Source: Chitinophaga pinensis (GTDB lineage: Bacteria; Bacteroidota; Bacteroidia; NS11-12g; UBA955). From it: a DNA stretch of 64,000 nt. The stretch is taken from NCBI GenBank assembly GCA_945888525.1, contig CAMDAF010000006.1, positions 19,489-83,488 of the forward strand, read 5' to 3'. Both the position numbers and the translations under genes were made by a program. Positions 1 to 64,000 of the stretch are shown one piece after another. Below the pieces are notes generated by a model, which did not search any database, was not told the DNA's origin, and worked only from the letters and a program-made list of their open reading frames with translations. The first letter of the stretch is position 1. Every line of letters starts with the position of its first letter.

Positions 1-994
1 TCAGGTTACTAAAAATCTAAACAAAATTATTGACAACAATTATTACCCAGTAATCGAAGCGAAAAACTCTAACATGAAACACAGGCCAATCGGCATAGGT
101 GTGCAAGGATTGGCAGATGTTTTTATTTTATTGCGTTTGCCTTTTGAGAGTGAATCGGCCAAAGTATTGAATAAAAATATTTTTGAAACCATATACTTTG
201 CAGCTATGACAGCTAGTAAAGATTTGGCAAAAACACATGGACCCTACGAAACGTATGAAGGCTCACCAGTTTCTAAAGGAATCTTTCAATTTGACATGTG
301 GAATGTGAGCCCATCAGAACAATGGAATTGGAAAGCATTAAAAGAAGAAGTACAAAAGCACGGTGTACGAAATTCGCTTTTACTAGCGCCAATGCCCACT
401 GCTTCTACTTCTCAAATTTTCGGGAACAACGAATGTTTTGAACCCTATACATCCAACATTTATACACGAAGGGTTTTAAGTGGTGAATTTATCATCGTTA
501 ATAAGCATTTGTTGAAAGACCTAGTCAGCTTAGGTTTATGGGATAACAGCATGAAAAACAAAATCGTAGCCGCCAATGGCAGTATACAAAACATTGATGA
601 AATACCGGGCGATATTAAAGAGCTATACAAGACAGTTTGGGAAATAAAGCAACGTAACATCATCGATATGTCAGCCGATAGGGGTGCATTTGTTTGTCAA
701 TCGCAATCATTAAACCTATTTATTGACAATCCAAACACCTCTAAATTGACCTCAATGCACTTTCATGCTTGGAAAAGTGGCTTGAAAACAGGTATGTATT
801 ATTTGCGCACACAAGCTGCTTCGCAAGCTGTACAATTTACGGTAGAAAAGCAAGGCAATAATGAAGTAAGTCCGATAATTCCCATTGTTGCACCCACAAA
901 CGATTTAACAAATCTTAGCAAAGACATAGAACCAGTATTCAGTGAAGGTGCTGCTTGCTCCATGGAAGAAGGATGCATCAGCTGCGGTTCATAA
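1..994 (+). CDS. nrdA: Ribonucleotide reductase (class I) large subunit, C-terminal part; 5' end lies outside the window
   Basis: The frame is open from the window edge, since the track ORF at 74 is only an internal Met. An RNR-alpha-like core is followed by a C-terminal Cys-rich tail (EGCISCGS-stop) typical of class Ia large subunits. Confidence 0.75.
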
Positions 995-1261
995 GAAAAA
1001 AGCAAAAGTATTTGACTGTAAATAAACCTTAAAAGAAACCGACCTATCGGAGGGAAGCTTATGAAATTAGGTATGCTCTAAACCATCAGACTTTACCTTG
1101 TTACTCAACATGGCATTAGATTCCGTTTATGGAAATGCTTGGTTTAGAAATAGAATTTTGGCAATTAATGTTGGTCTTGCTACAGGAATAATAACAAAAA
1201 CAAACTTGCTTAATAAACAAAACCAACTAAATTTGTTTTGTTTATAGATTATACCACCCTA

Positions 1262-1753
1262 ATGAAAAACCCTATTCTTTTAATCTTCTTTTTAACTTAC
1301 AACTTAATCGCTATGTCAGAAACCAAAGTATACACCTGCAATGAATACGGCTCAAATAAAAAACAATTTATGAGCTTGGATGCCGGAAAAGTTTGCAGCA
1401 CCAATGAATACGGTTCCAACAAAAAGCAATTCATGTTTATAGAAGCGGGCAAAGTTTTTAACTGCAATGAATATGGATCAAACAAAAAGCAATTTATGCT
1501 GATTGAAGCGGGAAAGGCATATACCACCAATGAATACGGCAGCAACAAAAAACAATTTTTACTGATCGAAGCAGGAAAGGTATACACCACCAATGAGTAT
1601 GGTTCCAACAAAAAACAGATAGCCCTATACGAAGCCAATAAAATTTACACGACCAATGAATATGGAAGCAACAAAAAACAAATTGGCCTCATAGAAGGAG
1701 GTGCTAGCCTCGCTGAAATGGTGGTTATTATGTCGAGATTCGCATTGTTTTAA
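1262..1753 (+). CDS. Secreted/membrane tandem-repeat protein of unknown function, with six to seven 27-aa repeats (consensus TTNEYGSNKKQFMLIEAGKVY)
   Basis: The track ORF starts at TTG 1238. The in-frame ATG at 1262 gives a hydrophobic N-terminus (MKNPILLIFFLTYNLIA). The 81-nt DNA repeats differ mainly at synonymous positions (the GS dipeptide is encoded ggctca/ggttcc/ggatca/ggcagc), indicating selection on the protein sequence. Confidence 0.6.
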   Translation: MKNPILLIFFLTYNLIAMSETKVYTCNEYGSNKKQFMSLDAGKVCSTNEYGSNKKQFMFIEAGKVFNCNEYGSNKKQFMLIEAGKAYTTNEYGSNKKQFLLIEAGKVYTTNEYGSNKKQIALYEANKIYTTNEYGSNKKQIGLIEGGASLAEMVVIMSRFALF

Positions 1754-1792
1754 ATACTTATAAAAGTCCTTTAGAATTAGTAATCGAATAAA

Positions 1793-2461
1793 ATGAAAAC
1801 CATATTAATCATCCCGATTATCATTCTATGTGCTGTTATATCTATTATTTCTTGCAACAACAGTAGTAAGAAAATACCATTCTTTTCAAAAAAAGAAATC
1901 CCATACAAATCGGACACCATTTTGATTTTGAATTTGGAGTTTAAAGAGACCAAACTTTTAAAACCAATTATGGACAAGGTGACAAGTTTTTACCATTTGC
2001 CTGTCATTTTAAAATCCAGCCAACTTCCGCAATACGCTTATTACAAACCACGAAATAGATACCGTGCAGACTCTATTTTAAATTTTTTAGAACGGTATAA
2101 CAAAAACCATTTTCGTTTTATAGCGGCTTTAACCAGCAAAGACATCTCCCATACCAATACCCAAAAAAAAGTTAAGGATTATGGGATTATCGGCTTAGGC
2201 AGTACGAACAACAAAGGGTGCATCAGCTCTTCTTTTAAATTAAAGAAAAATGTTACAGAGGCAAAGTTTTTAGAAAGGTTGCAAAAAGTAACTCTTCATG
2301 AAATTGGACACAACCATGGCCTGACAAAAGTTCCCGGCCATCACTGCAGCAGTGCTTATCCTTGTTTCATGAAAGATGCAAAAGGCAAGTTAACTACAAT
2401 AGACAATTGGCCTATGGATCTTTGCAAAGATTGCAGGGATGAGATTGGTTTGAAACGTTAA
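1793..2461 (+). CDS. Archaemetzincin-like zinc metallopeptidase (peptidase M54 family), probable lipoprotein
   Basis: The motif HEIGHNHGL...HHCSSAYPCFM-(17 aa)-CKDC matches the archaemetzincin signature HExxHxxGxxHCx4-5CxMx17CxxC. The N-terminus is a signal peptide followed by Cys (IISCNNSS). Confidence 0.65.
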   Translation: MKTILIIPIIILCAVISIISCNNSSKKIPFFSKKEIPYKSDTILILNLEFKETKLLKPIMDKVTSFYHLPVILKSSQLPQYAYYKPRNRYRADSILNFLERYNKNHFRFIAALTSKDISHTNTQKKVKDYGIIGLGSTNNKGCISSSFKLKKNVTEAKFLERLQKVTLHEIGHNHGLTKVPGHHCSSAYPCFMKDAKGKLTTIDNWPMDLCKDCRDEIGLKR

Positions 2462-2625
2462 ATTATTTCGGGCAGAGATTTGCTTAAGAGTTTGTGTAAT
2501 AAGTAAAATATGGCCAGTAATCCTATGTACTAAACTATTACAAAAGTTCTATAAACTTCAATCACTTTTATATACTATTCATCCGTGTTTTTTCAAACAC
2601 ACATTATTTTCTTTTTAATTGTATG

Positions 2626-2633
2626 TATCTTTG
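2626..2633 (+). promoter_or_regulatory. Bacteroidetes-type -7 promoter element (TATCTTTG) upstream of ssrA
   Basis: It matches the TAnnTTTG consensus about 20 nt upstream of the mature tmRNA 5' end. Confidence 0.35.
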
Positions 2634-2652
2634 CAGTTCGTAAAAACCACAT

Positions 2653-3020
2653 GGGGCTGACCGGAATTGACGGGTAGAGCGAATGGGGTGTAAGCATGTA
2701 GAGCTTTGTTTGCTGGCTCTTTAATCTCAACACTCAAAACTTCAAGAGGCGAAAATAACTTCGCAATGGCTGCTTAATCAGTGATTAGGTAAATTTCCAT
2801 ACACTGTCGTTGCCCTTGTCTGGGTCGGTAACGGGTTACGGTGTTCGACATACCCGGGTATGCAAGCAGTGTTGCAGCGGCTGTTTGCATCACAAGTAGC
2901 ATAAGGTTGTGGCAAGGTCTGAAACCAAGCTTTCACAACTCGAAAAATAATGGTTTCTAAACATGTAGAAAGCGCCATCATTTCCTAGTTCGGACGAGGG
3001 TTCGATTCCCTCCAGCTCCA
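2653..3020 (+). ncRNA. ssrA: tmRNA (transfer-messenger RNA, SsrA)
   Basis: The 5' end GGGGCTGA...GACGGG and the 3' tRNA-like end GGACGAGGGTTCGATTCCCTCCAGCTCCA form an acceptor stem. An internal tag reading frame ggc gaa aat aac ttc gca atg gct gct taa encodes GENNFAMAA-stop. No protein ORF is plausible here. Confidence 0.85.
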
Positions 3021-3039
3021 CAAAAACATTCATTTCAAT

Positions 3040-3070
3040 GCTGACACGCAAGTGTCGGCATTTTTTGTTT
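3040..3070 (+). terminator. Rho-independent terminator of ssrA
   Basis: GCTGACAC-GCAA-GTGTCGGC is an 8-bp stem with a GNRA loop, followed by ATTTTTTGTTTT. Confidence 0.7.
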
Positions 3071-3113
3071 TAAAACAGCGTTGAAAGTCCTCTTTCATAA
3101 GCAGGATTAAAAC

Positions 3114-3450
3114 AAAAAAAGCTTTGAAAAAGCGCATTGAAATGAATGTTCTTGTAAGGCCCACCACCTCGGGAACAACAAAGTTATTCCCCTAATATCC
3201 TCATTCACTCTCTAGATGGGATTAAAAAAAGCTTTGAAAAAGCGCATTGAAATGAATGTTCTTGTTAGGCTCCCCAATTAGGGAACAACAAAGTTATTCC
3301 CCTTTGAACTTCACATTCACTCTCTACATGAAACAAAAAAAAACTTTTGAATAATAGCGCATTGAAATGAATGTTCTTGTTAGGCCCCCACCTCGGGAAC
3401 AACAAAGTTAATCCCCTTTGAATTTTAACCACAATCTCTACAAATGTTAC
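3114..3450. repeat. Tandem array of three ~110-115 bp repeats (about 85% identical) downstream of ssrA
   Basis: The unit is AAAAAAAGCTTTGAAAAAGCGCATTGAAATGAATGTTCTTGTTAGGCCCCCACCTCGGGAACAACAAAGTTATTCCCCT..., starting at about 3114, 3224 and 3339. Each unit carries the hairpin GGGAACAAC-AAA-GTTATTCCC. An inverted match (ACATTCATTTCAATGC) sits at 3028-3045, directly after the tmRNA 3' end. Confidence 0.7.
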
Positions 3451-3668
3451 ACCCCTATGGGGTTAAATCCTGAAACGCTTACTGCAACGAAGTGAAGCGT
3501 TCTCACGAGCTCGCTAGTAACTTAGCGTCAGCGTTCTCACGACCAGAGGGAGTACACCAACAAAATGTATCCATTTTAGCATTCGTTTTAATCAAGCATC
3601 ATCGAAAAACTACCCCCTAAACGCTAGACCCTATCCCCTAATTCATCCGTTTCCATTACCTTTGCTCC

Positions 3669-4868
3669 ATGTCCATCTCAATCGGTATCATTCGTGAAGA
3701 AAAACAACCCGCTGATAAACGCGCCGCCTTTACGCCAGCGCAGTGTGTTGATTTGAAGGCGCGATACCCTCAATTGCAAATCTTTATCCAATCGTCGAGC
3801 GACCGTTGCTTTTCTGATGAACTATACACCAAAGTGGGTGTTGAAATAAAAGAAGACCTGAGCAATTGCGATTTTTTATTTGGCATAAAAGAAGTTCCTG
3901 CCGATAAATTGATTGCCAATAAGACCTATTTGTTCTTTTCACATACAATCAAAAAACAAGCCCACAACAAAGACTTGATGCACGCCCTAATTGAAAAGAA
4001 AATCAAACTCATTGATTACGAAACCTTGCGTTGGAAAAACGGCGACCGTATACTTGGTTTTGGCCGCTTTGCTGGTGTAGTTGGCGCTTACAATGGCCTT
4101 ATCACTTGGGGTAAAAAACACAAGACTTTCGACCTTAAACCGGCCTACCAATGCAGCGATTATGCAGAGCTAAAACGCGAGCTTAAAAAAGCTGTTTTAC
4201 CAAATATAAAAATCATTCTTACTGGCAATGGCCGTGTGTCGTTGGGTGCACTAGAATTGTTAAACGAAGCTGGTATCAAACAGGTAACCCCAGCGGATAT
4301 TTTAACCAAGATATTTGCAGAACCCGTATTTGCGGTTTTGTTAAGTGAAAACTTATACGAGCGCATCGATGGTAAAGCCTATGACAGAAGCGATTTTCAC
4401 CACGATCCAACCCGTTACCGTTGTGTGTTCAGATACTATTTACCGCAATGCGATTTGTTGATTAATGGCATTTACTGGGACGAGCACATGGACCGCTTGT
4501 TTTCTGAAAACGACACCCGTTTAAGCACCTTTAAAACCAAAGTGATTGCCGACATCAGTTGTGATGTAAATGGCGGTGTTCCTATCACTTTAAAAGACAC
4601 CAAAATATTTGATCCTGTATTTGGGTACGACCCCATGTCAATGAGCATGTGCGAGCCGTATTTAGACCATACCATCGATATTATGGCGGTGGGCAATCTA
4701 CCAACTGAATTACCCCGCGATGCCAGCGAAGGCTTTGGCGCTATGCTCATCGAATATGTACTACCAGAACTCCTCAAAATCGAAAGCACCGTGATCGAAA
4801 ATGCCTGCATTTGCAAAGACGGAAAGCTGACGCATGAGTATGCGTATTTGACGGACTATGCGTATTAG
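3669..4868 (+). CDS. Saccharopine dehydrogenase (L-lysine-forming, LYS1-like), AlaDH/PNT fold
   Basis: The N-terminus IIREEKQPADKRAAFTP, and the stretches FGIKEVPAD and FGRFAGVVGAYNGL, parallel yeast Lys1 (HLRAETKPLEARAALTP, IIGLKEMPE, FGFYAGFAGAALGV). Confidence 0.55.
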   Translation: MSISIGIIREEKQPADKRAAFTPAQCVDLKARYPQLQIFIQSSSDRCFSDELYTKVGVEIKEDLSNCDFLFGIKEVPADKLIANKTYLFFSHTIKKQAHNKDLMHALIEKKIKLIDYETLRWKNGDRILGFGRFAGVVGAYNGLITWGKKHKTFDLKPAYQCSDYAELKRELKKAVLPNIKIILTGNGRVSLGALELLNEAGIKQVTPADILTKIFAEPVFAVLLSENLYERIDGKAYDRSDFHHDPTRYRCVFRYYLPQCDLLINGIYWDEHMDRLFSENDTRLSTFKTKVIADISCDVNGGVPITLKDTKIFDPVFGYDPMSMSMCEPYLDHTIDIMAVGNLPTELPRDASEGFGAMLIEYVLPELLKIESTVIENACICKDGKLTHEYAYLTDYAY

Positions 4869-4990
4869 GGTCTAGGGGTTAGGGTCTAGGGTTTAGTAAT
4901 TAAACATGATGCATCTTTATTTCGTTATCTAATTTTATCGCGTTTTATACGAGGGTTTAGGGTCTAGGGGCATAGGGTTTAGTATGTAAT
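4866..4990 (+). repeat. Two tandem copies of a G-rich repeat element with canonical G-quadruplex spacing (GGG-TCTA-GGGG-TTA-GGG-TCTA-GGG)
   Basis: The copy at 4868-4891 begins at the stop codon of the upstream gene. The second copy, 4953-4977, is GGG-TTTA-GGG-TCTA-GGGG-CATA-GGG. Both are followed by similar ~50-bp AT-rich tails, making a tandem duplication of about 85 bp. Confidence 0.6.
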
Positions 4991-5126
4991 TGTGATGCTT
5001 AATTGTTTCGTTTTTTATAGTTTTAACATGACCTTTTTATATATAGAAGAAATCATAATTATTATCTTCTTTTAAATTGGGAGATTCAACTCTTAAAAAA
5101 CGTAAAGCTCAAGTTTCCTCAATAAA

Positions 5127-5187
5127 AACTAAACCCTAACCCCTACTTGCCCATCGGAGTGAAACGCAGGTGGGTACCCTAGACCCT
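5127..5187 (-). repeat. Copy of the ~62-bp G-rich element (AGGGTCTAGGGTACC...GGCAAGTAGGGGTTAGGGTTTAG), minus orientation
   Basis: Its reverse complement aligns with the element at 6391-6452. It lies immediately 3' of the minus-strand gene 5236-5877, in sense orientation. Confidence 0.6.
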
Positions 5188-5235
5188 TGTAAAGCCCTTC
5201 CTGAATAATAAAAAAAGACGAAATCAACTTTGGCT

Positions 5236-5877
5236 TTACTCCCTCCATATAAACCTCACCAACACCAATCCCATAACCACAATCAAAACATTGAAGGCCA
5301 TAAGGACCAATAGGTCGGGAAGCAGGATCGAGAAACCGAGTTCATCGATGGCTTTTTTGCCAGCCTTGGAACCAATTAAAATCAAAGGCAAAATAACGGG
5401 AAAAGTTAAGACCGGCAATAAGACACCAGGATTATCGGTTTTGGTGGCTATGCTGCTGCTAATGGTAAAGATAGATGAAATACCTATGCCAGTAACCAGG
5501 CAGACCAATAAAAAACTAGGACCGCCTTCGCTCACTTGACCATGCATTAAGGTGAAAACCGCGTAAGCGAATAAGGTAAAGACAATCATTAAGAGCGCCG
5601 AACAAATTAAACGCGCGGCTAAAAAGTCGACAGGCGAACATATTTGATGCCAAAAAACGAAATTGTTTTTGCGCATTTGGATGAAGGATTTGGAGATGCC
5701 TTGCAGGGTGGTGAACACCACAACGATCCAGAAAATCGCACTAAAATGGGGCCTGTCCATGCCTGGCAAGCTTAAAAAAGTAATGAGCACAGCAGTGAAG
5801 ATGTAAAGAAAAGCACCGACAATAGCGTATTTGCCTTTCCATTCTTCTCTCAAAAAAAATTTCACCATTTCTACCAT
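5236..5877 (-). CDS. Polytopic membrane protein (about 6 TM), possibly a CcmB-like ABC-type heme exporter permease
   Basis: The 213-aa protein is mostly hydrophobic helices. Its size and topology resemble CcmB. The family assignment is uncertain. Confidence 0.35.
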   Translation of the reverse strand: MVEMVKFFLREEWKGKYAIVGAFLYIFTAVLITFLSLPGMDRPHFSAIFWIVVVFTTLQGISKSFIQMRKNNFVFWHQICSPVDFLAARLICSALLMIVFTLFAYAVFTLMHGQVSEGGPSFLLVCLVTGIGISSIFTISSSIATKTDNPGVLLPVLTFPVILPLILIGSKAGKKAIDELGFSILLPDLLVLMAFNVLIVVMGLVLVRFIWRE

Positions 5878-5930
5878 TGTGTCAAAGCTAAAAAATTGTA
5901 CTTTTGCGCAAAAGTAATATAAACATTTGT

Positions 5931-6386
5931 ATGCTCAGCAAAATAGAACATTTATCGTCAGCAGAAAAAAACTTAATTGTTAATGCACCTCTACTAATTT
6001 CAGCCTTGGTGTCTGGTTCTGATGGTGAATTCACCCCTAGCGAAATCCAACAAGCCGTTAAAATCATCCACATCAAAACCTATTCTGAAACCCGCGATGT
6101 GAGTGGTGTATACAAAACAGTTGACGGACACACTGAAGAAAGCATAGAAATGTTAATTAGCTCTTTGCCTGAATCAACGACCGAAAGAAACGAAATGTTA
6201 ATCTCTATGCTGAAAGGCTTAAATGATGTATTTCCGAAACTAGACAACGTCTTCGCACACGATTTATACAGCAGTTTGAAAGAACTTGCATTTTACGTCA
6301 GCAACGCTGGCGACGACCTAGGCCTAAGTATCCGTTCTGAGCAAGAAAAAGAAATGGCGCAGTTGTCATTTTTGGACGCACAGTAA
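5931..6386 (+). CDS. Hypothetical protein
   Basis: The track ORF starts at TTG 5904. The first ATG is at 5931 (MLSKIEHL...). No recognisable motif was seen. Confidence 0.45.
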   Translation: MLSKIEHLSSAEKNLIVNAPLLISALVSGSDGEFTPSEIQQAVKIIHIKTYSETRDVSGVYKTVDGHTEESIEMLISSLPESTTERNEMLISMLKGLNDVFPKLDNVFAHDLYSSLKELAFYVSNAGDDLGLSIRSEQEKEMAQLSFLDAQ

Positions 6387-6390
6387 AGCC

Positions 6391-6452
6391 AGGGGCTAGG
6401 GTACCTACCTTCGTTTCACTCATGCAGGCAAGTAGGGGTTAGGGTTTAGTTT
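6391..6452 (+). repeat. Copy of the ~62-bp G-rich element, plus orientation, immediately 3' of gene 5931-6386
   Basis: AGGGGCTAGGGTACCTACCTTCGTTTCACTC...GGCAAGTAGGGGTTAGGGTTTAG is about 85% identical to the inverted copy at 5127-5187. Confidence 0.6.
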
Positions 6453-6572
6453 TGTACAAAACATCCAACCTAACTTCTCTATTTTCTTATTTTAAAGTTT
6501 CTTTATTTAATTTCCTATAGGGAAAACAAAAGGCATTTAGATATTGTTTATGTACGTCGATTACCGAAATCC

Positions 6573-6622
6573 AAACTATACCCTATCCCGATAGCTTTCG
6601 GGAGCTATACCCCTAAACCCTC
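6573..6622 (-). repeat. Variant G-rich element (AGGGTTTAGGGG-hairpin-GGGATAGGG) immediately 3' of the GT2 gene, sense orientation
   Basis: The minus strand reads AGGGTTTAGGGGTATAGCTCCCGAAAGCTATCGGGATAGGGTATAG. A central hairpin (GATAGC...GCTATC) is flanked by two GGG pairs. Confidence 0.5.
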
Positions 6623-6635
6623 TTTTGAGCTCTGC

Positions 6636-7388
6636 TCAAAATAAGGGTATAAAATCCTCCGGCTTCAAGCTCTTATGGTAATGGTGTATAAAATCAGGTT
6701 CCTTTCTGCGGATGCACCCAACGCCATTTTTGTAGTATTCAAAAAACAAAAGCCAATCTTCTTTACCCCAATCTGTGATGCTTTCGTCGTAGCCCCCAAG
6801 ATCTAAAAACTGCTGGCGTTGGCTTGCCATAATACCAGTTCCCTCAGACATAAAATGACCGGTGCCATCTTGGTGGGTAAACCAAATTTGCGGAAACCAA
6901 GCTGAATATTTTCCGCTGTAACGGTTTACTTTTTCAAGTACATCTATAGGCACTGACATATCGGCATCGCAGACCAAGATTAAATTATTGCTAGCCTGTT
7001 TTACCGCTGCATTAAAACTGATGCTGCGCGCAAAATTTTGAGGCACTTCAGCATAAACCAATTTACCTTTCCATGCCTTGCGAATTTCTTGAACTAAATT
7101 TTGCACATCATCGCTGCCGCAGTCGAATACTGAGAGTTCTATGCAATCTAAATTTGCGCAGGCATTTAAAGACGGAATGAGATGGCTTAGCAAATTATGG
7201 CTGCGGTTTTTTATTCCAACGCAAACACTAATGGCTTGTAAATTATTTGGCCTTTTTCTGGTGGCATACCAAGCTTTAAAGTCGCTTAATACCGACGAAA
7301 ACCCAACCCATTTTCTTTGTGGTGATTTGAATACAAACCACAAAAATTGTTTGAAGGGTTTCGGCAATAAACGCTTTAAAAAACTCAT
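6636..7388 (-). CDS. Glycosyltransferase family 2 (GT-A fold)
   Basis: A DxD-like CDADM motif and a WGKEDW motif recall the WGGEDDD of galactosyltransferase-type GT2 C-terminal domains. A 4-nt overlap with xth suggests translational coupling. Confidence 0.6.
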   Translation of the reverse strand: MSFLKRLLPKPFKQFLWFVFKSPQRKWVGFSSVLSDFKAWYATRKRPNNLQAISVCVGIKNRSHNLLSHLIPSLNACANLDCIELSVFDCGSDDVQNLVQEIRKAWKGKLVYAEVPQNFARSISFNAAVKQASNNLILVCDADMSVPIDVLEKVNRYSGKYSAWFPQIWFTHQDGTGHFMSEGTGIMASQRQQFLDLGGYDESITDWGKEDWLLFFEYYKNGVGCIRRKEPDFIHHYHKSLKPEDFIPLF

Positions 7389-8143
7389 TTTATTTCAGCG
7401 TACAAACCGCAATGGTCGCTGTGCACATAAGCGTTCAAAATACCAGCATTTGAAAGGCGCTCGCGAATACTATCACCGATTGAAATGTAATCGATTCTCC
7501 ATCCCTTGTTGCGCTCACGGGCGGCCGTTCTAAAGCTCCACCAAGTGTAATGGTGTGGATCTTGGTTAATCAACCTAAAACTATCGTGCATACCGCTGCC
7601 AAACCATTGGTCCATCCAAGCCCTTTCTTCAGGCAAAAATCCACTGGAATTTTTATTGCCAATTGGATCGTGAATATCGATATCATTATGGCAAATGTTG
7701 TAATCGCCGCATACCAATAACTTGTCTTTATTCGGATCGTTTTGAATAAAATGATTGAAGGCTTCTAAAAATTCATACTTCACTTGTTGGCGGATATCGC
7801 CGGTAGTGCCAGAAGGGAAATAGGCACTGATAACTTCGCAGTTTTCGAACACGGCTTTGATCACACGTCCTTCGGAATCGAAAAGCTTATGCCCCATGCC
7901 TTTAACAACTGATTTGGCTTTTTCTTTGCTCAGAATCCCAACACCACTGTACCCTTTTTTTTCGGCAGGAAACCAATAGCAATGGTAACCCAAAGCTTCC
8001 AAAGCAGCTTGATCAATGTCTTGCTCTTGCGCCTTTAATTCTTGTAGACAAACGGTATCGGGATTTTCTTCTTTTAAAAAATCAACAAACCCTTTAGACA
8101 TGGCAGAACGAATGCCGTTTACGTTGTATGAAATGATTTTCAT
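7385..8143 (-). CDS. xth: Exodeoxyribonuclease III (AP endonuclease)
   Basis: The N-terminus MKIISYNVNGIRSA, 252 aa, is ExoIII/APE1 family across the full length. Confidence 0.9.
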   Translation of the reverse strand: MKIISYNVNGIRSAMSKGFVDFLKEENPDTVCLQELKAQEQDIDQAALEALGYHCYWFPAEKKGYSGVGILSKEKAKSVVKGMGHKLFDSEGRVIKAVFENCEVISAYFPSGTTGDIRQQVKYEFLEAFNHFIQNDPNKDKLLVCGDYNICHNDIDIHDPIGNKNSSGFLPEERAWMDQWFGSGMHDSFRLINQDPHHYTWWSFRTAARERNKGWRIDYISIGDSIRERLSNAGILNAYVHSDHCGLYAEIK

Positions 8144-8190
8144 TAGACAACAAACTTAAGGTATTTTTTGAGCTTGAAAAAGCCCGAGAA

Positions 8191-9057
8191 TTAATTTCTA
8201 TTGTCCATACCCCACAACATTTTGTGGCGCAAGGTTTTTAAGAAAGTATCGCCTTCAAAACGCACCAAATTGATGTGAAAATCGGCTTTGCGAATCGCTA
8301 TTTGTATGGTTTGATCGATGGTAACCGAACGGCTGTCTAAAGAGGCTAAAAAATTGGCGCTGCGGCCTTCTATTTCAAAACTCAAAACTTGATCATCTGG
8401 AATAATAACCGGCCTTACATTTAGATTGTGCGGGGCAATTGGCGTAACCACCAAACTGGAGGATTTTGGGAACAATATAGGACCACCGCAACTCAAAGAG
8501 TAACCTGAAGAGCCGGTTGGTGTTGATACAATAAGTCCATCGGCCCAATAGGAATTCAAAGGTTCTCCATTTAAAAAGGCATGAACGGTAATCATGCTAC
8601 TGGTTTCTTTTTTATGCAAAACAAAATCGTTGAGCGCATAGTTAAAACGGAACAAATCGGCGTTGCTTTCAAGTTGTAGCAGCGAGCGTTTGTCTAATGA
8701 ATAATTACCCCCTTTAAGTTCCTTAAATGCCTGAATAAACCCGTCGGTGGATACATTGGCCAAGAAACCCAAACGGCCAGTGTTTACACCAATAATTGGC
8801 ACTTGACTATCGCCTGTTATTTCCACTGCACTAAGTATGGTACCATCGCCGCCCACACTAATCAAAAAATCAAGTTCAGCCGATTTCTTGCTGAGGTATT
8901 CAAACTCTGGCAATCCATATTTATTTTCAAGACAAGAAGCCAAATGGCTATGCAAATAAAGATCAACCTGCTCGGAAAGCAAGAAAACAATTATGTCATC
9001 CATCAACTTTACTTGTTCGGGCGTGTTAACGACTTTGGTGAATAAACCGATTTTCAT
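8191..9057 (-). CDS. nadK: NAD+ kinase
   Basis: It has the GGDGTIL motif and an NDFVL region. The 288-aa length is typical of PpnK/NadK. Confidence 0.9.
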   Translation of the reverse strand: MKIGLFTKVVNTPEQVKLMDDIIVFLLSEQVDLYLHSHLASCLENKYGLPEFEYLSKKSAELDFLISVGGDGTILSAVEITGDSQVPIIGVNTGRLGFLANVSTDGFIQAFKELKGGNYSLDKRSLLQLESNADLFRFNYALNDFVLHKKETSSMITVHAFLNGEPLNSYWADGLIVSTPTGSSGYSLSCGGPILFPKSSSLVVTPIAPHNLNVRPVIIPDDQVLSFEIEGRSANFLASLDSRSVTIDQTIQIAIRKADFHINLVRFEGDTFLKTLRHKMLWGMDNRN

Positions 9058-9175
9058 ACGCTGGCAATTTTAACTTTTACAAAACCCTGATAAGTCTTAT
9101 AAAAATACAAATTTACGGAATTGGGAGGTAGGAAGCAAACCCCCTGAATGACCTAGTAGATCATTGGTTTGCTCA

Positions 9176-9262
9176 CGCGCCCCGATGACCGACGTGGAGC
9201 TCTTGTGGCGCTTCGGCCACAAAGCCGCAGCGAAGCGGAGACAAAGGACATGGAAAGGCGCC
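9176..9262 (-). repeat. GC-rich ~87-bp repeat element (copy 1) with conserved hairpin TTGTGGC-GCTTCG-GCCACAA, 3' of ndk in sense orientation
   Basis: Its reverse complement is about 90% identical to 25643-25729. GC content is about 60% against an AT-rich background. The track ORF 9097-9279 overlapping it is not conserved in copy 2. Confidence 0.6.
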
Positions 9263-9319
9263 ATAAAAAAAGCACCCACTTTCGTAGATGCTTTCTTTAG
9301 AATTATTTTCTATAATGGT

Positions 9320-9736
9320 TTAGAAACGCTCGAATGACGAGAAAAAGAAGTTGCCTTCGATTGCTGCATTCTCGTCGCTATCGCTGCCGTGGATTGCGTT
9401 TGCGTCAATACTTACTGCATATTTTTTACGGATGGTTCCTTCTGCTGCGTTTGCAGGATTGGTTGCGCCGATTAAGTTTCTGAAATTTTCAATGGCATTG
9501 TCGCCTTCTAAAATTGCAGCAACAATAGGGCCGCTGATCATAAAGTTTACCAAATCTCTGAAGAATGGACGCTCGCTGTGAACGCCATAAAATGCCTCAG
9601 CTTGCGCTTGGGTTAATTGTAAATATTTCATCGCTTCGATTTTAAAGCCTGCAGCTAAAATATCGTCGATGATTTTTCCAGTGTGGCCATTTGCTACTGC
9701 ATCAGGCTTGATCATGGTGAAGGTTTTGTTGGTCAT
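9320..9736 (-). CDS. ndk: Nucleoside diphosphate kinase
   Basis: [23 protein letters not shown]...NAIHGSDS is canonical NDK and includes the active-site His region. Confidence 0.95.
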
Positions 9737-9875
9737 TTTTCTCTTATTGGTCTTTTAAAACGGCTGCAAAATTAAGTATTTATTGCCTAAAAACCGAAGA
9801 AATTTAGAAAATATGCCCATACAAAACGACAAAAATCGAATTATAAAGGATTTGAGATTCAAAATCCAAAAACGC

Positions 9876-10766
9876 TTAATCTTTTTGTTTGGTGTAAAAA
9901 CGCTCCCACAAATCTTGAATAATCCCATCTTTCAGTCCGTGGTATGGCGTTAAAATATCTGTTATATTGGTGCGTTCAAAAATATCCATATAAATCCTAC
10001 CGGCCACATCGATTACCTCGGCGCGGTCTGGATTCAACTTTAAATGGTAAACCCTTTCATGCAAATCGATGGCTTCAATGTCTTCGGTTAACTCAACCAA
10101 TTTTTGCAGTTTCAAATAATTGCCTTGGGTCACACCAGCAAGTTCTCCAAATTTATGAATGTTTCCTCCTGTACCTACGCCCTTTAATTTGGGCACCCAG
10201 GTTACATGCTCTTTAATCCATGCATGCATTTTATCGTATTCTTCAGGTTTGATTTTATTTTCTCTTGCCCTTACCGTTCCTATGTTAAAACTCTTTCCAA
10301 CCAAAGCTTTGTTCTCTTGAATTAAGGTCAACTCGGTACTACCGCCTCCAACATCCACGTGCAAAAATGTTTCTGCTTTGGGCAGTAAATGCAAAAAGGC
10401 ATTCATTATGAGTTTGCTCTCTGCATTGCCAGTAATAATATCGATGGTAATACCAGTTTCTTTCTTAATGAGCTTAACTATCTTATCTGAATTCTTCGCA
10501 TCGCGCATGGCGCTTGTTGCGCAGGCTCTATAAAAATCAACATTGTAAATGTCTAACAACAAACTGAAAGCTTTTACCGCTTTGGTTAACAAGTCTAATT
10601 TCTTTTTACCGATTTCTTTGGTGCTAAACACATCATCACCCAAACGGATTGGCAAACGGGTAAATTCAACCTTTTTCCATTCAGGCTTTAGTGTATCTTC
10701 TTGTAAAGGCCTTGATATCAAAAGCCTTACTCCGTTGGAACCAATGTCTATTGCACCGAATTTCAT
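9876..10766 (-). CDS. Ppx/GppA family phosphatase (exopolyphosphatase / pppGpp phosphohydrolase-like)
   Basis: MKFGAIDIGSNGVRLLI is the characteristic Ppx/GppA N-terminus. The track start at 10775 is a TTG. ATG 10766 is more likely. Confidence 0.7.
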   Translation of the reverse strand: MKFGAIDIGSNGVRLLISRPLQEDTLKPEWKKVEFTRLPIRLGDDVFSTKEIGKKKLDLLTKAVKAFSLLLDIYNVDFYRACATSAMRDAKNSDKIVKLIKKETGITIDIITGNAESKLIMNAFLHLLPKAETFLHVDVGGGSTELTLIQENKALVGKSFNIGTVRARENKIKPEEYDKMHAWIKEHVTWVPKLKGVGTGGNIHKFGELAGVTQGNYLKLQKLVELTEDIEAIDLHERVYHLKLNPDRAEVIDVAGRIYMDIFERTNITDILTPYHGLKDGIIQDLWERFYTKQKD

Positions 10767-10809
10767 TACATGCAATAATACATCTATTTTTCAAACAATA
10801 AAGTGACTT

Positions 10810-11091
10810 TTACTTTACTTTTAAGTTATTTTCCAGATAGGTGATTCCTCTTGCTGTGAGGGTAAAACTATAGCCATTTAGATGATCAGAATCATATAAA
10901 ATCCCTGAGGTGGTATCGTTCTCGATATCACGGTAAGGACGGGCGTAATCTTTGACAATTAAATTCTTTAATTCGTCGGCAATCGCATAATGACTGAATT
11001 TCGGCAACTCAGACACCATTTGCTCGAAGGTTTCTTCAAAGACTAAAAGTGAAATTATTTGTTCGGCCAGCGGATCAAGTTGTTCTTCCAT
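10810..11091 (-). CDS. Hypothetical 93-aa protein
   Basis: It is an ATG-initiated ORF co-directional with the Ppx/GppA gene. Its start overlaps the upstream small ORF by 17 nt. Confidence 0.45.
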   Translation of the reverse strand: MEEQLDPLAEQIISLLVFEETFEQMVSELPKFSHYAIADELKNLIVKDYARPYRDIENDTTSGILYDSDHLNGYSFTLTARGITYLENNLKVK

Positions 11092-11257
11092 TTGAATTGC
11101 GTTTGCTTATTGGCACATTTTTATGTGCGTAGGGACAATGTTTGCAAGCGCAGCCGCAGCAATTTCCTCGCTTCAGATGGTAGGCCTCTGTAAAAACCAT
11201 AAACCCATTTTTATCAAAGTAATAATCTTCGTTTTCCAACGCTTGTTTCACTGCACA
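11075..11257 (-). CDS. Small cysteine-rich protein (...LYFDKNGFMVFTEAYHLKRGNCCGCACKHCPY...), not in the ORF track
   Basis: The minus-strand frame is open from TTG 11257 (or ATG 11200) to TGA 11075. A CCGCACKHC cluster resembles small Cys-rich proteins common in Bacteroidetes. The start codon is uncertain, because the TTG lies inside a possible TATATTTG -7 motif. Confidence 0.4.
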   Translation of the reverse strand, partial: CAVKQALENEDYYFDKNGFMVFTEAYHLKRGNCCGCACKHCPYAHKNVPISKRNSNGRTT

Positions 11258-11354
11258 AATATACTAAGGCTTAGAGATTTATTTATCGCAAAATTCTATA
11301 CCATAATTTGCGCGCTCGATGTTTAAAACAAATTTAGAACATATTGTTTTTTAT

Positions 11355-11362
11355 TATCTTTG
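11355..11362 (+). promoter_or_regulatory. -7 promoter element TATCTTTG upstream of gene 11372
   Basis: It matches TAnnTTTG 10 nt upstream of the ATG. Confidence 0.3.
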
Positions 11363-11371
11363 TATGCCTTC

Positions 11372-12565
11372 ATGAAACTTTACATTTTTATATTAACCGC
11401 CATTTCTTTACCCGCTTCTTTGCCTGCGCAATGGAAAAAAATTAGCAATCCTTCAAGCAACAAAGACCTATATGATGTGCAAATAATCGGAAAAACAGCC
11501 TATACAGTTGGCCAAAACAGTGCTTTGTTAAAATCTGTCGACACCGGCAAATCTTGGAGCAACATCAGCCTTAGCATTCCGCAAAACATGCGCGCAGTTT
11601 TTTTCATTAACAAAGACACGGGGTTTATTGTTGGTGAAAACGCCCGCATACAAAAAACAATGAATGGAGGCAGTACTTGGTCGCAAAAATATGTGCGCAC
11701 GGCTGCTTATGGTTACGACATTCACTTTCGTGGACAATATGGAATAGCAGTGGGCAAAGACATGCTTGCGGTGAGCAGCAACAACATGGGTGAAACATGG
11801 GCCGTTGACACCACCTTTATTTCCAACAAATGCTTAAACAGTGCCTGCATTCTCCCCAATGGCCAATGCTGGGCTGTGGGCGACAGTGGCTATATTCTCA
11901 ACAAACACATCAGCAGAAGGCTATGGGTAAATAAAAAATACAACAGCAAGATTAATTTTAACAGCATTTTAGCAATAAGCGATTCAATTCTCATCATTTG
12001 CGGAGGCATGCCCGATAGCGCCACTGCTGGGAAATTCCAAAACATCCTTTTATTAAGTTCAAATGGTGGAAACAGCTTTTCTCAAAGCAGTTTACCTGAA
12101 ATGAAAATCCCAAACTGCGTGTATTTCTTTAATTCCGATACAGGATTTATCTGCGGAAGCAATGGTTTAATTTCAAAATCATACCAAGCCTTAAGCAATA
12201 GAGGCCTTCAAATTACGGGATCTGCCTCCTCCCTAAATTCAATCTTTTTTGAGCATAACATTGGCTTAAGCGTTGGTGATGGTGGCAGTATTTACCGAAC
12301 AAGCAACAGAGGTGGGTATGGATTAAGTGTTAGCAGCAATAGGGAAATACCATTTTTAGTCTATCCCAATCCAAGCACAGGTGTATGCGCAATCGGCAGC
12401 TTTAAAGAGATAGAAAATATTAAAGTTTATAATACACTTGGCGAAGAAATTCCATTTGAAATGAATGCTGATTTATCTCAAATTCGCATTGATACAAAGG
12501 GTCTTTTTATGCTCCAAATACAAAGCAAAGACTCTGTTTACCGTCAAAATATTTTGGTTTATTAA
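11372..12565 (+). CDS. Secreted BNR/Ycf48-like repeat protein with T9SS C-terminal sorting domain
   Basis: It has a signal peptide (MKLYIFILTAISLPASLPAQW), repeated GKSW/GGSTW/GETW motifs, and the C-terminus LVYPNPSTGVCAIGSF...IKVYNTLGEEI typical of the Por secretion CTD. Confidence 0.6.
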   Translation: MKLYIFILTAISLPASLPAQWKKISNPSSNKDLYDVQIIGKTAYTVGQNSALLKSVDTGKSWSNISLSIPQNMRAVFFINKDTGFIVGENARIQKTMNGGSTWSQKYVRTAAYGYDIHFRGQYGIAVGKDMLAVSSNNMGETWAVDTTFISNKCLNSACILPNGQCWAVGDSGYILNKHISRRLWVNKKYNSKINFNSILAISDSILIICGGMPDSATAGKFQNILLLSSNGGNSFSQSSLPEMKIPNCVYFFNSDTGFICGSNGLISKSYQALSNRGLQITGSASSLNSIFFEHNIGLSVGDGGSIYRTSNRGGYGLSVSSNREIPFLVYPNPSTGVCAIGSFKEIENIKVYNTLGEEIPFEMNADLSQIRIDTKGLFMLQIQSKDSVYRQNILVY

Positions 12566-13389
12566 GGCTCAGTAACCAATTCACTAATAACCGGATTGAT
12601 TCTCGAAAACCGCACCTTCACTTTTTTCAAATCGTAGTAAGCCTCTTTAGGAATGTATTCTGCTCTTCGGGCAATCAACTCGCCATTAACGGAGTAATAA
12701 TATTCGAGTTCGTTGGCAAAAAACTTTACCCGATCGATGTCGCAGGTTTCATAAAAATAGGAAAGGTGAACCGTCTTGGTTATTTTCATTAAGCCCAAAA
12801 ACAAAATTGGCGTAACAAAAAACAAAAATAGAAATATACGCACGGACCCACCATCGCTGTTATAAGGCTCTATGCGCATGGCTTTTTTAAAGGTTCTGCG
12901 TTTGTAAATATTTTCTGCACTTTGATACGCTCCAAGACCGAAAATAAATCCACCAAGCACATTGTATAGAATTTTATAGTTGAGCAGGTTGATAAACCAA
13001 TGGTTGTAACACATCAATATTCCGCTGAAGAACAGCATCATGGATACCAAAAATCTATACTTATGCGGAAAATCATTCTCGGCTTTTAAAAACGCTTCGA
13101 CAAACCGCTTGCGCTTGTTCTCTTTATGTGTCCTAACCTTTTGGCGCGTTATCTCCTCTTTGCTTGGCTTCGGAACTTCGTTAGGTTTGGCTGTATAATA
13201 CCCTTTTAGGGCATTGTCGTATAGTATTTTATCGTCGGGCTCAGACAATATATTATAACCTTGGGTCAGAATTTTAAAGTATTCTTCGGCGTGTTTGTTG
13301 TTTGGATTGAGATCGGGGTGGTACAATTTCGCCAATTCGCGGTAGCGCTTCTTCACCGTTTCTATGTCAGAAAACGATTCAATTTCCAT
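12562..13389 (-). CDS. DnaJ (J-domain) protein with C-terminal membrane segments
   Basis: The J-domain reads YRELAKLYHPDLNP...YFKILTQGYNILSEP, with an HPD motif. The track start 13416 is TTG. ATG 13389 gives the standard J-domain N-terminus. Confidence 0.7.
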   Translation of the reverse strand: MEIESFSDIETVKKRYRELAKLYHPDLNPNNKHAEEYFKILTQGYNILSEPDDKILYDNALKGYYTAKPNEVPKPSKEEITRQKVRTHKENKRKRFVEAFLKAENDFPHKYRFLVSMMLFFSGILMCYNHWFINLLNYKILYNVLGGFIFGLGAYQSAENIYKRRTFKKAMRIEPYNSDGGSVRIFLFLFFVTPILFLGLMKITKTVHLSYFYETCDIDRVKFFANELEYYYSVNGELIARRAEYIPKEAYYDLKKVKVRFSRINPVISELVTEP

Positions 13390-13670
13390 GAGGATGTAAT
13401 AGTTGTGCTCGACCAAATTATTTCTTTCTAAACTTTAAAACTTAATCAGCGCTTGTGGGATAACGTTGTTTTACAGCGCAAATAATTTAAACATTTTAAA
13501 ACCGCTTTTGGTTTGATTAAAGCCTTTTAAATAAATTAATAAGATGACAAATATATTAAATTTTGTTATATTCAATTACATTTTAGTGGGCTTGCTATCG
13601 AAAAGAAGCCTTTTAGAAGAAGTTTAGCCCCCTAACAATTATTTGGTACGGTTTTCGTTTAAAAATTAAT

Positions 13671-15038
13671 ATGTTCAAGTCGTTTTTATTTCTCATCATT
13701 TCACTGCCCATTTTTGCCCATGCACAATTGCAAGCAGACAAAACGGTACACGATTTTGGAAACATCACCTATTTCAACAACGATACTGCTTACTTTATAT
13801 TCAGTAATTCAGGTAGCAAAACCATCTACCTTTTGCCTACTCAACCCAAGGATAATTACGCTGTGTTTTGCAGCAGTAAAACCATAGCTCCCGGCAGCAG
13901 TATGCGCATTGGCATAGCGTATTACACCGACAAAAAAGGAAGTTTTAACCAAGACATCCAATTGTATTTTAGCAACAACAACACACCCACTGTTTTAAAA
14001 ATAAAAGGAAACATCAAATCGATTCGAGAAACCGCATTTAGTATTTGTCCTTCAATTGAAAACAGCCGTCCATTAAAAAACGAGCAAATACCTTTGAGCA
14101 TTACAGTGCGCGATGCCAGCACGTCTCAAATAATTAAAATCGCACAATTAAAAGTGCAGAAAAACCACATCGACTACAATTGTGTGCCGGGCTTTGAATC
14201 TTGGAACTACAAATGCAAAGTCGACTATGGCATAGTGGCTGTGTATGCATCAAAAAAAGGATATACCAGCAATGCAATTGATTATAACTATTCAGAGAAA
14301 AACCACGACTGTGTTATATTCTTAACACCACTAATAGACAGTACTGAGAAAGATCCTGTTTTAATTACAGAGAAAAAAAAGGCCGAAAAAATAAAAGGCA
14401 AAGACAGCATTGTTGTGCCTGAAATTCCAGTTTATGTGCCAGTAGCGTACGCTGATTCAGGATTTAATTCTTACAAATATAAACCCAACCATTTAATTTT
14501 TATCATTGATATTAGTGGCAGTATGCGCGATTCAGGCAAATTGAATTACCTTAAAAAGTCGATTAAAGAATTGACTTCACTTATCCGCCCTGGCGACTAT
14601 ATCACGCTTATTACCTATACCAACAAAGTGCGGGTGGTATTCGAAAACCTAAGTGGTCTCGAACGCCACGCCATCGACCGAGCCATCGATACACTAAAAG
14701 CAGGAGGTGGTAGCAATGGTTCTCAAAGTTTGCTTGTTGCCTACGATCTAGCCAAAAAACATTTTATTCAAAATGGAAACAACCAAGTATTTATAGCTAC
14801 AGACGGTCTGCTAAACAGCAGTAAATTGAGCAATGAAGACTTGTATAAATTGGCATCCAAAGCATACCGACAGGACAAGATCATATTATCGAGCATCGGA
14901 TTTGGGCAAGATCTAAAAGCGATAGACTTTTTACAAAAATTAGCCAAACACGGGCATGGCAATTTTATACGCATTAACAACCCTTATGCAGATATAAAAA
15001 ACCTGATTGAAGAAGTTAAAATGCAGTGTAAAATTTAA
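13671..15038 (+). CDS. Secreted von Willebrand factor type A (vWA) domain protein with N-terminal DUF1573-like domain
   Basis: It has a signal peptide, an N-terminal HDFGNI motif, and a MIDAS motif (DISGSM ... ATDG). Confidence 0.65.
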   Translation: MFKSFLFLIISLPIFAHAQLQADKTVHDFGNITYFNNDTAYFIFSNSGSKTIYLLPTQPKDNYAVFCSSKTIAPGSSMRIGIAYYTDKKGSFNQDIQLYFSNNNTPTVLKIKGNIKSIRETAFSICPSIENSRPLKNEQIPLSITVRDASTSQIIKIAQLKVQKNHIDYNCVPGFESWNYKCKVDYGIVAVYASKKGYTSNAIDYNYSEKNHDCVIFLTPLIDSTEKDPVLITEKKKAEKIKGKDSIVVPEIPVYVPVAYADSGFNSYKYKPNHLIFIIDISGSMRDSGKLNYLKKSIKELTSLIRPGDYITLITYTNKVRVVFENLSGLERHAIDRAIDTLKAGGGSNGSQSLLVAYDLAKKHFIQNGNNQVFIATDGLLNSSKLSNEDLYKLASKAYRQDKIILSSIGFGQDLKAIDFLQKLAKHGHGNFIRINNPYADIKNLIEEVKMQCKI

Positions 15039-15177
15039 CAGCTAATTTGATTCCTACCCTCAAGCAAAACACAAGACAAAAACCTTGTCCAAAATTCTTG
15101 TCACCTGTCGACAAGTAATACACCAAACAGAAAGAAAGAAGAAGTTTATAAACTTACTTTGTAATTTTACACGCAAG

Positions 15178-16080
15178 ATGAAACATCTAATAATTCTCTG
15201 CTTCTTTGCTATCACATTTGCAGCCTCTGCAATGCCAAATGATTCTATCGGAACTAAAACAGTTGACGGTAAACTTTACATCTTGCACAAAGTGAGCAAG
15301 GGTGAGGGCGTTTATGGAATCGGGAAAAAATATGGTGTTCCTGCAGCAGAAATTTTTGCGTCCAACGAAGGGTCTCAGCAATCTATTCAAATTGGACAAG
15401 TCTTGATGATTCCAAAAGGCGAATCTTCATCTTCTTCAAGCAGCACCGCACAAGTAACAAGCACAAGCACCAAAACAGAAAAGGTTTACCATACAGTTGC
15501 GAAAGGTCAAACACTTTCTTTAATTGCAAAAACACACAACACCACCATTACAAAAATTAAGGACATGAACAACCTTAAGTCAGATAATATCCAATTGGGT
15601 CAAAAATTGGTGGTAGGCGAAAAAACAATCACAGTGGCCACAACAGTAAAACCGGCTGCGCCTTCTAAACCAATAGCCAAACCAGCCGCAGCTGTCGAAA
15701 CCCCAGTTGTAAAACCAGCAGAGCACAACAATGTGGTGGTGAACACTCCAATTGTTGCAGAATCGCCGCTAGCAGAAAGCCCCGGCACAATAAACACCAC
15801 ATACAACACAGACGATGGTGATGAGATTTCAGAAAAAGGAACCGCTACAATTTCTAGTGAAGGTGAATTAAGTCAAGAAAGAAGTTTTATTTTACACCCA
15901 AGTGCTAAAATTGGCACCATAGTAATGATTACCAATACCAGCAACAACAACACTGTTTTTGCACGTGTTGTTGGCAGCTGCAAAGCAGAAGATGGGGTCA
16001 TCTTAAAAATGAGTAAAACTGTAGCTGCTAAATTGGGTGTTTCTGACAACACCGAAGTTAAAGTTAGCTACGCAAAATAA
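15178..16080 (+). CDS. LysM-domain peptidoglycan-binding protein (two LysM repeats, C-terminal RlpA-like barrel)
   Basis: Signal peptide MKHLIILCFFAITFAASA. The LysM motifs are YILHKVSKGEGVYGIGKKYGV...IQIGQVLMIP and YHTVAKGQTLSLIAKTHN...LGQKLVV. The track start at 15085 is TTG. Confidence 0.65.
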   Translation: MKHLIILCFFAITFAASAMPNDSIGTKTVDGKLYILHKVSKGEGVYGIGKKYGVPAAEIFASNEGSQQSIQIGQVLMIPKGESSSSSSSTAQVTSTSTKTEKVYHTVAKGQTLSLIAKTHNTTITKIKDMNNLKSDNIQLGQKLVVGEKTITVATTVKPAAPSKPIAKPAAAVETPVVKPAEHNNVVVNTPIVAESPLAESPGTINTTYNTDDGDEISEKGTATISSEGELSQERSFILHPSAKIGTIVMITNTSNNNTVFARVVGSCKAEDGVILKMSKTVAAKLGVSDNTEVKVSYAK

Positions 16081-16098
16081 TTTCACAAGTCCGTTTCT

Positions 16099-17331
16099 AT
16101 GCGCAAAGAATGGATGCAAATAGCAACGGTGTTTCTTTGGGGAATCTTGGCGTTTTCATTCTCCTTATCCCCAGCACTAATTAGCATTTCTTTTATTGGC
16201 CTCTCGATAATAGGAATCTTGCAATTTAAGTTTAGGGAATTTTCGAAATTCGAAAACGCAATATCCTTACTTTTTGTTTTATTTTTTCTGAGCTCTGCCG
16301 CATCCTTTTTGTACTCTCAAAATACTGAGGAGGCAAGTAGGAAATTAATTTTAAAACTTCCTATCCTATGCTTTCCACTTGTATTTAATGCCCTAAAAAA
16401 ATCCGAAAGCAAGCATTTTATAAGTATGGTACTTATTGGTCTGTATGCTATGTACCTACCGGCGATTGTTAGTGTTTACAATTACTTATCTAACAAGACC
16501 CTATTCGACCAATTGATACTTGAATCGAAGCCCTTGCCCATCGAATTTGGCTATGGCATTTACCACATACAATTTTCGATCATATTGGCAATCTCAATTG
16601 TTTTTGCTGTGTATCTTTTGTTGCAACGGAAGGAATGGAATTTGAGTAAAATAAACGTAAGTGTTATTTCAGTTATAGGTTTATCCAACTTTATTTTTCT
16701 ACATATCCTGTCTGCTAGAACTGGGCTATTAGCAATGTATTTTGGGCTATTGATTATTCTTCTACCCGTTCTTTTTAAATTGCCCTTACGCAACAAAATT
16801 ATAGCCATCAGTTTGGGCCTTACATTGCCCCTGATCATGTTCGCAATGAGCAGCTCTTTGCGCAATAGAGTAAGCAATACGCTTGCCGATTTTGAAGTCG
16901 CTTGGAACGGCAAAGATGCCAACGACTACTCATTTGCAATGCGGGTACAAGCATGGAAAAACGCCGTTCAAGTAATCAAGAAAAACCCCATCTTGGGAAT
17001 TGGCATAGGAGATGCAGACAAAGAGCTTCAAGAAAACTTTGCGCAAATGAACAGCAGCATTACCCCAGCAAACCGCAAAAATCCACATTTACAATTTTTA
17101 GAAACAGCCTCACAAAGTGGATTGATATCAGCAAGTTTATACCTGCTCATTGTGCTTTCCTCCATATTTGGACAATCAAATAAAAATTACATATTGGCAT
17201 CCATGGCCTTGCTTTTATTTCTAGCCTCTTGTTTTGAAAGCATACTTGAGCGACAAGTAAGTGTGGTGGCCTTCAGCGCATTTATGGCGCTAGCATTGGC
17301 ACTCGGAAACAAGAACCCAAAAGAAAGCTAA
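16099..17331 (+). CDS. O-antigen ligase/polymerase (Wzy_C)-like polytopic membrane protein
   Basis: The 410-aa protein has about 10 TM helices with a central loop. The family call rests on topology and size. Confidence 0.45.
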   Translation: MRKEWMQIATVFLWGILAFSFSLSPALISISFIGLSIIGILQFKFREFSKFENAISLLFVLFFLSSAASFLYSQNTEEASRKLILKLPILCFPLVFNALKKSESKHFISMVLIGLYAMYLPAIVSVYNYLSNKTLFDQLILESKPLPIEFGYGIYHIQFSIILAISIVFAVYLLLQRKEWNLSKINVSVISVIGLSNFIFLHILSARTGLLAMYFGLLIILLPVLFKLPLRNKIIAISLGLTLPLIMFAMSSSLRNRVSNTLADFEVAWNGKDANDYSFAMRVQAWKNAVQVIKKNPILGIGIGDADKELQENFAQMNSSITPANRKNPHLQFLETASQSGLISASLYLLIVLSSIFGQSNKNYILASMALLLFLASCFESILERQVSVVAFSAFMALALALGNKNPKES

Positions 17332-18584
17332 GGCTTTAACTCGAGCTTTTTTCGCACTTTCCCACTCTTCTCAACCAAGAACCAAATGCCGTTGGTTTTA
17401 CCCTTACCTACAAAACAATTGACAGCCTCATCGGCATTTAAATTTCGAAACATCTCTATCTTTTTTTCAGCCAAATCCAAACCGTCAAACTCCAAAAGTC
17501 GAACCCTTTCGCCTCTAGTATTGATTGCAAGAGTGGTGTATAATCCTTTAACTAAAGAGTCGGCCACATACAAAGTGGCTATGCCATTTCTAAACGTTGA
17601 AGCTTTGTTGCTGTTCGGACCACAAGCCTTCAAGCCTGTTTGCACAACAACCCTACCTGAGGTATCAATATAGTCAATTAAGCTGTCTATTGCCACGGCG
17701 CATAAGCCTTCAGAAAATTCAGGTTGAAAACCACATGGCAGCTTAAATCCGCCTGCTATCTTTACGCGAAAACTGCTGTCGGTGAATACAAACTTGCCAC
17801 AGTAGATCGTGTCTCGAATGTCCATGTTCTCTAATTGGTAAGTACCGCAATCAAAATACAACAACATACGGTTGTCTTGGTGTTTGTTCTCACTTAAAAA
17901 CCGTTTCGCATTTATAGAATCAATTGGGTATATTGAGCGGGCAAATGCTATTGGAAGATCAGGCAATTGAAACATAGGTGGAGCAACCGTTTCAGGTTTG
18001 ATAATCGCAGGTTTAGGAGGAGTTACAGCAACAATTACTGGGTCTGGCTTAAGCTTCTTTGGGACCACATGAACCATTACCTTCTCTGGAATTCTTTTTC
18101 CCTTGATGTCTATATAATATATCTCGTAATAATGTTTCAGGGTATTTCCGCCTTTGTACACTTTTGCCTTTCCATTCTTAAATGGCAAGATCTTATTTCT
18201 TTGAGGTGAACAAGCCAATAAATTGCTGCTAAATTGCAGCTTACCTAGGGTATCGATAAATGCAATTCTATTGTCGATATTAACGGCGCAAAGTCCTTCG
18301 CCAAAGCGCGGTTCAAAAGTGCAAGGCAAAGAAAAACCAGGGCGAATCTTAAGCTCAAATTTTCGGTTTACAAAAACATATTTACCACACAAGCCATTGG
18401 TATCGCCTTTTTTGTAAAATGTTTCATAAAATGGATCACAATAAAATGGCACACACATTAAGTCCTCACTAAAGTGGTACTTTTTTTCGTAGGCTACCTT
18501 CAACATGCTGTCTAGCTGCAACACAATCTGCGCTTGAGCAAAGAAAACCGGAAACAATAAAACTAAAAATACCGCCTTTCTCAT
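17328..18584 (-). CDS. Secreted WG-repeat (KWG) protein
   Basis: It has a signal peptide and repeated ...GLCAV...IAFIDT.GK... units typical of WG-containing repeats. Confidence 0.55.
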   Translation of the reverse strand: MRKAVFLVLLFPVFFAQAQIVLQLDSMLKVAYEKKYHFSEDLMCVPFYCDPFYETFYKKGDTNGLCGKYVFVNRKFELKIRPGFSLPCTFEPRFGEGLCAVNIDNRIAFIDTLGKLQFSSNLLACSPQRNKILPFKNGKAKVYKGGNTLKHYYEIYYIDIKGKRIPEKVMVHVVPKKLKPDPVIVAVTPPKPAIIKPETVAPPMFQLPDLPIAFARSIYPIDSINAKRFLSENKHQDNRMLLYFDCGTYQLENMDIRDTIYCGKFVFTDSSFRVKIAGGFKLPCGFQPEFSEGLCAVAIDSLIDYIDTSGRVVVQTGLKACGPNSNKASTFRNGIATLYVADSLVKGLYTTLAINTRGERVRLLEFDGLDLAEKKIEMFRNLNADEAVNCFVGKGKTNGIWFLVEKSGKVRKKLELKP

Positions 18585-18973
18585 GCTTTAAACTTAGACA
18601 ATAAATCTTTATCGGGCAACCAACATGCTGCCTTTTTACCAAACCAATGGTAGCGGTTTTTAGCCACCCAGTCGTAAACGAAATCTCTTACAAAACGCGG
18701 AAACACAAAGAGCAGAAAACCCAAGGAATACGGAAAAGAAAGCAAGCTTATAATTTTCAAAACAGCAGTACTTTTATGGTAAATTTTACCCTGGTAAAAG
18801 AATACTATTGAATCTACTTTCACGATGTCTGAACTCGGCACAAGCTCTTTAGCTGTTGAACCTTGCAAGGGCGCAAAGAATAAAACATTCTTCTTGTCGT
18901 GTTTAATCAACCATTGCACAACACCGCTGCATAAGTTACAAACACCATCAAAAAATACAATGTTTTGACTCAT
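18581..18973 (-). CDS. Thiol-disulfide oxidoreductase, DCC family (DUF393)
   Basis: The N-terminal motif FFDGVCNLCSGVVQWLIKHD is diagnostic of DCC/DUF393 proteins. Confidence 0.65.
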   Translation of the reverse strand: MSQNIVFFDGVCNLCSGVVQWLIKHDKKNVLFFAPLQGSTAKELVPSSDIVKVDSIVFFYQGKIYHKSTAVLKIISLLSFPYSLGFLLFVFPRFVRDFVYDWVAKNRYHWFGKKAACWLPDKDLLSKFKA

Positions 18974-19443
18974 TAAAAGATTGGATCGCCTTGTTTGATT
19001 TTTAGTCCTATGCTTTCAATGCCATTGATCAAACTGTCGCGCATATTTTGCTCAATTGAAATGGTATACTCACCAACGCTCGGAAATCTTTTATTTTTGA
19101 ACATAGGCAGCTCGTAGTCGACAGATGAGCCAGATGAACGGCCCAAAGGCTTGCCCATTGCGTCGGTCAAAGTGAAGTTAATTCTTTGAACCACAAATTT
19201 ACCATCAGGGCCCTTAACCCTGGCCAGTAAATACAAATTTTCATAGGGATACGATTTTTGCATACGCAATTTTAAAAAGAAATCGTAATAGATCCCTTTA
19301 TTGCTAATGGTAAAAGGCAACTCTGGAATTTGATCGTAACTCCATTTTGCTTCTGGTATATCTATGGTCTGGTCTACAATCTTACCCTTTTCCGAGCAAG
19401 AATAAAGCAGAACAAGGAACAAAACGAATAGGCAATTCTTCAT
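18973..19443 (-). CDS. gldH: Small lipoprotein, possibly the gliding-motility lipoprotein GldH
   Basis: The 156-aa protein has a lipoprotein signal (LLYSCSE). Its size and Bacteroidetes context fit GldH. No sequence-level confirmation is possible here. Confidence 0.3.
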   Translation of the reverse strand: MKNCLFVLFLVLLYSCSEKGKIVDQTIDIPEAKWSYDQIPELPFTISNKGIYYDFFLKLRMQKSYPYENLYLLARVKGPDGKFVVQRINFTLTDAMGKPLGRSSGSSVDYELPMFKNKRFPSVGEYTISIEQNMRDSLINGIESIGLKIKQGDPIF

Positions 19444-19603
19444 CCTGCAAATTTACACAATGCATTTAACATTTTTAAACTTCCATTGCTTCTTAATTGG
19501 ATAAATTTTAATTTATAAATTCTATGCGCTGGCAATTAAAAAAAAACAACAAACTCAAAAAAAAACTTTAAGTTTGTTAAAAATTTAAGCCGCCACAAAA
19601 CAG

Positions 19604-20512
19604 ATGTTGGACCTATTGTTTCGAAACATTGATTTTCTAATTGACTTAGTCTTGGCATTTATAACCATGAGTTTAGGTTTGAATTTAAGCAAAAAAGACT
19701 TCTCAAATATCATTTCCTTTCCAGGATCATTGGGCATTGGCTTAGTTGCCCAAATGATATTACACCCTATTTCAGCAATAATTTTGATGGCATTTGCAGA
19801 CTTCTCTCCGGCTGTAAAAGTTGGCTTCATCATCATCACCCTTTGCCCGGGTGGGGTAACATCAAACCTGGTAAGTTTTTTATTAAAAGGCAATGTAGCA
19901 CTGAGCATTTCTCTTACTGTGGTGAATGGGTTACTTTGCATGTTTACCCTTCCAATTTTAGTGAATTTATCCCTCGATTATTTCATCAACCAATCGTCGA
20001 CCATCGAACTTCCTCTTTTAAAAACCATCACCCACATCGGGATGGTGACCATCGTGCCAGCTTTAATTGGTGTGTTCATTAACAGTAAGTTTACCGACCT
20101 AGCGCATAAAATAAAACCTGTTCTAAAATACCTTTTGCCAATATTATTGATGTTGATATTCGGCGTCAAATTTTTAGCCCCTCACGACAAAGGAGGAATT
20201 CATTTGAGCAATGAAGAGCTTTGGTCGCTGGGCTTTTGGGTACTCTTGCTCAATTTTGCAGGCATGATTTTAGGGTATTTATTGGGTGCATTATTTAAAA
20301 TCAATATACAAAACAAAGTCACCATTATGGTTGAAGTTGGCCTGCAAAACACAGCCTTAGCATTGTTGATAGCTGGAAACATTCTTAAGAATGCAGACAT
20401 GCAAAAACCCGCTATGGTGTATGCAATGATCACCTTCTTTTCTACCCTTATTTTTGCTTGGTTAATTAAAACAACTTCTTTGAAATTTTTTGACAAAAGC
20501 AAATCGGCATAA
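19604..20512 (+). CDS. Bile acid:sodium symporter (BASS/SBF) family transporter
   Basis: The 302-aa protein has about 9 TM segments with BASS-like organisation. It is the longest ORF in the region. The opposite-strand ORF 19585-19941 is rejected. Confidence 0.5.
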   Translation: MLDLLFRNIDFLIDLVLAFITMSLGLNLSKKDFSNIISFPGSLGIGLVAQMILHPISAIILMAFADFSPAVKVGFIIITLCPGGVTSNLVSFLLKGNVALSISLTVVNGLLCMFTLPILVNLSLDYFINQSSTIELPLLKTITHIGMVTIVPALIGVFINSKFTDLAHKIKPVLKYLLPILLMLIFGVKFLAPHDKGGIHLSNEELWSLGFWVLLLNFAGMILGYLLGALFKINIQNKVTIMVEVGLQNTALALLIAGNILKNADMQKPAMVYAMITFFSTLIFAWLIKTTSLKFFDKSKSA

Positions 20513-21659
20513 TGCTCTGTTCCTATTTGTTGTTTTAGGTATATTTTTGGGCAGCGAAAGCAAAGCACAAAGCATCCCAAGAATTGGACAAAATTACACC
20601 TTAGAAATTGCCAATTGGAACCTAGAATGGTTTGGCAAAACTGCCTCCGGATTTGGCCCAAGTGATGATGTAAAACAGCAAGCCCTGATTTTAAAAACCA
20701 TTCAAAATGCAGATGTTGATGTATGGGGCTTATGCGAAGTTTCAGAAAAAAAAGCCTTTGATTCTATGATGCTGAAATTGCCAAATTACAAAGCCATACT
20801 TGCACCGTATTTCCCAGAGCAAAAAACAGCTATCATCTTCAACAACAATTTATTTTCCCTAATCGATTCTAAACTATTGGGCACTGAAAACAAAGACAGC
20901 TTTTCGACACTCAGATTCCCCTTAGAAATTAGACTTTTACCGAAAAATGATATAGGCATTGACACCTTGCGTCTAATCGTTTTACACCTCAAAGCCAACA
21001 CAGGAACTGATAGTTCAAAAATGCTTGCCTATAACAGCCGTAAGCGCTCTGCAGATTGGCTAAAAATGTACCTTAATAAATTGCCTCAAAACAATTACAC
21101 CATGGTCATGGGCGATTGGAATGATGACATCGATTTGTCTATATTCAACAACTTGCCATCTCCCTTTATCCGCCTGCTTGACAATGGCTTTAATTACCGA
21201 TACCTGAGTAAAAAATTAACAGACAACGGCCAGGGAACCACCACTGCATATCCTGATGCAATAGACCACCAATTGGCATCAGCAGCATTGACTTCAAAAC
21301 ACAAAACCGACTCTACTTTTGTTTGGCATCTCGAACAATATATTGGCAATTACGCAAGTGCTTGCAGCGACCATTATCCGGTGTATTCAATATTTAATAC
21401 GTATAGACAAAACATTTATTCGGACCGAAGCACAGGGCTGGTTTCCTTATATCCAAATCCCGCTTCTAAAACCTTAGAAATTGAAAACAAGACCGCAAAT
21501 TTCAATTTGAGCATTTTCAATAGCATGGGCCAAATGCTTTTAGAATCAAGAGAAATAAGCTACACAAACATTGACATTTCGGATTGGAATAAAGGCTTGT
21601 ATTTTGCTAAAATCACATTCCCTACACACAGCGAAATTTTAGAATTTATTGTTGAATAA
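20490..21659 (+). CDS. Endonuclease/exonuclease/phosphatase (EEP) family protein with T9SS C-terminal sorting domain
   Basis: It begins at a TTG directly after an in-frame stop. It has a signal peptide (ALFLFVVLGIFLGSESKAQS), an EEP core, and the CTD LYPNPASKTLEIENK...IFNSMGQML. Confidence 0.6.
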   Translation: MTKANRHNALFLFVVLGIFLGSESKAQSIPRIGQNYTLEIANWNLEWFGKTASGFGPSDDVKQQALILKTIQNADVDVWGLCEVSEKKAFDSMMLKLPNYKAILAPYFPEQKTAIIFNNNLFSLIDSKLLGTENKDSFSTLRFPLEIRLLPKNDIGIDTLRLIVLHLKANTGTDSSKMLAYNSRKRSADWLKMYLNKLPQNNYTMVMGDWNDDIDLSIFNNLPSPFIRLLDNGFNYRYLSKKLTDNGQGTTTAYPDAIDHQLASAALTSKHKTDSTFVWHLEQYIGNYASACSDHYPVYSIFNTYRQNIYSDRSTGLVSLYPNPASKTLEIENKTANFNLSIFNSMGQMLLESREISYTNIDISDWNKGLYFAKITFPTHSEILEFIVE

Positions 21660-21660
21660 A

Positions 21661-22143
21661 ATGCTTGAAAAAAAGAAAAAAAACTACACCCCAAATGAGG
21701 CCAAGTTAAAGATAGAAATTTTCTGTAATTACCAAGAACGTTGCCATAAAGAAGTGCGCGATAAATTGTACACCTTTGGATTAATAGCCCAAGACATTGA
21801 AGAAATAATGGTGTACGTGGTGCAAAAAGGCATGATCAATGAAGAGCGGTTTGCGAAAGCCTTTGCTGGCGGGAAATTTAGACAAAAAAAATGGGGCAAA
21901 AACAAGATTATAAGAGAGCTAAAAAACAAACAAATAAGCGCCTATTGCATCGAAAAAGCAATGAAGGAAATTGACCCCAACGATTATGCAAATAATATCC
22001 AACGCATTGCCGAAAAATATTTTAAAAACATTAAGACCGGAACATTGTTTGAAAAGAAATTAAAAACGGTCAAATACCTTTTGGGCAGAGGCTACGGATA
22101 TGAGGAATGTCAGTCTATTATGAAAATAGAATTCGAAAATTAA
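21661..22143 (+). CDS. recX: Regulatory protein RecX
   Basis: It has an about 160-aa helical repeat pattern with conserved RFA and WG positions (INEERFAKAF...KKWGKNKIIRELKNKQI). The track start 21649 is TTG. Confidence 0.55.
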   Translation: MLEKKKKNYTPNEAKLKIEIFCNYQERCHKEVRDKLYTFGLIAQDIEEIMVYVVQKGMINEERFAKAFAGGKFRQKKWGKNKIIRELKNKQISAYCIEKAMKEIDPNDYANNIQRIAEKYFKNIKTGTLFEKKLKTVKYLLGRGYGYEECQSIMKIEFEN

Positions 22144-22163
22144 ACCATTAAATTTGCACAAGC

Positions 22164-22661
22164 ATGAACACAACAAAATACAGCACCATAGATATTTGGG
22201 CCATTCTAGAACGCATCAGCGATCCTGAAATCCCAGTCTTGTCGGTGGTTGACTTGGGCGTGGTGCGTGAGGTGAACGAATTGGAAGAGGGTTTTGAAAT
22301 CCTAATTACACCTACTTACAGCGGATGTCCTGCCATGAGCATGATAGAAACTGAGATCAAAGCAACCCTAAGCGAAATAGGCATTCCCTCAAAAGTTAAA
22401 CTGATTTTATCGCCTGCATGGACCACCGATTGGATGAGTGAAAAAGGCAAACAAAAATTAAAAGCGTATGGCATTGCGCCGCCAGAGAAAGAAGACCTTG
22501 ATATCAATGCGCTATTTGGCAAATCTCATGCGGTTGAATGCCCCCAATGCAACAGCAAAAACACTGTATTGATTAGCCAATTCGGAAGCACTGCTTGCAA
22601 AGCATTGCATAAATGCAAGGACTGCCTCGAACCGTTTGATTATTTCAAGTGTTTACGCTAA
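22164..22661 (+). CDS. DUF59 (MIP18/SufT-like) Fe-S assembly domain protein with C-terminal zinc ribbon (PaaD-like)
   Basis: It has the DPEIPVLSVVDLGVV motif and the C-terminal CPQCNS...CKDC. No other paa genes are present. Confidence 0.5.
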   Translation: MNTTKYSTIDIWAILERISDPEIPVLSVVDLGVVREVNELEEGFEILITPTYSGCPAMSMIETEIKATLSEIGIPSKVKLILSPAWTTDWMSEKGKQKLKAYGIAPPEKEDLDINALFGKSHAVECPQCNSKNTVLISQFGSTACKALHKCKDCLEPFDYFKCLR

Positions 22662-22717
22662 GTTTGTACTTGACTCGTGAATCAAGTTATTAATTTGCAT
22701 TAATAGGAATATTGCCC

Positions 22718-22725
22718 TACCTTTG
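22718..22725 (+). promoter_or_regulatory. -7 promoter element TACCTTTG upstream of infB
   Basis: It matches TAnnTTTG 41 nt upstream of the ATG. Confidence 0.3.
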
Positions 22726-22765
22726 CATTTTTTGACAAATACTTGTCATAGAGAACAAAGACTGA

Positions 22766-25549
22766 ATGGCAGAAATAAGATTAGGAAAAGCAGCATCGGA
22801 ATTCAATGTAAGCACGCAAACGATTATAGAAAGTTTGCAAAGGAAAGGTTTTGCAATTGACAACAAACCAACGGCGAAGCTTACGGAAGAAATGTACGGC
22901 TACATTGCAGGCATTTTCTCTTCTGACAAAGAAGCAAAAGAAGAGTCTAAATCATCAGGACTTAAATTAAAAAAACGTGAAGATGTTGTCAAGGTTGAAG
23001 AATTCTTCAACAAAAAGAAAGAGGAAGAAAATCAAATTGAGGCAGAACCTGAGCCTGAGTTCTTCATAAAAAACGTTAGTTCAGAAGTAATTGCGCCCCT
23101 TGCGAAAGAAAAACCTGCACCGGTGAATAAGCCAGCTGTAGAAGTTGTAAAATCTAAGCCAATCAATGAACCTGTTGTTTTTGAAACACCTGTTGTTGAT
23201 CCTTTGCAGGAAGACAAAATTGAAAAAGCAGGTTTAACCGTCAAAGGCAAAATCGAATTGCCAAGTGCCGGTGGCAGAAAAAGAAAAGAAAACAAAGCGC
23301 CAGAAGCTGAGCCAATCATTGTATCAAAAGCGTCTGAGCCGTTGATCATCTCGAATCCAATTGAGGGAAATATTACAGACGCTCTTGCTCCAGAAATTGA
23401 TGAAAGAGAATTGGTCAAAGCCAACCTAGTTGAATTGGACGGTTTAACCATCATGGGTAAAATTGAGTTGAGGCCAGATCCAGTAATGAAGCCTAAATTC
23501 CTTACCCCGGCTGAAAAACTAAATAGAGAAAAACGCAAACGCAAGTCAGGTCCTCAAAAAGTTAACATCCAACAAGAAATCAAGGTTAACAGACCGAACT
23601 TAGGACAGAGACCTAACGAGCCTAAAAAAGAAATTACCCAAAAGGAAATTCAAGATAAACTGAAGAAGACATTAAATAAAATTGACTCTTCAGGACGTGG
23701 TAAAACAAATAAATCTAAGTTCAAAAGACAAAAGAGAGACGACCACTATCAAGCTAGAAGCGTAGAGAAAGAAAGAATGGAGCAGGAAGAGTTAATTCTG
23801 AAAGTAACAGAATTCTTAACTGCAAACGATTTAGCTAAAATGATGAATGTTCAAGTAACACAAGTCATTTCAACCTGTTTCTCTTTAGGCCTTATGGTGT
23901 CGATTAACCAACGTTTAGATGCTGAAACCATTACCCTTGTGGCTGATGAATTTGGATTTGAAGTTGAGTTTGTTGATGCCCAAGACACCATCGCAATTGA
24001 TGAGGAACAAGATGATCCAGAAAAAACCATCCCACGTCCTCCTATTGTGACCGTTATGGGTCACGTTGACCATGGTAAAACTTCCCTATTGGATTATGTG
24101 CGCAGTGCCAACGTAATTGCTGGTGAAGCAGGTGGTATCACCCAACACATTGGTGCTTATGAAGTACAATTACCAAAAGGACAAAAAATAACTTTCCTAG
24201 ATACACCTGGTCACGAAGCCTTTACCGCTATGCGTGCCCGCGGTGCTAAAGTAACCGATATAGCTGTTATTGTAATTGCAGCAGATGACAACATCATGCC
24301 TCAAACGCGTGAAGCAATCTCTCACGCTCAAGCAGCAAATGTACCAATGATTTTTGCCATCAATAAAATAGATAAAGATGGTGCCAATCCTGAGAAAATA
24401 AGAGAAGAACTATCTGCCATGAACATTCTTGTAGAAGAATGGGGTGGCAAATTCCAAAGCCAAGAGATTTCAGCCAAAAAAGGTTTGAACATCGACAAGC
24501 TTTTAGAAAAAATATTGTTAGAAGCTGAACTCCTTGAGTTGAAAGCAGACCCAGAAAGAAAAGCAAAAGGCACCATTGTTGAAGCCCGTCTTGACAAAGG
24601 ACGCGGTGTTGTAGCAAGTGTTTTGATTCAAACTGGAACCTTAAGAGTTGGCGACCACCTAGTTGCTGGTTCTCATTATGCAAAAGTGAAAGCTTTGTTT
24701 AACGAAAGAAACCAGAGGGTTGAGTTTGCAGGACCATCAACACCCGTTAGTATGCTTGGTTTCTCCGAAACCCCATCTGCAGGTGATCCACTAAATGTAT
24801 TGCCTACTGAAGACGAGGCAAAAGACCTAGCAAACAAACGCGAACAATTGATGCGCGAACAAGGCATCAGAACAACCAAACATATTACCCTCGACGAGAT
24901 TGGAAGACGTCTTGCTATAGGTAACTTCAAAGAACTTAACCTAATCATAAAAGGTGACGTAAATGGATCAGTTGAAGCATTAAGCGATTCGTTGCTAAAC
25001 CTATCCAATAAAGAGGTTATGGTTAAAGTAATTCACCGTGGTGTCGGTCAGATCACAGAAAGTGATGTATTGTTAGCCTCTGCCTCAGATGCAATCATCA
25101 TCGGTTTCCAAGTTAGACCAAGTTCTAGCGCCAAGAAAATTGCTGAAACTGAACAAATTGATATCAGACACTATTCGATTATTTACCAAGCCATTGACGA
25201 AATCAAGTCGGCTATAGAAGGCATGTTAAGTCCTGAAATCAAAGAAACCATTATTGGTAACGTTGAAGTTCGTGATGTGTTCAAAATTACCAAAGTTGGT
25301 ACAATCGCAGGTTGTATGGTTACTGAAGGTAAAGTTACCAGAAATGCTAAAATCCGCTTGATACGTGATGGCGTTGTTGTACACCAAGGTTCGTTAGACT
25401 CTTTAAAACGTTTCAAAGACGATGTAAAAGATGTAGTTAAAGGCTTTGAATGTGGTATCTCTATTAAGAACTTCCAAAACATCGAAGCTGGCGACAACAT
25501 AGAAGTCTTCGAAGAAACATCAATCGCTAGAAAATTAGATTCTCTTTAA
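22766..25549 (+). CDS. infB: Translation initiation factor IF-2
   Basis: The 927-aa protein has the G-domain motifs [17 protein letters not shown] and NKID, and an IF-2 C-terminal domain. Confidence 0.95.
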
Positions 25550-25642
25550 TTTTACAATAAGGACATTCTAAGGGATGTCTCTCTATTTATTGCATAAGAC
25601 TGTAATGGGAGTTTAGTGATATATAAACATTCAACTTTTTTG

Positions 25643-25729
25643 GGCGCCTTTCCCGAGCCCTTTGTCTGCGCTCCGCTGCGGCTTTGTGGCCAAAGCGCCA
25701 CAAGAGCTACACGTCGGTCATCGGGGCGC
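25643..25729 (+). repeat. GC-rich ~87-bp repeat element (copy 2) 3' of infB in sense orientation
   Basis: GGCGCCTTTCCCGAGCCCTTTGTCTGCGCTCCGCTGCGGCTTTGTGGCCAAAGCGCCACAAGAGCTACACGTCGGTCATCGGGGCGC is about 90% identical to the reverse complement of 9176-9262 and carries the same hairpin. Confidence 0.6.
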
Positions 25730-25766
25730 AAAAAGAGAGTGAGAATGAAAGTGAATGCGGTTTGAA

Positions 25767-26333
25767 TTAAGCCATCAAATTTCCCTTAAAGATCTTAACC
25801 GCGATGGCAATCAGTATCACACCAAAAAATTTACGGATAACCAACAAGCCGCCTTTGCCCAATATCTTTTCAATTTGCTTGGTTGATTTTAACACCAAAT
25901 AAACGACAACTAGGTTGATGATTATTCCAACATAAATATTCACAGCTTGAAATTCAGATTTTAAAGACATAATGGTTGTTAAGGTACCGCTTCCAGCTAT
26001 AATTGGAAATGCGATAGGTACTATGCTTCCCGATTTTGGATCAGGATCTACCTTAAATAAATCTCTGCCCAAGACCATTTCCAAACCAATAATGAAGATA
26101 ACAATTGAACCGGCTAAGGCAAAGGAGTGGATATCAATACCCAATAAATTCAAGAAATTTTCACCCACAAAAAAGAACAAAGTCATCAGCAAGCCCGCGG
26201 TTAGCGTTGCCACTTCAGACTGTATATGTCCAATCTTAGTGCGCAAATCGATAACCACTGGAATAGATCCAATGATATCAATTACAGCAAAAAGCGTAAA
26301 TGAAACGGTTAAGATTTCTTGAAAATTTAGCAT
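25767..26333 (-). CDS. MarC family (UPF0056) integral membrane protein
   Basis: The N-terminus TVSFTLFAVIDIIGSIPVV and the 188-aa length are typical of the MarC family. Confidence 0.65.
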   Translation of the reverse strand: MLNFQEILTVSFTLFAVIDIIGSIPVVIDLRTKIGHIQSEVATLTAGLLMTLFFFVGENFLNLLGIDIHSFALAGSIVIFIIGLEMVLGRDLFKVDPDPKSGSIVPIAFPIIAGSGTLTTIMSLKSEFQAVNIYVGIIINLVVVYLVLKSTKQIEKILGKGGLLVIRKFFGVILIAIAVKIFKGNLMA

Positions 26334-26372
26334 GTTACAAAATTACATGCCAATTTCGGGATTAACCCTATA

Positions 26373-27032
26373 TTAATTAAGAAAGCGGTTAAACTGGACC
26401 GCAGCTTTGAAATGCTTTAGGATGTATACTAACAAGTCATCTTCTAATATTTTCTCTGCATCGACTTGATGCACGAGGTAAAATTGTTTGTTAAAAATCA
26501 ATTCTTGTTCTTTGGCTGCCTCCTTTAATTCCTTGGGCAGTATTTTAGACTTCTCGCCCCTCACCTCGCCAAACGACTGCTTAAATGCTTTGTCATTTAT
26601 GATTTTGACAAATCCGTTTGGATCAGAGGCGATTTTTTTTCGAATCTTTAGGAGCTGTTCTTTCTCAGGCATATAAAATCCAGTATAAATATTTAAAAAC
26701 TCAGGCCCTAGTTCGACGTATAAACCGGGGTCCTGCATTTGTTTTTTTCCACCCTTTACAACAAGAGCTGACATTTGCAATTTGTAGGGCGATTTATCCT
26801 TGCTAAAGCGAACGTCCTTATTGATCCTGAAAATGCAGTCACCGGCCTTTAAATCGCCCAATTCAGCATCTTTTTTCAAGGCCGCAATTAGATCGCCCAC
26901 AAAAGCCTCAAACTTTGCTTTAACCTCTGTTTGATATCTGCTGCGGTTTTGGTCAAACCAATCTTTATGGTTGTTAGAAGCCAATTCCATAAAGAAATGT
27001 AAATAAGCTTCTGTGAAATATTGTTTTTTCAT
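26373..27032 (-). CDS. TIGR02453/DUF2461 family protein
   Basis: The N-terminal motif ...HKDWFDQNRSRY and the 219-aa length match the family. Confidence 0.55.
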   Translation of the reverse strand: MKKQYFTEAYLHFFMELASNNHKDWFDQNRSRYQTEVKAKFEAFVGDLIAALKKDAELGDLKAGDCIFRINKDVRFSKDKSPYKLQMSALVVKGGKKQMQDPGLYVELGPEFLNIYTGFYMPEKEQLLKIRKKIASDPNGFVKIINDKAFKQSFGEVRGEKSKILPKELKEAAKEQELIFNKQFYLVHQVDAEKILEDDLLVYILKHFKAAVQFNRFLN

Positions 27033-27091
27033 TTGACTAACATAAAAAAAAGCGCCTTTTAAAAGGCGCTTTTTAAATTTATTTTTTTGGT

Positions 27092-30000
27092 TTATAAAAC
27101 ACTTAATGATTTTACAACTGTACCCTTATCGGTTAGGATAGATATGGTATACATTCCATTGCTAAGACCTTCAATATTCAAGACCGTTTTATTTACAGCA
27201 TCCATATTGAAACGTTTTACTTCACGTCCATTCAAGTCGTACACAACAACCTGTTTGATTAAAGCATCTTCGCAACTCAAGGTAAGATTTTGTTTTGCAG
27301 GGTTAGGATACATTTTTGTTTTTGCGCCTAAAGTAGATTCTAAAATACTATTAGGTGTTTCGTCATCCAAAATCGTAACCGTGTGGATACTGTCAGCTCC
27401 TACTAATGTTCCCCATGAATTGTCTCTAATTACCCAAATAATGGTTTCATTTAATTCAATTTTTGCATCGTCATTGATTTTAGATTTTACAATCAGACTA
27501 GGATTGGTCTGGCTTAAAATAAACAATCGGTTTGGTAAAGATTGGTAGTCATCGTTTCTTGCAGCAGTGCCACCTTTAATAACGATGTTGATTTGTTGGT
27601 TAGAGGTTAAGTTCGCACACTGTAAAACAAATCCTTCAGTTGAGTCTCTGTTTTCTTTTCCAATGGATGTTGCCGTAGAGAAACCGAATGTGGGAACCAC
27701 CAAATTGGTAAAGTCACTGATTCTTCTTGGGAACAGTTGATAGCCTGAATTATACGGACTTGTAGCGTCGTTTTGAGCGCCCAATCCAGCCACATTAAAG
27801 AAACCACTTGGAGCAGCCTTGCCATCAATGTCTGTTTCACTGTCAATAACCACATCAAACGAATCGCTCGATGTTAACACTTTTAAAGTAATTGAAGTAT
27901 TCGCCGCCATTGCAGTGCTTGGCCATTTGGAAGGATTAGATAATTTTACCAAATTGTATTTTACCAAATTGGATTCAGTGGTCTCATTTAAAACACTTAC
28001 AACTTTCGCATTGCGTAAAGTTCTCCCACTGCCCAGTAATATAATGGTATCCAATTGGGTTAATTGAGCCATCCCGTTAACTTGGGCAACACGGCCATAA
28101 ACCTGAACACTATCGCCTTCAGTTACTGTGTAACCTTTGTTTCCACCTGAGCCTTTAAACACTTGTATTCCACCTGTATTATCAATAACCGTGAATGACG
28201 TTCCGTTTGGAGTACCTATAGGACCCATATTGACACCGTACACAACACCACGAATAGCACAGTGAACATTCAAACTATCCAATATAAGGTTAGGCGCTTT
28301 TCCAAAAGTCAGTTTATTGATTTTGTATTCTGGAAGATCGTTGTCTAAAATGCTAATTCTTAAAGTATCTGGTTTGCCAATTTTTGCATTAAATGCAGTT
28401 CTAATAAGAAACACAGCATCTTCTTTTGGTTCGCTAATGTTGTCATCCAAAATTGGCAAGGTGTAAATAAAACTATCCGGGTCTGCTGAGGTAAAGGTTA
28501 TAAATTGGCTGCCAGTGAAAGTGAAATCCGAACCCGCTTTGGCATTCTTAGGGTCTGCAAAAGTTGACAGAACAATATCGCTTTGGTTGCTGTTCCCTCC
28601 CAGCTTATTAATTCTTATTTTTACGCTTCCTACATTCTCTTTAACGGTAAAAGTTTTGGTTGAGAAGCTGTAAATTGGCGCTGCATCATTGTCTGTAATA
28701 ATTAAAGTAAACAACGAATCCTTGCCAATTGTGGCTGGAGCTGTTGGATTGCGCAAAACTAAAATCAAAGTATCGCTTCTGTCTTCTTTAAATAAATCGT
28801 TGACAATGGCTATGTTAAAATCTAAACTATCCACAACCTTACCCCCCGGGAATTGAACGGTGGTATCTTTATTACTTGAGCCCAATTTGAATTCACTAGG
28901 AATAAAGGTACTGTCTGACTTAGATTTAACCAAAACTCTAACATTTGTCGCTGAATTGGAACCTGAGTTGATTTTTAATCTTACTTTCAGAATACCCTTT
29001 GCTTCTGAAACTGTTTCTGTTTTTTTAGCAAATGTTATTACCGGAATATCATTGTCTGTAATATTTATTGAACTGGTGGTTTGGAAACCAATTCTTCCGT
29101 TTATAGGATTGGTCAATCGAATCGCAACATTCTCTGTGGCTTCGCTTGCAAAATCATCGTTAATTTTAACTTGAATGGTGTCTAAAGCTTCTCCATATGG
29201 CTTGAACACCAAAGGATATGATGTTAAAATACTGTAATCTACATTGTTGGTGGCAGTTCCAGCGGCAATAAATGCACTTACTTTACTGGTATCGGCGTTT
29301 CCATATCTTCTTCTAACAACCATATTAACAGTAGCATTTGCTTCTACCAAAGTGCTTAAGTTTGAAACAAACTCAAATTCTGGTTTTAACAATGGGGCAT
29401 AATCACTTTTGATGTTTACTGGTTTAACCGCACCACCTTTTCTGTTTTTGGTTGAATCATTTCCCCAAATTCCATCGGCTTCTGTGTTTGCATAAATAAT
29501 GGTATCGAAAAAGGCATCACGGCTTTCAATTCTGGTAATCCCAGATGATAAGCTATTGGGAATAATACTTCCCCATGAGCCGGCAACGGTATTTACTTTG
29601 TTATTATACCAAGTTTGCATATTAGAATAGGAAATTCCATCGTTCTCAGTATGCGAAATAGTTATAGGTCTGTTAGTTGTTCCATTGATGTTGTCATACA
29701 ACAAAACTATACTCTTTGCCTTCACAAAAGATGAACCATAGATAGCTGTTCCTTTTGATGCGGTTTGCGCCGTCGAAAATTGCAAAACTTCAATTGAATC
29801 GGTTAAATATGCCTTTTCTGTTTGCGGAGAACCTGTTCCAATTTCTTCAAAAACAATTACAGGATAAACAAATTTACCTGCAGCAAAACGGCTATCATTG
29901 GTATAGAAAGCCCCAAACCATCCAGAATATTCGTTTTGAGACAAGGCCAATGATAAGGTATCATGACCACCTGCAGTTGAAATACTAGGATTAGAAATGG

Positions 30001-30304
30001 TGGACCATGATCCATTCTTCTTTAAAACTATTGGCGTTCCTACACCTGTGGTAGTTGAACTAGACGTATCACTTAAAGAAATGAAACGGGCAAAATATTT
30101 ATATCTTGCACCTGGGGTTAATCCGATAATTTTAGCTTGGAACAAAATAGGCAATCTTGTAGAGTCCGCTGCAGAAGAGCCAGTAGATCCACAATATAAA
30201 GGAATTTTCTCACCTTGAACTTGACCGGAAACGGGTTTTTGCGCAAATAAATTTACTGCGGCAAAGCAGCTCATCATTAAAATAGTAGCAATATTTTTTT
30301 TCAT
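27092..30304 (-). CDS. Large secreted Calx-beta domain protein with T9SS C-terminal sorting domain
   Basis: It has a signal peptide, several Calx-beta-like segments (...VSEAKGILKVRLKINSGSNSATNVRVLV...) and the CTD MYPNPAKQNLTLSC...YTISILTDKG. Confidence 0.6.
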   Translation of the reverse strand: MKKNIATILMMSCFAAVNLFAQKPVSGQVQGEKIPLYCGSTGSSAADSTRLPILFQAKIIGLTPGARYKYFARFISLSDTSSSTTTGVGTPIVLKKNGSWSTISNPSISTAGGHDTLSLALSQNEYSGWFGAFYTNDSRFAAGKFVYPVIVFEEIGTGSPQTEKAYLTDSIEVLQFSTAQTASKGTAIYGSSFVKAKSIVLLYDNINGTTNRPITISHTENDGISYSNMQTWYNNKVNTVAGSWGSIIPNSLSSGITRIESRDAFFDTIIYANTEADGIWGNDSTKNRKGGAVKPVNIKSDYAPLLKPEFEFVSNLSTLVEANATVNMVVRRRYGNADTSKVSAFIAAGTATNNVDYSILTSYPLVFKPYGEALDTIQVKINDDFASEATENVAIRLTNPINGRIGFQTTSSINITDNDIPVITFAKKTETVSEAKGILKVRLKINSGSNSATNVRVLVKSKSDSTFIPSEFKLGSSNKDTTVQFPGGKVVDSLDFNIAIVNDLFKEDRSDTLILVLRNPTAPATIGKDSLFTLIITDNDAAPIYSFSTKTFTVKENVGSVKIRINKLGGNSNQSDIVLSTFADPKNAKAGSDFTFTGSQFITFTSADPDSFIYTLPILDDNISEPKEDAVFLIRTAFNAKIGKPDTLRISILDNDLPEYKINKLTFGKAPNLILDSLNVHCAIRGVVYGVNMGPIGTPNGTSFTVIDNTGGIQVFKGSGGNKGYTVTEGDSVQVYGRVAQVNGMAQLTQLDTIILLGSGRTLRNAKVVSVLNETTESNLVKYNLVKLSNPSKWPSTAMAANTSITLKVLTSSDSFDVVIDSETDIDGKAAPSGFFNVAGLGAQNDATSPYNSGYQLFPRRISDFTNLVVPTFGFSTATSIGKENRDSTEGFVLQCANLTSNQQINIVIKGGTAARNDDYQSLPNRLFILSQTNPSLIVKSKINDDAKIELNETIIWVIRDNSWGTLVGADSIHTVTILDDETPNSILESTLGAKTKMYPNPAKQNLTLSCEDALIKQVVVYDLNGREVKRFNMDAVNKTVLNIEGLSNGMYTISILTDKGTVVKSLSVL

Positions 30305-30336
30305 TAGTACGATGCTTTTTTTGCAAATATACTAAA

Positions 30337-31035
30337 TTAATTGATTGCTTGGCATAGAGCAAACACCTGAACTTTCTTAATGCCTATTTCTTTTAACAAG
30401 GTGGCACAAATTTCCAAAGTCGAGCCAGTGGTAATCACATCATCTACCAATGCTACCCTTTGAAAAGGGCAAGACAATTCAGGATTTATTTGATAGGATT
30501 GTACCGAAGAAGCCCAACGGTCAAAACGCTTCTTCCGGGTCTGAGATTCTGCATTTTCTTTCCTTAGAATAAAATGGTCAAGAAAAGGGATTTCGAGCGC
30601 CTTAGCCATACCCCTTGCAATGGCTGCAGCTTGATTAAACCCTCTGGTTTTAAGTTTATCGGGATGCAGAGGCACCGCACAAATGCATTCAGGCAAGTTC
30701 AATAACTTATTGGATTTCAAATCAAGCCCATACAAATACCCCAAATACTCCCCTAAGGCTTCATTGCCCTTATACTTTAAGCTGTGCATCAACTTTTGCA
30801 CCATGCCTTTTTTGACAAAATACAACCAGGCATCCGCAGCATCTATAGGCACTCTTCCCACAAATAGTTTATACACCGAATTATCATCAGTAGAAACAAA
30901 ATTGGTCTTTGGCAACTGCAGCTCGCAGTAGAGACAAAAGTGCTTTTCAGCATGCTGCATCGGCTTGTCGCATGCAGGACAAATGTTTGGATAAAACAAA
31001 TCGATTAAATCTCTCAGAAATAAAAATGCCTTCAT
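30337..31035 (-). CDS. comF: ComF family phosphoribosyltransferase-domain protein
   Basis: The N-terminal zinc finger is CPACDKP...CLYCELQL. The PRTase motif is VALVDDVITTGSTL. Confidence 0.7.
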   Translation of the reverse strand: MKAFLFLRDLIDLFYPNICPACDKPMQHAEKHFCLYCELQLPKTNFVSTDDNSVYKLFVGRVPIDAADAWLYFVKKGMVQKLMHSLKYKGNEALGEYLGYLYGLDLKSNKLLNLPECICAVPLHPDKLKTRGFNQAAAIARGMAKALEIPFLDHFILRKENAESQTRKKRFDRWASSVQSYQINPELSCPFQRVALVDDVITTGSTLEICATLLKEIGIKKVQVFALCQAIN

Positions 31036-31098
31036 AGTTTATGTAAAGTTACAAAAAACTATGAAGGCAAAAAATCGTTTTTTTTACAAAAAAATGAC

Positions 31099-33000
31099 TT
31101 AAGGCATATTGGCCTTTAACTTCATTAAGAAACCAATTTCACTTTCCTTAAGAAATCTCCACTTACCTCTTGGCAAATCTTTCTTTGTAAATATACCCAT
31201 GCTTACGCGGTCAAGTCTCTCAACATCGTAACCCAAATGTTCAAACATTCGTCTTACGACACGGTTTTTACCACTATGGATCTCAATGCCTACATTGCGT
31301 TTGTCTTCGTTGTCAACAAAGGCAACTGCATCAGCATGTACAACGCCATCTTCCAATTCAATACCTTCAACCAATTTATCCAAGTCGGTTCCACTTACTT
31401 TCTTATCCAATACGGCGTGGTAAACTTTCTTAATTTGGAATGATGGATGCGTTAAGGCTTGCGCCACATCTCCATCATTGGTTAGCAACAATACACCTGT
31501 TGTATTTCTGTCCAAACGACCAATTGGGTATACCCTTTGAGGGATTTTATCGGCCAATAAATCCAAAACCGTTTTACGTCCTTTTTCGTCATCTGTGGTC
31601 GTTATAAAATCTTTTGGCTTATTCATTAAAATGTAAACAAATGGCTCGGGTAAAATTTTTCTTCCGTCAAATTTAACCACATCCCCTTTCTTTACGCGGT
31701 GTCCCATTTCTGTCACAACCGTGCCATTGATATTTACCAAACCTTGTTTGATCACATCATCAGCCTCTCTTCTGCTGCAAACACCAGAATTGGCAATATA
31801 TTTATTCAAGCGAATGTCATCGGGACTGTCTTGGGTACCCGTTAATTCCTTCTTTCTATCTGAGTATGATTTTCTAATTTGAACCTGCGGATCGTATTTT
31901 GGTCTGAATGGCTTACTTTCTTCACCCTCTGGTTTAAAAGGTCTTTTTGGTCCTTGATCATCTGCATTTCTGCGGTAGTTGTTGGATTTTCCAGCATAAG
32001 AACTGTCTCGGCTATCGCCTTCTCTCTTTTGATAAGGCGCTTTGCCGTCAGCATTGCGGTCGAAACCAGGCTTTTTATAGCCCCCTTCGCTTGATTCTCT
32101 TTTTTTGTAAGGCGAATATCCACCGCCTTGATCACCTGATTTAGAATAAGCTGACTTTTTATAGCCCCCTTCTTCTGAAGCACCTTCGCGCTTTTTGTAT
32201 GGAGAGTATCCGCCACCATCGTTAGATCCAGGTTTCTTGTATCCACCATCTCGGGCGCTGTCTTCTCTTTTCTTATATGGCGCTCTGCCGTTGCCATCTT
32301 CTGAATTTCTTGGGTAACTTGGTTTCTTAAAATCAGAATCTCCATATCCACCTTCCCGTTTTTTGAACGGAGGTCTGCTTCCACCATCTTCAGATGTTCT
32401 TGGGTAACTTGGCTTTTTGTATCCTGTATCTCCAAACCCTCCTTCTTTCTTTTTGTATGGGGGTCTGCTTCCGCCTTCTTCTGAATTTCTTGGATAGCTT
32501 GGTTTCTTAAAATCAGAATCTCCATATCCACCTTCCCGTTTTTTGAACGGAGGTCTGCTTCCACCATCTTCAGATGTTCTTGGGTAACTTGGTTTTTTGT
32601 ATCCTGTATCTCCAAACCCTCCTTCTTTCTTTTTGTATGGAGGTCTGCTTCCACCTTCTTCAGAATTTCTTGGATAGCTTGGTTTACGGGTATCTGAGTT
32701 AAATCCTCTATCTTCACGGTCGCTGCCATATCCCCTGCCAGCTGGTTTTACTCCTCGGCTATCAGGACTTTTGCGGCCATATGGTTTATTGCCATCGCGA
32801 GGAGGCAAGAAACGGGGCGGTGCTAATTCATTTGAATCGTCATTGGTTCTTGGTTTTTTGAACGAAGAATCTCTTCCTCCAAATTTCGAATTTGAATCTG
32901 AACGGCCGGCAGTTTTTTTATAAGAAGCAGCTGGCTTTCGACCATCTGATTTCTTAAAGGGTCCTGAAGACTTTCCCGAGTTATTTTTACGTAAAGGCAT
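31099..33000 (-). CDS. rluB: RluB-family 23S rRNA pseudouridine synthase with ~390-aa N-terminal K/R/G/Y/P-rich tandem-repeat extension
   Basis: The C-terminal half carries an S4 domain (IRLNKYIANSGVCSRREADDVI) and an RsuA/RluB catalytic core (LDRNTTGVLLLTNDGD). The N-terminal half consists of KKPSYPRNSEEGGSRPPYKKKEGGFGDTGY-type repeats. Confidence 0.75.
   Translation of the reverse strand: MPLRKNNSGKSSGPFKKSDGRKPAASYKKTAGRSDSNSKFGGRDSSFKKPRTNDDSNELAPPRFLPPRDGNKPYGRKSPDSRGVKPAGRGYGSDREDRGFNSDTRKPSYPRNSEEGGSRPPYKKKEGGFGDTGYKKPSYPRTSEDGGSRPPFKKREGGYGDSDFKKPSYPRNSEEGGSRPPYKKKEGGFGDTGYKKPSYPRTSEDGGSRPPFKKREGGYGDSDFKKPSYPRNSEDGNGRAPYKKREDSARDGGYKKPGSNDGGGYSPYKKREGASEEGGYKKSAYSKSGDQGGGYSPYKKRESSEGGYKKPGFDRNADGKAPYQKREGDSRDSSYAGKSNNYRRNADDQGPKRPFKPEGEESKPFRPKYDPQVQIRKSYSDRKKELTGTQDSPDDIRLNKYIANSGVCSRREADDVIKQGLVNINGTVVTEMGHRVKKGDVVKFDGRKILPEPFVYILMNKPKDFITTTDDEKGRKTVLDLLADKIPQRVYPIGRLDRNTTGVLLLTNDGDVAQALTHPSFQIKKVYHAVLDKKVSGTDLDKLVEGIELEDGVVHADAVAFVDNEDKRNVGIEIHSGKNRVVRRMFEHLGYDVERLDRVSMGIFTKKDLPRGKWRFLKESEIGFLMKLKANMP
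31830..32830. repeat. Coding tandem repeats (180-nt unit, two near-identical copies plus degenerate copies) inside the rluB-like 5' half
   Basis: Nucleotides 32290-32470 and 32470-32650 are nearly identical. The purine-rich repeats also keep a second frame open (track ORF 31842-32729). Confidence 0.7.
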
Positions 33001-33169
33001 TGAACTTGCAAAGATAATACTTTATACAACCCTTATAGCAATAATACAACACAAATCTTCATCAATTTCTGTGCTATTCCCGTATATTTAATCCCTTATT
33101 TATCAATCACATCGAAAATACCTGCATTTTTATGAGCATAATCATTCAAGTATTTAAACTTAATTGCAT

Positions 33170-33177
33170 TAACTTTG
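33170..33177 (+). promoter_or_regulatory. -7 promoter element TAACTTTG upstream of the desaturase gene
   Basis: It matches TAnnTTTG 28 nt upstream of ATG 33205. Confidence 0.3.
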
Positions 33178-33204
33178 TATCTTTATAATCAAAATAAATT
33201 ATTC

Positions 33205-34275
33205 ATGATTGTCCCTAAATTTTTAAATCCAACAAACTCGTTCCATGCTGAACTTAGAAAACGCATAAACGACTATTTCGTTGAGATCAAAGCAAAACCA
33301 ACCGGTAATGCTAAATTATACACCAAAGCAATTATCTTAGTTGGTAGTTTCATAGCTGTATACGTCCACTTAATATTCTTCACATCACCTCTACTTGCAA
33401 TCAGCCTTATCGAGTGCATGCTTTTAGGCGCCTTAACTTCGGCAATAGGTTTTAACATCATGCACGATGGCGCGCATGGAAGCTTTAGCCAAAAGAAATG
33501 GCTAAACGAATTGGCTGGCTTATCACTAAACGTTTTAGGTGCCAACGTGTTTATGTGGAAGACCAAACACAATGTGGTTCACCATACCTTTACCAACATA
33601 GAAGGCATGGATGATGACATCAATGCAAAACCTTTCTTGAGATTGTGTGAAACGCAAAAAAAATACAAAATCCACCGTTTCCAGCATATATACTTCTTAA
33701 TGGCTTATTCCTTGTTGTACATCTACTGGATTTTCTTTACCGACTACAAAAAATATTTCTTAAAGCGTGTTGGTGAAATGCCAATCAAAAAAATGACCTT
33801 AACTGAACACTTTACCTTCTGGGGCTTCAAAGCTCTGCACTTGGTACTGTTTGTGATTATTCCAATTGCAATTGTAGGATTCCAAGCTTGGTTGATTGGT
33901 TTCTTAACCTATGGTTTGTTTGCCGGTATCGTTCTTAGTTTGGTGTTCCAATTGGCCCATACGGTTTCTGATACCCACTTCCCTGTGCCAGACGTTCAAA
34001 CCGGAAAGGTTGAAGATGAATGGGCTGTTCACCAATTGAAAACCACTGCAAATTTTGCAACCAAAAGCAAATTCGTCTCTTGGTTTACTGGTGGATTGAA
34101 TTTCCAGATCGAACACCACTTGTTTCCGCATATTTCGCATATCCATTATCCAGCTATGAGCGAGATTGTGAAGGATGTATGCAAAGAATACAACATAACT
34201 TACATCGAATACCCTAAGGTGCGCTTAGCTGTGGCATCTCACGTTGCACACTTAAGAGAAATGGGTAGAAAGTAA
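33205..34275 (+). CDS. Membrane fatty-acid desaturase
   Basis: It has the three histidine boxes HDGAHG, HNVVHH and HHLFPHISHIHY. The track start 33175 is TTG. ATG 33205 is preferred. Confidence 0.8.
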   Translation: MIVPKFLNPTNSFHAELRKRINDYFVEIKAKPTGNAKLYTKAIILVGSFIAVYVHLIFFTSPLLAISLIECMLLGALTSAIGFNIMHDGAHGSFSQKKWLNELAGLSLNVLGANVFMWKTKHNVVHHTFTNIEGMDDDINAKPFLRLCETQKKYKIHRFQHIYFLMAYSLLYIYWIFFTDYKKYFLKRVGEMPIKKMTLTEHFTFWGFKALHLVLFVIIPIAIVGFQAWLIGFLTYGLFAGIVLSLVFQLAHTVSDTHFPVPDVQTGKVEDEWAVHQLKTTANFATKSKFVSWFTGGLNFQIEHHLFPHISHIHYPAMSEIVKDVCKEYNITYIEYPKVRLAVASHVAHLREMGRK

Positions 34276-34421
34276 GCATCAACAAAAAACACATTTATAC
34301 TAAATATAGGCAAGCATCAGTGTTTGCCTATATTTTTTTGCACGGCTATAGACAAGATATATAAAGTAATTGTAAGATTCTATTTTTTAATCAAAAATAA
34401 AGTCTCAATTTTGCACCCATT

Positions 34422-35054
34422 ATGTCAGTATTAGTAGGAAAAAAAGCCCCGCACTTTAGTGCATCAGCTGTAATCAACGGCGAAGAAATCGTAGAAAATT
34501 TCAGTTTAGACCAATACATTGGCAAAAACCATGTTGTATTGTTCTTTTACCCTAAAGACTTTACGTTTGTTTGTCCAACTGAATTGCATGCTTTCCAAGA
34601 AAAACTTGAAGAGTTTGAAAAAAGAGGTGTTAAAGTTGTTGCTTGCAGCACTGACACCGAAGAAAGCCATTACAACTGGTTACAAATGCCAAAAGACAAC
34701 GGTGGAATACAAGGCGTAACCTACACAGTTGTTGCCGACACAACCAAATCTATAGCTACCAACTATGGTGTTTTGTTTGGTAGCTACGACTACAATGAGC
34801 AAGGTGAACTAATTGCTAACGGTCCGATGATTGCTTTCCGTGGTTTGTTCTTAATTGACAAAACAGGTGTTGTTATGCACCAAGTAGTAAACCATCTTCC
34901 ACTTGGCCGCAGCGTTGACGAAACCTTGCGTATGGTTGATGCTTTGCAACACGTAGAAAACCATGGTGAAGTTTGTCCAGCAAACTGGGAAAAAGGCGAC
35001 GATGCAATGAATGCTACCTTCAAAGGTGTTGCTGATTATTTAAGCAAACACTAA
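34422..35054 (+). CDS. ahpC: Peroxiredoxin (AhpC/Tsa family, typical 2-Cys)
   Basis: It has the peroxidatic motif FTFVCPTEL and a resolving Cys in GEVCPANW. Confidence 0.9.
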   Translation: MSVLVGKKAPHFSASAVINGEEIVENFSLDQYIGKNHVVLFFYPKDFTFVCPTELHAFQEKLEEFEKRGVKVVACSTDTEESHYNWLQMPKDNGGIQGVTYTVVADTTKSIATNYGVLFGSYDYNEQGELIANGPMIAFRGLFLIDKTGVVMHQVVNHLPLGRSVDETLRMVDALQHVENHGEVCPANWEKGDDAMNATFKGVADYLSKH

Positions 35055-35077
35055 TTAGATAATTATAAATTACCATT

Positions 35078-35109
35078 AGACCGATCCTAACAGATCGGTC
35101 TTTTTTTTG
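35078..35109 (+). terminator. Rho-independent terminator of ahpC
   Basis: AGACCGATC-CTAACA-GATCGGTCT is a perfect 9-bp stem followed by T8. Confidence 0.75.
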
Positions 35110-35174
35110 CAACTAACTCCACTAACATCCTGTGGCATTGAAAGACCAGAAACAAACACTGAATCTGAAGCAAT

Positions 35175-35300
35175 GAAAAAAGGTCGGCAAAGCTATTGAT
35201 TTTTTCATGGCCTCAAGACCATAAAAAAAGGTCGGCAAACTACTGATTTTTTAATGGTCTCAAGACCATAAAAAAAGGTCGGCAAAGCCGACCTTTCTTA
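35175..35300. repeat. About 2.5 tandem copies of a 47-bp hairpin-containing repeat between ahpC and rplS
   Basis: The unit is AAAAAAAGGTCGGCAAAGCTATTGATTTTTTCATGGCCTCAAGACCAT, with the palindrome ATGGTCTCAAGACCAT. The last partial unit forms GGTCGGC-AAA-GCCGACC, followed by a T-run on the minus strand. Confidence 0.6.
35277..35300 (-). terminator. Probable terminator of rplS
   Basis: The 7-bp GC stem GGTCGGC/GCCGACC is followed on the minus strand by TTTTTTT, 35 nt downstream of the rplS stop. Confidence 0.5.
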
Positions 35301-35333
35301 AACCTATGAAAACTATTAACCTCTCTTTAAGGA

Positions 35334-35675
35334 TTAGCGCTTCTCTGCAATTCTTGCCGCTTTACCACTTAATTGTCTTAAGTAGAAGATTCTTGATCTG
35401 CGGACTTTACCAATTTTGTTCACTTCGATTTTGTCGATGTTGGGTGAATGCAAAGGAAAAATTCTTTCAACACCTACGCCATTAGAAATTTTACGCACTG
35501 TGAAAGTTGCGCTCAATCCTGAATTTCTGCGTTGAATTACATCACCTTGAAACAACTGGATTCTCTCTTTGTTTCCTTCTTTGATTTTGTAATGAACTGT
35601 TACTTTATCTCCTGCTTTAAACGTAGGAAGCTCAGCTTTTAAATATTCTTTTTCTACAAACTTGATTAAATCCAT
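35334..35675 (-). CDS. rplS: 50S ribosomal protein L19
   Basis: The 113-aa protein has the conserved L19 core and a basic C-terminus. Confidence 0.95.
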
Positions 35676-35933
35676 GGTGAGTATAAATTTTGGGATTGCA
35701 AAAATAGCTATAAAACTTTAAAATACAAACCTTTTTTATCTTTCTTCATATGAATAAGCCCCTTCTTCCATGTAACCATCTAAAATACAGCTCTATTGTT
35801 CACAAATTCAAATACTTATATTGTATATTTATTATTAAAGTATTTGCAAATAAGCTGTCTAAAAATTCATTTTAAAAAAAACCAGGCTTGAATTTGAGCT
35901 CAAACCTGGTTTTTGAAGGGTTTATTCTAATAT

Positions 35934-38201
35934 CTATTGAGCAACATTCTTACGGATAATGTTCAAAGCTCCTCCAGCCTTAAACCACTCAATTTGTTGA
36001 TCATTGTATGTATGGTTGCAAACTATGGCGTCAACTGAACCATCCTTATGGTTTAAAGCCAATGTCAAATCCTTGCCTGGCGCAAAATCCATCAAGCCAT
36101 TCAAATCAATTGAATCGTCTTCTTGGATTTTATCGTAATCTGCTTTGTGAGCAAAAGTCAAGGCCAACATACCTTGCTTTTTAAGGTTGGTTTCGTGTAT
36201 CCTAGCGAACGATTTGGTTAAAACCACACGAACACCTAGGTGTCTCGGTTCCATAGCAGCATGCTCTCTGCTTGAACCTTCACCATAATTCTCATCACCC
36301 ACCACAATACTACCTATGCCTTCTGCTTTATATGCTCTTTGAACATGGGGTACTTCATCGTATGCACCTGTCAATTGATTCTTTACTAAATTGGTTTTCT
36401 CATTGAAAATATTCACTGCACCAATCAACATGTTGTTTGAAATATTGTCCAAATGGCCTCTGAATTTCAACCATGGACCAGCCATTGAAATATGGTCGGT
36501 GGTACATTTACCCTTAGCCTTAATCAGCAATTTCAAGCCTTTTAAATCACTTCCTTCCCATGCAGCAAATGGTTCTAACAATTGCAAACGGCTGCTTGTA
36601 GGCGATACAGCAACCACAACACTTGATCCATCTTCTGCTGGCGCTTGGTAGCCTGCATCTTCTGCGGCAAATCCCTTCGAAGGCAACTCAACACCCGTTG
36701 GCTCATCAAGCTTCACAATTTCACCATTCTCGTTAACCAAAGTATCAGTCAATGGATTAAAATCCAAACGACCAGCAATGGCTAAGGCGGTAGTTATCTC
36801 AGGACTGGCAACAAATGCATGTGTATTTGGATTGCCATCTTGTCTAGCTGCAAAGTTTCTATTGAATGAGTGAACAATTGAGTTCTTTTCTTTTTTCTCA
36901 GCACCCATTCTGGTCCACATACCAATACATGGTCCGCAAGCATTCGCAAATACTGTGGCACCAATTTTATTGAATGTCTCAATAAACCCATCGCGTTCGA
37001 TCGTGTACCTAACCAATTCGCTACCAGGGGTGATGGTGAATTCTGCTTTGGTTTTTAAATTCTTATCTGCAACTTGTTTTGCCAAACTAGCAGCACGTGA
37101 AATATCTTCATAACTGCTGTTGGTGCAACTTCCGATTAAACCTACTTCAATATTGATTGGCCATCCGTTTGCAGCTGCAGTTTCTTTCATTTTAGAAATT
37201 GGAGTAGCCAAATCTGGCGTGAATGGTCCGTTGATGTATGGCTCCAATTCAGAAAGATTCAGTTCAATAACTTGATCGAAATACATTTCAGGATTGGCAT
37301 AACATTCGGGATCTGCAGTTAAATGCGCACGAACTTCATTTGCCAAATCTGCAACATCTGCTCTGCCTGTAGATCTCAAATAACGCTCCATGCTGTCGTC
37401 GTATCCAAACGTTGAAGTTGTTGCCCCAATTTCAGCCCCCATATTACAAATGGTTCCTTTACCAGTGCAACTCATTGCATTTGCACCTTCACCAAAATAT
37501 TCAACAATTGCGCCAGTTCCACCTTTTACGGTTAAAATACCGGCAACCTTTAATATCACATCTTTTGGAGATGCCCATCCACTTAATTTTCCTGTTAATT
37601 TGATGCCAATGATTTTTGGAAATTTCAATTCCCATGGCAAACCAGCCATGACATCACAAGCATCAGCTCCACCAACACCAATGGCAACCATACCCAATCC
37701 ACCAGCGTTAACTGTGTGCGAATCGGTTCCTATCATCATGCCACCTGGGAAAGCGTAATTTTCTAATACCACTTGGTGTATAATACCAGCACCTGGTTTC
37801 CAAAAGCCGATGCCGTATTTATTGCTCACAGAGGATAAGAAGTCAAACACCTCTTTGCTTTCTGTATTTGCAAATTCTAAATCTTTGCTAGCTCCAACCT
37901 TAGCGTTGATTAAGTGGTCGCAATGCACCGTGCTTGGAACAGCGGCTTGTGGTCGACCAGCTTGCATAAATTGCAGCAAAGCCATTTGTGCTGTTGCGTC
38001 TTGCATAGCCACACGGTCTGGCGCAAAGTCAACGTAGCTGTTTCCTCTTTCGTAAACATGCTCTGCAGTCCCGGCACTTAAGTGGGTATACAAAATCTTT
38101 TCAGTAAGGGTTAATGGTTTTTGCAGAATTCTGCGTGCAGCTTCTATGCGTTCAGGCATATTGGCATACACTCTTTTGATCATGTTTATATCGAATGCCA
38201 T
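35934..38201 (-). CDS. acnA: Aconitate hydratase
   Basis: The 755-aa protein has the aconitase catalytic and swivel domains. Cys ligands are in CTNSSYEDI...CGPCIGMW. Confidence 0.9.
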
Positions 38202-38306
38202 GGTAATAAAATGTGTCGCAAATTTATGGAATTAAACTCAAATTCTCAAACACATCAAAGAGTTTTCGAATAGGCCGACTTGAGCCCAAATTTTAAGCTA
38301 AAAAAA

Positions 38307-39143
38307 TTATTTGCCTTTCCAAAGATTGTTTTCTTTCAGCTTCAATGAAGCCCCAAAGAAAATTTTGGCTGTTTCTTCAAAAGAGGCGGTGTAATCAGAT
38401 ACGAAAAACTTGTGTTTAGGCTCTGTTTTTTTCGTGTTTAACAAACCTTTTTCATCCAAAAAACGTTGGACAGCTTTTGAAACAATTTCTGCAGAATTGA
38501 TAATATCCAATTTACCCTTGTAGTAAGAACTTATTTCATTGATGATTAAAGGATAGTGGGTACATGCCAAAATAATACTTTCAATGCCAGTCAAATGAGG
38601 ATTGTCCAGATACGAATGAACTATGGTCTTTGAAATTTTGTTGTTAAAAAACCCCTCTTCAATCATGGGCGCAAGCAAAGGTGTGGCCAATGATTTTAGT
38701 TGCATATTTGGATTGGCCTTCTCAAATTTCTTTTTGTAAACGGCACTACTTACAGTGCGTTTGGTACCAATCAAACCAATTTTTTTGTATTTGTCTTGCG
38801 AAACAATGTGTTCAACTACGGGGTCTATAACATTGATTACAAACTGCTTGTCTGGCAATATCGCTTGAACTTGCTTAAATGCGGTTGCAGAAGCTGAGTT
38901 ACATGCGATTACAATCAATTTACATGGCTGAAGAATAAGAAACTCAGCAATTTTAATCGAATAATCTTTAATTGCATGTGGAGATTTTTCACCATAAGGC
39001 ATGTGGGCCGTGTCTCCAAAATAAACCAATTGCTCATGGGGCAGCAAATCGTTGATCGCTTTAGCAACCGTCAATCCACCAATTCCAGAATCAAAGACCC
39101 CGATTGGATAAGATGCCTTGGGTGAAAATTTGCCTGTAGACAA
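38307..39143 (-). CDS. murI: Glutamate racemase
   Basis: It has the motifs VFDSGIGGLTV, IACNSAS and CTHYP. The start appears to be TTG, with no in-frame ATG near the N-terminus. Confidence 0.85.
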   Translation of the reverse strand: MSTGKFSPKASYPIGVFDSGIGGLTVAKAINDLLPHEQLVYFGDTAHMPYGEKSPHAIKDYSIKIAEFLILQPCKLIVIACNSASATAFKQVQAILPDKQFVINVIDPVVEHIVSQDKYKKIGLIGTKRTVSSAVYKKKFEKANPNMQLKSLATPLLAPMIEEGFFNNKISKTIVHSYLDNPHLTGIESIILACTHYPLIINEISSYYKGKLDIINSAEIVSKAVQRFLDEKGLLNTKKTEPKHKFFVSDYTASFEETAKIFFGASLKLKENNLWKGK

Positions 39144-39145
39144 AA

Positions 39146-39718
39146 CTATCTTGCTCCTGGCATCCCAACTGGCTTTCCAGCACCTGGATTTGCCGCTGGC
39201 TTATCTTTAATACCCAATTTGGTTTTCACTGCTGCTTCAACATTGTTTTCCTCTGCAGCGTAGATCAACATGCCATAACTGTTGTCGATGACATGGGAAT
39301 AACCTTGCGCTTTTGCAACTTCTGCTACAGCTTCTTCTACTTTCTTTTTAATTGGAGCAACCAATTCGGTCATTTTTGCAGACAAACTATCTTGAATTGA
39401 TTGTTGCTTCTCTTGGTACATCAACTGCATGGTCTCAATATTTTGAGCATAAAGTTTTAATCTAGTTTGACTAGGTTGAGGCTTCTTAGATTCTAGCTCG
39501 TATTTTTTATTGACCGCCATCGCTTCTGCTTCAATCGCTTTCAACTCATCTTCCAATGATTGTTTGTACAATTCATACTCGTTAGATGCTTTGGTATAAT
39601 CTGGCATTGCTTGAATAATATTCTGAAAATTTAAATGCCCAATTTTTTGAGCTTGAGCAACACTTGGAGAAAAGGCACACAGCCATAAAAGCGCTGCGGT
39701 AAAAATGGATCTATTCAT
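39146..39718 (-). CDS. OmpH/Skp family periplasmic chaperone
   Basis: It has a signal peptide and a coiled-coil-rich about 190-aa body. It sits in tandem with a second OmpH gene, as usual in Bacteroidetes. Confidence 0.6.
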   Translation of the reverse strand: MNRSIFTAALLWLCAFSPSVAQAQKIGHLNFQNIIQAMPDYTKASNEYELYKQSLEDELKAIEAEAMAVNKKYELESKKPQPSQTRLKLYAQNIETMQLMYQEKQQSIQDSLSAKMTELVAPIKKKVEEAVAEVAKAQGYSHVIDNSYGMLIYAAEENNVEAAVKTKLGIKDKPAANPGAGKPVGMPGAR

Positions 39719-39733
39719 TATTGGTTTATTTGT

Positions 39734-40267
39734 TTATTTATCTGTATCTATTGGTGTCACGCCTAGTTCATCTAGAACGTCATCGCTTCGGTCGAACTTA
39801 GCATTGCTGAATAAAATATTCATATTGGCTGATTTGTCAAAAATAAAATCTAAGGCGTTCTTCTTTGCAACTGCAATTATTGCAACGGAAATTTTTTCTT
39901 GTATAGGTCTTATTAACTCCAAACGCTTTTTGAACAATTCCCCATTAACTCCAAACTTTTCTTGTTCAAACTTTTTCATCCCATCTTCTTTTGCAACGAT
40001 GGCATCTTCTCTTTCTTTCTTCTGGGTTGCACTTAACAAAATCTCTTCGGCCTTGTAGTCCTTGTACATTTTGTCAACTTCTTCTTTTAATATCTTTAAA
40101 TCAGCTTCCCATTTGCTCGACAATTCATTTAATTGTTTTTGCGCGGCTTTGTATTCCGTCATTTGGCCTAAGATATACTCAGTGTCAACATAGCCAAACT
40201 TTTGGGCTTTAGCGCCAAAAACAAAGAATCCAAAGGCTGCAATAAGTAAGAAAAGTTTAGTTTTCAT
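39734..40267 (-). CDS. OmpH/Skp family periplasmic chaperone
   Basis: It has a signal peptide MKTKLFLLIAAFGFFVFGAKAQ and the OmpH-like segment FGYVDTEYILGQMTEYKAAQKQL. Confidence 0.65.
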   Translation of the reverse strand: MKTKLFLLIAAFGFFVFGAKAQKFGYVDTEYILGQMTEYKAAQKQLNELSSKWEADLKILKEEVDKMYKDYKAEEILLSATQKKEREDAIVAKEDGMKKFEQEKFGVNGELFKKRLELIRPIQEKISVAIIAVAKKNALDFIFDKSANMNILFSNAKFDRSDDVLDELGVTPIDTDK

Positions 40268-40364
40268 TGATTTAAAAATGTTTATACGATTGCTTAAACG
40301 AATAATGTGCCAAAATGTTATAGGTTCGCAAAAATAATGATTTTTACCTTTTTAAAAAATTCTT

Positions 40365-41546
40365 TTAAGGCAAGAGCAAAGAACTGTCGCCATAACTTAA
40401 AAACCGATAGCCATTATCCAATGCATGGGCATATACCTTTTCCCAATTGTCCCCCAAAAGCGCTGAAATCAGCAAAAGGAGCGTAGATTTAGGCTGATGA
40501 AAATTGGTAATTAATCCCTTTACCACCTTGAACTCATAACCCGGAACCACCATAATAGAGGTTTGCCCATACACCGAATCCAATTTATTTTGATTCAAAA
40601 ATTGCAAAACTGCCTCAATAGAAGCTTTTAAACTGTATTCGGGTCTACCCTCATAAACGAATTGTTCTATCTTAAAAGGATTCTCTCTGCATTCAATTAA
40701 ATTAACACCTGCCCAATACAAACTTTCCAAAACCCGTATAGAAGTCGTGCCAACGGCGATTGTTTGTTTGCTTTTCAAAATTGATTCTATCGCCACCCTG
40801 TTTACAGAATATATTTCTTGGTGCATATCATGCGCTCTGGCATCTTCAACCTTTACTGGCAAAAACGTACCTGCACTTACATGCAAGGTAACAAAATTTT
40901 GCGCTATACTTTTTTTCTTTATCTCGCTTAGTACGGCATCTGTAAAATGCAAACCTGCAGTTGGGGCGGCAACCGAACCTTGAATTTTTGAGTACACGGT
41001 TTGATACCGTCCTTTATCGTGTTCATTAGCCTCATGCTTGATATAAGGAGGCAATGGCAATTTGCCGATTTTTTCTAATAGCTCAACAAAAGTGCTTTCG
41101 CCCTGCCATGTAAATTCGACAACTAAATCTTCTACCTGCTTTATTTGAACAAGAGTTTCCTCAATTTCAATGGCTAAAACTTCATCAATCTTCCACTTCT
41201 TTTTATTGCCTATCAAACAAGACCAGCGGCAGTTTCCCTTCGAATTTAAGGCCTTTACATGCTCTGTTTTAAAGGGCTGCAGCAAAAAAACTTCAATTGT
41301 GGCTCCATTGCTGTTTTTTAGAAATATCCTCGCGGGAATAACCTTGGCGTCGTTAAAAAACAAACTTGAATTTGAATCCAATATTTCCGGCAGTTCCGAG
41401 AATTTTGCATCCAAAATTTGACCTGCCTTATAAACCAACAACTTACTGCTATCGCGCGGTTCTGCAGCAAACTGTGCAATTTTATCTTCCGTAAGATTGT
41501 AATCGTAATCTTTTATTAAAACCGAATTGCCCATTGATTTACCCAT
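40365..41546 (-). CDS. queA: S-adenosylmethionine:tRNA ribosyltransferase-isomerase
   Basis: The N-terminus reads DYDYNLTEDKIAQFAAEPRDSSKLLVY and there is a GTTSIRVLES motif. The second ATG (41534) is a possible alternative start. Confidence 0.85.
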   Translation of the reverse strand: MGKSMGNSVLIKDYDYNLTEDKIAQFAAEPRDSSKLLVYKAGQILDAKFSELPEILDSNSSLFFNDAKVIPARIFLKNSNGATIEVFLLQPFKTEHVKALNSKGNCRWSCLIGNKKKWKIDEVLAIEIEETLVQIKQVEDLVVEFTWQGESTFVELLEKIGKLPLPPYIKHEANEHDKGRYQTVYSKIQGSVAAPTAGLHFTDAVLSEIKKKSIAQNFVTLHVSAGTFLPVKVEDARAHDMHQEIYSVNRVAIESILKSKQTIAVGTTSIRVLESLYWAGVNLIECRENPFKIEQFVYEGRPEYSLKASIEAVLQFLNQNKLDSVYGQTSIMVVPGYEFKVVKGLITNFHQPKSTLLLLISALLGDNWEKVYAHALDNGYRFLSYGDSSLLLP

Positions 41547-42126
41547 GCAAAAAAGCCAAGAACGGCAACATTTTCACAAGTGCATTGTGCCTGTGACTCA
41601 TGGAATTTTTAGTATCAGAATCCATCTCTGCGAATGTTTTATCGCTGCCTTTTGGAATAAAAAGGGGGTCGTAACCAAAACCATTGACACCTCTTGGAGC
41701 TAAGGCAATTTCACCCTCAATAAATCCTTCGAAAAAGAAAGTTTTGTGCGGCATCCTCAAACAGATTACAGTAACAAACCTTGCATTTCTGTTCGGTTTG
41801 TCTTTTAAATTCTTCAAGAGTAAAGCATTGTTTTTGGCTGAATCTGCTGGCTCTCCGGCATATCTTGCACTGCGCACACCTGGGGCTTTTTTAAGCGCTT
41901 CAACTTCCAAACCACTGTCGTCAGAAAAACAAAACATCCCACAAGCATCGAACAATGCATTTGCCTTTAAAGCTGCATTTTCTTCAAATGTTTTCCCTGT
42001 TTCTTCAATATCTTCTGTAAAACCTGCTTCAGCAGAGGACAACAATTCGAAACCCTCCGGCAACAAAGCCTTTATTTCATCAATCTTGTGGCGGTTGCTC
42101 GAAGCAAATACAATTTTTACTGACAT
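41539..42126 (-). CDS. rdgB: Non-canonical purine NTP pyrophosphatase (RdgB/HAM1)
   Basis: The N-terminus is IVFASSNRHKIDEIKALL. The 195-aa protein has a Maf/Ham1 fold. Confidence 0.85.
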   Translation of the reverse strand: MSVKIVFASSNRHKIDEIKALLPEGFELLSSAEAGFTEDIEETGKTFEENAALKANALFDACGMFCFSDDSGLEVEALKKAPGVRSARYAGEPADSAKNNALLLKNLKDKPNRNARFVTVICLRMPHKTFFFEGFIEGEIALAPRGVNGFGYDPLFIPKGSDKTFAEMDSDTKNSMSHRHNALVKMLPFLAFLHG

Positions 42127-42128
42127 AA

Positions 42129-42629
42129 TTATTGAATTTGAAACATCCGTTTAACCAAACCCCACAATTGTTTCTTTTTTTCTTGATTCTCTGAAATATC
42201 CTTTATGGATTCCACGCATAAAATACGGCAATTGCCCTGCAAGGCGCCACCCCATAACTTACAGTATACGCCAACTTTTTCAGGATTGGCTCCCCAGAAG
42301 ATACAATAAACTGGGCTAAATAAATTCTCTAAATTGTTCCATTTAACGCCCTTGTAATCACTAATATTAACAACTGAAAACCCATCTGCATCCATTGAAA
42401 ACTTGTCATTTTTAATGGAGGTAATCATTCTAAAGAAGAAGTCACGCTCAGACTCCGGTATGATGTGTTCGTTTCCATGGTCGACAATATTTAAGAAGCG
42501 GAATTTATTCCCCCCCTCAGATTTCATCTCTTCAAACCATTGGATCTCATCAATCACATACAATTCTTCTCCCATCAGCATATTGACCTGCTCGGGATTA
42601 TTTTCTGAAATAATTAGGTTTTGATACAT
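42129..42629 (-). CDS. Hypothetical 166-aa protein, first gene of the hypothetical-rdgB-queA operon
   Basis: It is ATG-initiated and tightly packed against rdgB with a 2-nt gap. No recognisable motif was seen. Confidence 0.45.
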   Translation of the reverse strand: MYQNLIISENNPEQVNMLMGEELYVIDEIQWFEEMKSEGGNKFRFLNIVDHGNEHIIPESERDFFFRMITSIKNDKFSMDADGFSVVNISDYKGVKWNNLENLFSPVYCIFWGANPEKVGVYCKLWGGALQGNCRILCVESIKDISENQEKKKQLWGLVKRMFQIQ

Positions 42630-42654
42630 GGAATTGATTTAATTTGCATTTCAA

Positions 42655-43734
42655 ATGAGCCTCAAAATTACGACAAAACTGGTAGAAGAATCAAAAATTT
42701 CTTCTTTCGATTCAGAAAATATTGTGTTTGGTCATGTATTTACTGATCATATGTTTTCTTGCGATTTTAGAAATAATGAATGGCAAAACTTTAGATTAGA
42801 ACCCTTTGACAATATTTCATTAAGTCCTACACTCTCTGCTTTGCATTACGGACAAGCCATTTTTGAAGGCATGAAGGCCGTTAAAAACACCGATGGTGTG
42901 ATTACTTTATTCAGACCCTTGGATAATTTAGCCCGCCTTAACCGCTCTGCCAAAAGAATGTGCATGCCGTCTCTTCCGGCAGAAGTATTTATGGAAGCCC
43001 TTCAACAATTGGTTGTGGTTGATTCTGCTTGGATTCCGACAAAAGAAGGAAGTTCATTGTACATCCGTCCATTCATGTTTGCTACCGATGATTATCTGGG
43101 TGTAAAACCAAGTGAAAGCTATCGTTTTATGGTTTATGCTTGCCCAGTTAGCTCTTATTATAGCCATGCGCTAAAAGTAAAAGTTGAGGAACATTACACC
43201 CGTGCCTCTGCCGGTGGTGTTGGAGCAGCAAAATGCGCAGGCAATTACGCTGCCTCTATGTATCCTACAAAACTAGCACAAGATGAAGGTTTTGACCAAG
43301 TGCTATGGACCGATGGCGAAACCCACTCATACCTTGAAGAAACAGGAACCAGCAACGTCTTCGTCATTACCGATGAGGCCATATACACCCCAGAACTTAG
43401 CGACAGTTTGTTGGCCGGCATAACCCGCGACTCCATAATTAAACTTTTACGCAGCCAAGGCAAAAATGTTATTGAAACCAAAGTATCCGTGAACGATTTG
43501 GTAGAGTGGCACAACAAAGGACTGGTGAAGGAAATGTTCGTATCAGGTACCGCAGCAACGGTAACCAATATTGAACTTTTCAGCTACAAAGGCCAGTCTT
43601 ACAAAGTAAATGCAATCGACAACTTACTGAGCACAGATATTATCAAAACGTTTAACCAAATGAAAGCTTTAGTATTGCCAGACCCATTCAATTGGGTAAC
43701 AGTGGTTAAGGCTTCTGAGTTAATTACGCCATAA
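42655..43734 (+). CDS. ilvE: Branched-chain amino acid aminotransferase (class IV)
   Basis: The 359-aa protein is eukaryote/Bacteroidetes-type BCAT, with a PLP-Lys context in SAGGVGAAKCAGNYAAS. Confidence 0.85.
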   Translation: MSLKITTKLVEESKISSFDSENIVFGHVFTDHMFSCDFRNNEWQNFRLEPFDNISLSPTLSALHYGQAIFEGMKAVKNTDGVITLFRPLDNLARLNRSAKRMCMPSLPAEVFMEALQQLVVVDSAWIPTKEGSSLYIRPFMFATDDYLGVKPSESYRFMVYACPVSSYYSHALKVKVEEHYTRASAGGVGAAKCAGNYAASMYPTKLAQDEGFDQVLWTDGETHSYLEETGTSNVFVITDEAIYTPELSDSLLAGITRDSIIKLLRSQGKNVIETKVSVNDLVEWHNKGLVKEMFVSGTAATVTNIELFSYKGQSYKVNAIDNLLSTDIIKTFNQMKALVLPDPFNWVTVVKASELITP

Positions 43735-43737
43735 ACT

Positions 43738-44325
43738 ATGTATGAATTTATAGAAGGACACATCGAACATGCCAATCCCGCCTTTATTGTTTTAAACGTA
43801 GGGGGCATTGGCTACCATCTGCTCGTAAGCATCAATACCTTCGAAAAAATCAAGACCCTTAAACAGGTGCGCTTGTTAACACATTTATCAATCAAAGAAG
43901 ATGCGCATTCTATTTATGGCTTTTTTGATGAACAAGAACGTTCACTGTTTAGACATCTTATTTTGGTAAATGGTGTAGGAGCCAATACTGCGCGAATGAT
44001 TTTAAGTGGTCAAACCCCTCTTGCTATTATTAGTGCAATAAGCACCGGCAACATCGCCATGTTAAAATCCGTAAAAGGTGTTGGTCCTAAAACTGCACAA
44101 CGCATCATCATTGAATTGCAAGACAAGGTCAATAAAATTGCTACTCCCGGCGAAATGTCTCAATTCCCTGGCCATACAGGAAAACAATCAGAGGAAGCTT
44201 TATTGGCTTTATTGGCACTCGGATTCCCAAGACTGGCAGCAGAAAAAGTGATACAAAAAATCACTGGCCATTCCCCTTCTCTAAGTGTCGAAGACATCAT
44301 AAAGCAAGCCCTAAAATTGATGTAA
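43738..44325 (+). CDS. ruvA: Holliday junction DNA helicase RuvA
   Basis: It has the N-terminus MYEFIEGHIEH...FIVLNVGGIGYHL, HhH motifs and a C-terminal RuvB-interaction domain. Confidence 0.9.
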   Translation: MYEFIEGHIEHANPAFIVLNVGGIGYHLLVSINTFEKIKTLKQVRLLTHLSIKEDAHSIYGFFDEQERSLFRHLILVNGVGANTARMILSGQTPLAIISAISTGNIAMLKSVKGVGPKTAQRIIIELQDKVNKIATPGEMSQFPGHTGKQSEEALLALLALGFPRLAAEKVIQKITGHSPSLSVEDIIKQALKLM

Positions 44326-44525
44326 GCGCGGCAATTCGTTGCTTCATAATTCTATATTTTCAGCATTTATTTTTTCAAAAACCATTGTTTCCCTGGCTGA
44401 ATAAGCTTGTCCAAAAACAAGGTTTCTTTTTGGAATTTCTTACCAATGCATTTAGGAATTGTGTGATTTGGATATTCATGATTTTTGAAGTAATTTTCCA
44501 ACTTTAAGTCAAGTTTAGAATCACA

Positions 44526-47500
44526 ATGTCAACAAAGCAAAACAGCAGCGACAAAACCATCAGCAACAGCGCCAATACCGCAGTGTATATCAGCCAATCA
44601 AATGGCAATAAACAAGCAGAAAAAGACTTATTGGAATTGGCTGAAATATGTTTCAAATCTAACAATCCATTCACTTTATTTGCCTCAGAAAAATTAAAAT
44701 CAAATTCCATTTCTGATCTTCTAAAAGACAGTAAGATAAAAACCATCAATCCAAATGGTTTTGGCGAGGACATAAAAAATATTCTGACCCTACAATTGCC
44801 TTTGAGCAATAGAGCAGATGCAATTTTAAAGTGGACACAGAATGCCAATAAGGCTTTCAATGGCAAGAACATGGTTGCTGCCATAGGACGCAATTCAGAT
44901 AAATCAAATTTCTACGACAAGCATTTGGCGTATTGGAGCAACTTTTGGCCAAAGTTTTTTACAGGGGCTAACAGCAACTTATCTTCTTGTGAAGCGGTAT
45001 TGCTTTCTGAAGATGACTTCAAGTATTTGGTTCTTGAAAAAAAAATAGACAGCGCATGGCAATTGGCTGCCCTTGGCGAAAAAGAAGGCATTTGTACCAA
45101 GGTTCCATTTGAGTACAAAGCCAGCGATTTTAAACTTGGAGACGCTAGCAAATCATTCGCCCGCGGACTTGTTGATGGCATTAAAACTTTAATCAATTAT
45201 TTCTTCAAAGCGGTCAACCCTGGCGACCAAATTACCGACAAGAGTAATATTAACCATAGTTTATACAAAAAAATATTTGGCTTTTCGGCCGTGTTTTTAC
45301 TCATTGGCATGCTTAGTATAAGCAACGATTACAACGTTACCTGGGACGAACCCAACCATAATAACTACTCGCAAGATGTCTTGGACTATTACACCAGCAT
45401 GGGTGAAGACACCAGTATGTTCGACTTCCAAGCCGAAGGCCACCGCGACAACTTTACCAACGTCTTGTATGGCATGGGCATTGACGTTTTGGCCTCAGGT
45501 GTAAACAGAATTATTGGCACCAATGAAACTGCAGTGCCCAAAGACATTATCGCCATTACATTTACTGGCAACATTGTCGATTCTCTATTCAACAACCAAT
45601 ACAAACGCTATCCTGTCGATGAAAGTGGCTTTATTGAGCACCGCACTTTGGGTAAAATAAATGTAGCAGGAAAAACTTTGCCTGAAATCAAATCCGTGTT
45701 GAAAGATAAACTAAACGAAGGCTCAGTGAACGCCTCAGTGAGTGTTGGTTTCAGCAGTTTCAAAGCCCACCACGCCGAATTTGTAACCAGGCACATATTA
45801 AACACGATTACTGGTTTCCTAGCCATTTTATTTGCTTCTCTTTTAGTCAGAATGCTGTCTGGTTGGTTGCCTGCCATCATCACACTTATCGCATTGGTTT
45901 GCTCTCCTTCTTTCTTCGGCCAATGTTTTAACAACCCTAAGGACATTCCTTTTGCAGCTGGCTACATCATGTCTTTATATTACCTGGTTCGCTTGTTAAA
46001 GGAATTGCCTTCTGCGCGGCACCAAACCAAGGTAATGCTTGCCTTGGCCATCGGATTTACCATTAGTATCCGTGTTCAAGGGGTCTTGCCACTCGGATTT
46101 TTATTGATGTTTATGGGCTTGCATTGGCTGTTAAACTACGCCAACAAAAAAGACAATAAATTCTTAGTATACGTGAAACACGGTTTATTAATCGGCATCG
46201 TCGCTTACATACTTGGAATTTTATTCTGGCCTTATGCCTTAAGAAATCCTATAGACGGAACACTTAAAGCCCTAACTGAGTTTGACAAATTCTCATACCT
46301 TACCTATTACGAATTGTTTGATGGGGTGCGTTTGTTCGACAAACCATGGTATTACGAGCCAAAATTAATTATGCTTACAGCGCCATTGGCAGTATTGGCT
46401 GGTTTATTACCCGGCGTGCTCTTGGGCTGGAAAAACAACAAAACACAAAGGTTAATGATAGGATTGGTCTTATTGGCCACCTTCTTTCCTTCGGCTTACA
46501 TCATTTATAAAAAATCATACGTATACAACGGTTGGAGACATTTCATATTCATATATCCATCCTTAGTGGCCATCGCTATTTTAGGTTGGCATTGGTTGGC
46601 AGGATTATTTAAGAACGCTAAAATCAAAATGGGACTAATGCTAATCATTGGCCTGACGTTTATTAAGCCTGGTATTTGGAGCATAGTCAACCACCCATAC
46701 CAATACATTTACTTCAATGAAATTGCAGGGGGTGTTGAAGCGGCAAATGGCAAATACGAACTCGACTATTGGAACCAAACCCCGAGAGCTGCGTTTAAAT
46801 GGTTGATTGAAAACCATCCTGAAGTGCTTAAAGGCGACATCAAAGTAAGCAGCAACAACATACAAGAAGCGCTTAAAACCTTTGTTCCAGAAGGCAAAGA
46901 CGTTAAATATGCTTGGACCCGCGAATACGAATGGGCCGACAACAATTGGACCTATGCCATTTGGACCACCAGAACACTTTCTAAAAACCAAATTTTGAAT
47001 GGATACTGGCCGCCTAAAGGCACCATTCATGAAATTAAAGTTGACGGTGTGACAATTGCCGCCGTAGTTCGATCGAACAGCAATTACAGCTATCTAGGCA
47101 AACAATGTTTAAAGAAAAACAATGGTGATTCTGCACTTTGGTATTATGAGCAAGCTTATGCATTCAATCCTTTGGAAGAGGAATATGCAAGGGGTGTTGC
47201 TGACGCTTGTAAAATGAAAATGAGATTGGATTCCGCCGTTATGTTCTATAAAAAAGCCATTGAATTGAGGGATGGAAATTACGAAGCTTACCAGAACTTA
47301 GGCGAAGTATACTACACCCAAGCCTTAATGGCAGACCAAAACAATCCGAATGCTAAAATGCTTGAACTGGCATTTGAAACGTTGGCATTGGCCTTTAAAC
47401 ACAAAAAAAATGCCTCGGCACCTTTGTTGATGGGTGAAATTAGGCTTCAACAAAAAAATGCTCTAGAAGCAAAAATGTATTTCAACCTCTTCAATCAAGC

Positions 47501-47726
47501 CTATGGCAATGTTGGCAGAGGCTATTTAGGTCTTGGTAAAGCAGAGTTGATTTTAGGGGAACAAGATTCGGCTTTTTACAATTTGCAGGCGGCCATTCAA
47601 TTAGACCCTCGAAGTGCAGAAGCGTACTATATTATTGGAACAGAATTACAAAAAACTGGCCGTGAAAAAGAAGCGGAACAGTTTTTGAATGAGTATATGA
47701 AATTAACCGGAATGCCTCAACAATAG
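44526..47726 (+). CDS. Chimeric membrane protein: Wza/Poly_export-like periplasmic module, GT-C (PMT/ArnT-like) polytopic glycosyltransferase core, and C-terminal TPR repeats
   Basis: Residues about 330-410 (YKRYPVDESGFIEHRTLGKINVAGKTLPEIKSVLKDKL...ASVSV) resemble a polysaccharide-export domain. Residues about 420-760 form a multi-TM GT39/GT83-like segment. Residues about 860-1066 are TPR-like (AYQNLGEVYY..., AYYIIGTELQKTG). Confidence 0.5.
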   Translation: MSTKQNSSDKTISNSANTAVYISQSNGNKQAEKDLLELAEICFKSNNPFTLFASEKLKSNSISDLLKDSKIKTINPNGFGEDIKNILTLQLPLSNRADAILKWTQNANKAFNGKNMVAAIGRNSDKSNFYDKHLAYWSNFWPKFFTGANSNLSSCEAVLLSEDDFKYLVLEKKIDSAWQLAALGEKEGICTKVPFEYKASDFKLGDASKSFARGLVDGIKTLINYFFKAVNPGDQITDKSNINHSLYKKIFGFSAVFLLIGMLSISNDYNVTWDEPNHNNYSQDVLDYYTSMGEDTSMFDFQAEGHRDNFTNVLYGMGIDVLASGVNRIIGTNETAVPKDIIAITFTGNIVDSLFNNQYKRYPVDESGFIEHRTLGKINVAGKTLPEIKSVLKDKLNEGSVNASVSVGFSSFKAHHAEFVTRHILNTITGFLAILFASLLVRMLSGWLPAIITLIALVCSPSFFGQCFNNPKDIPFAAGYIMSLYYLVRLLKELPSARHQTKVMLALAIGFTISIRVQGVLPLGFLLMFMGLHWLLNYANKKDNKFLVYVKHGLLIGIVAYILGILFWPYALRNPIDGTLKALTEFDKFSYLTYYELFDGVRLFDKPWYYEPKLIMLTAPLAVLAGLLPGVLLGWKNNKTQRLMIGLVLLATFFPSAYIIYKKSYVYNGWRHFIFIYPSLVAIAILGWHWLAGLFKNAKIKMGLMLIIGLTFIKPGIWSIVNHPYQYIYFNEIAGGVEAANGKYELDYWNQTPRAAFKWLIENHPEVLKGDIKVSSNNIQEALKTFVPEGKDVKYAWTREYEWADNNWTYAIWTTRTLSKNQILNGYWPPKGTIHEIKVDGVTIAAVVRSNSNYSYLGKQCLKKNNGDSALWYYEQAYAFNPLEEEYARGVADACKMKMRLDSAVMFYKKAIELRDGNYEAYQNLGEVYYTQALMADQNNPNAKMLELAFETLALAFKHKKNASAPLLMGEIRLQQKNALEAKMYFNLFNQAYGNVGRGYLGLGKAELILGEQDSAFYNLQAAIQLDPRSAEAYYIIGTELQKTGREKEAEQFLNEYMKLTGMPQQ

Positions 47727-47772
47727 ATATAAGCAAAGCAACGTTTATAGACTAATTCTTGTCCTATAATAA

Positions 47773-50280
47773 ATGAAAAAAATAGTCCTTGCCATATTGC
47801 TTGCAGGACTGATGCAAAAAGCCTCAGCAACCCATATTGTGGGCGGTGAGGTAATGTACCAATATCTAAGCACTTCCAATGGCTTAAAGAACTATAGGGT
47901 TACCATGTACCTTTACATCGATTGTATAAATGGTGCCGCTGGCGCAATTTCTAGCGACAATGAAGCCCTTTTCAATGTATTTAAAACAAGTAACCAAGCA
48001 CTTCAAACCAATTTGTGTAAAACAGTGGTGCGAACAGGCCCCGTCACCGTTAGCGATTTAAATTACAAATGCATTAAAAACAAACCCAGTGCGTGTGTAG
48101 ACAAATACACCTACGTAACGACAATGAGTTTACCAGCCAACACCCGTTATTTAATTACATTCGAACGTTGCTGCAGAAACAAAACCATCAATAATATTGT
48201 AGATGCTGAAAATACTGGCGCGACTTATTTCACTGAAATCAATACCGCACTTAACAACAGTTCTCCTTTTTTCAAATCATTGCCACCAAACTTCCTTTGC
48301 ACCAATGCACCGTTGAAATTTGACCACAGTGCTATGGATGCAGACGGCGATTCATTGGTGTACGAACTGTTTCAACCTTTTGATGGTGCCGGAACATCGA
48401 CAAACACGGCGTCAAGACCTGATTATTCAGACCCAGGCAACTTGCCTCACTATCCAAGCAATTTGGTGCTTTGGAACCCCGGCTACAACACCTATTTCAA
48501 CCAAATCGATGGCAGTCCAACTTTAACCATCGACCGCAAAACAGGTAAACTTACATTGACGCCAACACAGCCAAATCAATATGTTATTGGAATCAAAGTT
48601 AAAGAATATAGAAAGGGCGTTTTAATCGGTGAGACCAAACGCGACTTCCAATTCAATGTTGCAGATTGTAATTTTGATGTGGTATCGTCTTTCTTTGTCC
48701 CGCAAAAAAATTGTGTAGGCAATCCCATTACCTTCACCAATAGAAGCCAAGGTGGTATTCGTTACTCTTGGAATTTTGGCGACACGAGCACACTAGCAGA
48801 TACCTCTAATCTAAAAAATCCTGCCTATACCTACAAAAACCCAGGAAACTACACCATCACTTTAGTTACCAGCAGCTCGGTATGTATTGATACCAGCGAT
48901 TACGAGATAACAGTTATTCCTAAATTTGTGGTTAAGCTTCCCCAAGACACCTTGGTGTGCGGAAACTTTAGCAAACTGCTTTATTCCAATATTACCAATA
49001 CAACTGGAAAAACTTTCCAATGGAGCACAGGTCAAAATTCAAAAACCATTACAGTCAATAAAGCTGGCTTGTATTGGCTTTCGGTAAGCGAAGCACCTTG
49101 TACTTCTGGCGATTCAATTTTCATTACCAACGATTTAGAAAAAATTAATTTAGGCCCCGACTCGGTCATCTGTCGCGATAGCTTTGTTCGATTTACCTAT
49201 CCTGGTAAGCCAGGATACAAAACCTATTTATGGAACGATGGCAGTATAAAAGATTCTGTATTTATCACTAAACTCGGAACCTATTGGGTAAATATCACCA
49301 ATAAAAACGATTGCCCATCAACAGATACTATAACTTTTGTTTTATACCCTCCGCCACTCATAAGACTTTACGACACTCTATTCTGCAAGGGCACTTCAGT
49401 GGTTTTAGATGGCGTTAATTATTCTGTTAAAACCAAGCTAGAAACCAATTATCTCTGGAACACAGGAGACACCAGTTCCAAAATCACGACGTTTATACCT
49501 GGAACCTATATAATAAAAGTAAGGAACCGACTTTGCACAGTGTTTGATACAGCTGTATTAATCCATATTCAAACAGGTTTGGATTTAGGCGTCGACACTT
49601 TTTACTGTGGACCAGTTGACCGTTGGCTATACCCTCAAAAAGGTTTTGTAAAATACCAGTGGCACGACTTTGCCGAAACCATTAATTACCGTGCAACAAC
49701 GCCAGGAAAGAAAAAACTAACCATTACCACCAAAGAAGGCTGTATAGAATCCGATTCAGTATTGATTACACAATTTCCTGTAAGAGATGGTGGTTTGGGC
49801 AAGGACACTGCCATCTGTTTGTCATCCTCTTTAAGCCTTACCGCTGCTGACAGCATGATCAATTACCTGTGGAACACGGGAGAAACAACCCGTAAAATCC
49901 GTATCAGCTCAGGTGGTACTTACACTGTTACCTTTAAATATGGCATCGGTTGCATCAATGCCGACAGCATTAAAATTTCAGAAGCTGGCGATGCCTTGCC
50001 AAATGAGATGTTTATGCCAAATGCTTTTTCACCTAACGACGACAACATGAATGAAGTATACCCTGGCAACAAATACGCTGATCCAGGTTCCGCTTATATG
50101 CTAAGAATATACAACCGTTGGGGCGAAAAAATATTTGAAAGCAATACCCCTCAGATTGCTTGGGATGGTAAATACAAAGAGGAAGAAGTGCCTCAAGACG
50201 TGTATGTATTTTATGTTAAGTACGTCGGTTGCGACGACAAAGAGCGCTGGTTCAGAGGCACCGTCAGCCTTCTAAGATAA
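47773..50280 (+). CDS. Secreted adhesin-like protein with PKD-like repeats and T9SS type-B (gliding-motility-associated, CHU_C) C-terminal domain
   Basis: It has a signal peptide. The C-terminus is MPNAFSPNDDNMNEVY...LRIYNRWGEKIFES...AWDGKYKEEEVPQDVYVFYVKY...GTVSLLR. Confidence 0.7.
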   Translation: MKKIVLAILLAGLMQKASATHIVGGEVMYQYLSTSNGLKNYRVTMYLYIDCINGAAGAISSDNEALFNVFKTSNQALQTNLCKTVVRTGPVTVSDLNYKCIKNKPSACVDKYTYVTTMSLPANTRYLITFERCCRNKTINNIVDAENTGATYFTEINTALNNSSPFFKSLPPNFLCTNAPLKFDHSAMDADGDSLVYELFQPFDGAGTSTNTASRPDYSDPGNLPHYPSNLVLWNPGYNTYFNQIDGSPTLTIDRKTGKLTLTPTQPNQYVIGIKVKEYRKGVLIGETKRDFQFNVADCNFDVVSSFFVPQKNCVGNPITFTNRSQGGIRYSWNFGDTSTLADTSNLKNPAYTYKNPGNYTITLVTSSSVCIDTSDYEITVIPKFVVKLPQDTLVCGNFSKLLYSNITNTTGKTFQWSTGQNSKTITVNKAGLYWLSVSEAPCTSGDSIFITNDLEKINLGPDSVICRDSFVRFTYPGKPGYKTYLWNDGSIKDSVFITKLGTYWVNITNKNDCPSTDTITFVLYPPPLIRLYDTLFCKGTSVVLDGVNYSVKTKLETNYLWNTGDTSSKITTFIPGTYIIKVRNRLCTVFDTAVLIHIQTGLDLGVDTFYCGPVDRWLYPQKGFVKYQWHDFAETINYRATTPGKKKLTITTKEGCIESDSVLITQFPVRDGGLGKDTAICLSSSLSLTAADSMINYLWNTGETTRKIRISSGGTYTVTFKYGIGCINADSIKISEAGDALPNEMFMPNAFSPNDDNMNEVYPGNKYADPGSAYMLRIYNRWGEKIFESNTPQIAWDGKYKEEEVPQDVYVFYVKYVGCDDKERWFRGTVSLLR

Positions 50281-51084
50281 TTATTTAAAAGGGCTGTCCT
50301 TTTCTTTGGCGACTGTGTTGTAAACCAATTTATCCAAAAGACTTGGAAAAAACTTACTTAAAAACAGAGTGGCCTTGCCTTGAAAACTCAAATACAAATA
50401 AGACCTCTGTTTGTTAATGGCTTTAAAAATTTCAGTTGCCACTTTTTCCGCAGACATTAATTTAGATTCATCAAACGGACTTTCTGATTGGCTTTTACCC
50501 TCTTGATTCAAGGCCGCATTTCTAATATTTGAAGCCGTATATCCTGGGCAAGCGATTAAAACTTTCAAGCCTGTTTTTAAATTTTCAATACGCAGAGATT
50601 CCAAAAAACCGTGCATGGCAAACTTAGAAGCGGAGTAACCCGTGCGGGCTGGCAAACCTTTTATCCCAGCAATGGAAGAAACACCAACAACCGTACCTTT
50701 TGATTTTAGTAAATATGGCAAGGCAAATTTTGTACAGTATACAGTGCCCCAAAAATTGATGTCCATCACCTGCTTAATCACTGAGAGGTCGCAATCCTTT
50801 AACAAAGCCCTCATGCTTATGCCTGCATTGTTAATTAGAATATCTATCCCTGAAAAAGCAGAAACCGTTTCATCAATAATTCGTTGGCAATCGCTTTCAA
50901 TTTGCACATCCGCTTGAACAACAATAACCTGAGCCCCTAAGCGCTCACAAATTGATTTTACTTGGTTCAATTTTTCGAAATTTCTGGCGGCTAAACAAAT
51001 ATTTAGTTTTAATTCAGCGGCCCGATAAGCCAAAGCTTCACCAATACCTGATGATGCGCCTGTTATTATTACTGTTTGAGGCAT
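50281..51084 (-). CDS. Short-chain dehydrogenase/reductase (SDR)
   Basis: It has the cofactor motif TGASSGIG, the catalytic YxxxK (YSASK) and NNAG. Confidence 0.85.
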   Translation of the reverse strand: MPQTVIITGASSGIGEALAYRAAELKLNICLAARNFEKLNQVKSICERLGAQVIVVQADVQIESDCQRIIDETVSAFSGIDILINNAGISMRALLKDCDLSVIKQVMDINFWGTVYCTKFALPYLLKSKGTVVGVSSIAGIKGLPARTGYSASKFAMHGFLESLRIENLKTGLKVLIACPGYTASNIRNAALNQEGKSQSESPFDESKLMSAEKVATEIFKAINKQRSYLYLSFQGKATLFLSKFFPSLLDKLVYNTVAKEKDSPFK

Positions 51085-51093
51085 CTTTTAGAA

Positions 51094-51624
51094 TTATTTC
51101 TTCCAAAGTATATCACAACCTTGCGGCGGTAATTCTGGATAATCGATGTCTATCCCATCCAAGCAATACTCTATTGCATCTTCAAGATAAGCCATCATTA
51201 CCTGTGACTCATTTTCCCATTGGTCATCAATGATACCTTTATAAACCAATTCACGCTTCGAATTAAACAAAAATACTTCAGGAGTTTTTGTTGCAGCAAA
51301 CTTTTTAGCCAGTGATTGATCAGCATCCTTTAAATAGACCATTCTTTCTGCTTTCAATTTTTTCAAGACAGCTTTCATTGCGTCCAATGATTCATTGTTG
51401 TCTTGCAGTTCATCATTTGAATTGACAACAACCAGTGCCATATTGTCTTCTTCGTATTGATCTGCTAATTTAATTATTCTGTTCCAATAAGCTTTTGAAT
51501 ACGTGCAGGAATTGCTTGCAAAAATGACGCACAACGCATATTTATCTGCAAAAGCAAAATTACTATAAAGCTCACCATTGGTGGCTTGAAGTTTGAAATT
51601 ACTGAGTTTGTCGCCTATATTCAT
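51094..51624 (-). CDS. Thioredoxin-fold protein (redoxin-like, single-Cys CxxS variant)
   Basis: It has a SNSCTYSKAYW motif and a thioredoxin-like topology. Evidence is weak. Confidence 0.4.
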   Translation of the reverse strand: MNIGDKLSNFKLQATNGELYSNFAFADKYALCVIFASNSCTYSKAYWNRIIKLADQYEEDNMALVVVNSNDELQDNNESLDAMKAVLKKLKAERMVYLKDADQSLAKKFAATKTPEVFLFNSKRELVYKGIIDDQWENESQVMMAYLEDAIEYCLDGIDIDYPELPPQGCDILWKK

Positions 51625-51702
51625 ATCAAAATAATAATTAGGCGAATATCATATAAAATATTTGTTTTGAAAAACAGAATCAAGCATTCTTGTAAACAAT
51701 AA

Positions 51703-51951
51703 ATGAATCTAAAAAACACTTTGGTTATTGGGGCAAGTGAGAACCCAGAGCGCTATTCGAACAAAGCCATAAGACGTCTAAACCAGCACAAGCATCCTGT
51801 TTTTGCAATTGGAAATAAAATTGGCGAAGCAGATGGCATTGAACTCCTGCCTTTCTATTCTGTCAAAAAACAGTTCCAATACAGTCTTTTTAGAGCTAAA
51901 TATTTTTACAAAAAACTAAGTAAAAATACTCATTTTTTACGCCAAATTTGA
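51703..51951 (+). pseudogene. Truncated CoA-binding domain protein (YccU-like) remnant
   Basis: The N-terminus LVIGASENPERYSNKAIRRLNQHKHPVFAIGNK matches the CoA-binding fold, but similarity is lost after about 50 aa. The ORF ends at 82 aa against an expected 120-140 aa. No C-terminal remainder is found downstream. Confidence 0.4.
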
Positions 51952-52297
51952 AGTTTTAGATTTTACTTCGGTACTGAGCAGAAAATCACCAGAACAGAAA
52001 ACGCATTTAAAAAAGAGTAAAAAATATTGCCAAGGAATAAACTACACCAAGCATTCATTTAAGAATAATTCAAAAGAGCCGAAACAAGCGCTAGAAACCT
52101 ATAGACGCCAAAAACCGCATCATTTCTGACACGGTCTTTGACAAAACTAAAACTATGAAAACACTATAATAGTGTAGAGCAAATTTAGGCACGAATTTTA
52201 ATTTTACAAATATTTTTTATTAAATATTTTTATAAATCATAACAATACCGAAGTATTTCACAACTATTCATCGTCTAAAATGAGTAAAAATACTCAT
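51919..52297. mobile_element. Possible MITE-like or insertion remnant, about 350 bp, bounded by 15-bp direct repeats (AGTAAAAATACTCAT) with subterminal inverted repeats (TACTTCGGTA / TACCGAAGTA)
   Basis: The direct repeats lie at 51919-51933 and 52283-52297. The inverted repeats lie at 51964-51975 and 52247-52258. The interior is non-coding AT-rich DNA. It is adjacent to the truncated CoA-binding ORF. Confidence 0.25.
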
Positions 52298-52364
52298 AAA
52301 AATACGGAAATTCCCTTTTTTAGCGCATTTATAAATATTGCATTACTTTTGCACTTTCAATTAA

Positions 52365-54323
52365 ATGAAATTTTTTGCCTTTTGCTTTTTCGCGATCTTA
52401 ATCCATCCAATTTGTGCGCAAAGCATTGCGGAGGAACTATACGATACAGCCAAAAGAATTGACCCAGTTTCTGTTTCTCAAGATGGTTTTTTGCGCAACA
52501 GCAAATACGACCAACGCTTGGACAGCAGTCTCTTGTATTTCCAGCAGTACGACCGCACTAAGAAAAACAATATCGCCATTCAAAACCTAGGCGATGTGCA
52601 CACCCCTTTCTTGGATCTGCAATTTAGGCCCTTCGATAAAACAGGTGTTGTTGCTGGAATGAACCCTTTTCAAAACCTTTATTATTCCATCGAACAAGCG
52701 CGCTTTTACAATACGCCCCTTCCCTATACCGAATTCCAATACGCTCAAGGTAAAGGCGGCCGCAGAGGCATGATCGATTTCGATGCCATGCACACGCAAA
52801 ACTTTGGCAAAAAATTCAATCTCGCAGCGCTTTACCACAGCAGCTCCAACGATGGATATTACAGCAGGCAAAGTTTATCTTGCAAAAATTTATTGTTAAG
52901 CTCCTATTACAAAAGCGAATCGCAACGCTATGCCGCTACATTTATTTTCACTTGGAACAAAACCAATTTTCTTGAAAATGGGGGGATCGTTCAAACAGAA
53001 AACAACGAAGCACTTTTTAAACGCTTGCCCAACAACTCACGTATCGTCCCCGTTTCCCTTAACAATGCCCGCAACATCAACCGCTACCGTGAAATGAAAT
53101 TCTCTCATGTTTATTGGATTATTATGGGTACAGATTCAGACACTGGAAAATCGAGTACCGGCAAACTCGGTATTAGCCACAGTTTTTCTGCCCTTAAAAA
53201 CAGCAATTACTACACCGACAAATCTTCTGACTTTGGATTTTACGACAGTGTTTATTTATACAATGACTTAGCAAGCACAGATTCATTCGCTTTAACGCAA
53301 GTTAGCAACAGCATAGAAGTATTTACTCCGCTAAATGGGCATAGTCTCGCTTTTAAAGCGGGTTTAAAAAACGATCATTTTTCGGTTTACCAATCGGCCA
53401 ACCCGAGCAACTACAACAATTATATTGCCCATAATAATTCTGTGTATGCCCAATTCAATTTTAAACTTTCGAAACGCTTTGTTTCAGAAGCCACAGGAAC
53501 CTATTATTATGAAGGGTATAACCAAAATGACTATTTGCTAAAGTGGAAAAATAGCAGCACTTGGGGCAAGCACAATCAATGGAGCATTCGTGCCAATGCT
53601 TTATCGAATGCCAGAAAAGCAGACTTCAGACAGTTGCGCGTATTGAGCAACCACTTTCGTTGGGACAATTCATTCAAACAAACCAGGAATCAAAATATTT
53701 CTGTGGGTATTTCTAAAAATATTAAACGTCCGAGCAGTTACAATGCCTATTCGTATGCCCTTCCTAAAAAGGCATTTGAAATAGAGGCGAATTATACGCT
53801 AATTGATAATTTTATATACTACGGTGTAGACAATACACCAAAGCAAGGAGGCGTCGGCCAGTCGTGCTTCCAAGCCGTAGCAAAAGTGCACGCCAATTTA
53901 AAAGCCTTTCAAGTCCATCAAGAGCTCTTATACCAAGTGCTGTCTAATGAATTAAAGACACAAATGCAATTGCCGAGTATTTGTTCTAAAACCAGCCTCT
54001 ACTACCAAACTTATGCTTTTAAGAAAGCAACGTTTCTGCAAATCGGTTTAGACGCCAATATCACCTCCGCATACAAGGCCAGTTTTTACAATCCAGGTAT
54101 AGTAAACTTTAGGGTAAGCGACAAATCGGTGGGTGCCTATCCGTTCATAGACTTCTTTATTAATGCAGAAGTTAAAACTGCTAGAATTTTCTTAAAGATC
54201 GAACACGTCAATCAGAATTTCCAAAATATAAATACCTACCAGAATTATATGTTTACTTCACCTTACCAAGCCTCGGCACCATTTAGACTTAGATTGGGTT
54301 TTGCGTGGAAGTTTTATTATTAA
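52365..54323 (+). CDS. Outer-membrane beta-barrel protein (Bacteroidetes 'putative porin' family)
   Basis: It has a signal peptide MKFFAFCFFAILIHPICAQS. The 652-aa protein shows an alternating amphipathic pattern and ends in an aromatic residue (...GFAWKFYY), typical of outer-membrane barrels. Confidence 0.5.
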   Translation: MKFFAFCFFAILIHPICAQSIAEELYDTAKRIDPVSVSQDGFLRNSKYDQRLDSSLLYFQQYDRTKKNNIAIQNLGDVHTPFLDLQFRPFDKTGVVAGMNPFQNLYYSIEQARFYNTPLPYTEFQYAQGKGGRRGMIDFDAMHTQNFGKKFNLAALYHSSSNDGYYSRQSLSCKNLLLSSYYKSESQRYAATFIFTWNKTNFLENGGIVQTENNEALFKRLPNNSRIVPVSLNNARNINRYREMKFSHVYWIIMGTDSDTGKSSTGKLGISHSFSALKNSNYYTDKSSDFGFYDSVYLYNDLASTDSFALTQVSNSIEVFTPLNGHSLAFKAGLKNDHFSVYQSANPSNYNNYIAHNNSVYAQFNFKLSKRFVSEATGTYYYEGYNQNDYLLKWKNSSTWGKHNQWSIRANALSNARKADFRQLRVLSNHFRWDNSFKQTRNQNISVGISKNIKRPSSYNAYSYALPKKAFEIEANYTLIDNFIYYGVDNTPKQGGVGQSCFQAVAKVHANLKAFQVHQELLYQVLSNELKTQMQLPSICSKTSLYYQTYAFKKATFLQIGLDANITSAYKASFYNPGIVNFRVSDKSVGAYPFIDFFINAEVKTARIFLKIEHVNQNFQNINTYQNYMFTSPYQASAPFRLRLGFAWKFYY

Positions 54324-54335
54324 GAATTGAATAAA

Positions 54336-55979
54336 TTACAACTTCAAGTATTTAATCATTTCCATTTTGCCTTCAATTTCTACTTGTATAAAATACACCC
54401 CTTGGGCGTAGGCGCTTAGGTCGATTAAGTTGCCTTGAATGTCCGCTTCAATTTGTTTGCCCATGGCATCAAATACAAGGACTTTATCTATTATCGATTC
54501 TGAACTCAATTCTATCATTCCGTTGCCCGGATTTGGAAATACAAACACATTTGGGAATGCAGTTTCTGCTTCTATACCCAAATACCCGAAACAATATTGG
54601 TCCATTAATTCCAAAGATTTTTTGATGTTTAAACGCCCGCTCGTAACATTCTTTCCTGCTAGCCCTGGCAAGACATCAACACCTTCCAAAATAAAGCGTC
54701 TCAGCAAGATATTGCCTTTAATTGGGTTTGCTTTCATGGTATCCAATATGCGCGGACAGGCATATGCATTCAAAACCCCTATGGCTGCCGTTACCATAGG
54801 TGTAGCAAATGAAGTTCCTGAAAACCCATTGCGGTACAAAAGGTTGTTTAATACATTTGATTTTGTATAGGCATTGGTGCTGTAAACATTCGCACCAGGC
54901 GCACTCAAATCGACACTTATAGTGCTATATCCTGAAGAAAAATAATTATCACCTGGCGTGGTAGAACCCACGGTAATCAAGTATTTGCTCGGGCATAAAG
55001 TTGGCATATCGCCGTCGGTATCGACTTGATTGTCTTGGTTGTTTGAAACCGCACTCACATTTAATATTCCGTATTTACCCAAGGTGTCGTACAAACCACA
55101 CCACAAAGGGGCTTGGTGCGGATACCAACCATCAACGCCCCAACTTGCATTGGTGGCAACCACATAGGCGCCTTTTTTCCCATTGCTGCTGTTGTATAAC
55201 TTGCGCTGGTGCAATGCATAATTATAAGCCTTCAAAACATCCGACTGAAAAATTGCAGGATTCATGCTGCTGTCTGAAACGTCAATAATCATCAATTTAA
55301 CATGCCACATAATTCCGGAAATACCTACTGAGTTGTTTCCTCTTGCACCTATAATTCCAGATACGGGTGTTCCATGGCCGGCATTATAATACAAGCTGTC
55401 GCTGATGTCGCTGTTGTTATTCATAAAATTCCAGCCGTAATGGTCGTCTATAAAACCATTGCCATCATCGTCTATGCCATTGCCCAAACTGTCGGCGTAA
55501 TTGATCCAGATATTGCCTTGAAAATCGGGGTGCTTTAAATGCAAGCCATCGTCAATTACTGCAATTACTATGGTATCACCATTTCCGTTTACACCTCTGC
55601 GGCTAATGTCCCAAGCCTCGGTGGCCTTAATCATTGGCAAATGCCATTGGTTGTTTAACAGAGGGTCATTGGTGGTTGTAGTACGCAAATAGACCTGAGC
55701 GTTTTCTTGGTGCAATACATATTGAGGTAAATTTCTAATTACAGTTACAGCTTGGTACTCGGGCAAAGAAAAAACATTGAATGAAAAAAGAAACAGTGTT
55801 TTCTCCTGGTTCAAAACTTCAATTTTTGAAAATTTGAAGGCCGCCAATTCGCTTAACACGTCGACTGACTTGCTGCTTGAGAATTGCACGATATATGACT
55901 TTGCATGCACAGGCATTTTCATGGCATGTGCATTTAAAACCAAGACAAAAAACAAAAACAAGACCTTGAACCTTTTCAT
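54336..55979 (-). CDS. Subtilisin-like serine protease (S8) with T9SS C-terminal sorting domain
   Basis: The catalytic triad regions are AVIDDGL (Asp), HGTPVSG (His) and GTSFATP (Ser). The CTD reads VFVFPNPGNGMIELSS...GVYFIQVE. Confidence 0.85.
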   Translation of the reverse strand: MKRFKVLFLFFVLVLNAHAMKMPVHAKSYIVQFSSSKSVDVLSELAAFKFSKIEVLNQEKTLFLFSFNVFSLPEYQAVTVIRNLPQYVLHQENAQVYLRTTTTNDPLLNNQWHLPMIKATEAWDISRRGVNGNGDTIVIAVIDDGLHLKHPDFQGNIWINYADSLGNGIDDDGNGFIDDHYGWNFMNNNSDISDSLYYNAGHGTPVSGIIGARGNNSVGISGIMWHVKLMIIDVSDSSMNPAIFQSDVLKAYNYALHQRKLYNSSNGKKGAYVVATNASWGVDGWYPHQAPLWCGLYDTLGKYGILNVSAVSNNQDNQVDTDGDMPTLCPSKYLITVGSTTPGDNYFSSGYSTISVDLSAPGANVYSTNAYTKSNVLNNLLYRNGFSGTSFATPMVTAAIGVLNAYACPRILDTMKANPIKGNILLRRFILEGVDVLPGLAGKNVTSGRLNIKKSLELMDQYCFGYLGIEAETAFPNVFVFPNPGNGMIELSSESIIDKVLVFDAMGKQIEADIQGNLIDLSAYAQGVYFIQVEIEGKMEMIKYLKL

Positions 55980-56182
55980 TCTTACAAAGATAATTAAAAC
56001 TTAAGTTATAATATTAGACAAGTAAAAATGAAAAAAGCTGCAGGAATGATAAAAACTTTTTTAACAACCCCATTGTTTAAAAACAGCTGCTTCAAAGTCT
56101 TACAAGATGGATTTTAGCCAAGAAAAGCAACAAGTTTTATTGAATACGGTTAAATGCTAAATTTAAATTAATTTCGTACCCA

Positions 56183-56989
56183 ATGAACAGAGAGGAATTG
56201 ATCGCCCAAATAAAAGCAAAAGAAAGTATGCTTTGTGTTGGTTTGGATACCGATATGGACAAATTGCCAGAAGGCGTTGAACACAGCATGAAAGGCATGG
56301 TAGAATTTAACCGCAACATTATTGAAGCCACAAATAAATATGCTGTAGCCTATAAAATAAACACCGCTTTTTACGAGCAATACGGAAGTGAAGGTTGGCA
56401 GTGCATGGAAGAAACGCTTAACTTAATTCCTAAAGATTGTTTCACCATTGCCGATGCCAAGCGTGGCGATATAGGCAATACCAGCTCTATGTATGCCCGT
56501 GCATTTTTTAAGCGCTTAAATTTTGATTCAATTACAGTTGCGCCATACATGGGCGAAGATTCACTAAGTCCATTTTTCGCCTTCGAAGACAAATGGGTTA
56601 TTTGTTTGGGCCTCACCAGCAATGCAGGCAGTAAAGATTTTCAGGTACTAGAATCTGAGGGTCAAAAAATCTACCAGCATGTGATGCATAAGGTAAGCCA
56701 ATGGGGCAATCCAGGAAACTTAATGTTTGTAACCGGCGCTACCAAGGCTAGCGATTTAAACCAATTAAGAGAATCCTTCCCTGAACACTTTTTCTTGGTA
56801 CCAGGAGTTGGTGCACAAGGAGGTACTGTGCACGATGTATGCGTTGCAGCTATGAGCGATTTCGGTGGCTTGTTAATCAACGCCAGCAGAAGTATTTTGT
56901 ACGCCTCTTCAGGTGCCGACTATATCGATAAAGCAGAAGCAGAAGCAAAGAGTTTGCAAATGCAATGCGCCGAAGAAATGTCTAAATAA
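56183..56989 (+). CDS. pyrF: Orotidine 5'-phosphate decarboxylase (type 2)
   Basis: The 268-aa protein has the IADAKRGDIGNTS motif of the longer PyrF subfamily. Confidence 0.85.
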   Translation: MNREELIAQIKAKESMLCVGLDTDMDKLPEGVEHSMKGMVEFNRNIIEATNKYAVAYKINTAFYEQYGSEGWQCMEETLNLIPKDCFTIADAKRGDIGNTSSMYARAFFKRLNFDSITVAPYMGEDSLSPFFAFEDKWVICLGLTSNAGSKDFQVLESEGQKIYQHVMHKVSQWGNPGNLMFVTGATKASDLNQLRESFPEHFFLVPGVGAQGGTVHDVCVAAMSDFGGLLINASRSILYASSGADYIDKAEAEAKSLQMQCAEEMSK

Positions 56990-57063
56990 TTAAGAAAATT
57001 GATTCATAAAAAAATCCCGTTTGGCTATACCGAACGGGATTTTGTATTTTATCTAAACGTGAA

Positions 57064-57999
57064 TTAGATTTTTACCACATCGCGTTTGTCTTTCTTTTTC
57101 ATTTTGTTAGGCATGGTTGACATGATTTCGTCAGAAAGTGTTTTAATTAATTTCTTTTTCACAAAATGCCTATGTGTAAACATACTGATTTCGCGAACCG
57201 GTTCAGGCGATTTAAAATAGCGCACCAATTCCATCTGATCGTCGCCCATATCCAATACAGATAGCTCTGGCAAAATGGTAACTCCATCGTCTTGTTCCAC
57301 CAAGCGCTTCAGCGTTTCTACGCTACCTGTTTGGTATTCAAAACGGGCTTTATTGGTGTCTTTCTTGCGCTCACCGCAAATATTGATAACCTGGTTGCGC
57401 ATGCAATGCCCTTCGTTTAAAATCCAAATGTCTTCAAGATCCAAATCAGTTCCCTTTAAGGTTGTCTTTTTCGATAATTTATTAGAAGGTGCAACATAGG
57501 CTACAAATTCTTCGTAATACAAAACTTCCTCATTCAAATTTTTATCTTTTATCGGCGAAGCCATGATGCCACAATCCAATAAATCATTCTTTAATTGATA
57601 GATAATTTGCTCGGTGGTTAGTTCATTCACCACCAAATTCACTTCTGGATATTTGTTTAAAAACTTAACCAAGAATCTTGGGATTAAATATGGTGCAACC
57701 GTTGGGATAATCCCCAAACGCAAATTGCCTTTTATAATTCCTTTTTCATCTTGAATGAGTTCTATAATTTTGCTGTGTTCTTTTAAAACATTGCGGGCTT
57801 GAGCGATAATATCTTCGCCAATATGGGTTGGAACCACAGGCTGCTTGCTTCTATCGAAAACCTTCACGCCCAATTCATCTTCTAGCTTTTGTATTTGCAT
57901 ACTTAGAGTTGGTTGGGTTACAAAACAACTGTCGGCAGCATTCACAAAGTTCCTGTGGGTGTCGAGCGCTATGATGTATTCTAATTGTGTTATAGTCAT
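57064..57999 (-). CDS. oxyR: LysR-family transcriptional regulator, OxyR-like (hydrogen-peroxide-inducible genes activator)
   Basis: The N-terminal HTH reads MTITQLEYIIALDTHRNFVNAADSCFVTQPTLSMQIQKLEDELG. The two redox Cys lie in the context EGHCMRNQVINICGE, which parallels the EGHCFRDQ...C of OxyR. The track start at 58020 is TTG. Confidence 0.7.
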   Translation of the reverse strand: MTITQLEYIIALDTHRNFVNAADSCFVTQPTLSMQIQKLEDELGVKVFDRSKQPVVPTHIGEDIIAQARNVLKEHSKIIELIQDEKGIIKGNLRLGIIPTVAPYLIPRFLVKFLNKYPEVNLVVNELTTEQIIYQLKNDLLDCGIMASPIKDKNLNEEVLYYEEFVAYVAPSNKLSKKTTLKGTDLDLEDIWILNEGHCMRNQVINICGERKKDTNKARFEYQTGSVETLKRLVEQDDGVTILPELSVLDMGDDQMELVRYFKSPEPVREISMFTHRHFVKKKLIKTLSDEIMSTMPNKMKKKDKRDVVKI

Positions 58000-58097
58000 A
58001 ATTGATAATTTTTGGTGCAAATATAAGCACGCCCAATTAAAGGAACAATTAATCTAGAACAAGAAACTGTTTTTTTCGACCAACGTCGAGAATTGGT

Positions 58098-58748
58098 TTA
58101 TCCAAAGATACCGAATACTGTTAGTAAGGCATATAATGCACCGAATCCCCAATACAAGTTGAGAACCCCAAAGCCGACAAAACACAACAACAGGGAAATC
58201 CAAAAGTGAATGTTAATTTCACCAAAATACAAATACACGGCTAAAGGCGGAATTACAATGGCAAGAATGATTAATATTAATAAACCAACATCTGAGTCAT
58301 GACTTTCATGCGCACTGCTGGCACTTGCGATTTTCAAAGGCGCTTTCTGAACCATCTTACTTGCATTGGCTTTGATATTAGAAACAATTTTTGAACCCAT
58401 GGCTGTATTGGCTATCACTTGCTTACTCGCCTTTACCGTTGACATTTTAACCACATCTGGTTTTACTGTTGATGGAGAGGCCTCAGGACTTATCACGAAG
58501 CTTTCTTTTTTAGATTCTCCAAAAGCAAGTTCTTCTTTTGATTCAGGGGCATCAGCAAGCAAAATACTTTCAACTTTCTTGCTCTTTCTTACACTTACTT
58601 TCTGGGCTGCACCCTTATCTTCTTTGGCGGCGAACCAATCGATGTTTAAGCCTCGGCTGTATCTTTTTTGAGAAATAGACAAGCTTCCGCATGAACTTAA
58701 AACCAATGCCATGATGGCAACAATGCTGATGTAGTTTGACGTTTTCAT
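58098..58748 (-). CDS. Lipoprotein with C-terminal YqaE/Pmp3-like membrane domain
   Basis: It has a lipobox (LSSCGS). The C-terminal 60 aa are two TM helices resembling the UPF0057/Pmp3 family. Confidence 0.4.
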   Translation of the reverse strand: MKTSNYISIVAIMALVLSSCGSLSISQKRYSRGLNIDWFAAKEDKGAAQKVSVRKSKKVESILLADAPESKEELAFGESKKESFVISPEASPSTVKPDVVKMSTVKASKQVIANTAMGSKIVSNIKANASKMVQKAPLKIASASSAHESHDSDVGLLILIILAIVIPPLAVYLYFGEINIHFWISLLLCFVGFGVLNLYWGFGALYALLTVFGIFG

Positions 58749-58763
58749 TTCGATTTTTATTAT

Positions 58764-59264
58764 TTAATTAAATAGAATAAGTGCTTGGTTTTTATCTACT
58801 GCTTGTTTTTCTGAAACAACAATCTGCTTAATCACGCCATCAATTGGCGATTTGATCACATTTTCCATTTTCATGGCTTCTAAAATCAAAATTGCATCCC
58901 CCTTTTTCACTTCTTGGTTCTCGCTTACCTTAATGCTCAAGACCAAACCTGGCATCGGCGCTTTAACCTCATTGATTTTAGGCTTAGACACTTGATCAAG
59001 TCCCATGCTGTGCAAGAGCTGATCGAAACGGTCTTTGATGCCAACCTCATAGGTCCTGCCATCAAATCCAATCTTATAGGTTTTCGACTCAGCATCAAAA
59101 GACAAGATCTCAAAATAATAAGAATGCTCTTTGTAAATCAAATGAAAAAATTTACCGTCTTGCACGGAAATGACATCCATCAATGATTCGTTTCCGTTCA
59201 CTGTGGCTTTGTTTCCTTGAATGTCAACCCTTATGGTTTTCTGATGCACAATTGCTTCTAACAT
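58764..59264 (-). CDS. Biotin/lipoyl-attachment domain protein (biotin carboxyl carrier-like)
   Basis: The C-terminal motif ILEAMKMENVIKSPIDGVIKQI carries the biotinyl-Lys within the EAMKM signature. Confidence 0.55.
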   Translation of the reverse strand: MLEAIVHQKTIRVDIQGNKATVNGNESLMDVISVQDGKFFHLIYKEHSYYFEILSFDAESKTYKIGFDGRTYEVGIKDRFDQLLHSMGLDQVSKPKINEVKAPMPGLVLSIKVSENQEVKKGDAILILEAMKMENVIKSPIDGVIKQIVVSEKQAVDKNQALILFN

Positions 59265-59287
59265 AGTTGTGCAAAGGTAGATAATTA

Positions 59288-62200
59288 CTATTTCTCTACA
59301 ACAAATTTTATCAACCGAACACCTATTTTAAGGGTGTAAATTCCAGAAGCCAATTCAGTTGTATTGATCTCCAGCTTGGCTTGGTCTGCAAGCAAAGTCT
59401 TTACAATTTTGCCATGAATATCAACAATCTCAAGTTTCTCGTTGAGCAGCTCTGCGTCCAATAGGTCCACATACAATACATTTTTACTCGGATTTGGATA
59501 AAGATTTATGCCCCCGGTGTAATCAAATACTATACTTGATTTTTCATCCACCCTAAATGTAGTTTGTAAAACGTTGTTGCTCGGCACTTGGTCCATCGGA
59601 TAGTACACATTCAAATATGCCTTGTATCTCCCTTTGTTTAAATCCACAAATGACAAGACTTTCATCATATCTATCTCACGGGTTTCATTAGGCAATAAAT
59701 TCTGAATGTAGGTGCTGTCAATGTATACCAATTTCTCAGTCAGATTAACCGTATCCAATTCATTTATTTTTAAGACGCCATAAAAACCGCTTAAGACTTT
59801 TTTCGAACCGTTGTTGATGCGGACATGCGGGGTAATTGAAGGCTCACTTTTCAAGTAGGTTTGCAAATTCAATGGTTTGGTAACTGAAACCGCCACTGCA
59901 TCATACAAGACCATATAGCGACTTTCTCCATTGCAGGTATCATTTAAACTGTATTGGTCTTTTGTCCAAGTGGTAAATGCTTTAAGCGAAACAGACAATA
60001 CCGAGCCGATACCAAAAGATGGAAACTTCAAACGCAAAGTATCTTTTCCATTCATGCTCGAATCGAGTTTGACTTGATACAATAGCACTTTATTTTGCTT
60101 GTTAAATATTTGCAGGGTAGTACTGAACCTATCCGACACAATGCTATCTCCATATTTAACCACTTCAACTATGCTTTCTACATCTTGAATATTGGTCAAC
60201 AAGGTGTCATTTAACGTCGGAAAAATAATCCTGCTAGCGCCAATGTCATTTGATTTGGCTGTATTGTAAACCCCTTTTATGGTATCATTTTTCTTAATGA
60301 AGTCTTTGTTCAAACTGGTATAAACCTCAACATTGTACTGACTCAAATCGTCTAGTTTCAAAGTGGTATCTAGAGTAAATGTTTTTGTCTCACCACTGTC
60401 TATGGTAATTAATTTCACTTTTAGATATTGAATATTCACACCTTTACTTACTTTAAAAATTAGAGGGAAAGGAGTGTTCTGAGGAGAATAACCATTGTTA
60501 CGGACTGTCACTTGGGTTGGATAAACCCTATTTAATTGCAAAACACTGTTGATGTTTGGCGAAATAGAAACCAATTCAACATCATCAGGAACACCCACAG
60601 CAAAAATACTTTTTAAAGTGTCATTTCCACGGAACTGATCTAGTCCTAAGTTTGAATAAACCATCATGTTGTAATAACCCTTCAGTGTTGGTTTAAATGT
60701 TTTGAAAATTAATGACTGCGGAATGGTTCTAAAACAATTAACGGAGATGGAATCTCGGTAAATCAAGGTATTCTTATAGTATATATCGCATATCGATGTA
60801 AATGGATCTGCTTGGTTAAAGTCGCCCAAATTCTCCAAGACGGCCTCCGGATTTTTACTGGCTACTGGAGGAGATAAACTTTGATTGTTTGAAGGATAAA
60901 CAATAGATGTTATCGCCACATCATTGCTGCGAACAATCTTAAATGTTCGTCTAACGGTATCATTGGTTTTATCGATATCAATACCCAATTCGGAGTAGGC
61001 CCTAAAATGATAAGTACCTTTAACATCGCAAGGGAAAGTTTTAAATGAAGCCAATACACTGTTCAAAGGCGTAAGCGTGAAAGACTTAACATCAGAATAA
61101 ATCAAGACATTGCTGCTGTCGTATATTTCGGCGCGCACATTGAAAGGTCCTTGCTTGTCTAGACCATAATTTTGAATAAATACCGTGGGATACATGGTGT
61201 CAACAAATTGCTCATAGTCGTATCCGCTTGAGGGGTCAAAAATAGTGGTTGGGCCAACATCTTTGTACACTGCAACTATAAACTTACTGCGCAAGGTGTC
61301 ATTGTCCCGCATCTCATCATTCGACAGTTGTGTCATCACCTGAATATCATAGTCACCGGCTTGGGTTGGCAAGAAACTAGAATCAAATGTTATGGTGCGT
61401 TTCAAACCAGAGCTTAATGAATCGCTTTTGGTCGAGGTATATTCCAAATTGCCATACCTAAATATATTTAATTTGATGTTAAATTTCTTGGTTTGATTGG
61501 CAGAACCATAATTTAAAATGCTAACCTTCGGCGCCATTTTAACAATATTCAAAAGCTTAACCGTATCCTTCGGAACCAATACCTTAATGGGCGCCACATC
61601 ATTTACCGTTTGCAAGCGTGGTTCTATAGCAAATTTAAATGGTGCATCCGGGGCAAAGTCGACCCAAGCGGTGTCGCCCATTGGCGCTGCATAATAAAAA
61701 GTTTTGCGCCGCACTGGAACTTCTGGCTGGTAACCAAAGGCGACATTAACAGTCCCAATTTGTCTAACACCCACATAAAAACTTCCTTGAATTGGAACGG
61801 GGGGCAATACAGGAGTTACGAAACTTGGTAAAGTTTGCAGCGTATCTGAAGTCCACACATTAGTGCCTGGAGAACCTCCAGGTCCATTGGCTTTCCAAAT
61901 ACCCAATTTGAATTTTTGGTTAGAGCCTGCAAAACTTACACTTATTTGGTTGATTGAATCCTTGGTTCCAGAATAAAACTTGGCCACAAAATCGCCAGTG
62001 GTGCCATTAAAACCGATACCTCCAACGATTGGCTTAGTGGGGTCTTTGTATGAATAAACATTGCTGGTTGCCAAGCGAAATCCAGAAACAGAATTATTGG
62101 AATTCCCCTGATCATTTTGAACACTCGCCGTTAACGTATCCATGCCTAGATTTGTTGGATACAACAAAGGCATCTTAACGAGCTTTTCTTCTAAATATCC

Positions 62201-63040
62201 TAAGGTATAGGTTGCAGAGTCGTATAAATTGTTTGCGCCCTTGCTTCGCAAATACATTTTAAAAGTGGCCGCTTTCTTTCCTACGTTTTGAACGATGGAT
62301 TTAACGGTATCAGGATTGCCATTGGGAATGGGCAATTTACCCAAGCTGTATAGTTTTAAAACACTTAAATCAAAATCACTTCTTGGAAATTCTATTCGAA
62401 TGGTCGGATGCCATTCTGTTGAAGAATTGGTGGTATCGGTTATAGTTCCGCCATTGCTTCTAACAAATTTGGTTTGATTGGCCGCATAGCCACTTACAGT
62501 TCCACTGTTTTCAAAATTCCAAAATATGTTTGAAGTCTGAGAAGTAACTTGAGTGTATTCGACCAAAATCTCTAAATTTTTACCTAATACCGTATCAACC
62601 ACATAAGGATTGTTAAAGACCAAACGCACCCAACCATTTACACTGTCAAAATCATTTTTAGGACTTTGATCGTAAACCTTTTTCATCCCTGTGGTACCGG
62701 TCAAATTGACCCAATTTACATTTCTGCTTCCGTAACTTGAATTTACTGTGGTGCGCATATATACCTTCAAATTACAAGTACCCACAAGGGCACCACCGCC
62801 ATTGCGCATAAACGAAATACTGCGTATGCTGTCGTTGTCCAACAATCCACTAACGACAGATTGCGGGAAAATATAGGCATAACGCGAAGATGCATTGGCC
62901 GATGTGCTGGTGTTTGCAGGACCGGCCAAACTTGATCCAGTAAAACTGCCATTCCCTAAAATAAGAACTTGGGCGCTAACACTTTGCATGCAAAGCACTA
63001 TGATTGTTGCTAAAAAGTATATATTGTAAAATCTCTTCAT
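59288..63040 (-). CDS. Very large (1250 aa) secreted protein with T9SS C-terminal sorting domain, function unknown
   Basis: It has a signal peptide and a long beta-rich body. The CTD reads NLYPNPSKNVLYVDLL...GIYTLKIG. Confidence 0.6.
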   Translation of the reverse strand: MKRFYNIYFLATIIVLCMQSVSAQVLILGNGSFTGSSLAGPANTSTSANASSRYAYIFPQSVVSGLLDNDSIRSISFMRNGGGALVGTCNLKVYMRTTVNSSYGSRNVNWVNLTGTTGMKKVYDQSPKNDFDSVNGWVRLVFNNPYVVDTVLGKNLEILVEYTQVTSQTSNIFWNFENSGTVSGYAANQTKFVRSNGGTITDTTNSSTEWHPTIRIEFPRSDFDLSVLKLYSLGKLPIPNGNPDTVKSIVQNVGKKAATFKMYLRSKGANNLYDSATYTLGYLEEKLVKMPLLYPTNLGMDTLTASVQNDQGNSNNSVSGFRLATSNVYSYKDPTKPIVGGIGFNGTTGDFVAKFYSGTKDSINQISVSFAGSNQKFKLGIWKANGPGGSPGTNVWTSDTLQTLPSFVTPVLPPVPIQGSFYVGVRQIGTVNVAFGYQPEVPVRRKTFYYAAPMGDTAWVDFAPDAPFKFAIEPRLQTVNDVAPIKVLVPKDTVKLLNIVKMAPKVSILNYGSANQTKKFNIKLNIFRYGNLEYTSTKSDSLSSGLKRTITFDSSFLPTQAGDYDIQVMTQLSNDEMRDNDTLRSKFIVAVYKDVGPTTIFDPSSGYDYEQFVDTMYPTVFIQNYGLDKQGPFNVRAEIYDSSNVLIYSDVKSFTLTPLNSVLASFKTFPCDVKGTYHFRAYSELGIDIDKTNDTVRRTFKIVRSNDVAITSIVYPSNNQSLSPPVASKNPEAVLENLGDFNQADPFTSICDIYYKNTLIYRDSISVNCFRTIPQSLIFKTFKPTLKGYYNMMVYSNLGLDQFRGNDTLKSIFAVGVPDDVELVSISPNINSVLQLNRVYPTQVTVRNNGYSPQNTPFPLIFKVSKGVNIQYLKVKLITIDSGETKTFTLDTTLKLDDLSQYNVEVYTSLNKDFIKKNDTIKGVYNTAKSNDIGASRIIFPTLNDTLLTNIQDVESIVEVVKYGDSIVSDRFSTTLQIFNKQNKVLLYQVKLDSSMNGKDTLRLKFPSFGIGSVLSVSLKAFTTWTKDQYSLNDTCNGESRYMVLYDAVAVSVTKPLNLQTYLKSEPSITPHVRINNGSKKVLSGFYGVLKINELDTVNLTEKLVYIDSTYIQNLLPNETREIDMMKVLSFVDLNKGRYKAYLNVYYPMDQVPSNNVLQTTFRVDEKSSIVFDYTGGINLYPNPSKNVLYVDLLDAELLNEKLEIVDIHGKIVKTLLADQAKLEINTTELASGIYTLKIGVRLIKFVVEK

Positions 63041-63245
63041 GAGGCGTTATTGGTATAGAAATGATTCTTGTCTTTTTCGATTTTGTAAAAATAACGTTTT
63101 TCGTGTAAAACAAAAAAAACGTCCTTTTTTTTTGTCATATTATGACCAAACGGTGGCAGATAGGCACAGATTCAAAGAATTCAAGTTGCTTACAAAGGTT
63201 TACAATTGGAAATACAACGAATTGAATTTATATTTGCAATAAATT

Positions 63246-64000
63246 ATGCCATTTAAAGTATCAAATGAAACTAAAGTAGGTGCACTCGCTGCAATAGCAA
63301 TTACCTTTTTAGTCTTAGGATACAATTTCCTAGCTGGTCAAGGTAGTTTTTTTTCAAAAAAATACACCTTAAATGCAATATTGACCGATGTTACAGAAAT
63401 TAGCAAATCCACTCCTGTATTGTTTAATGGCTATAAAGTTGGCAATGTTACAGACGTTGAGTTGTTAAAACCAGGAGGCAAATTCAAAGTTTATTTTGTA
63501 ATCAATGAGGACATTGATATTCCAGAAGGTTCTAGTGTTAAAGTGAGCAGCGCACTTTTGGGAGGCAAAGCTTTAAATTTGTTGTTTAGCAAAAATACCA
63601 AGCTGGCCGAAAGTGGCCAAACCTTGCAATCTATGGCCGACACCACCTTGATGGAATCCATGAGCAATGTATTAAAACCATTGAATGCAAAAATCAACAG
63701 CATTGTAACTTCTCTAGATAGTATTTTAGCCAATGGCGAATTAAACCGCTCACTTGCTAATTTCAATAAATCTTTAAAATCATTTACCCGCACCAGCGAC
63801 AACGCATCGGTAATATTGGAGCAAAGCATGCCTAAATTGAGCAACATCATGGGCAATGTTGAAAGCATCACACAAAACTTAAAAAACAACAACGATAAAA
63901 TCAGTTTGACCATAGCCAATTTGAAAACTACCTCAGACAATTTGGCTGCCCTTAAATTGAAAGAAACGGTGGATAAAGCCAATGAAGCACTTACACAAAT
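63246..64000 (+). CDS. mlaD: MlaD/MCE-domain protein (ABC-transporter periplasmic component), 3' end outside the window
   Basis: The frame is open from ATG 63246 to the window end (MPFKVSNETKVGALAAIAITFLVLGYNFL...NGYKVGNVTDVELLKPGGKFKVYF). It is absent from the ORF track, presumably because no stop falls in the window. The opposite-strand track ORF 63491-63982 is rejected. Confidence 0.65.
   Translation, partial: MPFKVSNETKVGALAAIAITFLVLGYNFLAGQGSFFSKKYTLNAILTDVTEISKSTPVLFNGYKVGNVTDVELLKPGGKFKVYFVINEDIDIPEGSSVKVSSALLGGKALNLLFSKNTKLAESGQTLQSMADTTLMESMSNVLKPLNAKINSIVTSLDSILANGELNRSLANFNKSLKSFTRTSDNASVILEQSMPKLSNIMGNVESITQNLKNNNDKISLTIANLKTTSDNLAALKLKETVDKANEALTQ

Follow-up and report, generated by a model that had tools for sequence, protein, structure and literature searches.

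The 3' ends of tRNA and tmRNA genes are classic entry points for islands and prophages, and small non-coding DNA found at such positions is usually dismissed as scars. Directly behind the tmRNA gene (ssrA) of Chitinophaga pinensis lies a short tandem array, for which a sequence-only reading had offered three options: a small-RNA array, a decayed series of att scars, or an array of protein-binding sites. The questions that the locus raises are what the repeated unit consists of, whether it is peculiar to this gene and genome, and how it came to lie there. In what follows, the window is the whole stretch of DNA that was analysed, 64,000 nt in length, with positions counted from its first letter.

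Anatomy of the units and their predicted fold

The tmRNA gene was located by Rfam; ARAGORN, run over the window, detected neither a tmRNA nor a tRNA. The gene is preceded by TATCTTTG, a -7 box of the Bacteroidota type at 2628-2635, and its 3' terminus reads ...CTCCAC, with CCA absent from the gene sequence. The features of the locus are as follows.

2653-3023, + strand: tmRNA gene ssrA (Rfam RF00023, 119.8 bits, full length)
3020-3041, + strand: arm a, the final 4 nt of the tmRNA plus the trailer, ACAAAAACATTCATTTCAATGC (inverted repeats I1-I3)
3037-3068, + strand: terminator T1 (arm h1), AATGCTGACAC-GCAA-GTGTCGGCATT plus a T-run, the hairpin itself at 3037-3062 (terminator scan)
3058-3073, + strand: arm b, GCATTTTTTGTTTTAA, with its partner b' at 3107-3122 (inverted repeat I4, 94% complementary; folds)
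3078-3102, + strand: centre hairpin GCGTTGAAAG-TCCT-CTTTCATAAGC, 25 nt, the tip of the palindrome (motif search)
3088-3197, + strand: unit 1, the distal half R of the module (inverted and direct repeat analysis, fold)
3107-3122, + strand: b' A-run of unit 1, following its half-centre
3121-3133, + strand: small hairpin h2 of unit 1, GCTTT-GAA-AAAGC
3134-3155, + strand: a' core of unit 1
3156-3170, + strand: C-rich linker of unit 1
3171-3191, + strand: distal hairpin of unit 1, GGGAACAAC-AAA-GTTATTCCC
3198-3309, + strand: unit 2, a copy of R with a degenerate half-centre; core 3244-3265, hairpin 3281-3301 (family D1)
3310-3424, + strand: unit 3, a copy of R; core 3359-3380, hairpin 3395-3415 with 1 mismatch
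3410-3436, + strand: weak candidate for a degenerate copy of the tmRNA 3' end past the last unit (by eye)

The claim of a triple tandem repeat of about 112 bp past ssrA and its terminator is borne out, with three units of 110-115 nt at 3088-3424; Tandem Repeats Finder reports 3110-3422 with a period of 110, 2.8 copies and a score of 444. Unit identity, which had been put at about 85%, comes to 84% by the matches of that program and to 88% as mean column identity in register. Each unit also carries the hairpin that had been noticed: the 21-nt sequence GGGAACAACAAAGTTATTCCC is exact at 3171 and 3281 and has 1 mismatch at 3395 (0 expected). The 20-nt core GCGCATTGAAATGAATGTTC is exact at 3132, 3242 and 3357 and recurs in inverted form, with 3 mismatches, at 3024-3043, giving a total of 4 matches versus 0 expected. 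This core had been described as near-palindromic. In fact it is not itself a palindrome but the inverted complement of the ssrA trailer, with arm a complementary to the 22-nt core in each of the three units at 95% (21/22 positions). An inverted copy abutting the tmRNA is thus present as stated, but it occupies 3020-3041 rather than 3028-3045 and overlaps the final 4 nt of the gene.

The ssrA trailer, the terminator and unit 1 together form a single long imperfect palindrome (3020-3155), the proximal half of which, L (3020-3087), consists of the trailer and the intrinsic terminator. Since the alignment of units 1 and 2 begins at the centre loop (81% identity in register), the repeat unit is the distal half R, and units 2 and 3 repeat this half only. 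The centre hairpin starts 55 nt past the ssrA end and occurs once in the window (0 expected), and T1 of ssrA is the sole terminator-like site found by a terminator scan of both strands between 2500 and 3800.

A four-way junction is the predicted single-strand fold of the region 3019-3200 (L, tip and R1); its arms are the closing stem a/a' (trailer paired with the unit-1 core), the terminator tip, b/b' with the centre cap, and h2. The minimum free energy of the + strand is -62.6 kcal/mol versus -29.7 +/- 3.4 kcal/mol for shuffles (z = -9.6), and DNA parameters give z = -9.7; the minus strand is more stable than the + strand, at -72.0 kcal/mol (z = -8.1). Single units folded alone are no better than shuffles on either strand (z between -0.2 and -2.1), so that it is the whole palindrome alone that is exceptional. 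The predicted duplex of arm a with each window unit reaches -24.1 kcal/mol versus a mean of -8.7 kcal/mol with the right arms of other modules.

In addition to the trailer complement, the units contain a trace of the gene itself. ATTCCC, the 3' strand of the tmRNA T-stem, forms the 3' strand of the hairpin in every unit, and this strand compares with GATTCCC of the tmRNA; the stem of the distal hairpin contains a C-A mismatch and its loop is 3 nt long. The earlier statement that the repeats do not duplicate the tmRNA 3' end is therefore too strong as worded, although the part repeated is small: the window units retain just ATTCCC, short of the at least 10 of 12 nt that are counted below as a gene-end copy. 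Separately, the stretch past the last unit, AATCCCC...CCACAA, can be set beside GATTCCC...CCACAA of the tmRNA, a by-eye reading that is doubtful.

Distribution behind ssrA and tRNA genes

Copy number differs among near-identical strains. Ten metagenome contigs encode an identical neighbouring 399-aa protein, and the units per locus among contigs of this kind number two in L002, three in the window, L001 and L004, and at least four in L003 and L005, where the counts span scaffold gaps. All units of these strain variants have the exact 22-nt core, and the hairpin loop alternates between AAA and GCA. Within the C-rich linker there is a further small hairpin, for which covariation among the strain variants is not consistent.

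Relatives were represented by 37 genome loci with a homologous AlaDH-like gene, the record titles of which read Bacteroidia or Bacteroidota; ssrA frequently adjoins this gene among the 37, in either orientation. Units were found in seven of the loci, always 3' of ssrA and in constant relative orientation (on the + strand in L011-L013 and L030, on the minus strand in L031, L033 and L034), with tandem copies in L011, L012 and L034. Absence from all relatives, which the sequence-only reading had named, together with a lack of transcripts, as the outcome that would count against it, is accordingly not what is seen. A unit profile searched with nhmmer over the window and L001-L047 placed units only behind ssrA, and searches with the core, the hairpin, the centre and the unit profile returned no dispersed copy in the 64-kb window or in L001-L047. 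This position, 3' of ssrA in constant relative orientation and nowhere else, indicates that the units travel with ssrA. Their presence is patchy, and a plain terminator takes their place in L014, L016, L021, L023, L026, L027, L029, L035 and L038-40.

Trailer sequences vary among the genomes, and each time unit 1 complements its own trailer (21/22 positions in the window, 21/22 in L012 and 18/18 in L034). Compared with the window, L012 has 4 arm positions altered on both sides; its units 2 and 3 retain the window-type core, and unit 1 alone matches the trailer. The comparison of ssrA-downstream regions, which had been proposed as a check, yielded an instructive pair: in L013 about 470 nt, comprising 2 CCCTG elements and 2 units, separates the ssrA end from a second AGCTCCAC, and the sequence past this second AGCTCCAC is the trailer found directly behind ssrA in L021. 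L013 and L021 represent a filled and an empty site. A direct repeat of the ssrA 3' part at the bounds of inserted DNA, partial in the window, is clear in L013 (AGCTCCAC) and in L040 (TCCCTCCAGCTCCAC), and L011 shows the swap of the left half for another element precisely at the palindrome centre.

The same module is found behind tRNA genes. Its family motif, to which the centre hairpin of the window has 0 mismatches, is GCGTTGAAAG-N4-CTTTCAWAAGC, co-oriented with the gene and starting 37-60 nt past the gene 3' end. A metagenome scan with the centre motif returned at least 120 contigs, a sample selected by that motif in which many loci are related and counts are not independent. Among the matches listed, 86 of 121 sites lie 37-126 nt behind a co-oriented tRNA gene, nearly all of them at 37-60 nt; the genes specify Pro (35), Ser (16), His (8), Arg (8), Leu (7), Gln (4), Asp (3), Ala (2), Lys (2) and Met (1), and the other sites of the 121 are second modules in arrays, contig ends and a few further contexts. 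A further 18 tRNA genes of these contigs are without the centre motif, and the module is thus borne by some genes only. Judging from the neighbouring genes, the tRNA-linked contigs are probably from Bacteroidota.

Behind tRNA genes the proximal half runs from the gene end through trailer a, a canonical terminator and T-run b to the centre hairpin, and the distal half comprises A-run b', a small hairpin (often AATGAGCGAAGCGAATG), a', a C-rich linker and a hairpin. The 3' strand of this distal hairpin (for example CAGGATCACC-GAA-GGTAATCCTG) is the 3' strand of the gene's own T-stem, and the tRNA-linked counterpart of the window hairpin is GGATCACC-GAA-GGTAATCC. The complement of the trailer sits about 100 nt downstream and is locus-specific: among the modules listed, the predicted pairing of a trailer with its own right arm averages -20.4 kcal/mol, versus -13.4 kcal/mol with the right arm of another locus of the same tRNA type and -10.8 kcal/mol with those of other types. 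A long-range closing helix that starts at most 14 nt from the gene end is predicted for 65 of 74 dereplicated modules among the matches listed, and the pattern of the window fold recurs through the family, with per-locus folds that, among the structures listed, are typically three-armed junctions. When 27 tRNA-Pro modules were aligned with MAFFT, the variable arms were misplaced and RNAalifold detected no more than the centre and a portion of b/b'; per-locus folds and the cross-pairing control were used for this reason.

The correspondence between ssrA and tRNA modules extends beyond their order of elements. The ssrA module and the tRNA-Ala(GGC) module of L052 and L164 share about 80% column identity, with 7 trailer positions altered on both sides and a distal hairpin that fits the T-stem of its own gene in each case; the two genes, which carry one module subfamily, share the ...CTCCAC end. 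Copies of the gene end itself are frequent but not defining, since at 27 of the 86 tRNA-linked matches listed the tRNA 3' end recurs over at least 10 of 12 nt, in most cases 156-200 nt downstream; a second terminator succeeds this distal copy. Arrays recur as well: L115 holds 6 units of about 88 nt followed by an exact copy of the tRNA-Asp 3' end, and further tandems, of R only or of whole modules, are found in L155, L062 and L072. Distal to the module, small islands lie between further 3'-end copies and include hipBA and XRE/RelE, with HipA_C assigned by Pfam. One such island presumably includes a DUF3800-like gene, a putative assignment made by eye.

In descriptive terms it is secure that the window units are one case of a conserved module at the ends of stable-RNA genes, with the distal half present three times. 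The sequence-only reading had missed that unit 1 belongs to one palindrome with the terminator, that the units travel with ssrA, and that the phenomenon is general.

Origin and nature of the module

We tentatively favour, at somewhat less than even probability, an att-like gene-end cassette that supplies a terminator and whose distal half has been amplified by unequal recombination. The cassette would have been inserted by a recombination event duplicating the gene 3' end between the T-loop side and the 3' terminus, in a manner resembling the insertion of an att-flanked miniature integrative element; it would have brought the terminator now used by the gene, and the R half would later have been gained or lost through unequal recombination. 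This explanation is supported by the gene-end copies followed by displaced terminators, by the filled and empty sites of L013 and L021 together with the patchy distribution in relatives, by the presence of one module subfamily at two genes with the ...CTCCAC end, and by the mixed arrays and small islands between further gene-end copies. The place of unit 1 within one palindrome with trailer and terminator, the constant position 3' of ssrA, the tRNA-linked sites and the variable copy number also speak for it. The anatomy, the conservation across loci, the compensatory arms, the copy-number polymorphism, the patchy presence and the 3'-end copies are observed; the mechanism of insertion, the enzyme at work and any benefit beyond termination are inferred.

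Several observations weigh against the cassette. There is no recombinase nearby: eight window ORFs at 3.7-9 kb are housekeeping genes by Pfam, with no integrase or other recombinase among them, in agreement with the earlier statement that the locus carries no integrase. Pfam sorts the 140 ORFs located downstream of family members into 133 families, which are typical of chromosomal Bacteroidota genes and include Fib_succ_major and CarboxypepD_reg-like domains, and no recombinase family is present among the 25 of the 133 that were listed; a recurrent gene family downstream of family members was not found either. Furthermore, searches of viral (IMG/VR), phage and plasmid collections returned no copies of the module. 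The arms vary by locus and yet remain complementary, with 4-7 positions altered on both sides, which looks like selection on a fold or homogenisation of a palindrome and not like decaying scars. The window units retain just ATTCCC of the tmRNA end, the R-R junctions are without the L half expected from simple serial integration, and a double-stranded circle of 170-190 bp is implausible as an intermediate. Of the three options first offered, the decayed att scars nevertheless come closest, and the att component is supported by the gene-end copies in 27 of the 86 matches listed and by the L013 insert; simple decay is not, since the structure is conserved, the changes are compensatory and the same module stands behind tRNA genes.

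A variant of the cassette, which we regard as rather unlikely, is a class of integrative mini-elements without ORFs, the active form of which would be single-stranded DNA or RNA in a folded state, inserted by a recombinase of the host or one acting in trans. Closure on a single copy of the gene 3' end would give a branched rod of 170-190 nt, capped at one end by a G(CUUG)C hairpin and at the other by a GNA-loop hairpin, with a stem-bubble-stem around the copied acceptor strand, and insertion would be akin to that of attC or CTX-phi attP(+) hairpins. Such a mini-element appears widespread, probably in Bacteroidota; it would supply terminators and may give small islands of the defence or toxin-antitoxin kind secondary sites at which to land.

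A close rival of the cassette, possible although less probable and compatible with an insertional origin, is a structured RNA of the sense strand, made by read-through of T1 as a 3' extension of pre-tmRNA or pre-tRNA. Processing of the tRNA type at the 3' end would free the module, which would fold as a four-way junction and serve either as a stable non-coding RNA or as an element for processing or stability, with extra units serving as alternative partners of the trailer. The strand asymmetry of the family argues for such an RNA. Among the modules listed, the centre loop is CTTG in 48 of 74 and CAAG in none, and the sense fold is the more stable one in 95 of 97, with a mean advantage of 6.8 kcal/mol over antisense; a count of G-U pairs in the long-range helices gives 117 for sense and 70 for antisense (binomial p = 7e-4, for loci that are not independent). 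On the gene strand the loops are of RNA type, with GNRA or UUCG in h1 and often C-GNA-G in h2, the arms are locus-specific and compensated, and the closing helix of 65 of the 74 modules listed is again consistent with an RNA, for which E. coli rrn operons, closed by two terminators that flank an sRNA made by read-through, provide a precedent (PMC8144298). However, a canonical terminator (hairpin and U-run) stands ahead of all but arm a, the sense advantage derives mostly from the left arm, i.e. from this terminator (the right arm alone gives -0.47 kcal/mol), and in the window it is the antisense fold that is more stable (-72 versus -62.6 kcal/mol). Moreover, the conserved C-A mismatch of the distal hairpin in sense is a G-U pair in antisense, and ssrA in many relatives has a plain terminator and no module. 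A further proposal, which we consider improbable, has small RNA genes arrayed on the minus strand and transcribed towards ssrA. In this proposal TAACTTTG in the unit hairpin would be the -7 promoter element and transcription would stop at GCTTTTTCAAAGC plus T7, giving RNAs of about 55-60 nt with the 22 nt of the ssrA trailer. The unit order on that strand (hairpin, conserved GGGCCTWACAAG, core, small hairpin, T-run) suits such a gene, as do the hairpin, which is fully paired on the minus strand only, through G-U, and the more stable minus-strand fold of 3019-3200. TAACTTTG is present in three of three units and fits TAnnTTTG, the -7 consensus of Bacteroidota; the promoter scan itself covered sigma-70-type promoters only. 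The box, however, becomes TAACTGCG in the GCA-loop strain variants and TACCTTCG in the tRNA-linked family, a convincing -33 element is missing, and the terminator scan is empty on the minus strand, where the stem has 5 bp with 2 G-C pairs. Single units fold like shuffles (z between -0.2 and -1.9) and no Rfam family matches: Rfam 15 returned nothing relevant for 2950-3700 at E <= 10 and nothing for 20 family loci at E <= 0.1. Of the downstream genes at the family loci listed, 33 are convergent and 29 co-directional, which does not indicate a dedicated block of convergent transcription. The small-RNA array proposed from the sequence thus has weak support, with the terminator below the grade of the scan and the box lost in variants.

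An equally improbable account, which would require neither mobility nor RNA, is a neutral by-product of DNA metabolism, an inverted duplication of the terminator region with no function beyond the terminator, in which template switching within the quasi-palindrome would keep the arms alike and slippage would yield the tandem copies. It accommodates the differences in copy number among near-identical strains, the match of the L012 trailer to the nearest unit (unit 1) alone, and the swap of the left half exactly at the palindrome centre in L011. The 25-nt centre, with its conserved asymmetric internal loop, and h2 AATGAGCGAAGCGAATG are nevertheless common to at least 10 tRNA types in many genomes, which argues for common descent and constraint rather than for repeated accidents. 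Least probable of all, and very unlikely, is an array of sites for a double-stranded-DNA-binding protein, with GGGAACAAC and GGGAATAAC as imperfect inverted half-sites. The inverted repeat, imperfect at a conserved position and with AAA or GCA as its central triplet, could be read in this sense; however, the outer half-site follows the T-stem of the gene (GGAT, GGGAT, TTGGAT, GGGAA) with complementarity kept, which is the behaviour of a hairpin and not of a sequence-specific duplex site, and the protein-binding array that had been suggested gains nothing from the data.

Relation to known systems

A number of established classes were considered and set aside. A dispersed repeat of the MITE or REP type was rejected because no other copies are found in the 64-kb window or L001-L047 and the arms differ among loci, and integron attC sites or CALINs because the R'' (RYYYAAC) and R' (GTTRRRY) boxes expected at the base of every palindrome are unmatched, with only a 6/7 resemblance inside the centre hairpin, and the units contain no ORFs. 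CRISPR arrays (no spacers), the RNA repeats of type III toxin-antitoxin systems (no toxin ORF) and group II introns or retrons (the module is too small and without a reverse transcriptase) were likewise dismissed, as were the rrn boxA (7/13 matches only), dif/Xer sites (no match) and a short ORF in the centre hairpin, which was dropped on sequence grounds. A CsrA sponge was discounted because GGA is located in a stem and CsrA is probably absent from the phylum. A literature search that included the literal motif found no description of the module; a different motif is described behind tRNA genes in Methanopyrus (PMC5217627).

With the tRNA-linked family, a local repeat becomes a case of a structured module that is associated with at least 10 kinds of tRNA and with ssrA and has a gene-specific, compensated fold and a variable copy number. 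If mobile, it would be an unusually small passenger, without a recombinase, by which essential RNA genes have their terminators rewritten; if an RNA, it would represent an undescribed family built from tRNA and tmRNA trailers; if neither, it would offer a clean natural system for the maintenance of palindromes. Each of the possible answers would be new.

Among the systems that the module resembles are the ends of the E. coli rrn operons, where dual terminators enclose sRNAs (rrA, rrB, rrF) made by read-through (PMC8144298). Both have structured sequence between a first and a next terminator, and read-through could likewise make an RNA from the module. The two are unrelated in sequence, however; the palindrome of the module includes the first terminator and is repeated, and its transcription is putative. 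Tandem arrays of sibling sRNAs, such as LhrC1-5 and PrrF1/2, share with the window the tandem arrangement, a unit length of about 110 nt and, in each unit, a hairpin together with a T-run on one strand, but the promoter and terminator of the module are weak or not conserved and unit 1 is fused into the palindrome of the ssrA terminator.

Closer in terms of architecture are attC sites and the attP(+) hairpin of CTX-phi, which is reportedly used by XerCD, as Val et al. are said to have described in 2005. As in these sites, the fold of the module is conserved while its sequence varies, the hairpin contains a conserved mismatch, a stem-bubble-stem is formed at the copied gene end, and tandem arrays occur without a recombinase in cis. 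In contrast to them, the module lacks R''/R' boxes, dif-like sites and cassette ORFs. The att-site repeats of integrative elements at tRNA and tmRNA genes, including their sublocation at the T-loop, are said to have been set out by Williams in NAR in 2002; related cases are tandem accretion, cis-mobilizable elements and the tycheposons of Prochlorococcus. The module shares with such repeats its place at the 3' end of stable-RNA genes, the direct copy in the family that extends from the T-loop side as far as the 3' terminus and is followed by a displaced terminator, the provision of a new trailer and terminator by the inserted DNA, and the occurrence of arrays, mixed arrays and a filled and empty pair of sites. 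It differs in its size of 110-200 nt, in having no ORF and, among the ORFs and families listed, no integrase in cis, and in an interior that is a conserved palindrome with compensatory arms and whose interior units keep about 6 nt of the gene. Finally, the tyrT locus of E. coli reportedly contains, according to what Egan and Landy are said to have found in 1978, a 178-bp unit repeated 3.14 times behind the tRNA-Tyr gene, with 19 bp of the tRNA 3' end in each. Here too a tandem repeat lies directly behind a tRNA-type gene and each unit contains part of the gene 3' end; but whereas the gene end is contained in the tyrT units, which are direct copies, those of the module combine a hairpin with the trailer sequence in inverted complement, and, unlike tyrT, the design of the module is common to many genes and genomes.

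Orientation of the ssrA block and elements at its 3' end

The tmRNA gene ssrA (window 2653-3023, + strand) was not reported by ARAGORN and was scored at 119.8 bits by Rfam, and ARAGORN-based annotation may miss the tmRNA genes of the window's clade. The gene adjoins the AlaDH-like protein-coding gene in both orientations (loci L011-L040 versus the window, with relatives at 74-97% protein identity; L-numbers denote the metagenome contigs and genome loci compared), which indicates that the ssrA block, together with the repeat units where these are present, was inverted or re-inserted during evolution of the clade.

A second element of ~130 nt (CCCTGTAGC...GCTACAGGG), which is palindromic and carries its own terminator, is inserted at the exact ssrA 3' end, directly past AGCTCCAC.

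Loci with the ~130-nt element directly 3' of the ssrA end
L011, one of the loci with the element
L013, 2 copies
L016, 3 copies
L027, one of the loci with the element
L033, one of the loci with the element

In L011 this element substitutes for the left half of the module (the palindromic tail of trailer and terminator, centre hairpin and distal half that follows ssrA and tRNA genes), up to the palindrome centre. Putative small GIY-YIG-like ORFs, recognized by eye, often lie downstream of the element (L014, L016, L027, L033), and a Pfam-confirmed GIY-YIG ORF is found downstream of the tRNA-Ser module of L116. L040 contains a second, displaced copy of TCCCTCCAGCTCCAC ~90 nt past the ssrA end, marking a ~90-nt insertion delimited by 15 nt repeated from the tmRNA 3' end.

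Repeats around the AlaDH-like ORF

The AlaDH-like ORF is bracketed by telomere-like heptamer runs of the pattern (T/C)TAGGG(T/G), which are inverted relative to each other and lie in intergenic DNA.

Telomere-like heptamer runs and 13-nt direct repeat in the window
3616-3641, - strand, heptamer run
4865-4896, + strand, heptamer run
4952-4982, + strand, heptamer run
5129-5146, - strand, heptamer run
6432-6449, + strand, heptamer run
3496-3508 and 3530-3542, 13-nt direct repeat AGCGTTCTCACGA

The 64-kb window contains seven matches to TAGGGKNTAGGG against 0.01 expected, all confined to 3.6-6.5 kb, with none in the remaining 57 kb. Several metagenome contigs break at the heptamer-run region, and the sequence of L004 and L005 there is unlike that of the window. 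In L006, another upstream locus (with a DUF4139 gene) is fused to the AlaDH-like gene at a junction corresponding to window position 3519, at the 13-nt repeat, reflecting a genuine rearrangement or, alternatively, an assembly chimera.

Small islands and centre hairpins at other loci

Small, integrase-less islands are located distal to the module, between additional copies of tRNA 3' ends, in L143, L082 and L100.

Island extents
L143, +170 to +2043 after tRNA-Pro
L082, +190 to +3052

Their gene content includes hipBA, with HipA_C confirmed by Pfam, as well as one putative DUF3800-like gene and putative XRE/SocA-like/RelE-like genes, all assigned by eye.

The 25-nt centre hairpin that forms the tip of the module palindrome (window copy 3078-3102) recurs, with long complementary arms and in the opposite orientation, in the 5S-23S spacer of L075, L136, L144 and L145, where the rRNA operons are unusually arranged as 16S-5S-23S. 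L071, L078 and L149 also contain it, on a comparable junction close to a T-box leader and without a tRNA gene. The hairpin is thus not limited to tRNA flanks.

Follow-up and report, generated by a model that had tools for sequence, protein, structure and literature searches.

Six short G-rich heptamer arrays, probably lineage-specific DNA repeats, around three neighbouring genes of a marine Bacteroidota lineage

Six short arrays of the G-rich heptamer TAGGGTY/TAGGGGT lie around three neighbouring genes of a marine Bacteroidota lineage, within the 64-kb stretch of DNA analysed here (the window; Table 1). We consider it probable (roughly 0.6) that they are lineage-specific, DNA-level arrays of a known class of G-rich heptameric SSRs (STRR; GGGAATC/GGGGAYT), and not a conserved RNA gene. 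G-rich heptameric repeats beside bacterial ORFs have been known since 1990, as STRR, and a detailed map followed in 2015, still without a function. The locus provides a natural before/after pair, relatives with terminators or overlapping gene ends against a lineage with arrays, spacer and inversion, and bears on three questions: terminator replacement, insulation of convergent genes and promotion of rearrangements. An earlier reading of the sequence alone (the sequence-only reading) had placed five G-rich elements here, each 3' of a stop codon in sense orientation. All five sites (#1 to #5) and the accompanying gene assignments were confirmed, but a sixth copy, array #6, had been overlooked.

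Table 1. Arrays, palindrome and genes of the locus (window coordinates)
Feature	Coordinates	Strand	Description
Array #6	3610..3641	-	G strand TTAGGGGATAGGGTCTAGCGTTTAGGGGGTAG; three intact G-tracts and one GCG
lysDH gene	3669..4868	+	Lysine/saccharopine-dehydrogenase-like (AlaDh_PNT_N); bracketed by #6 and #1
Array #1	4866..4896	+	TAGGGTCTAGGGGTTAGGGTCTAGGGTTTAG; four G-tracts; first TAG is the lysDH stop codon
Array #2	4953..4982	+	GGGTTTAGGGTCTAGGGGCATAGGGTTTAG; four G-tracts; 84 nt past the lysDH stop
Array #3	5125..5187	-	63-nt composite: GGGTCTAGGG + 33-nt core TACCCACCTGCGTTTCACTCCGATGGGCAAGTA + GGGGTTAGGGTTTAG
Two-gene segment	5188..6390		CcmB-like gene (5236-5877, -) and hypothetical gene (5931-6386, +)
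Array #4	6391..6453	+	63-nt composite, a homologue of #3; right-hand inverted repeat bounding the inverted segment
Array #5	6576..6620	-	GGGTTTAGGGGTATAGC + palindrome + TAGGGTATAG; begins 15 nt past the GT2 stop (6636-6638)
Palindrome P	6586..6603		18 nt, near-perfect, within array #5; the minus strand reads TCCCGAAAGCTATCGGGA
GT2 glycosyltransferase gene	6636..7388	-	3' end faces array #5

TRF analysis returned period-7 arrays at 4865-4896 (#1) and 4952-4982 (#2), and 7-nt units were visible in all six copies; as in previously mapped heptameric repeats, the units run head to tail, each with a run of at least three G. In three arrays (#3, #4 and #5) the heptamers are split by a non-repeat core. 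A 17-nt consensus, allowing up to three mismatches, matched 10 times in the 64-kb window against 0.43 expected, a count reached in 0 of 100 shuffles, which bears out the claim that such G-tracts are unlikely to arise by chance. All 10 matches fell between 3.6 and 6.5 kb; array #5 escapes the consensus and was found by a scan for GGG pairs (6581-6620). No further arrays were present in the other 57 kb of the window, 6 kb upstream or 10 kb downstream, and the proposed search for more copies, carried through about 80 kb of the lineage, yielded this 3-kb cluster only. Canonical G-quadruplex (G4) spacing had been ascribed to two copies; array #1 is exactly G3-N4-G4-N3-G3-N4-G3, and #2 has four tracts with 4-nt loops. 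The description of the three remaining copies as two GGG pairs with a spacer was accurate, with 2+2 tracts around cores of 33, 32 and 20 nt in #3, #4 and #5. Four tracts are thus preferred, contiguously in #1 and #2 and as 2+2 in #3 to #5, with three in #6 and in the strain alleles 5B and 6B.

Chance, assembly artefact and contamination with eukaryotic telomeres are excluded for the window by the agreement of ten independent assemblies, the stop codon shared with lysDH and the excess of consensus matches, and we give such an origin next to no weight. The units do match the telomere repeats of plants (TTTAGGG) and vertebrates (TTAGGG), with the same G4 potential, and some MAG matches elsewhere are long arrays at contig ends (L088, L128, L028). 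Unlike telomeres, however, the arrays here are internal, 2-4 units long and placed between bacterial genes, with no tie to replicon ends or telomerase.

The placement of the arrays follows a published rule. In the G-rich heptameric repeats of Xanthomonas (GGGAATC) and Nostoc (GGGGA(C/T)T) mapped by Rehm et al. (2015, PLoS One 10:e0144275), the G strand leads away from the ORF next to it, and it does so in six of the six copies here. By the positions used in that study, four arrays lie after a stop codon (#1, #3, #4 and #5, at 0, 48, 5 and 15 nt, from the lysDH, CcmB-like, hypothetical and GT2 genes, respectively) and #6 lies 27 nt before a start in antisense; #2 falls outside. The claim that every copy starts at or within a few nucleotides of a stop codon therefore holds for #1 and #4 and roughly for #5, but not for #3 or for the duplicate #2. 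Nor is the orientation always sense and 3' of a stop: array #6, between the tmRNA gene and lysDH, is antisense, upstream of the lysDH ATG (3669) and 3' of no stop. It covers the expected -33 region of the lysDH promoter and lies upstream of the promoter's -7 box. Since #1 and #2 are duplicated and the copies sit as two inverted pairs in two convergent spacers, orientation has been observed independently about twice, not five times. A seemingly perfect orientation rule of a 'telomere-like' motif can thus stem from very few independent events.

Similar arrays occur in more than 15 bacterial phyla. For 293 arrays at 120 loci in other genomes, a crude test gave 84 with the G strand away from the adjacent ORF and 34 with it towards the ORF. 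The asymmetry was strong upstream of starts, where the sense strand is avoided (7 sense, 46 antisense). Arrays near stops were sense and antisense at 38:27 (p = 0.21), and those on the stop side with at least four tracts were directed away and towards at 32:17 (p = 0.04). Inverted pairs were G-first and C-first about equally often (62:46).

From strict sense orientation the sequence-only reading had argued for a function at the RNA level. The orientation tendency is real, and had already been published for this repeat class, but array #6 is antisense on the promoter side, the stop-side bias is only 38:27, the five closest relatives have no arrays, G-tracts have been lost in some strain alleles, and the copies have been duplicated, exchanged and inverted as DNA. 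An RNA-level effect on transcript ends is possible. We regard as unlikely its specific form, an mRNA 3'-end module in which a G4, with or without a hairpin in the central loop, serves in exonuclease protection or termination. Consistent with such a module, five of the six copies are sense and 0-84 nt from a stop, the cores always lie between tract 2 and tract 3 so that the 2+2 layout is kept, a T-run follows three copies, and relatives have hairpin terminators at the same places. A G4Hunter-type score (own code) ranked #6, #1 and #2 as the top three sites of the 64-kb window, and the spacing in #1 and #2 also suits a G4; #5, however, scored under the G4 threshold. Array #6, being upstream of the -7 box, would also lie outside the lysDH mRNA, alleles 5B and 6A/6B have three G-tracts only, close relatives do without arrays, and 27 of 65 stop-proximal arrays in other genomes are antisense. 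Transcripts start or stop at the Xanthomonas repeats more often than at controls, as the module would predict, but they do so whichever strand is transcribed (Rehm et al., 2015).

In folding analyses, single copies folded no better than shuffles, except #1 (z = -2.9), whereas the whole lysDH/CcmB spacer folded far better (z = -4.4, 0 of 100) and the spacer between the hypothetical and GT2 genes gave z = -2.3. Since the spacers are predicted to fold better than shuffled sequence, they plausibly have a structural role, be it in RNA or in single-stranded DNA. Rfam searches of the whole window at the gathering threshold, and of 3000-7000 at E<=1, matched only tmRNA, and no intrinsic terminator (a G+C-rich hairpin followed directly by a T-run) was found at the four gene ends.

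The placement rule could also reflect a polar transcription insulator, a model we judge quite unlikely. An incoming polymerase would meet a G-rich template and make C-rich, G-poor RNA while an outgoing polymerase would pass unblocked, and the array, as a G4 roadblock on the template strand or an ideal site for Rho to load, would shield the gene from convergent or upstream read-through. This is the sole model with one rule for stop-side sense and start-side antisense copies, a rule that fits all six copies here, the 84 vs 34 arrays elsewhere and the repeats of Rehm et al. (2015). The arrays occupy two convergent spacers and a site upstream of a promoter, and the lineage encodes Rho (L260, 6884-8674). 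The support is purely geometric, however; relatives with overlapping convergent genes manage without an insulator, the near-equality of G-first and C-first pairs elsewhere does not fit, and the G arm could pair with and hide the C arm in one read-through RNA.

The copies are akin to each other at the DNA level (repeat pairs D15, I2 and I20). Array #2, to which no separate gene belongs, forms the second unit of a tandem duplication of 86 bp (4882-4931/4968-5017; D15, 74% identity), #1, #2 and #6 have non-repeat tails in common, and #3 and #4 have the 33-nt core in common, of which no other copy was found in any fetched locus. The two most similar copies, #3 and #4, are inverted repeats of 63 nt (I2; 87% complementary, 89% by blastn), and exactly between them, with #3 on the left, sits a segment whose orientation is the reverse of that in all syntenic relatives. 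No arrays were found in the seven relatives fetched (L251-L257), whose lysDH is 75-83% identical. In the five with the neighbouring genes retained (L251, L252, L253, L256 and L257), the order is lysDH(+), hypothetical(-), CcmB(+), GT2(-), and at these junctions the gene ends overlap or are followed by plain hairpin terminators. The proteins are orthologous to those of the relatives (56-73% identity), and lysDH has the same C-terminus (..DYAY*), with TAA or TGA as the relatives' stop codon. The lineage thus differs from its relatives by the arrays, about 620 nt of new spacer and the inversion. A tree nests the window among relatives with the other gene order and, by this comparison, the inversion of the CcmB-like/hypothetical pair is derived. 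The arrays are of recent origin in this lineage, and the genes here probably do not require them. A lineage of intermediate identity (between 83% and 98%), which could place arrays and inversion in temporal order, was not found.

The 63-nt repeats bounding exactly the inverted segment might indicate a programmed invertible segment (phase variation, of the Bacteroides inverton or shufflon type). We hold this to be very improbable: the segment has one orientation in ten of ten strain contigs, no recombinase gene is present in the window, and two complete divergent genes lie inside together with their common promoter region, so that a flip would switch nothing.

Under the preferred reading as DNA-level arrays, the repeats would have arisen and multiplied within the 3-kb neighbourhood through slippage, duplication and gene conversion, and recombination between the inverted copies #3 and #4 would have flipped the segment. 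Selection would tolerate arrays solely in positions from which the G strand points away from the nearby ORF, and what is avoided would be a G-rich sense strand immediately before a start. The look of 'always sense, 3' of stops' would then result from selection on G-strand direction together with the inverted-pair layout in convergent spacers. Effects on expression would be secondary. A G-array and its inverted C-rich partner could nevertheless form a long stem in read-through RNA, and for that reason the arrays possibly mark transcript boundaries. Several points count against this reading. A neutral or selfish model alone does not by itself explain the stop-side G-strand bias (32:17); the better-than-shuffled folding of the two spacers points to a plausible structural role; the arrays may have taken over the terminator job, since they now sit where relatives have hairpin terminators or overlapping gene ends; and the near-identity of #1 to #4 across strains speaks against a high rate of slippage, with the reservation that the strains diverge by only about 1% overall.

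This strain comparison comprised ten contigs from independent assemblies, all ten of which have the same arrays in the same places. Arrays #1 to #4 are identical save for one substitution in the #3 core (two contigs), whereas #5 and #6 are polymorphic, their cores being exchanged between strains with gain or loss of the 18-nt palindrome P, and all four allele combinations occur. At #6, L003 and L005 have the palindrome-containing allele; at #5, L005, L008, L009 and L010 have GGGTTTAGGGTCTAGCGTCTAGGGTATAG in place of the sequence in Table 1, with identical flanks. In some strain alleles a G-tract is replaced by GCG, and alleles 5B and 6A/6B keep only three. Assemblies break inside #5 and #6, with two contig ends and one scaffold gap at #6. 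P lies within arrays in the window, L042, L049 and L149 among others, including arrays of a Bacteroidales MAG and a Chitinophagales MAG (two other Bacteroidota orders), and was found in more than 120 metagenome contigs, from Bacteroidota where the taxon is known. Its central two positions co-vary (107 T..A, 23 A..T and 1 hybrid), and in its flanks direct repeats and extended hairpins show about tenfold enrichment. P, which is very widespread in metagenomes, may represent a hitherto undescribed kind of small dispersed element in Bacteroidota.

These properties, found for P only (a short hairpin with compensatory changes, located in heptamer arrays and present or absent between close strains), recall the SDR elements of Nostoc. 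SDRs, as Elhai and colleagues are said to have described in 2008, are often embedded in tandem heptameric repeats, measure 21-27 nt and are reportedly confined to one cyanobacterial subgroup, whereas P is 18 nt long and, in contigs of known taxon, occurs in Bacteroidota. The arrays, P and the 33-nt core might thus be very small mobile elements moved by machinery encoded outside the window, and presence or absence of P at two sites, its identity across orders and its flanks would agree with that. We find this improbable, however: in alleles lacking P, 3-10 nt and neighbouring bases have been replaced, and comparison of strain alleles revealed no clean insertion against an empty site and no target duplication. 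The core has no further copy in the fetched loci, the insert-free arrays #1 and #2 need no such element, and the window's 54 ORFs include no transposase, recombinase, reverse transcriptase or RAYT.

In a broader and likewise quite unlikely version, the arrays and P TCCCGAWAGCTWTCGGGA would be traces of a gene-less class of micro-mobile DNA that rebuilds gene ends. Such DNA would replace terminators, supply stop codons, make orientation-dependent transcription barriers and seed inversions, and would also land in the loops of hairpins, among them D-loops in redundant copies of tRNA genes. To our knowledge, the 'smallest mobile elements' are known only from Nostoc; if true, this version would extend them to another phylum, with a genome-shaping role.

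As members of the heptameric repeat class, the arrays resemble the repeats of Rehm et al. (2015) in their tandem 7-nt units with a G3-4 run, intergenic position, four-tract preference, possible overlap with a stop codon and inverted pairs in convergent orientation. They differ in unit (TAGGGTY/TAGGGGT) and host (marine Bacteroidota), in number (six known copies, all in 3 kb of about 80 kb scanned, against about 180 genome-wide) and in the non-repeat cores that interrupt three of them. About 90% of the repeats of Xcc have conserved counterparts in Xac, whereas conservation between related species was not seen here, the relatives being more distant than Xcc is from Xac. The association with a rearrangement also contrasts with the increased stability of repeat-containing regions reported by Rehm et al. 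(2015). In the account given there, the Neisseria pilE G4 initiates recombination and drives programmed gene conversion; like it, the arrays are potentially G4-forming sequences tied to DNA recombination beside genes, but pilE has one defined G4 and a programmed conversion, and the link between arrays and inversion here is circumstantial. GTAG- and CGTC-tagged REPs lie 3' of ORFs, mostly between convergent or co-directional genes, as dimers that are often opposite, 20-100 bp apart and foldable into larger structures, and a repeat end often provides a TAG stop (Di Nocera et al., 2013, BMC Genomics 14:522). Stop codons supplied by a repeat end and inverted dimers downstream of ORFs are thus common to both. 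The arrays, however, are direct heptamer repeats of low, clustered copy number, not imperfect palindromes of 20-40 nt with a GTAG/CGTC tag: #1 and #2 have no dyad, and neither a RAYT nor any other Y1 transposase was found among the 54 ORFs.

STRR arrays of cyanobacteria are likewise intergenic tandem heptamers with a G/C-run, but of a different unit, in a different phylum and numerous genome-wide; Mazel and colleagues reportedly described such heptamers, for example CCCCAGT, in 1990. STRR1-type units (GGGGACT) directly adjoin TAGGGKT units in Nostoc linckia (L097) and Floridaenema (L109).

All five G-rich elements described in the sequence-only reading were confirmed at their positions, and follow-up analysis revealed a sixth, as listed in the table. 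The elements are arrays of the G-rich 7-nt units TAGGGTC, TAGGGTT and TAGGGGT. Period-7 arrays were called by TRF at arrays 1 and 2, and a 17-nt consensus, searched with up to 3 mismatches, matched the window 10 times against 0.43 expected, with all matches falling within 3.6-6.5 kb; array 5 escapes this pattern and was recovered by a scan for GGG pairs. Arrays 3 and 4 are 87-89% identical and inverted, a tandem duplication of 86 bp has array 2 as its second copy, and arrays 1, 2 and 6 have in common the non-repeat tail RTGATGCWT..ATT...CG. The duplication and the common tail indicate that copies are related by DNA duplication and thus provide few independent observations of orientation. The 33-nt core of arrays 3 and 4 had zero matches in the fetched loci, and the spacer sequences had none beyond the arrays themselves. 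The claim that each element begins at or within a few nucleotides of a stop codon held for arrays 1 and 4, less closely for array 5, and not for arrays 3 and 2, while the claim of an invariable sense position 3' of a stop codon fails for array 6. The observation is real but incomplete.

Positions of the arrays and other features in the window and on other contigs
Feature	Sequence	Position	Strand	Remarks
Array 1	window	4865-4896		four tracts, uninterrupted; 0 nt from stop (own TAG is the stop)
Array 2	window	4952-4982		four tracts, uninterrupted; 84 nt from stop
Array 3	window	5125-5187	-	63-nt composite, GGGNCTAGGG + 33/32-nt core + GGGGTTAGGGTTTAG; 48 nt from stop
Array 4	window	6391-6453	+	63-nt composite, GGGNCTAGGG + 33/32-nt core + GGGGTTAGGGTTTAG; 5 nt from stop
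Array 5	window	6576-6620	-	halves separated by 18-nt palindrome; 15 nt from stop
Core of array 5	window	6586-6603		instance of TCCCGAWAGCTWTCGGGA
Array 6	window	3610-3641	-	between tmRNA gene and lysDH; antisense, 27 nt 5' of lysDH ATG
TAnnTTTG box	window	3657-3664		4 nt 5' of lysDH ATG
Inverted block	window	5188-6390		CcmB-like and hypothetical genes
tmRNA gene	window	2653-3023		Rfam search
Terminator hairpin	window	3037-3062
110-nt tandem unit x 2.8	window	3110-3422		84% matches; directly 3' of tmRNA gene and terminator hairpin
63-nt tandem repeat x 5-6	window	1324-1701		within ORF 1262-1753
90-nt tandem repeat x 5	window	32262-32711		within S4/pseudouridine-synthase ORF (31099-33000)
47-nt tandem repeat x 3	window	35173-35290		peroxiredoxin/L19 intergenic spacer
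94-nt element, first copy	window	9177-9270		intergenic, G+C-rich
94-nt element, second copy	window	25636-25729		inverted relative to first, 85% identity
Divergent left flank	L006	1-8204		DUF4139, Usp and radical SAM genes
Rho termination factor gene	L260	6884-8674		locus overlaps window
Palindrome in G-heptamer array	L042	4938-4952		Bacteroidales MAG
Palindrome in a different tandem repeat	L049	3458-3472		Chitinophagales MAG
(TTTAGGG/TTAGGGG)n	L088	5-21		extreme contig end
(TTTAGGG/TTAGGGG)n	L128	6562-6648		extreme contig end
(TTTAGGG/TTAGGGG)n	L028	3485-3545		extreme contig end
Palindrome/tRNA site	L195	~990-1145
Palindrome/tRNA site	L208	~5170-5290
Palindrome/tRNA site	L207	~305-470		within 16S-23S spacer
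Palindrome/tRNA site	L228	~4000-4120
Palindrome/tRNA site	L235	~4520-4690		anticodon-like stem kept in pseudo-copy, bases differ
Palindrome/tRNA site	L145	1047-1130		interrupts tRNA-Gln in tRNA cluster

Seven relatives were fetched whose lysine-dehydrogenase-like gene (lysDH) is 75-83% identical to that of the window. Five of them (L251, L252, L253, L256 and L257) retain the same neighbours, arranged as lysDH(+), hypothetical-153(-), CcmB(+), followed by GT2(-) in four and by an OmpA-family gene in L253. Their gene ends overlap, adjoin each other or have an ordinary hairpin terminator between them (for example AAAAAACGCTCCGGTTAGGAGCGTTTTTT in L257). Heptamer arrays were found in none of the seven relatives, with up to 21 kb examined. 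The order in the window is lysDH(+), CcmB(-), hypothetical(+), GT2(-); the two-gene block is inverted with respect to the five syntenic relatives and bounded exactly by arrays 3 and 4, and the convergent spacers are enlarged, at 367 and 249 nt. Proteins of the block are orthologous to those of the relatives at 56-73% identity, matching the level of their neighbours, and the lysDH C-terminus is unchanged, the stop codon alone being altered, to the TAG of the first repeat unit. In a lysDH tree the window groups with L256 and L255 within the clade that has the other gene order, indicating that the inversion is derived; synteny was absent in distant lysDH homologues considered as outgroups for the inversion.

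Our preferred reading, to which we assign a probability of about 0.6, is that the arrays are DNA-level, microsatellite-type repeats of a known class and of recent local origin, that arrays 3 and 4 formed the substrate of the inversion, and that the orientation rule stems from a general constraint together with the local layout. The arrays would have arisen recently in this neighbourhood and multiplied via slippage, duplication and gene conversion, and the inverted pair would then have supported inversion of the block. The apparent 'sense after stop' rule would reflect both a general requirement that the G strand point away from the ORF beside it and the placement of inverted pairs in two convergent spacers. 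Array structure, clustering, the kinship of the copies, their absence from relatives, the inversion and allele exchange are shown; the order of events and a selective filter on the arrays are inferred. That the block is a programmed inverton is effectively excluded.

The window comes from the core chromosome of an uncultured marine member of the Bacteroidota (~39% G+C), with gene products that include GldH, IF-2, aconitase, RuvA and many T9SS-sorted proteins. Essentially the same locus is present in at least 10 ENA metagenome assemblies, and contig ERZ27280265:k141_1969781 is identical to the window across the 14.9 kb comparable; an artefact is likewise effectively excluded and is the least credible explanation of all. 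Arrays 1-4 were alike in 10 of 10 strain contigs, with one substitution in the array 3 core in 2 of the 10. Array 5 had the allele GGGGTATAGC-TCCCGAAAGCTATCGGGA-TAGGG in the window, L001, L003, L004, L006 and L007, and GGGTCTAGCGTCTAGGG with identical flanks in L005, L008, L009 and L010; array 6 had GGGTCTAGCGTTTAGGGGGTAG in most contigs and GGGTCTAGC-TCCCGAAAGCTTTCGGAA-TTGGGCATAG in L003 and L005. All four combinations of array 5 and array 6 alleles were found among the strain contigs, showing allele exchange. Several alleles have three G-tracts, and quadruplex potential is therefore not strictly maintained. Contig ends fall within array 6 in two cases, and one scaffold is gapped at both arrays 5 and 6. 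The left flank of L006, compared with the window upstream of 3519, is wholly different and joins ~90 nt upstream of array 6; it reflects either a true rearrangement close to the arrays or chimerism of the contig.

The function at the RNA level proposed in the sequence-only reading (3'-end protection, termination or a G4/sRNA module) is only partly supported. An RNA 3'-end module would suit five of the copies and the disappearance of ordinary terminators. Such a module is nonetheless unlikely, as it accounts neither for array 6 nor for alleles with three tracts, nor for the many arrays of other genomes that lie antisense near stops. A scan for consensus terminators and promoters gave none at the arrays, and Rfam searches, run at the gathering threshold across the entire window and at E <= 1 across 3000-7000, matched tmRNA alone. 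Single copies folded no better than shuffled sequences, with the exception of array 1. When folded entire, each spacer can pair a G array with its C-rich partner in a long stem (z = -4.4 and -2.3), which makes it plausible that the arrays mark a boundary in read-through RNA or adopt a cruciform or G4 structure as DNA.

The TAnnTTTG box before lysDH also lies 4-10 nt before the ATG in three relatives (L255, L256 and L257), and we take it to be a Bacteroidota -7 promoter element. If so, array 6 would cover the 5' half of the promoter and lie outside the lysDH mRNA, and the conserved position of the box suggests that this mRNA may be leaderless or nearly so. One rule would cover all six copies if the arrays were polar insulators, where incoming polymerases would transcribe a G-rich template into C-rich RNA, giving a roadblock or Rho loading site. 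The lineage encodes Rho, a few kb past the high-coordinate end of the window, which bears on the Rho-loading version; support for an insulator is entirely geometrical, and we regard it as rather improbable.

Arrays of the same kind occur in other genomes. The exact 17-mer TAGGGGTTAGGGTTTAG had at least 120 matches in a collection of species-representative genomes, those listed coming from Bacteroidota, Cyanobacteriota, Acidobacteriota, Patescibacteria, Planctomycetota, Nitrospirota, Chloroflexota, Firmicutes, Spirochaetota, Proteobacteria and others, and nearly all listed matches fall within longer G3-4N3-4 heptamer arrays, often with an inverted C-rich partner. Among 293 arrays in these loci, analysed with crude ORF calls, the nearest ORF lay 5' of the G strand in 88 cases and 3' of it in 37 (p = 6e-6). 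Arrays within 60 nt of a start were mostly antisense (46 versus 7 sense, p = 4e-8); those within 60 nt of a stop were sense versus antisense in 38 versus 27 cases overall (p = 0.21) and in 32 versus 17 when at least four tracts were present (p = 0.04). Inverted pairs were G-first versus C-first at 62:46, a bias that is not significant. These counts reproduce the positional rule for GGGAATC/GGGGAYT repeats, which favour four units, lie near stops on the coding strand or near starts on the non-coding strand, sometimes overlap stop codons, form convergent inverted pairs and are of unknown function (Rehm et al., 2015). The arrays belong to a class of repeat that is already known but of unexplained function, and they resemble REP-type repeats in downstream position, inverted dimers and a donated TAG stop; the local interest lies in their recent origin, the flanked inversion and a widespread small palindrome as passenger. 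Automated screening of other genomes for a hairpin lodged between the two halves of an array proved too noisy. In Nostoc linckia (L097) and Floridaenema (L109), TAGGGKT units continue directly into STRR1-type GGGGACT units within one array, implying that different G-rich heptamers interconvert or coexist. Long (TTTAGGG/TTAGGGG)n runs at contig ends in binned Bacteroidota MAGs (Ferruginibacter, Phaeodactylibacter) could be mis-binned eukaryotic telomeres or linear-replicon ends.

The palindrome of which array 5 holds an instance, TCCCGATAGCTATCGGGA with the variant TCCCGAAAGCTTTCGGGA, is perfect over 18 nt, and it was not found in the literature searched. A metagenome scan detected it in at least 120 contigs (L131-L250) of 30-55% G+C, where its sites include tandem repeats, the tips of hairpins, repeated units of larger size (L178, L226 and L247) and others. 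Across 131 instances the two central variable positions were T..A in 107, A..T in 23 and hybrid in 1, and this co-variation indicates that palindromy is maintained. Direct repeats, marking insertion within a tandem repeat, and complementary extensions, marking a hairpin tip, are ~10-fold enriched in the flanks, although neither feature is present in most instances. A TAGC target preference was rejected (4.7% versus 2.8% in controls). In several contigs the palindrome also replaces the D-loop in decayed partial tRNA copies located 15-60 nt upstream of intact tRNAs (Phe, Leu, Ala, Met, Val). Splitting of tRNA genes by the palindrome was rejected as a general account: in-silico deletion restored a tRNA, tRNA-Gln, in L145 only, the others being decayed partial copies beside intact tRNAs. 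The behaviour of the palindrome matches that reported for Elhai's SDR elements of Nostoc. Micro-mobile elements, suggested by this behaviour, are improbable as an explanation of the arrays.

Strain contigs differ in copy number or sequence of the 110-nt tandem unit, and the 94-nt element contains a GTGGC..GCCAC hairpin, its first copy being the exact site of scaffold gaps in 4 other assemblies.

Follow-up and report, generated by a model that had tools for sequence, protein, structure and literature searches.

The element and its two gaps

The window analysed here, a 64-kb stretch of DNA, carries two copies of an 86-87-nt element that we call E, one between ndk and nadK and one between infB and a marC-like gene. 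Read along the minus strand, the first gap runs from ndk (9320-9736) through a terminator, two bases, E, a 37-nt tail and a promoter to nadK (8191-9057). Along the plus strand, infB (22766-25549) and its terminator are followed in the second gap by 62 nt that close with a T-run, then by E, by the reverse complement of a module S (rcS) and by six bases that lead to the stop codon of the marC-like gene, which lies on the minus strand (25767-26333) and is convergent with infB. The E strand that reads GGCGCC...GGGGCGC is referred to as E+ and its opposite as E-. The features of the two gaps are as follows.

9108-9139, minus strand: likely nadK promoter of the Bacteroidetes type (TTTG, 20 nt, TAAATTTG), read from the sequence
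9140-9176, minus strand: 37-nt tail (GTGAGCAAACCAATGATCTACTAGGTCATTCAGGGGG), found at the ndk-nadK locus only, where it comes and goes with E
9177-9262, minus strand: E copy 1, 86 nt, reading GGCGCC...GGGGCGC on this strand; from inverted-repeat, profile and identity searches
9199-9228, minus strand: invariant 30-nt core of copy 1, with hairpin CTTTGTGGC-N6-GCCACAAGAG
9264-9299, minus strand: ndk intrinsic terminator (A-run, 9-bp G-U-containing stem, U7), directly 5' of E; context, outside E
25561-25580, plus strand: infB intrinsic terminator, 62 nt upstream of E (dG -10.4, z -3.05); context, outside E
25624-25642, plus strand: T-run and possible degenerate second copy of S (AAACATTCAACTTTTTTG), 5' of E; a weak match, its score equalled by 8 of 1000 shuffles
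25643-25729, plus strand: E copy 2, 87 nt; from the same three kinds of search
25678-25707, plus strand: invariant 30-nt core of copy 2, reading GTAG-CTCTTGTGGC-GCTTTG-GCCACAAAG on the minus strand
25730-25760, plus strand: rcS, 31 nt, purine-rich (AAAAAGAGAGTGAGAATGAAAGTGAATGCGG), joined to the 3' end of E

The two copies are 90.7% identical over their 86/87-nt cores and make up the longest inverted repeat of the window (94 nt, 85%), with GC contents of 65.5% (copy 1) and 66.7% (copy 2) against 38.8% for the window as a whole. A preliminary description of this DNA had reported two GC-rich copies of about 87 bp, some 90% identical as reverse complements, and had placed them correctly to within 1 nt. 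The hairpin that it pointed out, TTGTGGC-N6-GCCACAA, is present in both copies, and also in 16 of 17 variants found elsewhere; in the core it forms a 9-bp bulged stem with a 6-nt loop, preceded on the opposite strand of copy 1 by GGAG at what we term the GTAG position. A scan of the window with the 30-nt core pattern, allowing up to 3 mismatches, matched at the two E sites only (0 expected from 100 shuffles), and an nhmmer profile search of the 64 kb found no third or partial copy.

The ndk terminator has a predicted dG of -19.6 kcal/mol (z -7.95), and both copies of E lie outside the ndk and infB transcripts as these are bounded by their predicted terminators. It is literally true that, as first described, the same strand of E follows the stop codons of both genes, but there are two cases only, each with a terminator between stop codon and element, and the apparent link with high expression and with 3' ends comes down to coincidence between these two copies. 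As seen from marC, at the far end of the second gap, E comes after the stop codon and before the sole hairpin that resembles a terminator, in the window and in one relative (L006), and is probably part of the marC 3' UTR. The putative nadK promoter, called with the Bacteroidetes consensus, is kept in loci with and without E and forms the right edge of the variable gap.

Distribution and variation of E

An exact scan for the hairpin core in one genome per species returned seven true copies of E in four freshwater 'Bacteroidia bacterium' metagenome-assembled genomes (MAGs), together with two chance matches; a metagenome scan added three copies, and viral, plasmid and phage collections gave no match. 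More versions of the loci, at strain and species level, were obtained through contigs encoding the Ndk and MarC proteins of the window and homologues of the latter, whose closest named relatives are in Chitinophagaceae and Bacteroidia MAGs; related loci are given here by L-numbers. Taken together, E occurs at nine independent genomic sites in at least five species-level genomes and in many strain assemblies. The seven sites other than ndk-nadK and infB-marC are all intergenic and unrelated, with neighbours that include CvfB/AIM24, L17, an SDR and a GH1 glycosidase. The E-bearing gaps are convergent, tandem and divergent, and the genes adjoining E have no functional theme in common. Copy number is low, at two in the window and one or two exact-core matches per representative MAG, counts that are lower bounds given that the MAGs are incomplete; some 170 kb of extra syntenic sequence contained no further copy. 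Thus the search for additional copies that the preliminary description had proposed did yield them, while its companion, a search for compensatory base changes, yielded none.

A fuzzy search of about 720 kb for separate sub-modules of E found nothing except a diverged relative at L046 (3906-3981), which has the same TTTTGGGCGCC start and CTGCGCTTCGCTCCGG block with a different 14-bp hairpin (CGTTTGCCGCAAAA...TTTTGCCGCAAACG). Its sequence suggests that E may belong to a wider superfamily invisible to exact-core scans.

The ndk-nadK gap was compared among loci that encode an identical Ndk protein, and takes four forms. In the window, L014 and L020 the terminator is followed by E and the tail; in L016-19 and L022 an extra module of about 119 nt stands between terminator and E; in L015 there is a 29-nt filler and no E; and L013 has, in place of E, a perfect 45-nt hairpin with a 20-bp stem (TTCCCGAGAAGGATTCAGCCGCAGGGCGGCTGAATCCTTCTCGGG, 10477-10521). 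In L021, E and the tail follow an unresolved run of N. A very small insertion polymorphism of its own is formed in this gap by a 16-nt palindrome that L016 and L022 have and that L017-19 lack at the corresponding position. L013 appears to be the same contig as L006, which comes from the same source sample, and that genome would therefore carry E at infB-marC while lacking it at ndk-nadK. Filled and empty ndk-nadK gaps differ by replacement of the whole gap rather than by a clean insertion.

At infB-marC, the gaps of the window, L006 and L008 are orthologous by blastn, and differ in arrangement: in the direction of infB the window has E+ and then rcS, L006 has S and then E-, and L008 has S, E+ and a degenerate rcS. 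E is absent from this gap in L033, whose MarC is 95% identical and whose gap measures 132 nt, in L040-42, which have a 71-nt gap with a plain bidirectional terminator, and in L034-39, L044 and L045, which have three extra genes between marC and infB. Two of the insertions in these last eight loci are ORFs of about 70 aa; the third gene belongs to the MauE family in L034-39 and L044, in place of which L045 has other ORFs that carry no Pfam annotation, and the gap therefore gains and loses genes too. The tie of E to ndk and infB that had been proposed dissolves on these comparisons, the element being missing beside an identical Ndk and missing or inverted at infB-marC in close relatives. Within the clade of the window its orientation is the same in 10 of 10 assemblies, with no inversion. 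Each difference in presence could also be explained without transposition, through deletion or the homologous exchange of entire gaps.

Seventeen distinct sequences of E share the sharp ends GGCGCC...GGGGCGC, with unrelated flanks beyond them. Variation is concentrated in a few multi-state columns and 64 of the 87 columns are invariant; the most variable one lies inside the GTAG position, where the E- strand shows all four bases (GTAG in 7 of the 17 variants, otherwise GGAG, GAAG, GCAG or GGTG), and inside the core variation is restricted to the spacer (G/A). Three different internal 1-nt indels occur among the variants, and the two window copies differ by indels at two places; because of these, E is non-coding. 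The ATG frame of copy 1 also meets a stop (GTGTAG) in copy 2, so that a coding role is ruled out on both counts, as the preliminary description had concluded. The terminal inverted repeat measures 5-6 bp (GCGCC/GGCGC); counting the flanking T-run and A-run extends it to about 12 bp in copy 2 and L006. T makes up 64% of the 8 nt immediately 5' of E+, for a background of 31-40%. No direct repeat that might represent a target-site duplication flanks any of 11 copies.

Pairwise identity among copies is 85-96%, whether they come from one genome or from two, with no clustering by genome, and this may be set against the third codon positions of infB, which are only about 75% identical between the window, L006 and L008. 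Very low copy number combined with strong conservation across species is the one feature of E that selfish-repeat models explain poorly. Differences within the clade of the window number 2-4 in the 87 sites of E, compared with 9-11 in the remaining 93 sites of the gap and 0-5 in 300 sites of adjoining coding sequence; the lower divergence of E relative to the rest of the gap (Fisher p 0.06-0.1) would leave room for a host function. The element is thus constrained at the sequence level without being frozen, a pattern compatible both with turnover from a source copy under constraint and with selection acting directly on the majority of positions.

Companion modules and RAYT genes

E is often joined to other modules in these gaps, which contain S, X, R and F, small palindromes and TAGGG runs, combined in varying order and orientation. 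In the window, L006 and L012 (two distinct loci) the 3' end of E runs directly into S, which in L008 lies inverted on the 5' side; a bracket of inverted 31-bp S copies around E is seen in L008 alone, apart from a weak one in the window. Element F (68-76 nt), 97% identical across three species (L001 2211-2278, L008 827-902 and L011 1191-1258), always lies on the 3' side of E+, at a distance of 130-300 nt and in matching orientation, and contains a nested hairpin, CCCTGCA...ATTGTT-GCTTTG-AACAAT...TGCAGGG; it is absent from the window and has no Rfam family. Family R lies beside E in L006 (481-584) and L001 (2030-2117), and an R-type repeat (GCAACGAAGTGAAGCGTTCTCACG...GGGAGTACACCAACAA) occupies window 3484-3570. 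Further modules are common to E-bearing gaps and window 3484-3570, 4867-5187 and 6391-6621.

Other repeats of the window may be listed here as observations in their own right. Telomere-like TAGGGTT/TAGGGTC runs occur at 4866-4985, 5126-5146 and 6434-6452, and a 63-nt inverted repeat (5125-5187 and 6391-6453, 87%) surrounds two ORFs (5236-5877, minus strand, and 5904-6386, plus strand); pieces related to these are found in L001, L002, L004, L012 and L047. Members of a small palindrome family, CCCGATAGCT(A/T)TCGGG, lie at window 6588-6606, at about 10496-10513 in L016/L022, at L001 1780-1795 and at L004 5505-5526. The tmRNA gene (2653-3023; Rfam, 119.8 bits) is followed at 3088-3442 by three tandem repeats of about 110 nt with AAAAGCGCATTGAAATGAATGTTCTTGT and GGGAACAACAAAGTTATTCCCC, and there are tandem arrays of 90-nt units (4-5 copies) at 32262-32711, of 63-nt units (5-6 copies) at 1324-1701 and of 47-nt units (two copies) at 35176-35269.

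The lineage encodes Y1 transposases of the RAYT or IS200-like type, recognized by Pfam Y1_Tnp and the HUH motif VIMPNHIHLV.

L043, 1119-1637: Y1 transposase gene
L046, 1751-2281: Y1 transposase gene
L047, 2480-3013: Y1 transposase gene

The first of these, whose homologues are named 'REP element-mobilizing transposase RayT' by JGI, occupies the marC-infB gap, where the window, L006 and L008 have E. The contigs that carry its close homologues are never longer than 5 kb, and inverted, GTAG-tagged family R repeats (GTAGTTGTTTAC...GTAAACAACTA) bracket these genes. Searches of the flanking sequence found no E at any of these three genes or at a more distant RAYT, L048, four loci in all and each on a short contig; the repeats that flank L048 belong to other families, and the diverged relative of E in L046 lies 1.6 kb from the transposase gene there.

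Interpretation and comparison with known systems

E is a non-coding repeat, polymorphic among relatives in presence and orientation, that sits in mosaic gaps shared with other modules. The reading that we consider probable is that it is a low-copy, non-autonomous REP/MITE-like DNA repeat of one lineage of freshwater Bacteroidia, with a core kept by the recognition of a trans-acting protein. Among the three roles originally proposed, that of a REP-like repeat is indeed the best fit. E would be one module of a short repeat family that populates the gaps between terminators and promoters, where, these being transcriptionally silent, it may be tolerated; it would be acquired, lost and turned round as DNA within short evolutionary spans, and its frequent joining to S, X, R and F would produce mosaic gaps like those of BIMEs or BOX. 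The invariant 30-nt core may be maintained by protein recognition, for which the RAYT/IS200-type Y1 transposase of the lineage is the leading candidate mobilizer and a site-specific recombinase the alternative. We infer, in addition, that E moves by transposition, with deletion and homologous gap exchange as no more than part of the story, and that it serves no function in the host. Against this explanation stand the lack of a target-site duplication, the minimal terminal inverted repeat, the very low copy number and the finding of no RAYT flanked by E.

The other proposed roles belong to an account in which E is a host-selected cis-acting or small RNA, namely a 3'-UTR stabilizer, a backup terminator or insulator, or a 3'-derived sRNA, acting upon read-through. 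The shared strand after ndk and infB, the probable place of E in the marC 3' UTR of the window and L006, the central hairpin kept in 16 of 17 variants, and conservation far better than that of synonymous sites and, within the clade, somewhat better than that of the neighbouring gap all speak for it; yet the position beyond both terminators, with no U-tract following, tells against a role for E at ndk and infB as a terminator, as a stability element or as an sRNA derived from the 3' UTR. Apart from the upstream infB terminator, the terminator scan flags a single weak site, at the 5' edge of the element, and in most copies there is no U-tract directly after E on either strand. On both strands the predicted folding of both copies is no better than that of dinucleotide shuffles (z -0.06 to -1.6, with minimum-free-energy z-scores of -1.1 and -0.06 for the two copies), and the two window copies fold differently. 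RNAalifold, applied to both strands of 10 and then 17 variants, gave a covariation term of about 0 with 0-1 compensatory pairs and a consensus that is unstable, changing between the two sets; the candidate column pairs (25/36, 32/50, 36/72 and 25/67) mix compatible and incompatible states, and the central hairpin, which does not vary, is uninformative for or against RNA. The RNA roles first suggested find no support in folding or in covariation. The marC 3' UTR exposes one strand of E in the window and the other in L006, close relatives lack E in these gaps, and no consistent promoter could be read upstream of the copies on either strand. Rfam has no match to E, either at the gathering threshold over the whole window or, meaningfully covering E, at E<=10 at both loci; the matches obtained were the tmRNA elsewhere in the window and partial ones limited to the terminators. 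We consider an RNA of this kind unlikely. Two more specific likenesses were also rejected: a hammerhead-like reading of CCGAUGA...GAAA on the E- strand, made by eye, has stems I and III missing and U4 changed, with Rfam silent, and a group II intron fragment or class C terminator targeting meets a 5' end that is not GUGYG, no domain V and no Rfam match.

Conservation of sequence rather than structure, with a core that varies in the spacer (G/A) only, speaks instead for E as a DNA site for a host protein, its inverted arms of about 11 bp (GGCTTTGTGGC / GCCACAAGAGC) and 6-bp spacer having the layout of a tyrosine-recombinase site or operator. Such a site, which we regard as doubtful, would account for the inversion of E or E+S between species at one locus, and the flanking T-run and A-run would lengthen its terminal inverted repeat; we are equally doubtful that E mediates site-specific inversion or exchange of intergenic cassettes, or binds a nucleoid protein or regulator. 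No recombinase or invertase gene adjoins any copy among the neighbours, all 10 assemblies of the clade show the same orientation, about 57 conserved nt outside the core are left over, and a regulon is unlikely since the neighbouring genes have no common function. That E is an inverton, a phase-variable switch flipping within populations to alter the expression of its neighbours, seems very improbable indeed: the element does have short inverted repeats at its ends, and its orientation relative to S and the flanking genes is opposite in L006 to that in L008 and the window, but that orientation is fixed throughout the clade, E contains no Bacteroidetes-type TAnnTTTG promoter, no invertase gene is nearby, and at ndk-nadK it lies upstream of the promoter and outside any transcript. 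There is also a small chance that E is host-maintained in a less familiar way, its palindromic 11-6-11 core being a recombinase or DNA-binding site that drives a cassette 'shufflon' of terminator-promoter gaps in these streamlined freshwater Bacteroidia, or E being a new sequence-constrained class of RNA. If either were so, it would explain a low-copy element that stays about 90% identical where synonymous sites are about 25% diverged.

E belongs with the small dispersed repeats, a subject well studied in Proteobacteria and pneumococci and hardly at all in environmental Bacteroidia. It reveals an uncultured freshwater lineage with a rich modular set of intergenic repeats and RAYT transposases, in which terminator-promoter gaps turn over much faster than the surrounding genes. 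E and its companion modules are useful strain markers, and probably explain why assemblies break near RAYT genes. They also caution against calling conserved GC-rich intergenic blocks sRNAs.

Among known systems, REP/REPIN sequences, which are mobilized by RAYT transposases, have several features in common with E. Like them E is extragenic, GC-rich relative to its surroundings and placed after gene 3' ends, has a hairpin core with, in some copies, an unpaired GTAG abutting the stem, and differs in presence among relatives in a lineage that encodes RAYT genes. In the 7 of 17 variants that keep the tag, the E- core GTAG-CTcTTGTGGC-N6-GCCACAAAG has the same anatomy as the GTAG-tagged REP (PMC3733652). 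It differs from them in that the conserved unit is 87 nt rather than a palindrome of 20-40 nt and the GTAG is not conserved; REPs number tens to hundreds per genome and E very few; a REPIN is an inverted doublet forming a long hairpin, whereas E lacks any such symmetry between its two halves, and pairing in it is limited to the ends (GCGCC/GGCGC) and the central hairpin; and a cognate RAYT is flanked by its own repeat, whereas the four RAYT loci seen here are flanked by other families. High-copy REP and MITE families in general look unlike the low-copy E. With BIMEs of enterobacteria and BOX of pneumococci E shares its place as one module among several in mosaic gaps, but there is no sequence relation or regular REP alternation, the modules are longer and each has few copies. 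MITEs such as Correia of Neisseria and ERIC/IRU resemble it in size class (about 90-150 bp) and in being non-coding and intergenic, and at one locus E may be bracketed by the 31-bp inverted S (L008, and more weakly in the window); unlike them it has no target-site duplication, a minimal terminal inverted repeat, a GC-rich rather than AT-rich composition and no known parent insertion sequence. Invertons of Bacteroidales also have short inverted repeats at the ends and both orientations at one locus, for E in different species, but E has no internal promoter, no adjacent invertase and no orientation polymorphism within a clade. Intrinsic terminators consist of a GC-rich hairpin and a U-tract, the latter missing after most copies of E, and 3'-UTR-derived sRNAs lie inside the parent mRNA before its terminator and are conserved with the gene, whereas E lies beyond terminators and is absent from orthologous gaps. 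A dif/Xer identity was rejected too, the 11-6-11 layout being the only thing in common with known dif sites, to which the core has no likeness in sequence. No described family was found that matches E, and we conclude that it is probably a new repeat of a known, REP/MITE-like kind.

Follow-up and report, generated by a model that had tools for sequence, protein, structure and literature searches.

A long, repeat-built N-terminal tail on an RsuA/RluB/RluF-family pseudouridine synthase of the Bacteroidota

The gene and its folded enzyme module

The window analyzed here is a 64,000-nucleotide stretch of DNA from Chitinophaga pinensis (contig CAMDAF010000006.1). On its minus strand, positions 31099..33000 hold a complete gene for a protein of 633 aa. 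According to the ORF list and Pfam, this protein joins an N-terminal extension, predicted to be disordered, to an S4 RNA-binding domain and a pseudouridine synthase core. Pfam assigns the C-terminal 238 aa (residues 396-633) to the folded module, and the extension ahead of it comprises 395 aa. A preliminary description of this DNA had confined the catalytic S4 and synthase module to the C-terminal ~240 aa, which agrees with this assignment.

The S4 domain (31675..31812, minus strand; residues 397-442; PF01479) scores 45 bits against a cut-off of 22.8 and lies directly N-terminal to the catalytic core. The core itself (31237..31635, minus strand; residues 456-588) matches PF00849 (PseudoU_synth_2) at 78.6 bits, well above the gathering score of 26.8. 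Alignment to the structures of Escherichia coli RluB and RluF places the catalytic aspartate, Asp497 of the GRLD motif, at 31510-31512 and the active-site Tyr527 at 31420-31422, both on the minus strand. D497 (within IGRLDRNTTG) and Y527 correspond to D110 and Y140 of RluB, and both are invariant among the 56 diverse homologues that were aligned.

The naming of this enzyme requires more caution than its family membership. The subfamily model that covers RsuA, RluB, RluE and RluF (TIGR00093) returns 156 bits, above its curated cut-off of 109.3. The NCBIfam equivalog models give 119.7 bits for RluB (NF007976; cut-off 290) and 158.4 bits for RluF (NF007784; cut-off 318), such that both cut-offs are missed and RluF nonetheless scores higher. 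Sequence matches in the PDB follow the same order, with 136 bits for RluF and 112 bits for RluB. Several public orthologues are annotated as "23S rRNA pseudouridine2605 synthase", and these names are automated annotations. The basis for the difference in specificity between RluB and RluF is not evident from sequence (PMC3919597). Judged by these profile scores, the enzyme is an rRNA pseudouridine synthase of the RsuA/RluB/RluF family. Its initial assignment as RluB is not established, and that name is to be read at the family level only. The public protein P0001 differs from the window protein at just one of 633 residues, carrying G83 instead of V83; an exact look-up of the window's own protein matched no contig.

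Downstream from the stop codon, a 14-bp hairpin followed by a U-run (31027..31069, minus strand) has a computed folding energy of -26.2 kcal/mol (z = -5.7). This structure is a likely terminator, and it is kept at loci L001-L004 with one compensatory base-pair swap. Its 3' arm includes the ATG of the next gene.

The extension and its translation

The N-terminal extension (31816..33000, minus strand; residues 1-395) is set apart by AlphaFold2, composition and dN/dS. In the AlphaFold2 model, residues 1-378 lack secondary structure and have pLDDT values of 35-48, and this stretch is predicted to be disordered, although low AlphaFold2 confidence speaks for disorder only indirectly. Residues 395-633 are folded, with pLDDT mostly between 70 and 93.

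Tandem Repeats Finder reports a period of 180 nt at 32293-32685 (2.2 copies, 96% identity) and a period of 90 nt (4.4 copies, 75% identity). Comparison of the units resolves two full copies on the minus strand: unit A at 32509..32688 (residues 105-164), which is composed of two 30-aa half-units, and unit B at 32329..32508 (residues 165-224). These copies are identical at 173 of 180 nt and at 59 of 60 residues. Of the seven nucleotide differences, three affect the first codon (R versus K) and four are synonymous changes at third positions; the longest identical run between the two copies is ~95 nt. By unit decomposition and the 90-nt period, a fifth 30-aa unit (residues 225-254) and a series of degenerate GGYKK/YSPYKKRE units (residues 255-345) follow within 31966..32328 on the same strand. 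The ~390-aa repetitive low-complexity domain that had been proposed at the outset is therefore present, at 395 aa, with two nearly identical 180-nt units and degenerate copies after them.

The extension is rich in K (13.9%), R (9.6%), G (14.9%), S (12.4%), P (10.6%) and aromatic residues (Y+F, 10.6%). Its pI is 9.8, its net charge is +35, its GRAVY value is -1.89 and its fraction of charged residues is 0.38, including 58 acidic residues. The 42 Y/F residues follow one another at intervals of 8.9 +/- 3.7 residues. This spacing has a coefficient of variation of 0.42, compared with 0.90 in shuffled sequences, and equal regularity arose in 0 of 2000 shuffles, although part of it is due to the tandem repeats. 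The likeness to RGG/YG-type RNA-binding regions drawn in the preliminary description can be retained only loosely, because the extension contains no RGG motif and only 3 RG dipeptides. Moreover, K outnumbers R. It is more accurately called a K/Y/G/P-rich polyampholyte.

Two short segments within this variable region are strongly conserved. Alignment of orthologues identified the motif NELAPPRFLPPR (32797..32832, minus strand; residues 57-68) in the disordered tail. Across nine proteins whose identity to the window protein extends down to 53%, ten of the 12 residues do not vary, and these ten include the PPRFLPP core. The pattern EL[AT][PA]PRF[LI] occurs 17 times in all sequence searched, always in orthologues of the pseudouridine synthase gene (the window, 13 species loci and 3 near-identical strain contigs), and the ELAPPRF motif was found in no other gene across the same sequence. 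Such strong conservation of NELAPPRFLPPR suggests that it may have a specific partner. The other segment is the linker KPFRPKYDPQVQIRKSYSDRKKEL immediately before the S4 domain (31843..31914, minus strand; residues 363-386), in which AlphaFold2 predicts a short helix at residues 379-386. The majority of its residues are invariant in close orthologues, and its YDP motif is conserved in Bacteroidota orthologues. Among 56 diverse homologues, including those of Bacteroidales, Y369 is at least 90% conserved, and a KPFRPKY-like motif is present in 46 of 120 homologues. AlphaFold2 did not dock these conserved motifs confidently onto the folded domains.

An extension of such unusual length raises the possibility that the enzyme begins at an internal codon near residue 390, and that the 1.2 kb ahead of it either does not code or forms an ORF of its own. 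The preliminary description had named this as the outcome that would overturn it, and an in-frame TTG at codon 398 could in principle serve as the start. However, this codon falls within the invariant R-L-N start of the S4 domain, and no in-frame ATG, GTG or TTG exists between codons 65 and 398. The N-terminus MPxRKNN is common to orthologues at 87-53% identity, along with NELAPPRFLPPR and the KPFRPKYDP motif. The frame of the extension is also under selection: its dN/dS is 0.052-0.058, versus 0.013-0.026 for the catalytic part, at dS values of about 0.8-0.9 and over 360-393 aligned codons.

The location of the promoter agrees with the upstream start. A Bacteroidota-type -7 box (TAnnTTTG), TATCTTTG, lies 8 nt upstream of the ATG (33009..33016, minus strand), and this position implies a near-leaderless mRNA that would begin at the extension. 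All 21 untruncated related loci from the set L001-L022 have the same box, 6-15 nt ahead of the ATG, whether the orthologue is close or distant, and none occurs on the coding strand inside the extension. Across the window, a -7 box lies no more than 45 nt upstream of the ATG in 20 of 50 genes, whereas 1.4 would be expected at random positions. A scan for sigma-70-type promoters and terminators gave sites at no more than shuffle expectation, which fits an organism with promoters of another type.

Together, the shared N-terminus, the promoter box, the dN/dS values and the scan for start codons led us to reject an internal start, to which we give next to no probability. By these comparative measures, the extension is genuinely translated and under purifying selection, and the long ORF and its ATG at 33000 are annotated correctly.

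The ORF list also contains a second open frame of 295 aa at 31842..32729 on the minus strand, which had been read as a sign that repeat variation would remain in frame. When the codons of the extension are shuffled, the longest open stretch in this frame averages 208 codons and reaches at least 295 in 12.6% of cases. In more distant orthologues its open length drops to 101-192 codons. We therefore rejected 31842-32729 as a real or functional ORF. The open frame is a by-product of composition and has no bearing on whether repeat variants keep the frame. Public data contain just one "protein" in the second frame, P0135, and it is an orthologue with a frameshift after about residue 140. For annotation, this means that the overlapping ORF is spurious and has already entered public data as a frameshifted pseudo-product.

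Variation among strains and across the phylum

Repeat number does vary among relatives, as had been anticipated, and always in frame. Forms of 573, 633 and 663 aa occur inside one 90% cluster. Near-identical strains and species carry repeat-copy variants of -60 and +30 aa plus a 4-aa indel, which correspond to changes of -180, +90 and +12 nt. The 573-aa form reflects the exact deletion of one 180-nt unit at L081, L082 and L083, in three independent assemblies whose contigs are 0.2-0.6% diverged from that of the 633-aa form. Every 573-aa form was assembled from short reads, and two of the three contigs have k141 assembly names. Given that the longest identical stretch between the units is ~95 nt, collapse of the repeat during assembly is not forced, but it may have occurred.

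Such variants, and the exact unit deletion above all, would be compatible with a phase-variable (contingency) tract through which expression is switched or tuned, as the preliminary description had suggested. We disfavor this reading and consider it highly improbable. Units of 90 and 180 nt stay in frame and cannot turn the gene off, which precludes on/off switching, and they are far longer than classical slippage tracts. A phase-variable locus is recognized by a frame shift or altered promoter spacing, and the units here lie inside the ORF. The gene encodes a housekeeping rRNA-modification enzyme, the 573-aa forms could be products of repeat collapse, and the second open frame that seemed to favor the idea is compositional in origin. 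The accompanying suggestion that the region is rapidly evolving applies over deep time only. Among close relatives, the extension is under strong purifying selection (dN/dS 0.05-0.06).

The preliminary description had also viewed the long N-terminal extension as exceptional, when in fact this enzyme normally has an N-terminal tail, of 32-458 aa, in the Bacteroidota. Nearly all of 80 Bacteroidota species loci have a tail in this size range and a C-terminal extension of about zero, and the window protein likewise ends at its catalytic core without a C-terminal tail. Among the 120 best homologues, 117 have an N-terminal low-complexity tail of 114-395 aa before the S4 domain that is rich in Y/F and in G or K/R. 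The window's tail of 395 aa is the longest among these 120 homologues. It is not the longest among the species loci, where L001 has a tail of 425 aa and L064 one of 458 aa (ORF-based estimate).

Orthologues such as P0077 from Bacteroides eggerthii (480 aa) and P0119 from Prevotella (392 aa) share the architecture of the window protein. Their repeat units are unrelated to those of the window and include GGDRPYRPRYNSEGGDRPQRSYGNNA in Bacteroides, QQGGYQPR in Prevotella, DRPKRPYEKRDxAGFN and others. Units differ from lineage to lineage but have similar contents of K/R, D/E, Y/F and P. From these alignments and counts we conclude that composition, rather than sequence, is retained.

We also considered whether the tail is a portable module that has been attached to other protein families. 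When used alone as a query against 1.84 billion cluster representatives, the tail returned just 3 hits: two S4/pseudouridine-synthase proteins and one frameshifted orthologue fragment. With no hit outside orthologue or synthase sequences, this candidate was set aside: at the level of sequence, the tail cannot be detected as a portable domain. A literature search, covering freely accessible full text only, did not uncover a published description of the tail. The comparison of loci indicates that the long tail is an ordinary, uncharacterized lineage trait of the Bacteroidota and not a one-off oddity.

Possible roles of the tail

Our preferred explanation, which we hold to be reasonably probable, is that the tail serves as a non-specific multivalent RNA tether or chaperone and is the Bacteroidota counterpart of the C-terminal tails of E. 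coli RluB and RluF. RNA binding by the tail is plausible. The enzyme would be made as a single polypeptide, with translation of a near-leaderless mRNA beginning at the ATG at 33000. Its tail would have lengthened as units of 30 and 60 aa were duplicated in tandem and in frame, and it would still gain and lose units. Lysine and arginine would make backbone contacts to the rRNA, and tyrosine and phenylalanine, with their even spacing, would stack on bases. In this way the tail would keep the enzyme bound to unfolded pre-50S rRNA, and the S4 and catalytic domains would meanwhile locate the target stem-loop. In effect, a disordered basic C-terminal tail of the E. coli type would have been moved to the N-terminus and much enlarged. 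We infer the RNA tethering, the modified site and any role of NELAPPRFLPPR from the features described above.

RluB associates with pre-50S particles (PMC11912913; PMC11194073). In an E. coli strain devoid of ten rRNA modification enzymes, re-expression of RluB did not detectably affect assembly (PMC11194073), and an assembly role for the tail therefore cannot be carried over from E. coli. Further observations count against a tether. The 58 acidic residues mean that the tail is not a simple polycation, and the conservation of NELAPPRFLPPR is not explained by the tether model.

Two other accounts of the tail deserve consideration. The tail could be a condensate scaffold, in which aromatic stickers and a charged G/S/P-rich spacer would cause RNA-dependent phase separation and thereby gather the enzyme around nascent rRNA, perhaps together with further factors of ribosome biogenesis. 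Residues 1-378 do form the long predicted disordered region looked for in condensate-type proteins. The tail is a polyampholyte whose net charge is positive, its composition is conserved across lineages despite sequence turnover, and Rho from the same phylum sets a precedent with a disordered region reported to form condensates with RNA (PMC10284900; PMC13269538). The even spacing of the 42 Y/F residues points in the same direction, but follows partly from the tandem repeats. RGG boxes are absent, and tails range from 32 to 458 aa across the phylum, with many lineages coping with very short ones. In addition, rRNA pseudouridine synthases are usually low-abundance enzymes. On balance, we regard a condensate scaffold as doubtful. 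A more elaborate version would have the tail drive RNA-dependent condensation into a nucleolus-like micro-compartment for ribosome biogenesis, with NELAPPRFLPPR recruiting a partner and repeat number tuning the threshold between strains. This version is quite improbable and is offered as speculation.

At the other extreme, the tail might be largely tolerated low-complexity sequence generated by replication slippage or unequal recombination, with function only in the short conserved basic segment next to the S4 domain. The 14-fold range of lengths in the phylum, the lineage-specific repeat units, the indels of 60, 30 and 4 aa among near-identical strains and species, and homology that is undetectable beyond close relatives are all compatible with mere tolerance. 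Nevertheless, a dN/dS of about 0.05 over 360-393 aligned codons, the invariant internal motifs, and the occurrence of some tail of similar composition in essentially every Bacteroidota orthologue examined make this account unlikely.

Whichever role applies, a housekeeping rRNA-modification enzyme of a whole phylum bears a long, selected tail that is predicted to be disordered. Although its sequence turns over, this tail keeps its composition, its position and a few short motifs. Bacterial disordered regions are now being linked to function, and the Rho protein of Bacteroides thetaiotaomicron (BtRho) is a precedent in the same phylum. The synthase tail provides a second system, in which whole repeat units distinguish close strains and species. 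This system could be used to ask whether such tails are RNA tethers, RNA chaperones or condensate drivers in ribosome assembly.

Several known systems offer points of comparison. In eukaryotes, fibrillarin/Nop1 combines an N-terminal GAR domain, which condenses in nucleoli, with an rRNA methyltransferase, and the tails of Gar1 and dyskerin are part of H/ACA pseudouridylation RNPs. All of these proteins pair rRNA modification with a glycine- and basic-rich disordered region that binds RNA non-specifically. They share no homology with the window tail, and GAR domains consist of RGG boxes, whereas the window tail has none and favors K over R. The comparison concerns a possible mode of action of the tail and not family membership.

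BtRho is closer in its phylogenetic setting. Its inserted disordered region is reported to phase-separate with RNA (Krypotou et al. 2023, as summarized in PMC10284900; PMC13269538). BtRho resembles the window enzyme in being a conserved RNA-handling enzyme of the same phylum with a long charged disordered region that contains short conserved charged motifs. It is a different enzyme, however, and its insertion has a KE-rich subdomain, whereas the window enzyme has an N-terminal Y/K/G/P repeat array. Condensation was shown for BtRho and is only a possibility for the window tail.

Another comparison is with the RsuA-family 23S rRNA pseudouridine synthases E. coli RluB (psi2605; PDB 4LAB, 4LGT and 9CL9) and RluF (psi2604; PDB 3DH3 and 2GML), which share with the window protein the S4 domain, the catalytic core, the GRLD aspartate and the active-site tyrosine. 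Both also bear a disordered, basic and poorly conserved tail, which stem-loop binding does not require (PMC3919597). In E. coli this tail is C-terminal and measures ~40 aa, whereas the tail of the window protein is 395 aa long, N-terminal, built from repeats and rich in aromatic residues.

Architecture of the enzyme and its tail

The pseudouridine synthase gene (31099-33000, reverse strand) encodes a 633-aa protein in which Pfam identifies S4 (residues 397-442) and PseudoU_synth_2 (residues 456-588) domains. The folded enzyme therefore corresponds to the last 238 residues, with 395 residues before it. The protein retains both the invariant catalytic Asp (D497, within GRLD) and the invariant active-site Tyr (Y527), and it passes TIGR00093 (156 bits vs a cut-off of 109). 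It was originally considered to be RluB. Both equivalog cut-offs are missed, however, and RluF (158 vs 318) scores higher than RluB (120 vs 290). A comparison with PDB sequences likewise gives 136 bits for E. coli RluF and 112 bits for RluB. The public label “23S rRNA pseudouridine2605 synthase” is an automated annotation, and sequence does not reveal what sets RluB apart from RluF in specificity (Czudnochowski et al., PMC3919597). The protein is assigned at the family level only.

Tandem Repeats Finder reports a 180-nt period at 32293-32685 (2.2 copies, 96% identity) and an underlying 90-nt period (4.4 copies, 75%). Read in frame, residues 105-254 comprise five 30-aa units with the pattern KKPSYPR(N/T)SE(E/D)GGSRPP(Y/F)KK(K/R)EGG(F/Y)GD(T/S)(G/D)(Y/F), and degenerate GGYKK...YSPYKKRE units run on to about residue 345. 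Units 1+2 and 3+4 constitute two 60-aa (180-nt) copies that differ at just 7 nt, of which three fall in the first codon (Arg vs Lys) and four are synonymous third positions. The preliminary description of the domain layout and the N-terminal repeats is accurate.

An AlphaFold2 model built with a 56-sequence alignment assigns residues 1-378 a pLDDT of 35-48 and no secondary structure, followed by a short helix at residues 379-386 and a folded S4 and catalytic module (pLDDT mostly 70-93). The tail has a pI of 9.84, a GRAVY of -1.89, a charged-residue fraction of 0.38, about 2% aliphatic residues, and a net charge of +35 (55 K, 38 R, 34 D, 24 E). Its 42 Tyr/Phe residues are spaced 8.9 +/- 3.7 residues apart, with a CV of 0.42 vs 0.90 in shuffles, none of which (0/2000) was equally regular. 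This regularity is due in part to the tandem repeats. The proposed likeness to eukaryotic RGG domains is compositional at best, because the tail lacks RGG motifs and has just three RG dipeptides.

Translation of the extension

Five lines of evidence agree that the N-terminal extension is translated. Nine orthologues, with identity down to 53%, share an MP(L/Q)R(K/N)NN N-terminus, a nearly invariant NELAPPRFLPPR motif at residues 57-68, and, directly before the S4 domain, a KPFRPKYDP...RKKEL segment. The Bacteroidota -7 promoter consensus is TAnnTTTG, and a fitting box, TATCTTTG, is present at 33009-33016 (reverse strand), 8 nt before the ATG. Among loci L001-L022, which include species whose proteins are just 54-60% identical to this one, every untruncated one (21 of 21) has the -7 box 6-15 nt before the orthologous ATG.

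The 8-mer alone is not enriched across the window (96 matches vs 90 expected). It is found no more than 45 nt upstream of the first ATG in 20 of 50 long ORFs, vs 1.4 expected at random positions, most commonly with a gap of 4-9 nt; examples include 11355-11362 (+), 55985-55992 (-), 3657-3664 (+), and 30324-30331 (-). Genes of this genome therefore typically have a short leader or none, a pattern to which the pseudouridine synthase gene conforms. These promoter positions imply that many mRNAs of the organism would be leaderless or nearly so.

The alternative named in the preliminary description is translation that begins near residue 390, downstream of non-coding repeats. The coding strand of the extension carries no TAnnTTTG box, and no in-frame ATG, GTG, or TTG occurs between codons 65 and 398. 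Because codon 398 belongs to R397-L398-N399, the invariant beginning of the S4 domain, no shorter product that keeps this domain intact can be initiated. Relative to three species-level relatives (L001, L002, and L004, at dS 0.77-0.91), dN/dS is 0.052-0.058 for the extension and 0.013-0.026 for the catalytic part. The annotated frame of the extension is thus under strong purifying selection. The extension is coding, and the evidence goes against the alternative of an internal start.

A second open frame (31842-32729, reverse strand, 295 aa) was also noted previously, and it indeed exists. Shuffling the codons of the extension left this frame with a mean open length of 208 codons, and 12.6% of shuffles reached at least 295. 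More distant orthologues keep it open over just 101-192 codons. As a gene this ORF is spurious, and its openness reflects amino-acid and codon composition. Contrary to the earlier proposal, repeat variation stays in frame because of the unit lengths of 90 and 180 nt and not because of this second frame. Wherever an assembly contains a frameshift, the open second frame yields false gene products. For example, the public metagenome protein P0135 (292 aa), an orthologue, matches the tail for its first ~140 residues and then continues in the alternative (+1) frame, that of the spurious ORF.

The surrounding genes are unrelated housekeeping genes. Downstream, a ComF-like phosphoribosyltransferase gene has the same orientation; upstream, genes for a fatty-acid desaturase and a peroxiredoxin are divergently transcribed; and aconitase and a Calx-beta protein with a type IX secretion sorting tail are also neighbours. 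Between the synthase stop codon (31099-31101) and the next ATG (31035-31033) is a 14-bp hairpin followed by UUUUUAUUU (31027-31069, reverse strand; 101-nt fold, -26.2 kcal/mol, z = -5.7). Its 3′ arm holds the start codon of the ComF-like gene, and within the loop TAACTTTAC almost matches the -7 box. L001-L004 retain the hairpin, with a single compensatory swap (T-A to A-T), and in L005 and L007 the downstream ATG is likewise enclosed by an analogous hairpin. The structure resembles a terminator whose loop holds the promoter of the ComF-like gene; read-through RNA would mask the start codon of that gene.

Two other proteins encoded in the window contain low-complexity regions. IF-2 (927 aa, 22766-25549, +), which is also translation-related, has a long compositionally biased N-terminus of ~340 K/E/P/A/V-rich residues before its IF2_N domain, and a LysM-domain protein (300 aa, 15178-16080, +) has a P/A/K/V-rich linker.

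Tails and repeat turnover across Bacteroidota

A long N-terminal domain had seemed unusual for RluB, but it is ordinary for this enzyme in the phylum. Among the best 120 of more than 8000 candidate homologues, all 117 that could be parsed carry a tail of 114-395 aa before an S4 and catalytic module of ~236-241 aa; two also have ~70-90 extra residues after the core. Represented among the 120 are Bacteroides eggerthii (a 480-aa protein) and Prevotella (392-492 aa). Tails of 32-458 aa are likewise present across 80 species-representative loci, mostly labelled Bacteroidota (Chitinophagaceae, Flavobacteriales, Saprospiraceae, Mucilaginibacter, Saccharicrinis, Cryomorpha, and others), with essentially no C-terminal extension in all but a handful. 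Some tails are longer than the one described here, namely that of L001 (425 aa, from a promoter-supported start) and, by ORF-based estimates, those of L042 (400 aa) and L064 (458 aa).

The repeat units are lineage-specific (DRPKRPYEKRDxAGFN, YGDKPYGDKPYAKKS, GDSKFSGDSRKKFDDKR, GGDRPYRPRYNSEGGDRPQRSYGNNA, QQGGYQPR, and ERKPWQDRNREGGGGY), although K/R, D/E, Y/F, and P content is broadly alike within each lineage group. A tail-only phmmer search of 1.84 billion representatives matched just three proteins, two S4/pseudouridine synthases and one frameshifted fragment of an orthologue. Thus, composition, position, and a few short motifs are conserved, but not the sequence itself. On a deep evolutionary timescale, divergence is much faster in the tail (dN 0.5-0.9) than in the core (0.08-0.14). 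A more distant S4/pseudouridine synthase, the public representative P0136 (608 aa), has ~330 aa of N-terminal ERKPWQDRNREGGGGY-type repeats in which Trp is the aromatic residue, plus an acidic C-terminal tail, and shows that the same architecture was invented independently with a different repeat.

The closest genomes are metagenome-assembled ones from uncultured freshwater Bacteroidia, such as L003 (isolate named ME2004-05-19; protein 98% identical). Species-level relatives range from 574 to 663 aa, mostly via gain or loss of whole units. Members of the 90%-identity cluster (573, 632, 633, 637, and 663 aa) differ by -60 aa, +30 aa, or a 4-aa DRNA microduplication. In L003, this second, smaller kind of tandem expansion is a 12-nt in-frame change of DRNA to DRNADRNA in the degenerate repeat region (about 32058-32061).

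Three independent assemblies of near-identical strains (L081-L083), in which 0.2-0.6% of positions differ from the window, lack exactly 180 nt. All are short-read assemblies, and this deletion may be an assembly collapse. The longest stretch identical between both 180-nt units is ~95 nt, however, so collapse is not forced. Every observed length change is in frame, and the variation is a length polymorphism rather than the phase variation suggested earlier.

Possible roles of the tail

No published description of this tail was found in the literature searched, although public databases already hold a protein that differs by one residue and thousands of tailed homologues. The tail is a new, long case of a disordered basic tail on an RNA-modifying enzyme, and is notable for its N-terminal position, size, repeat turnover, and phylum-wide conservation. 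In its most likely role it would bind unfolded rRNA non-specifically, through multivalent contacts of electrostatic and aromatic type that would retain the enzyme on assembly intermediates, and it might help local RNA folding.

Such a tether leaves the strong conservation of NELAPPRFLPPR unexplained. All 17 occurrences of this motif in the sequence searched (in the window, 13 species loci, and three strain contigs) fall in this gene, and a partner may dock there. A hypothetical role in condensates is a live alternative to tethering, with B. thetaiotaomicron Rho and its disordered region as the precedent (PMC10284900; PMC13269538). If the tail does organise ribosome biogenesis through condensation, its interest would be considerably greater.

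The proposed tethering role has a parallel in E. coli. RluB is present on pre-50S particles (PMC11912913; PMC11194073), and RluB and RluF have C-terminal tails of ~40 residues that are predicted or observed to be disordered, poorly conserved, and unnecessary for binding the isolated stem-loop (PMC3919597). The simplest reading is that the N-terminal tail would do the same job as these C-terminal tails. Unlike the E. coli enzymes, those of Bacteroidota have no C-terminal tail, and their N-terminal tail adjoins the S4 RNA-binding domain.
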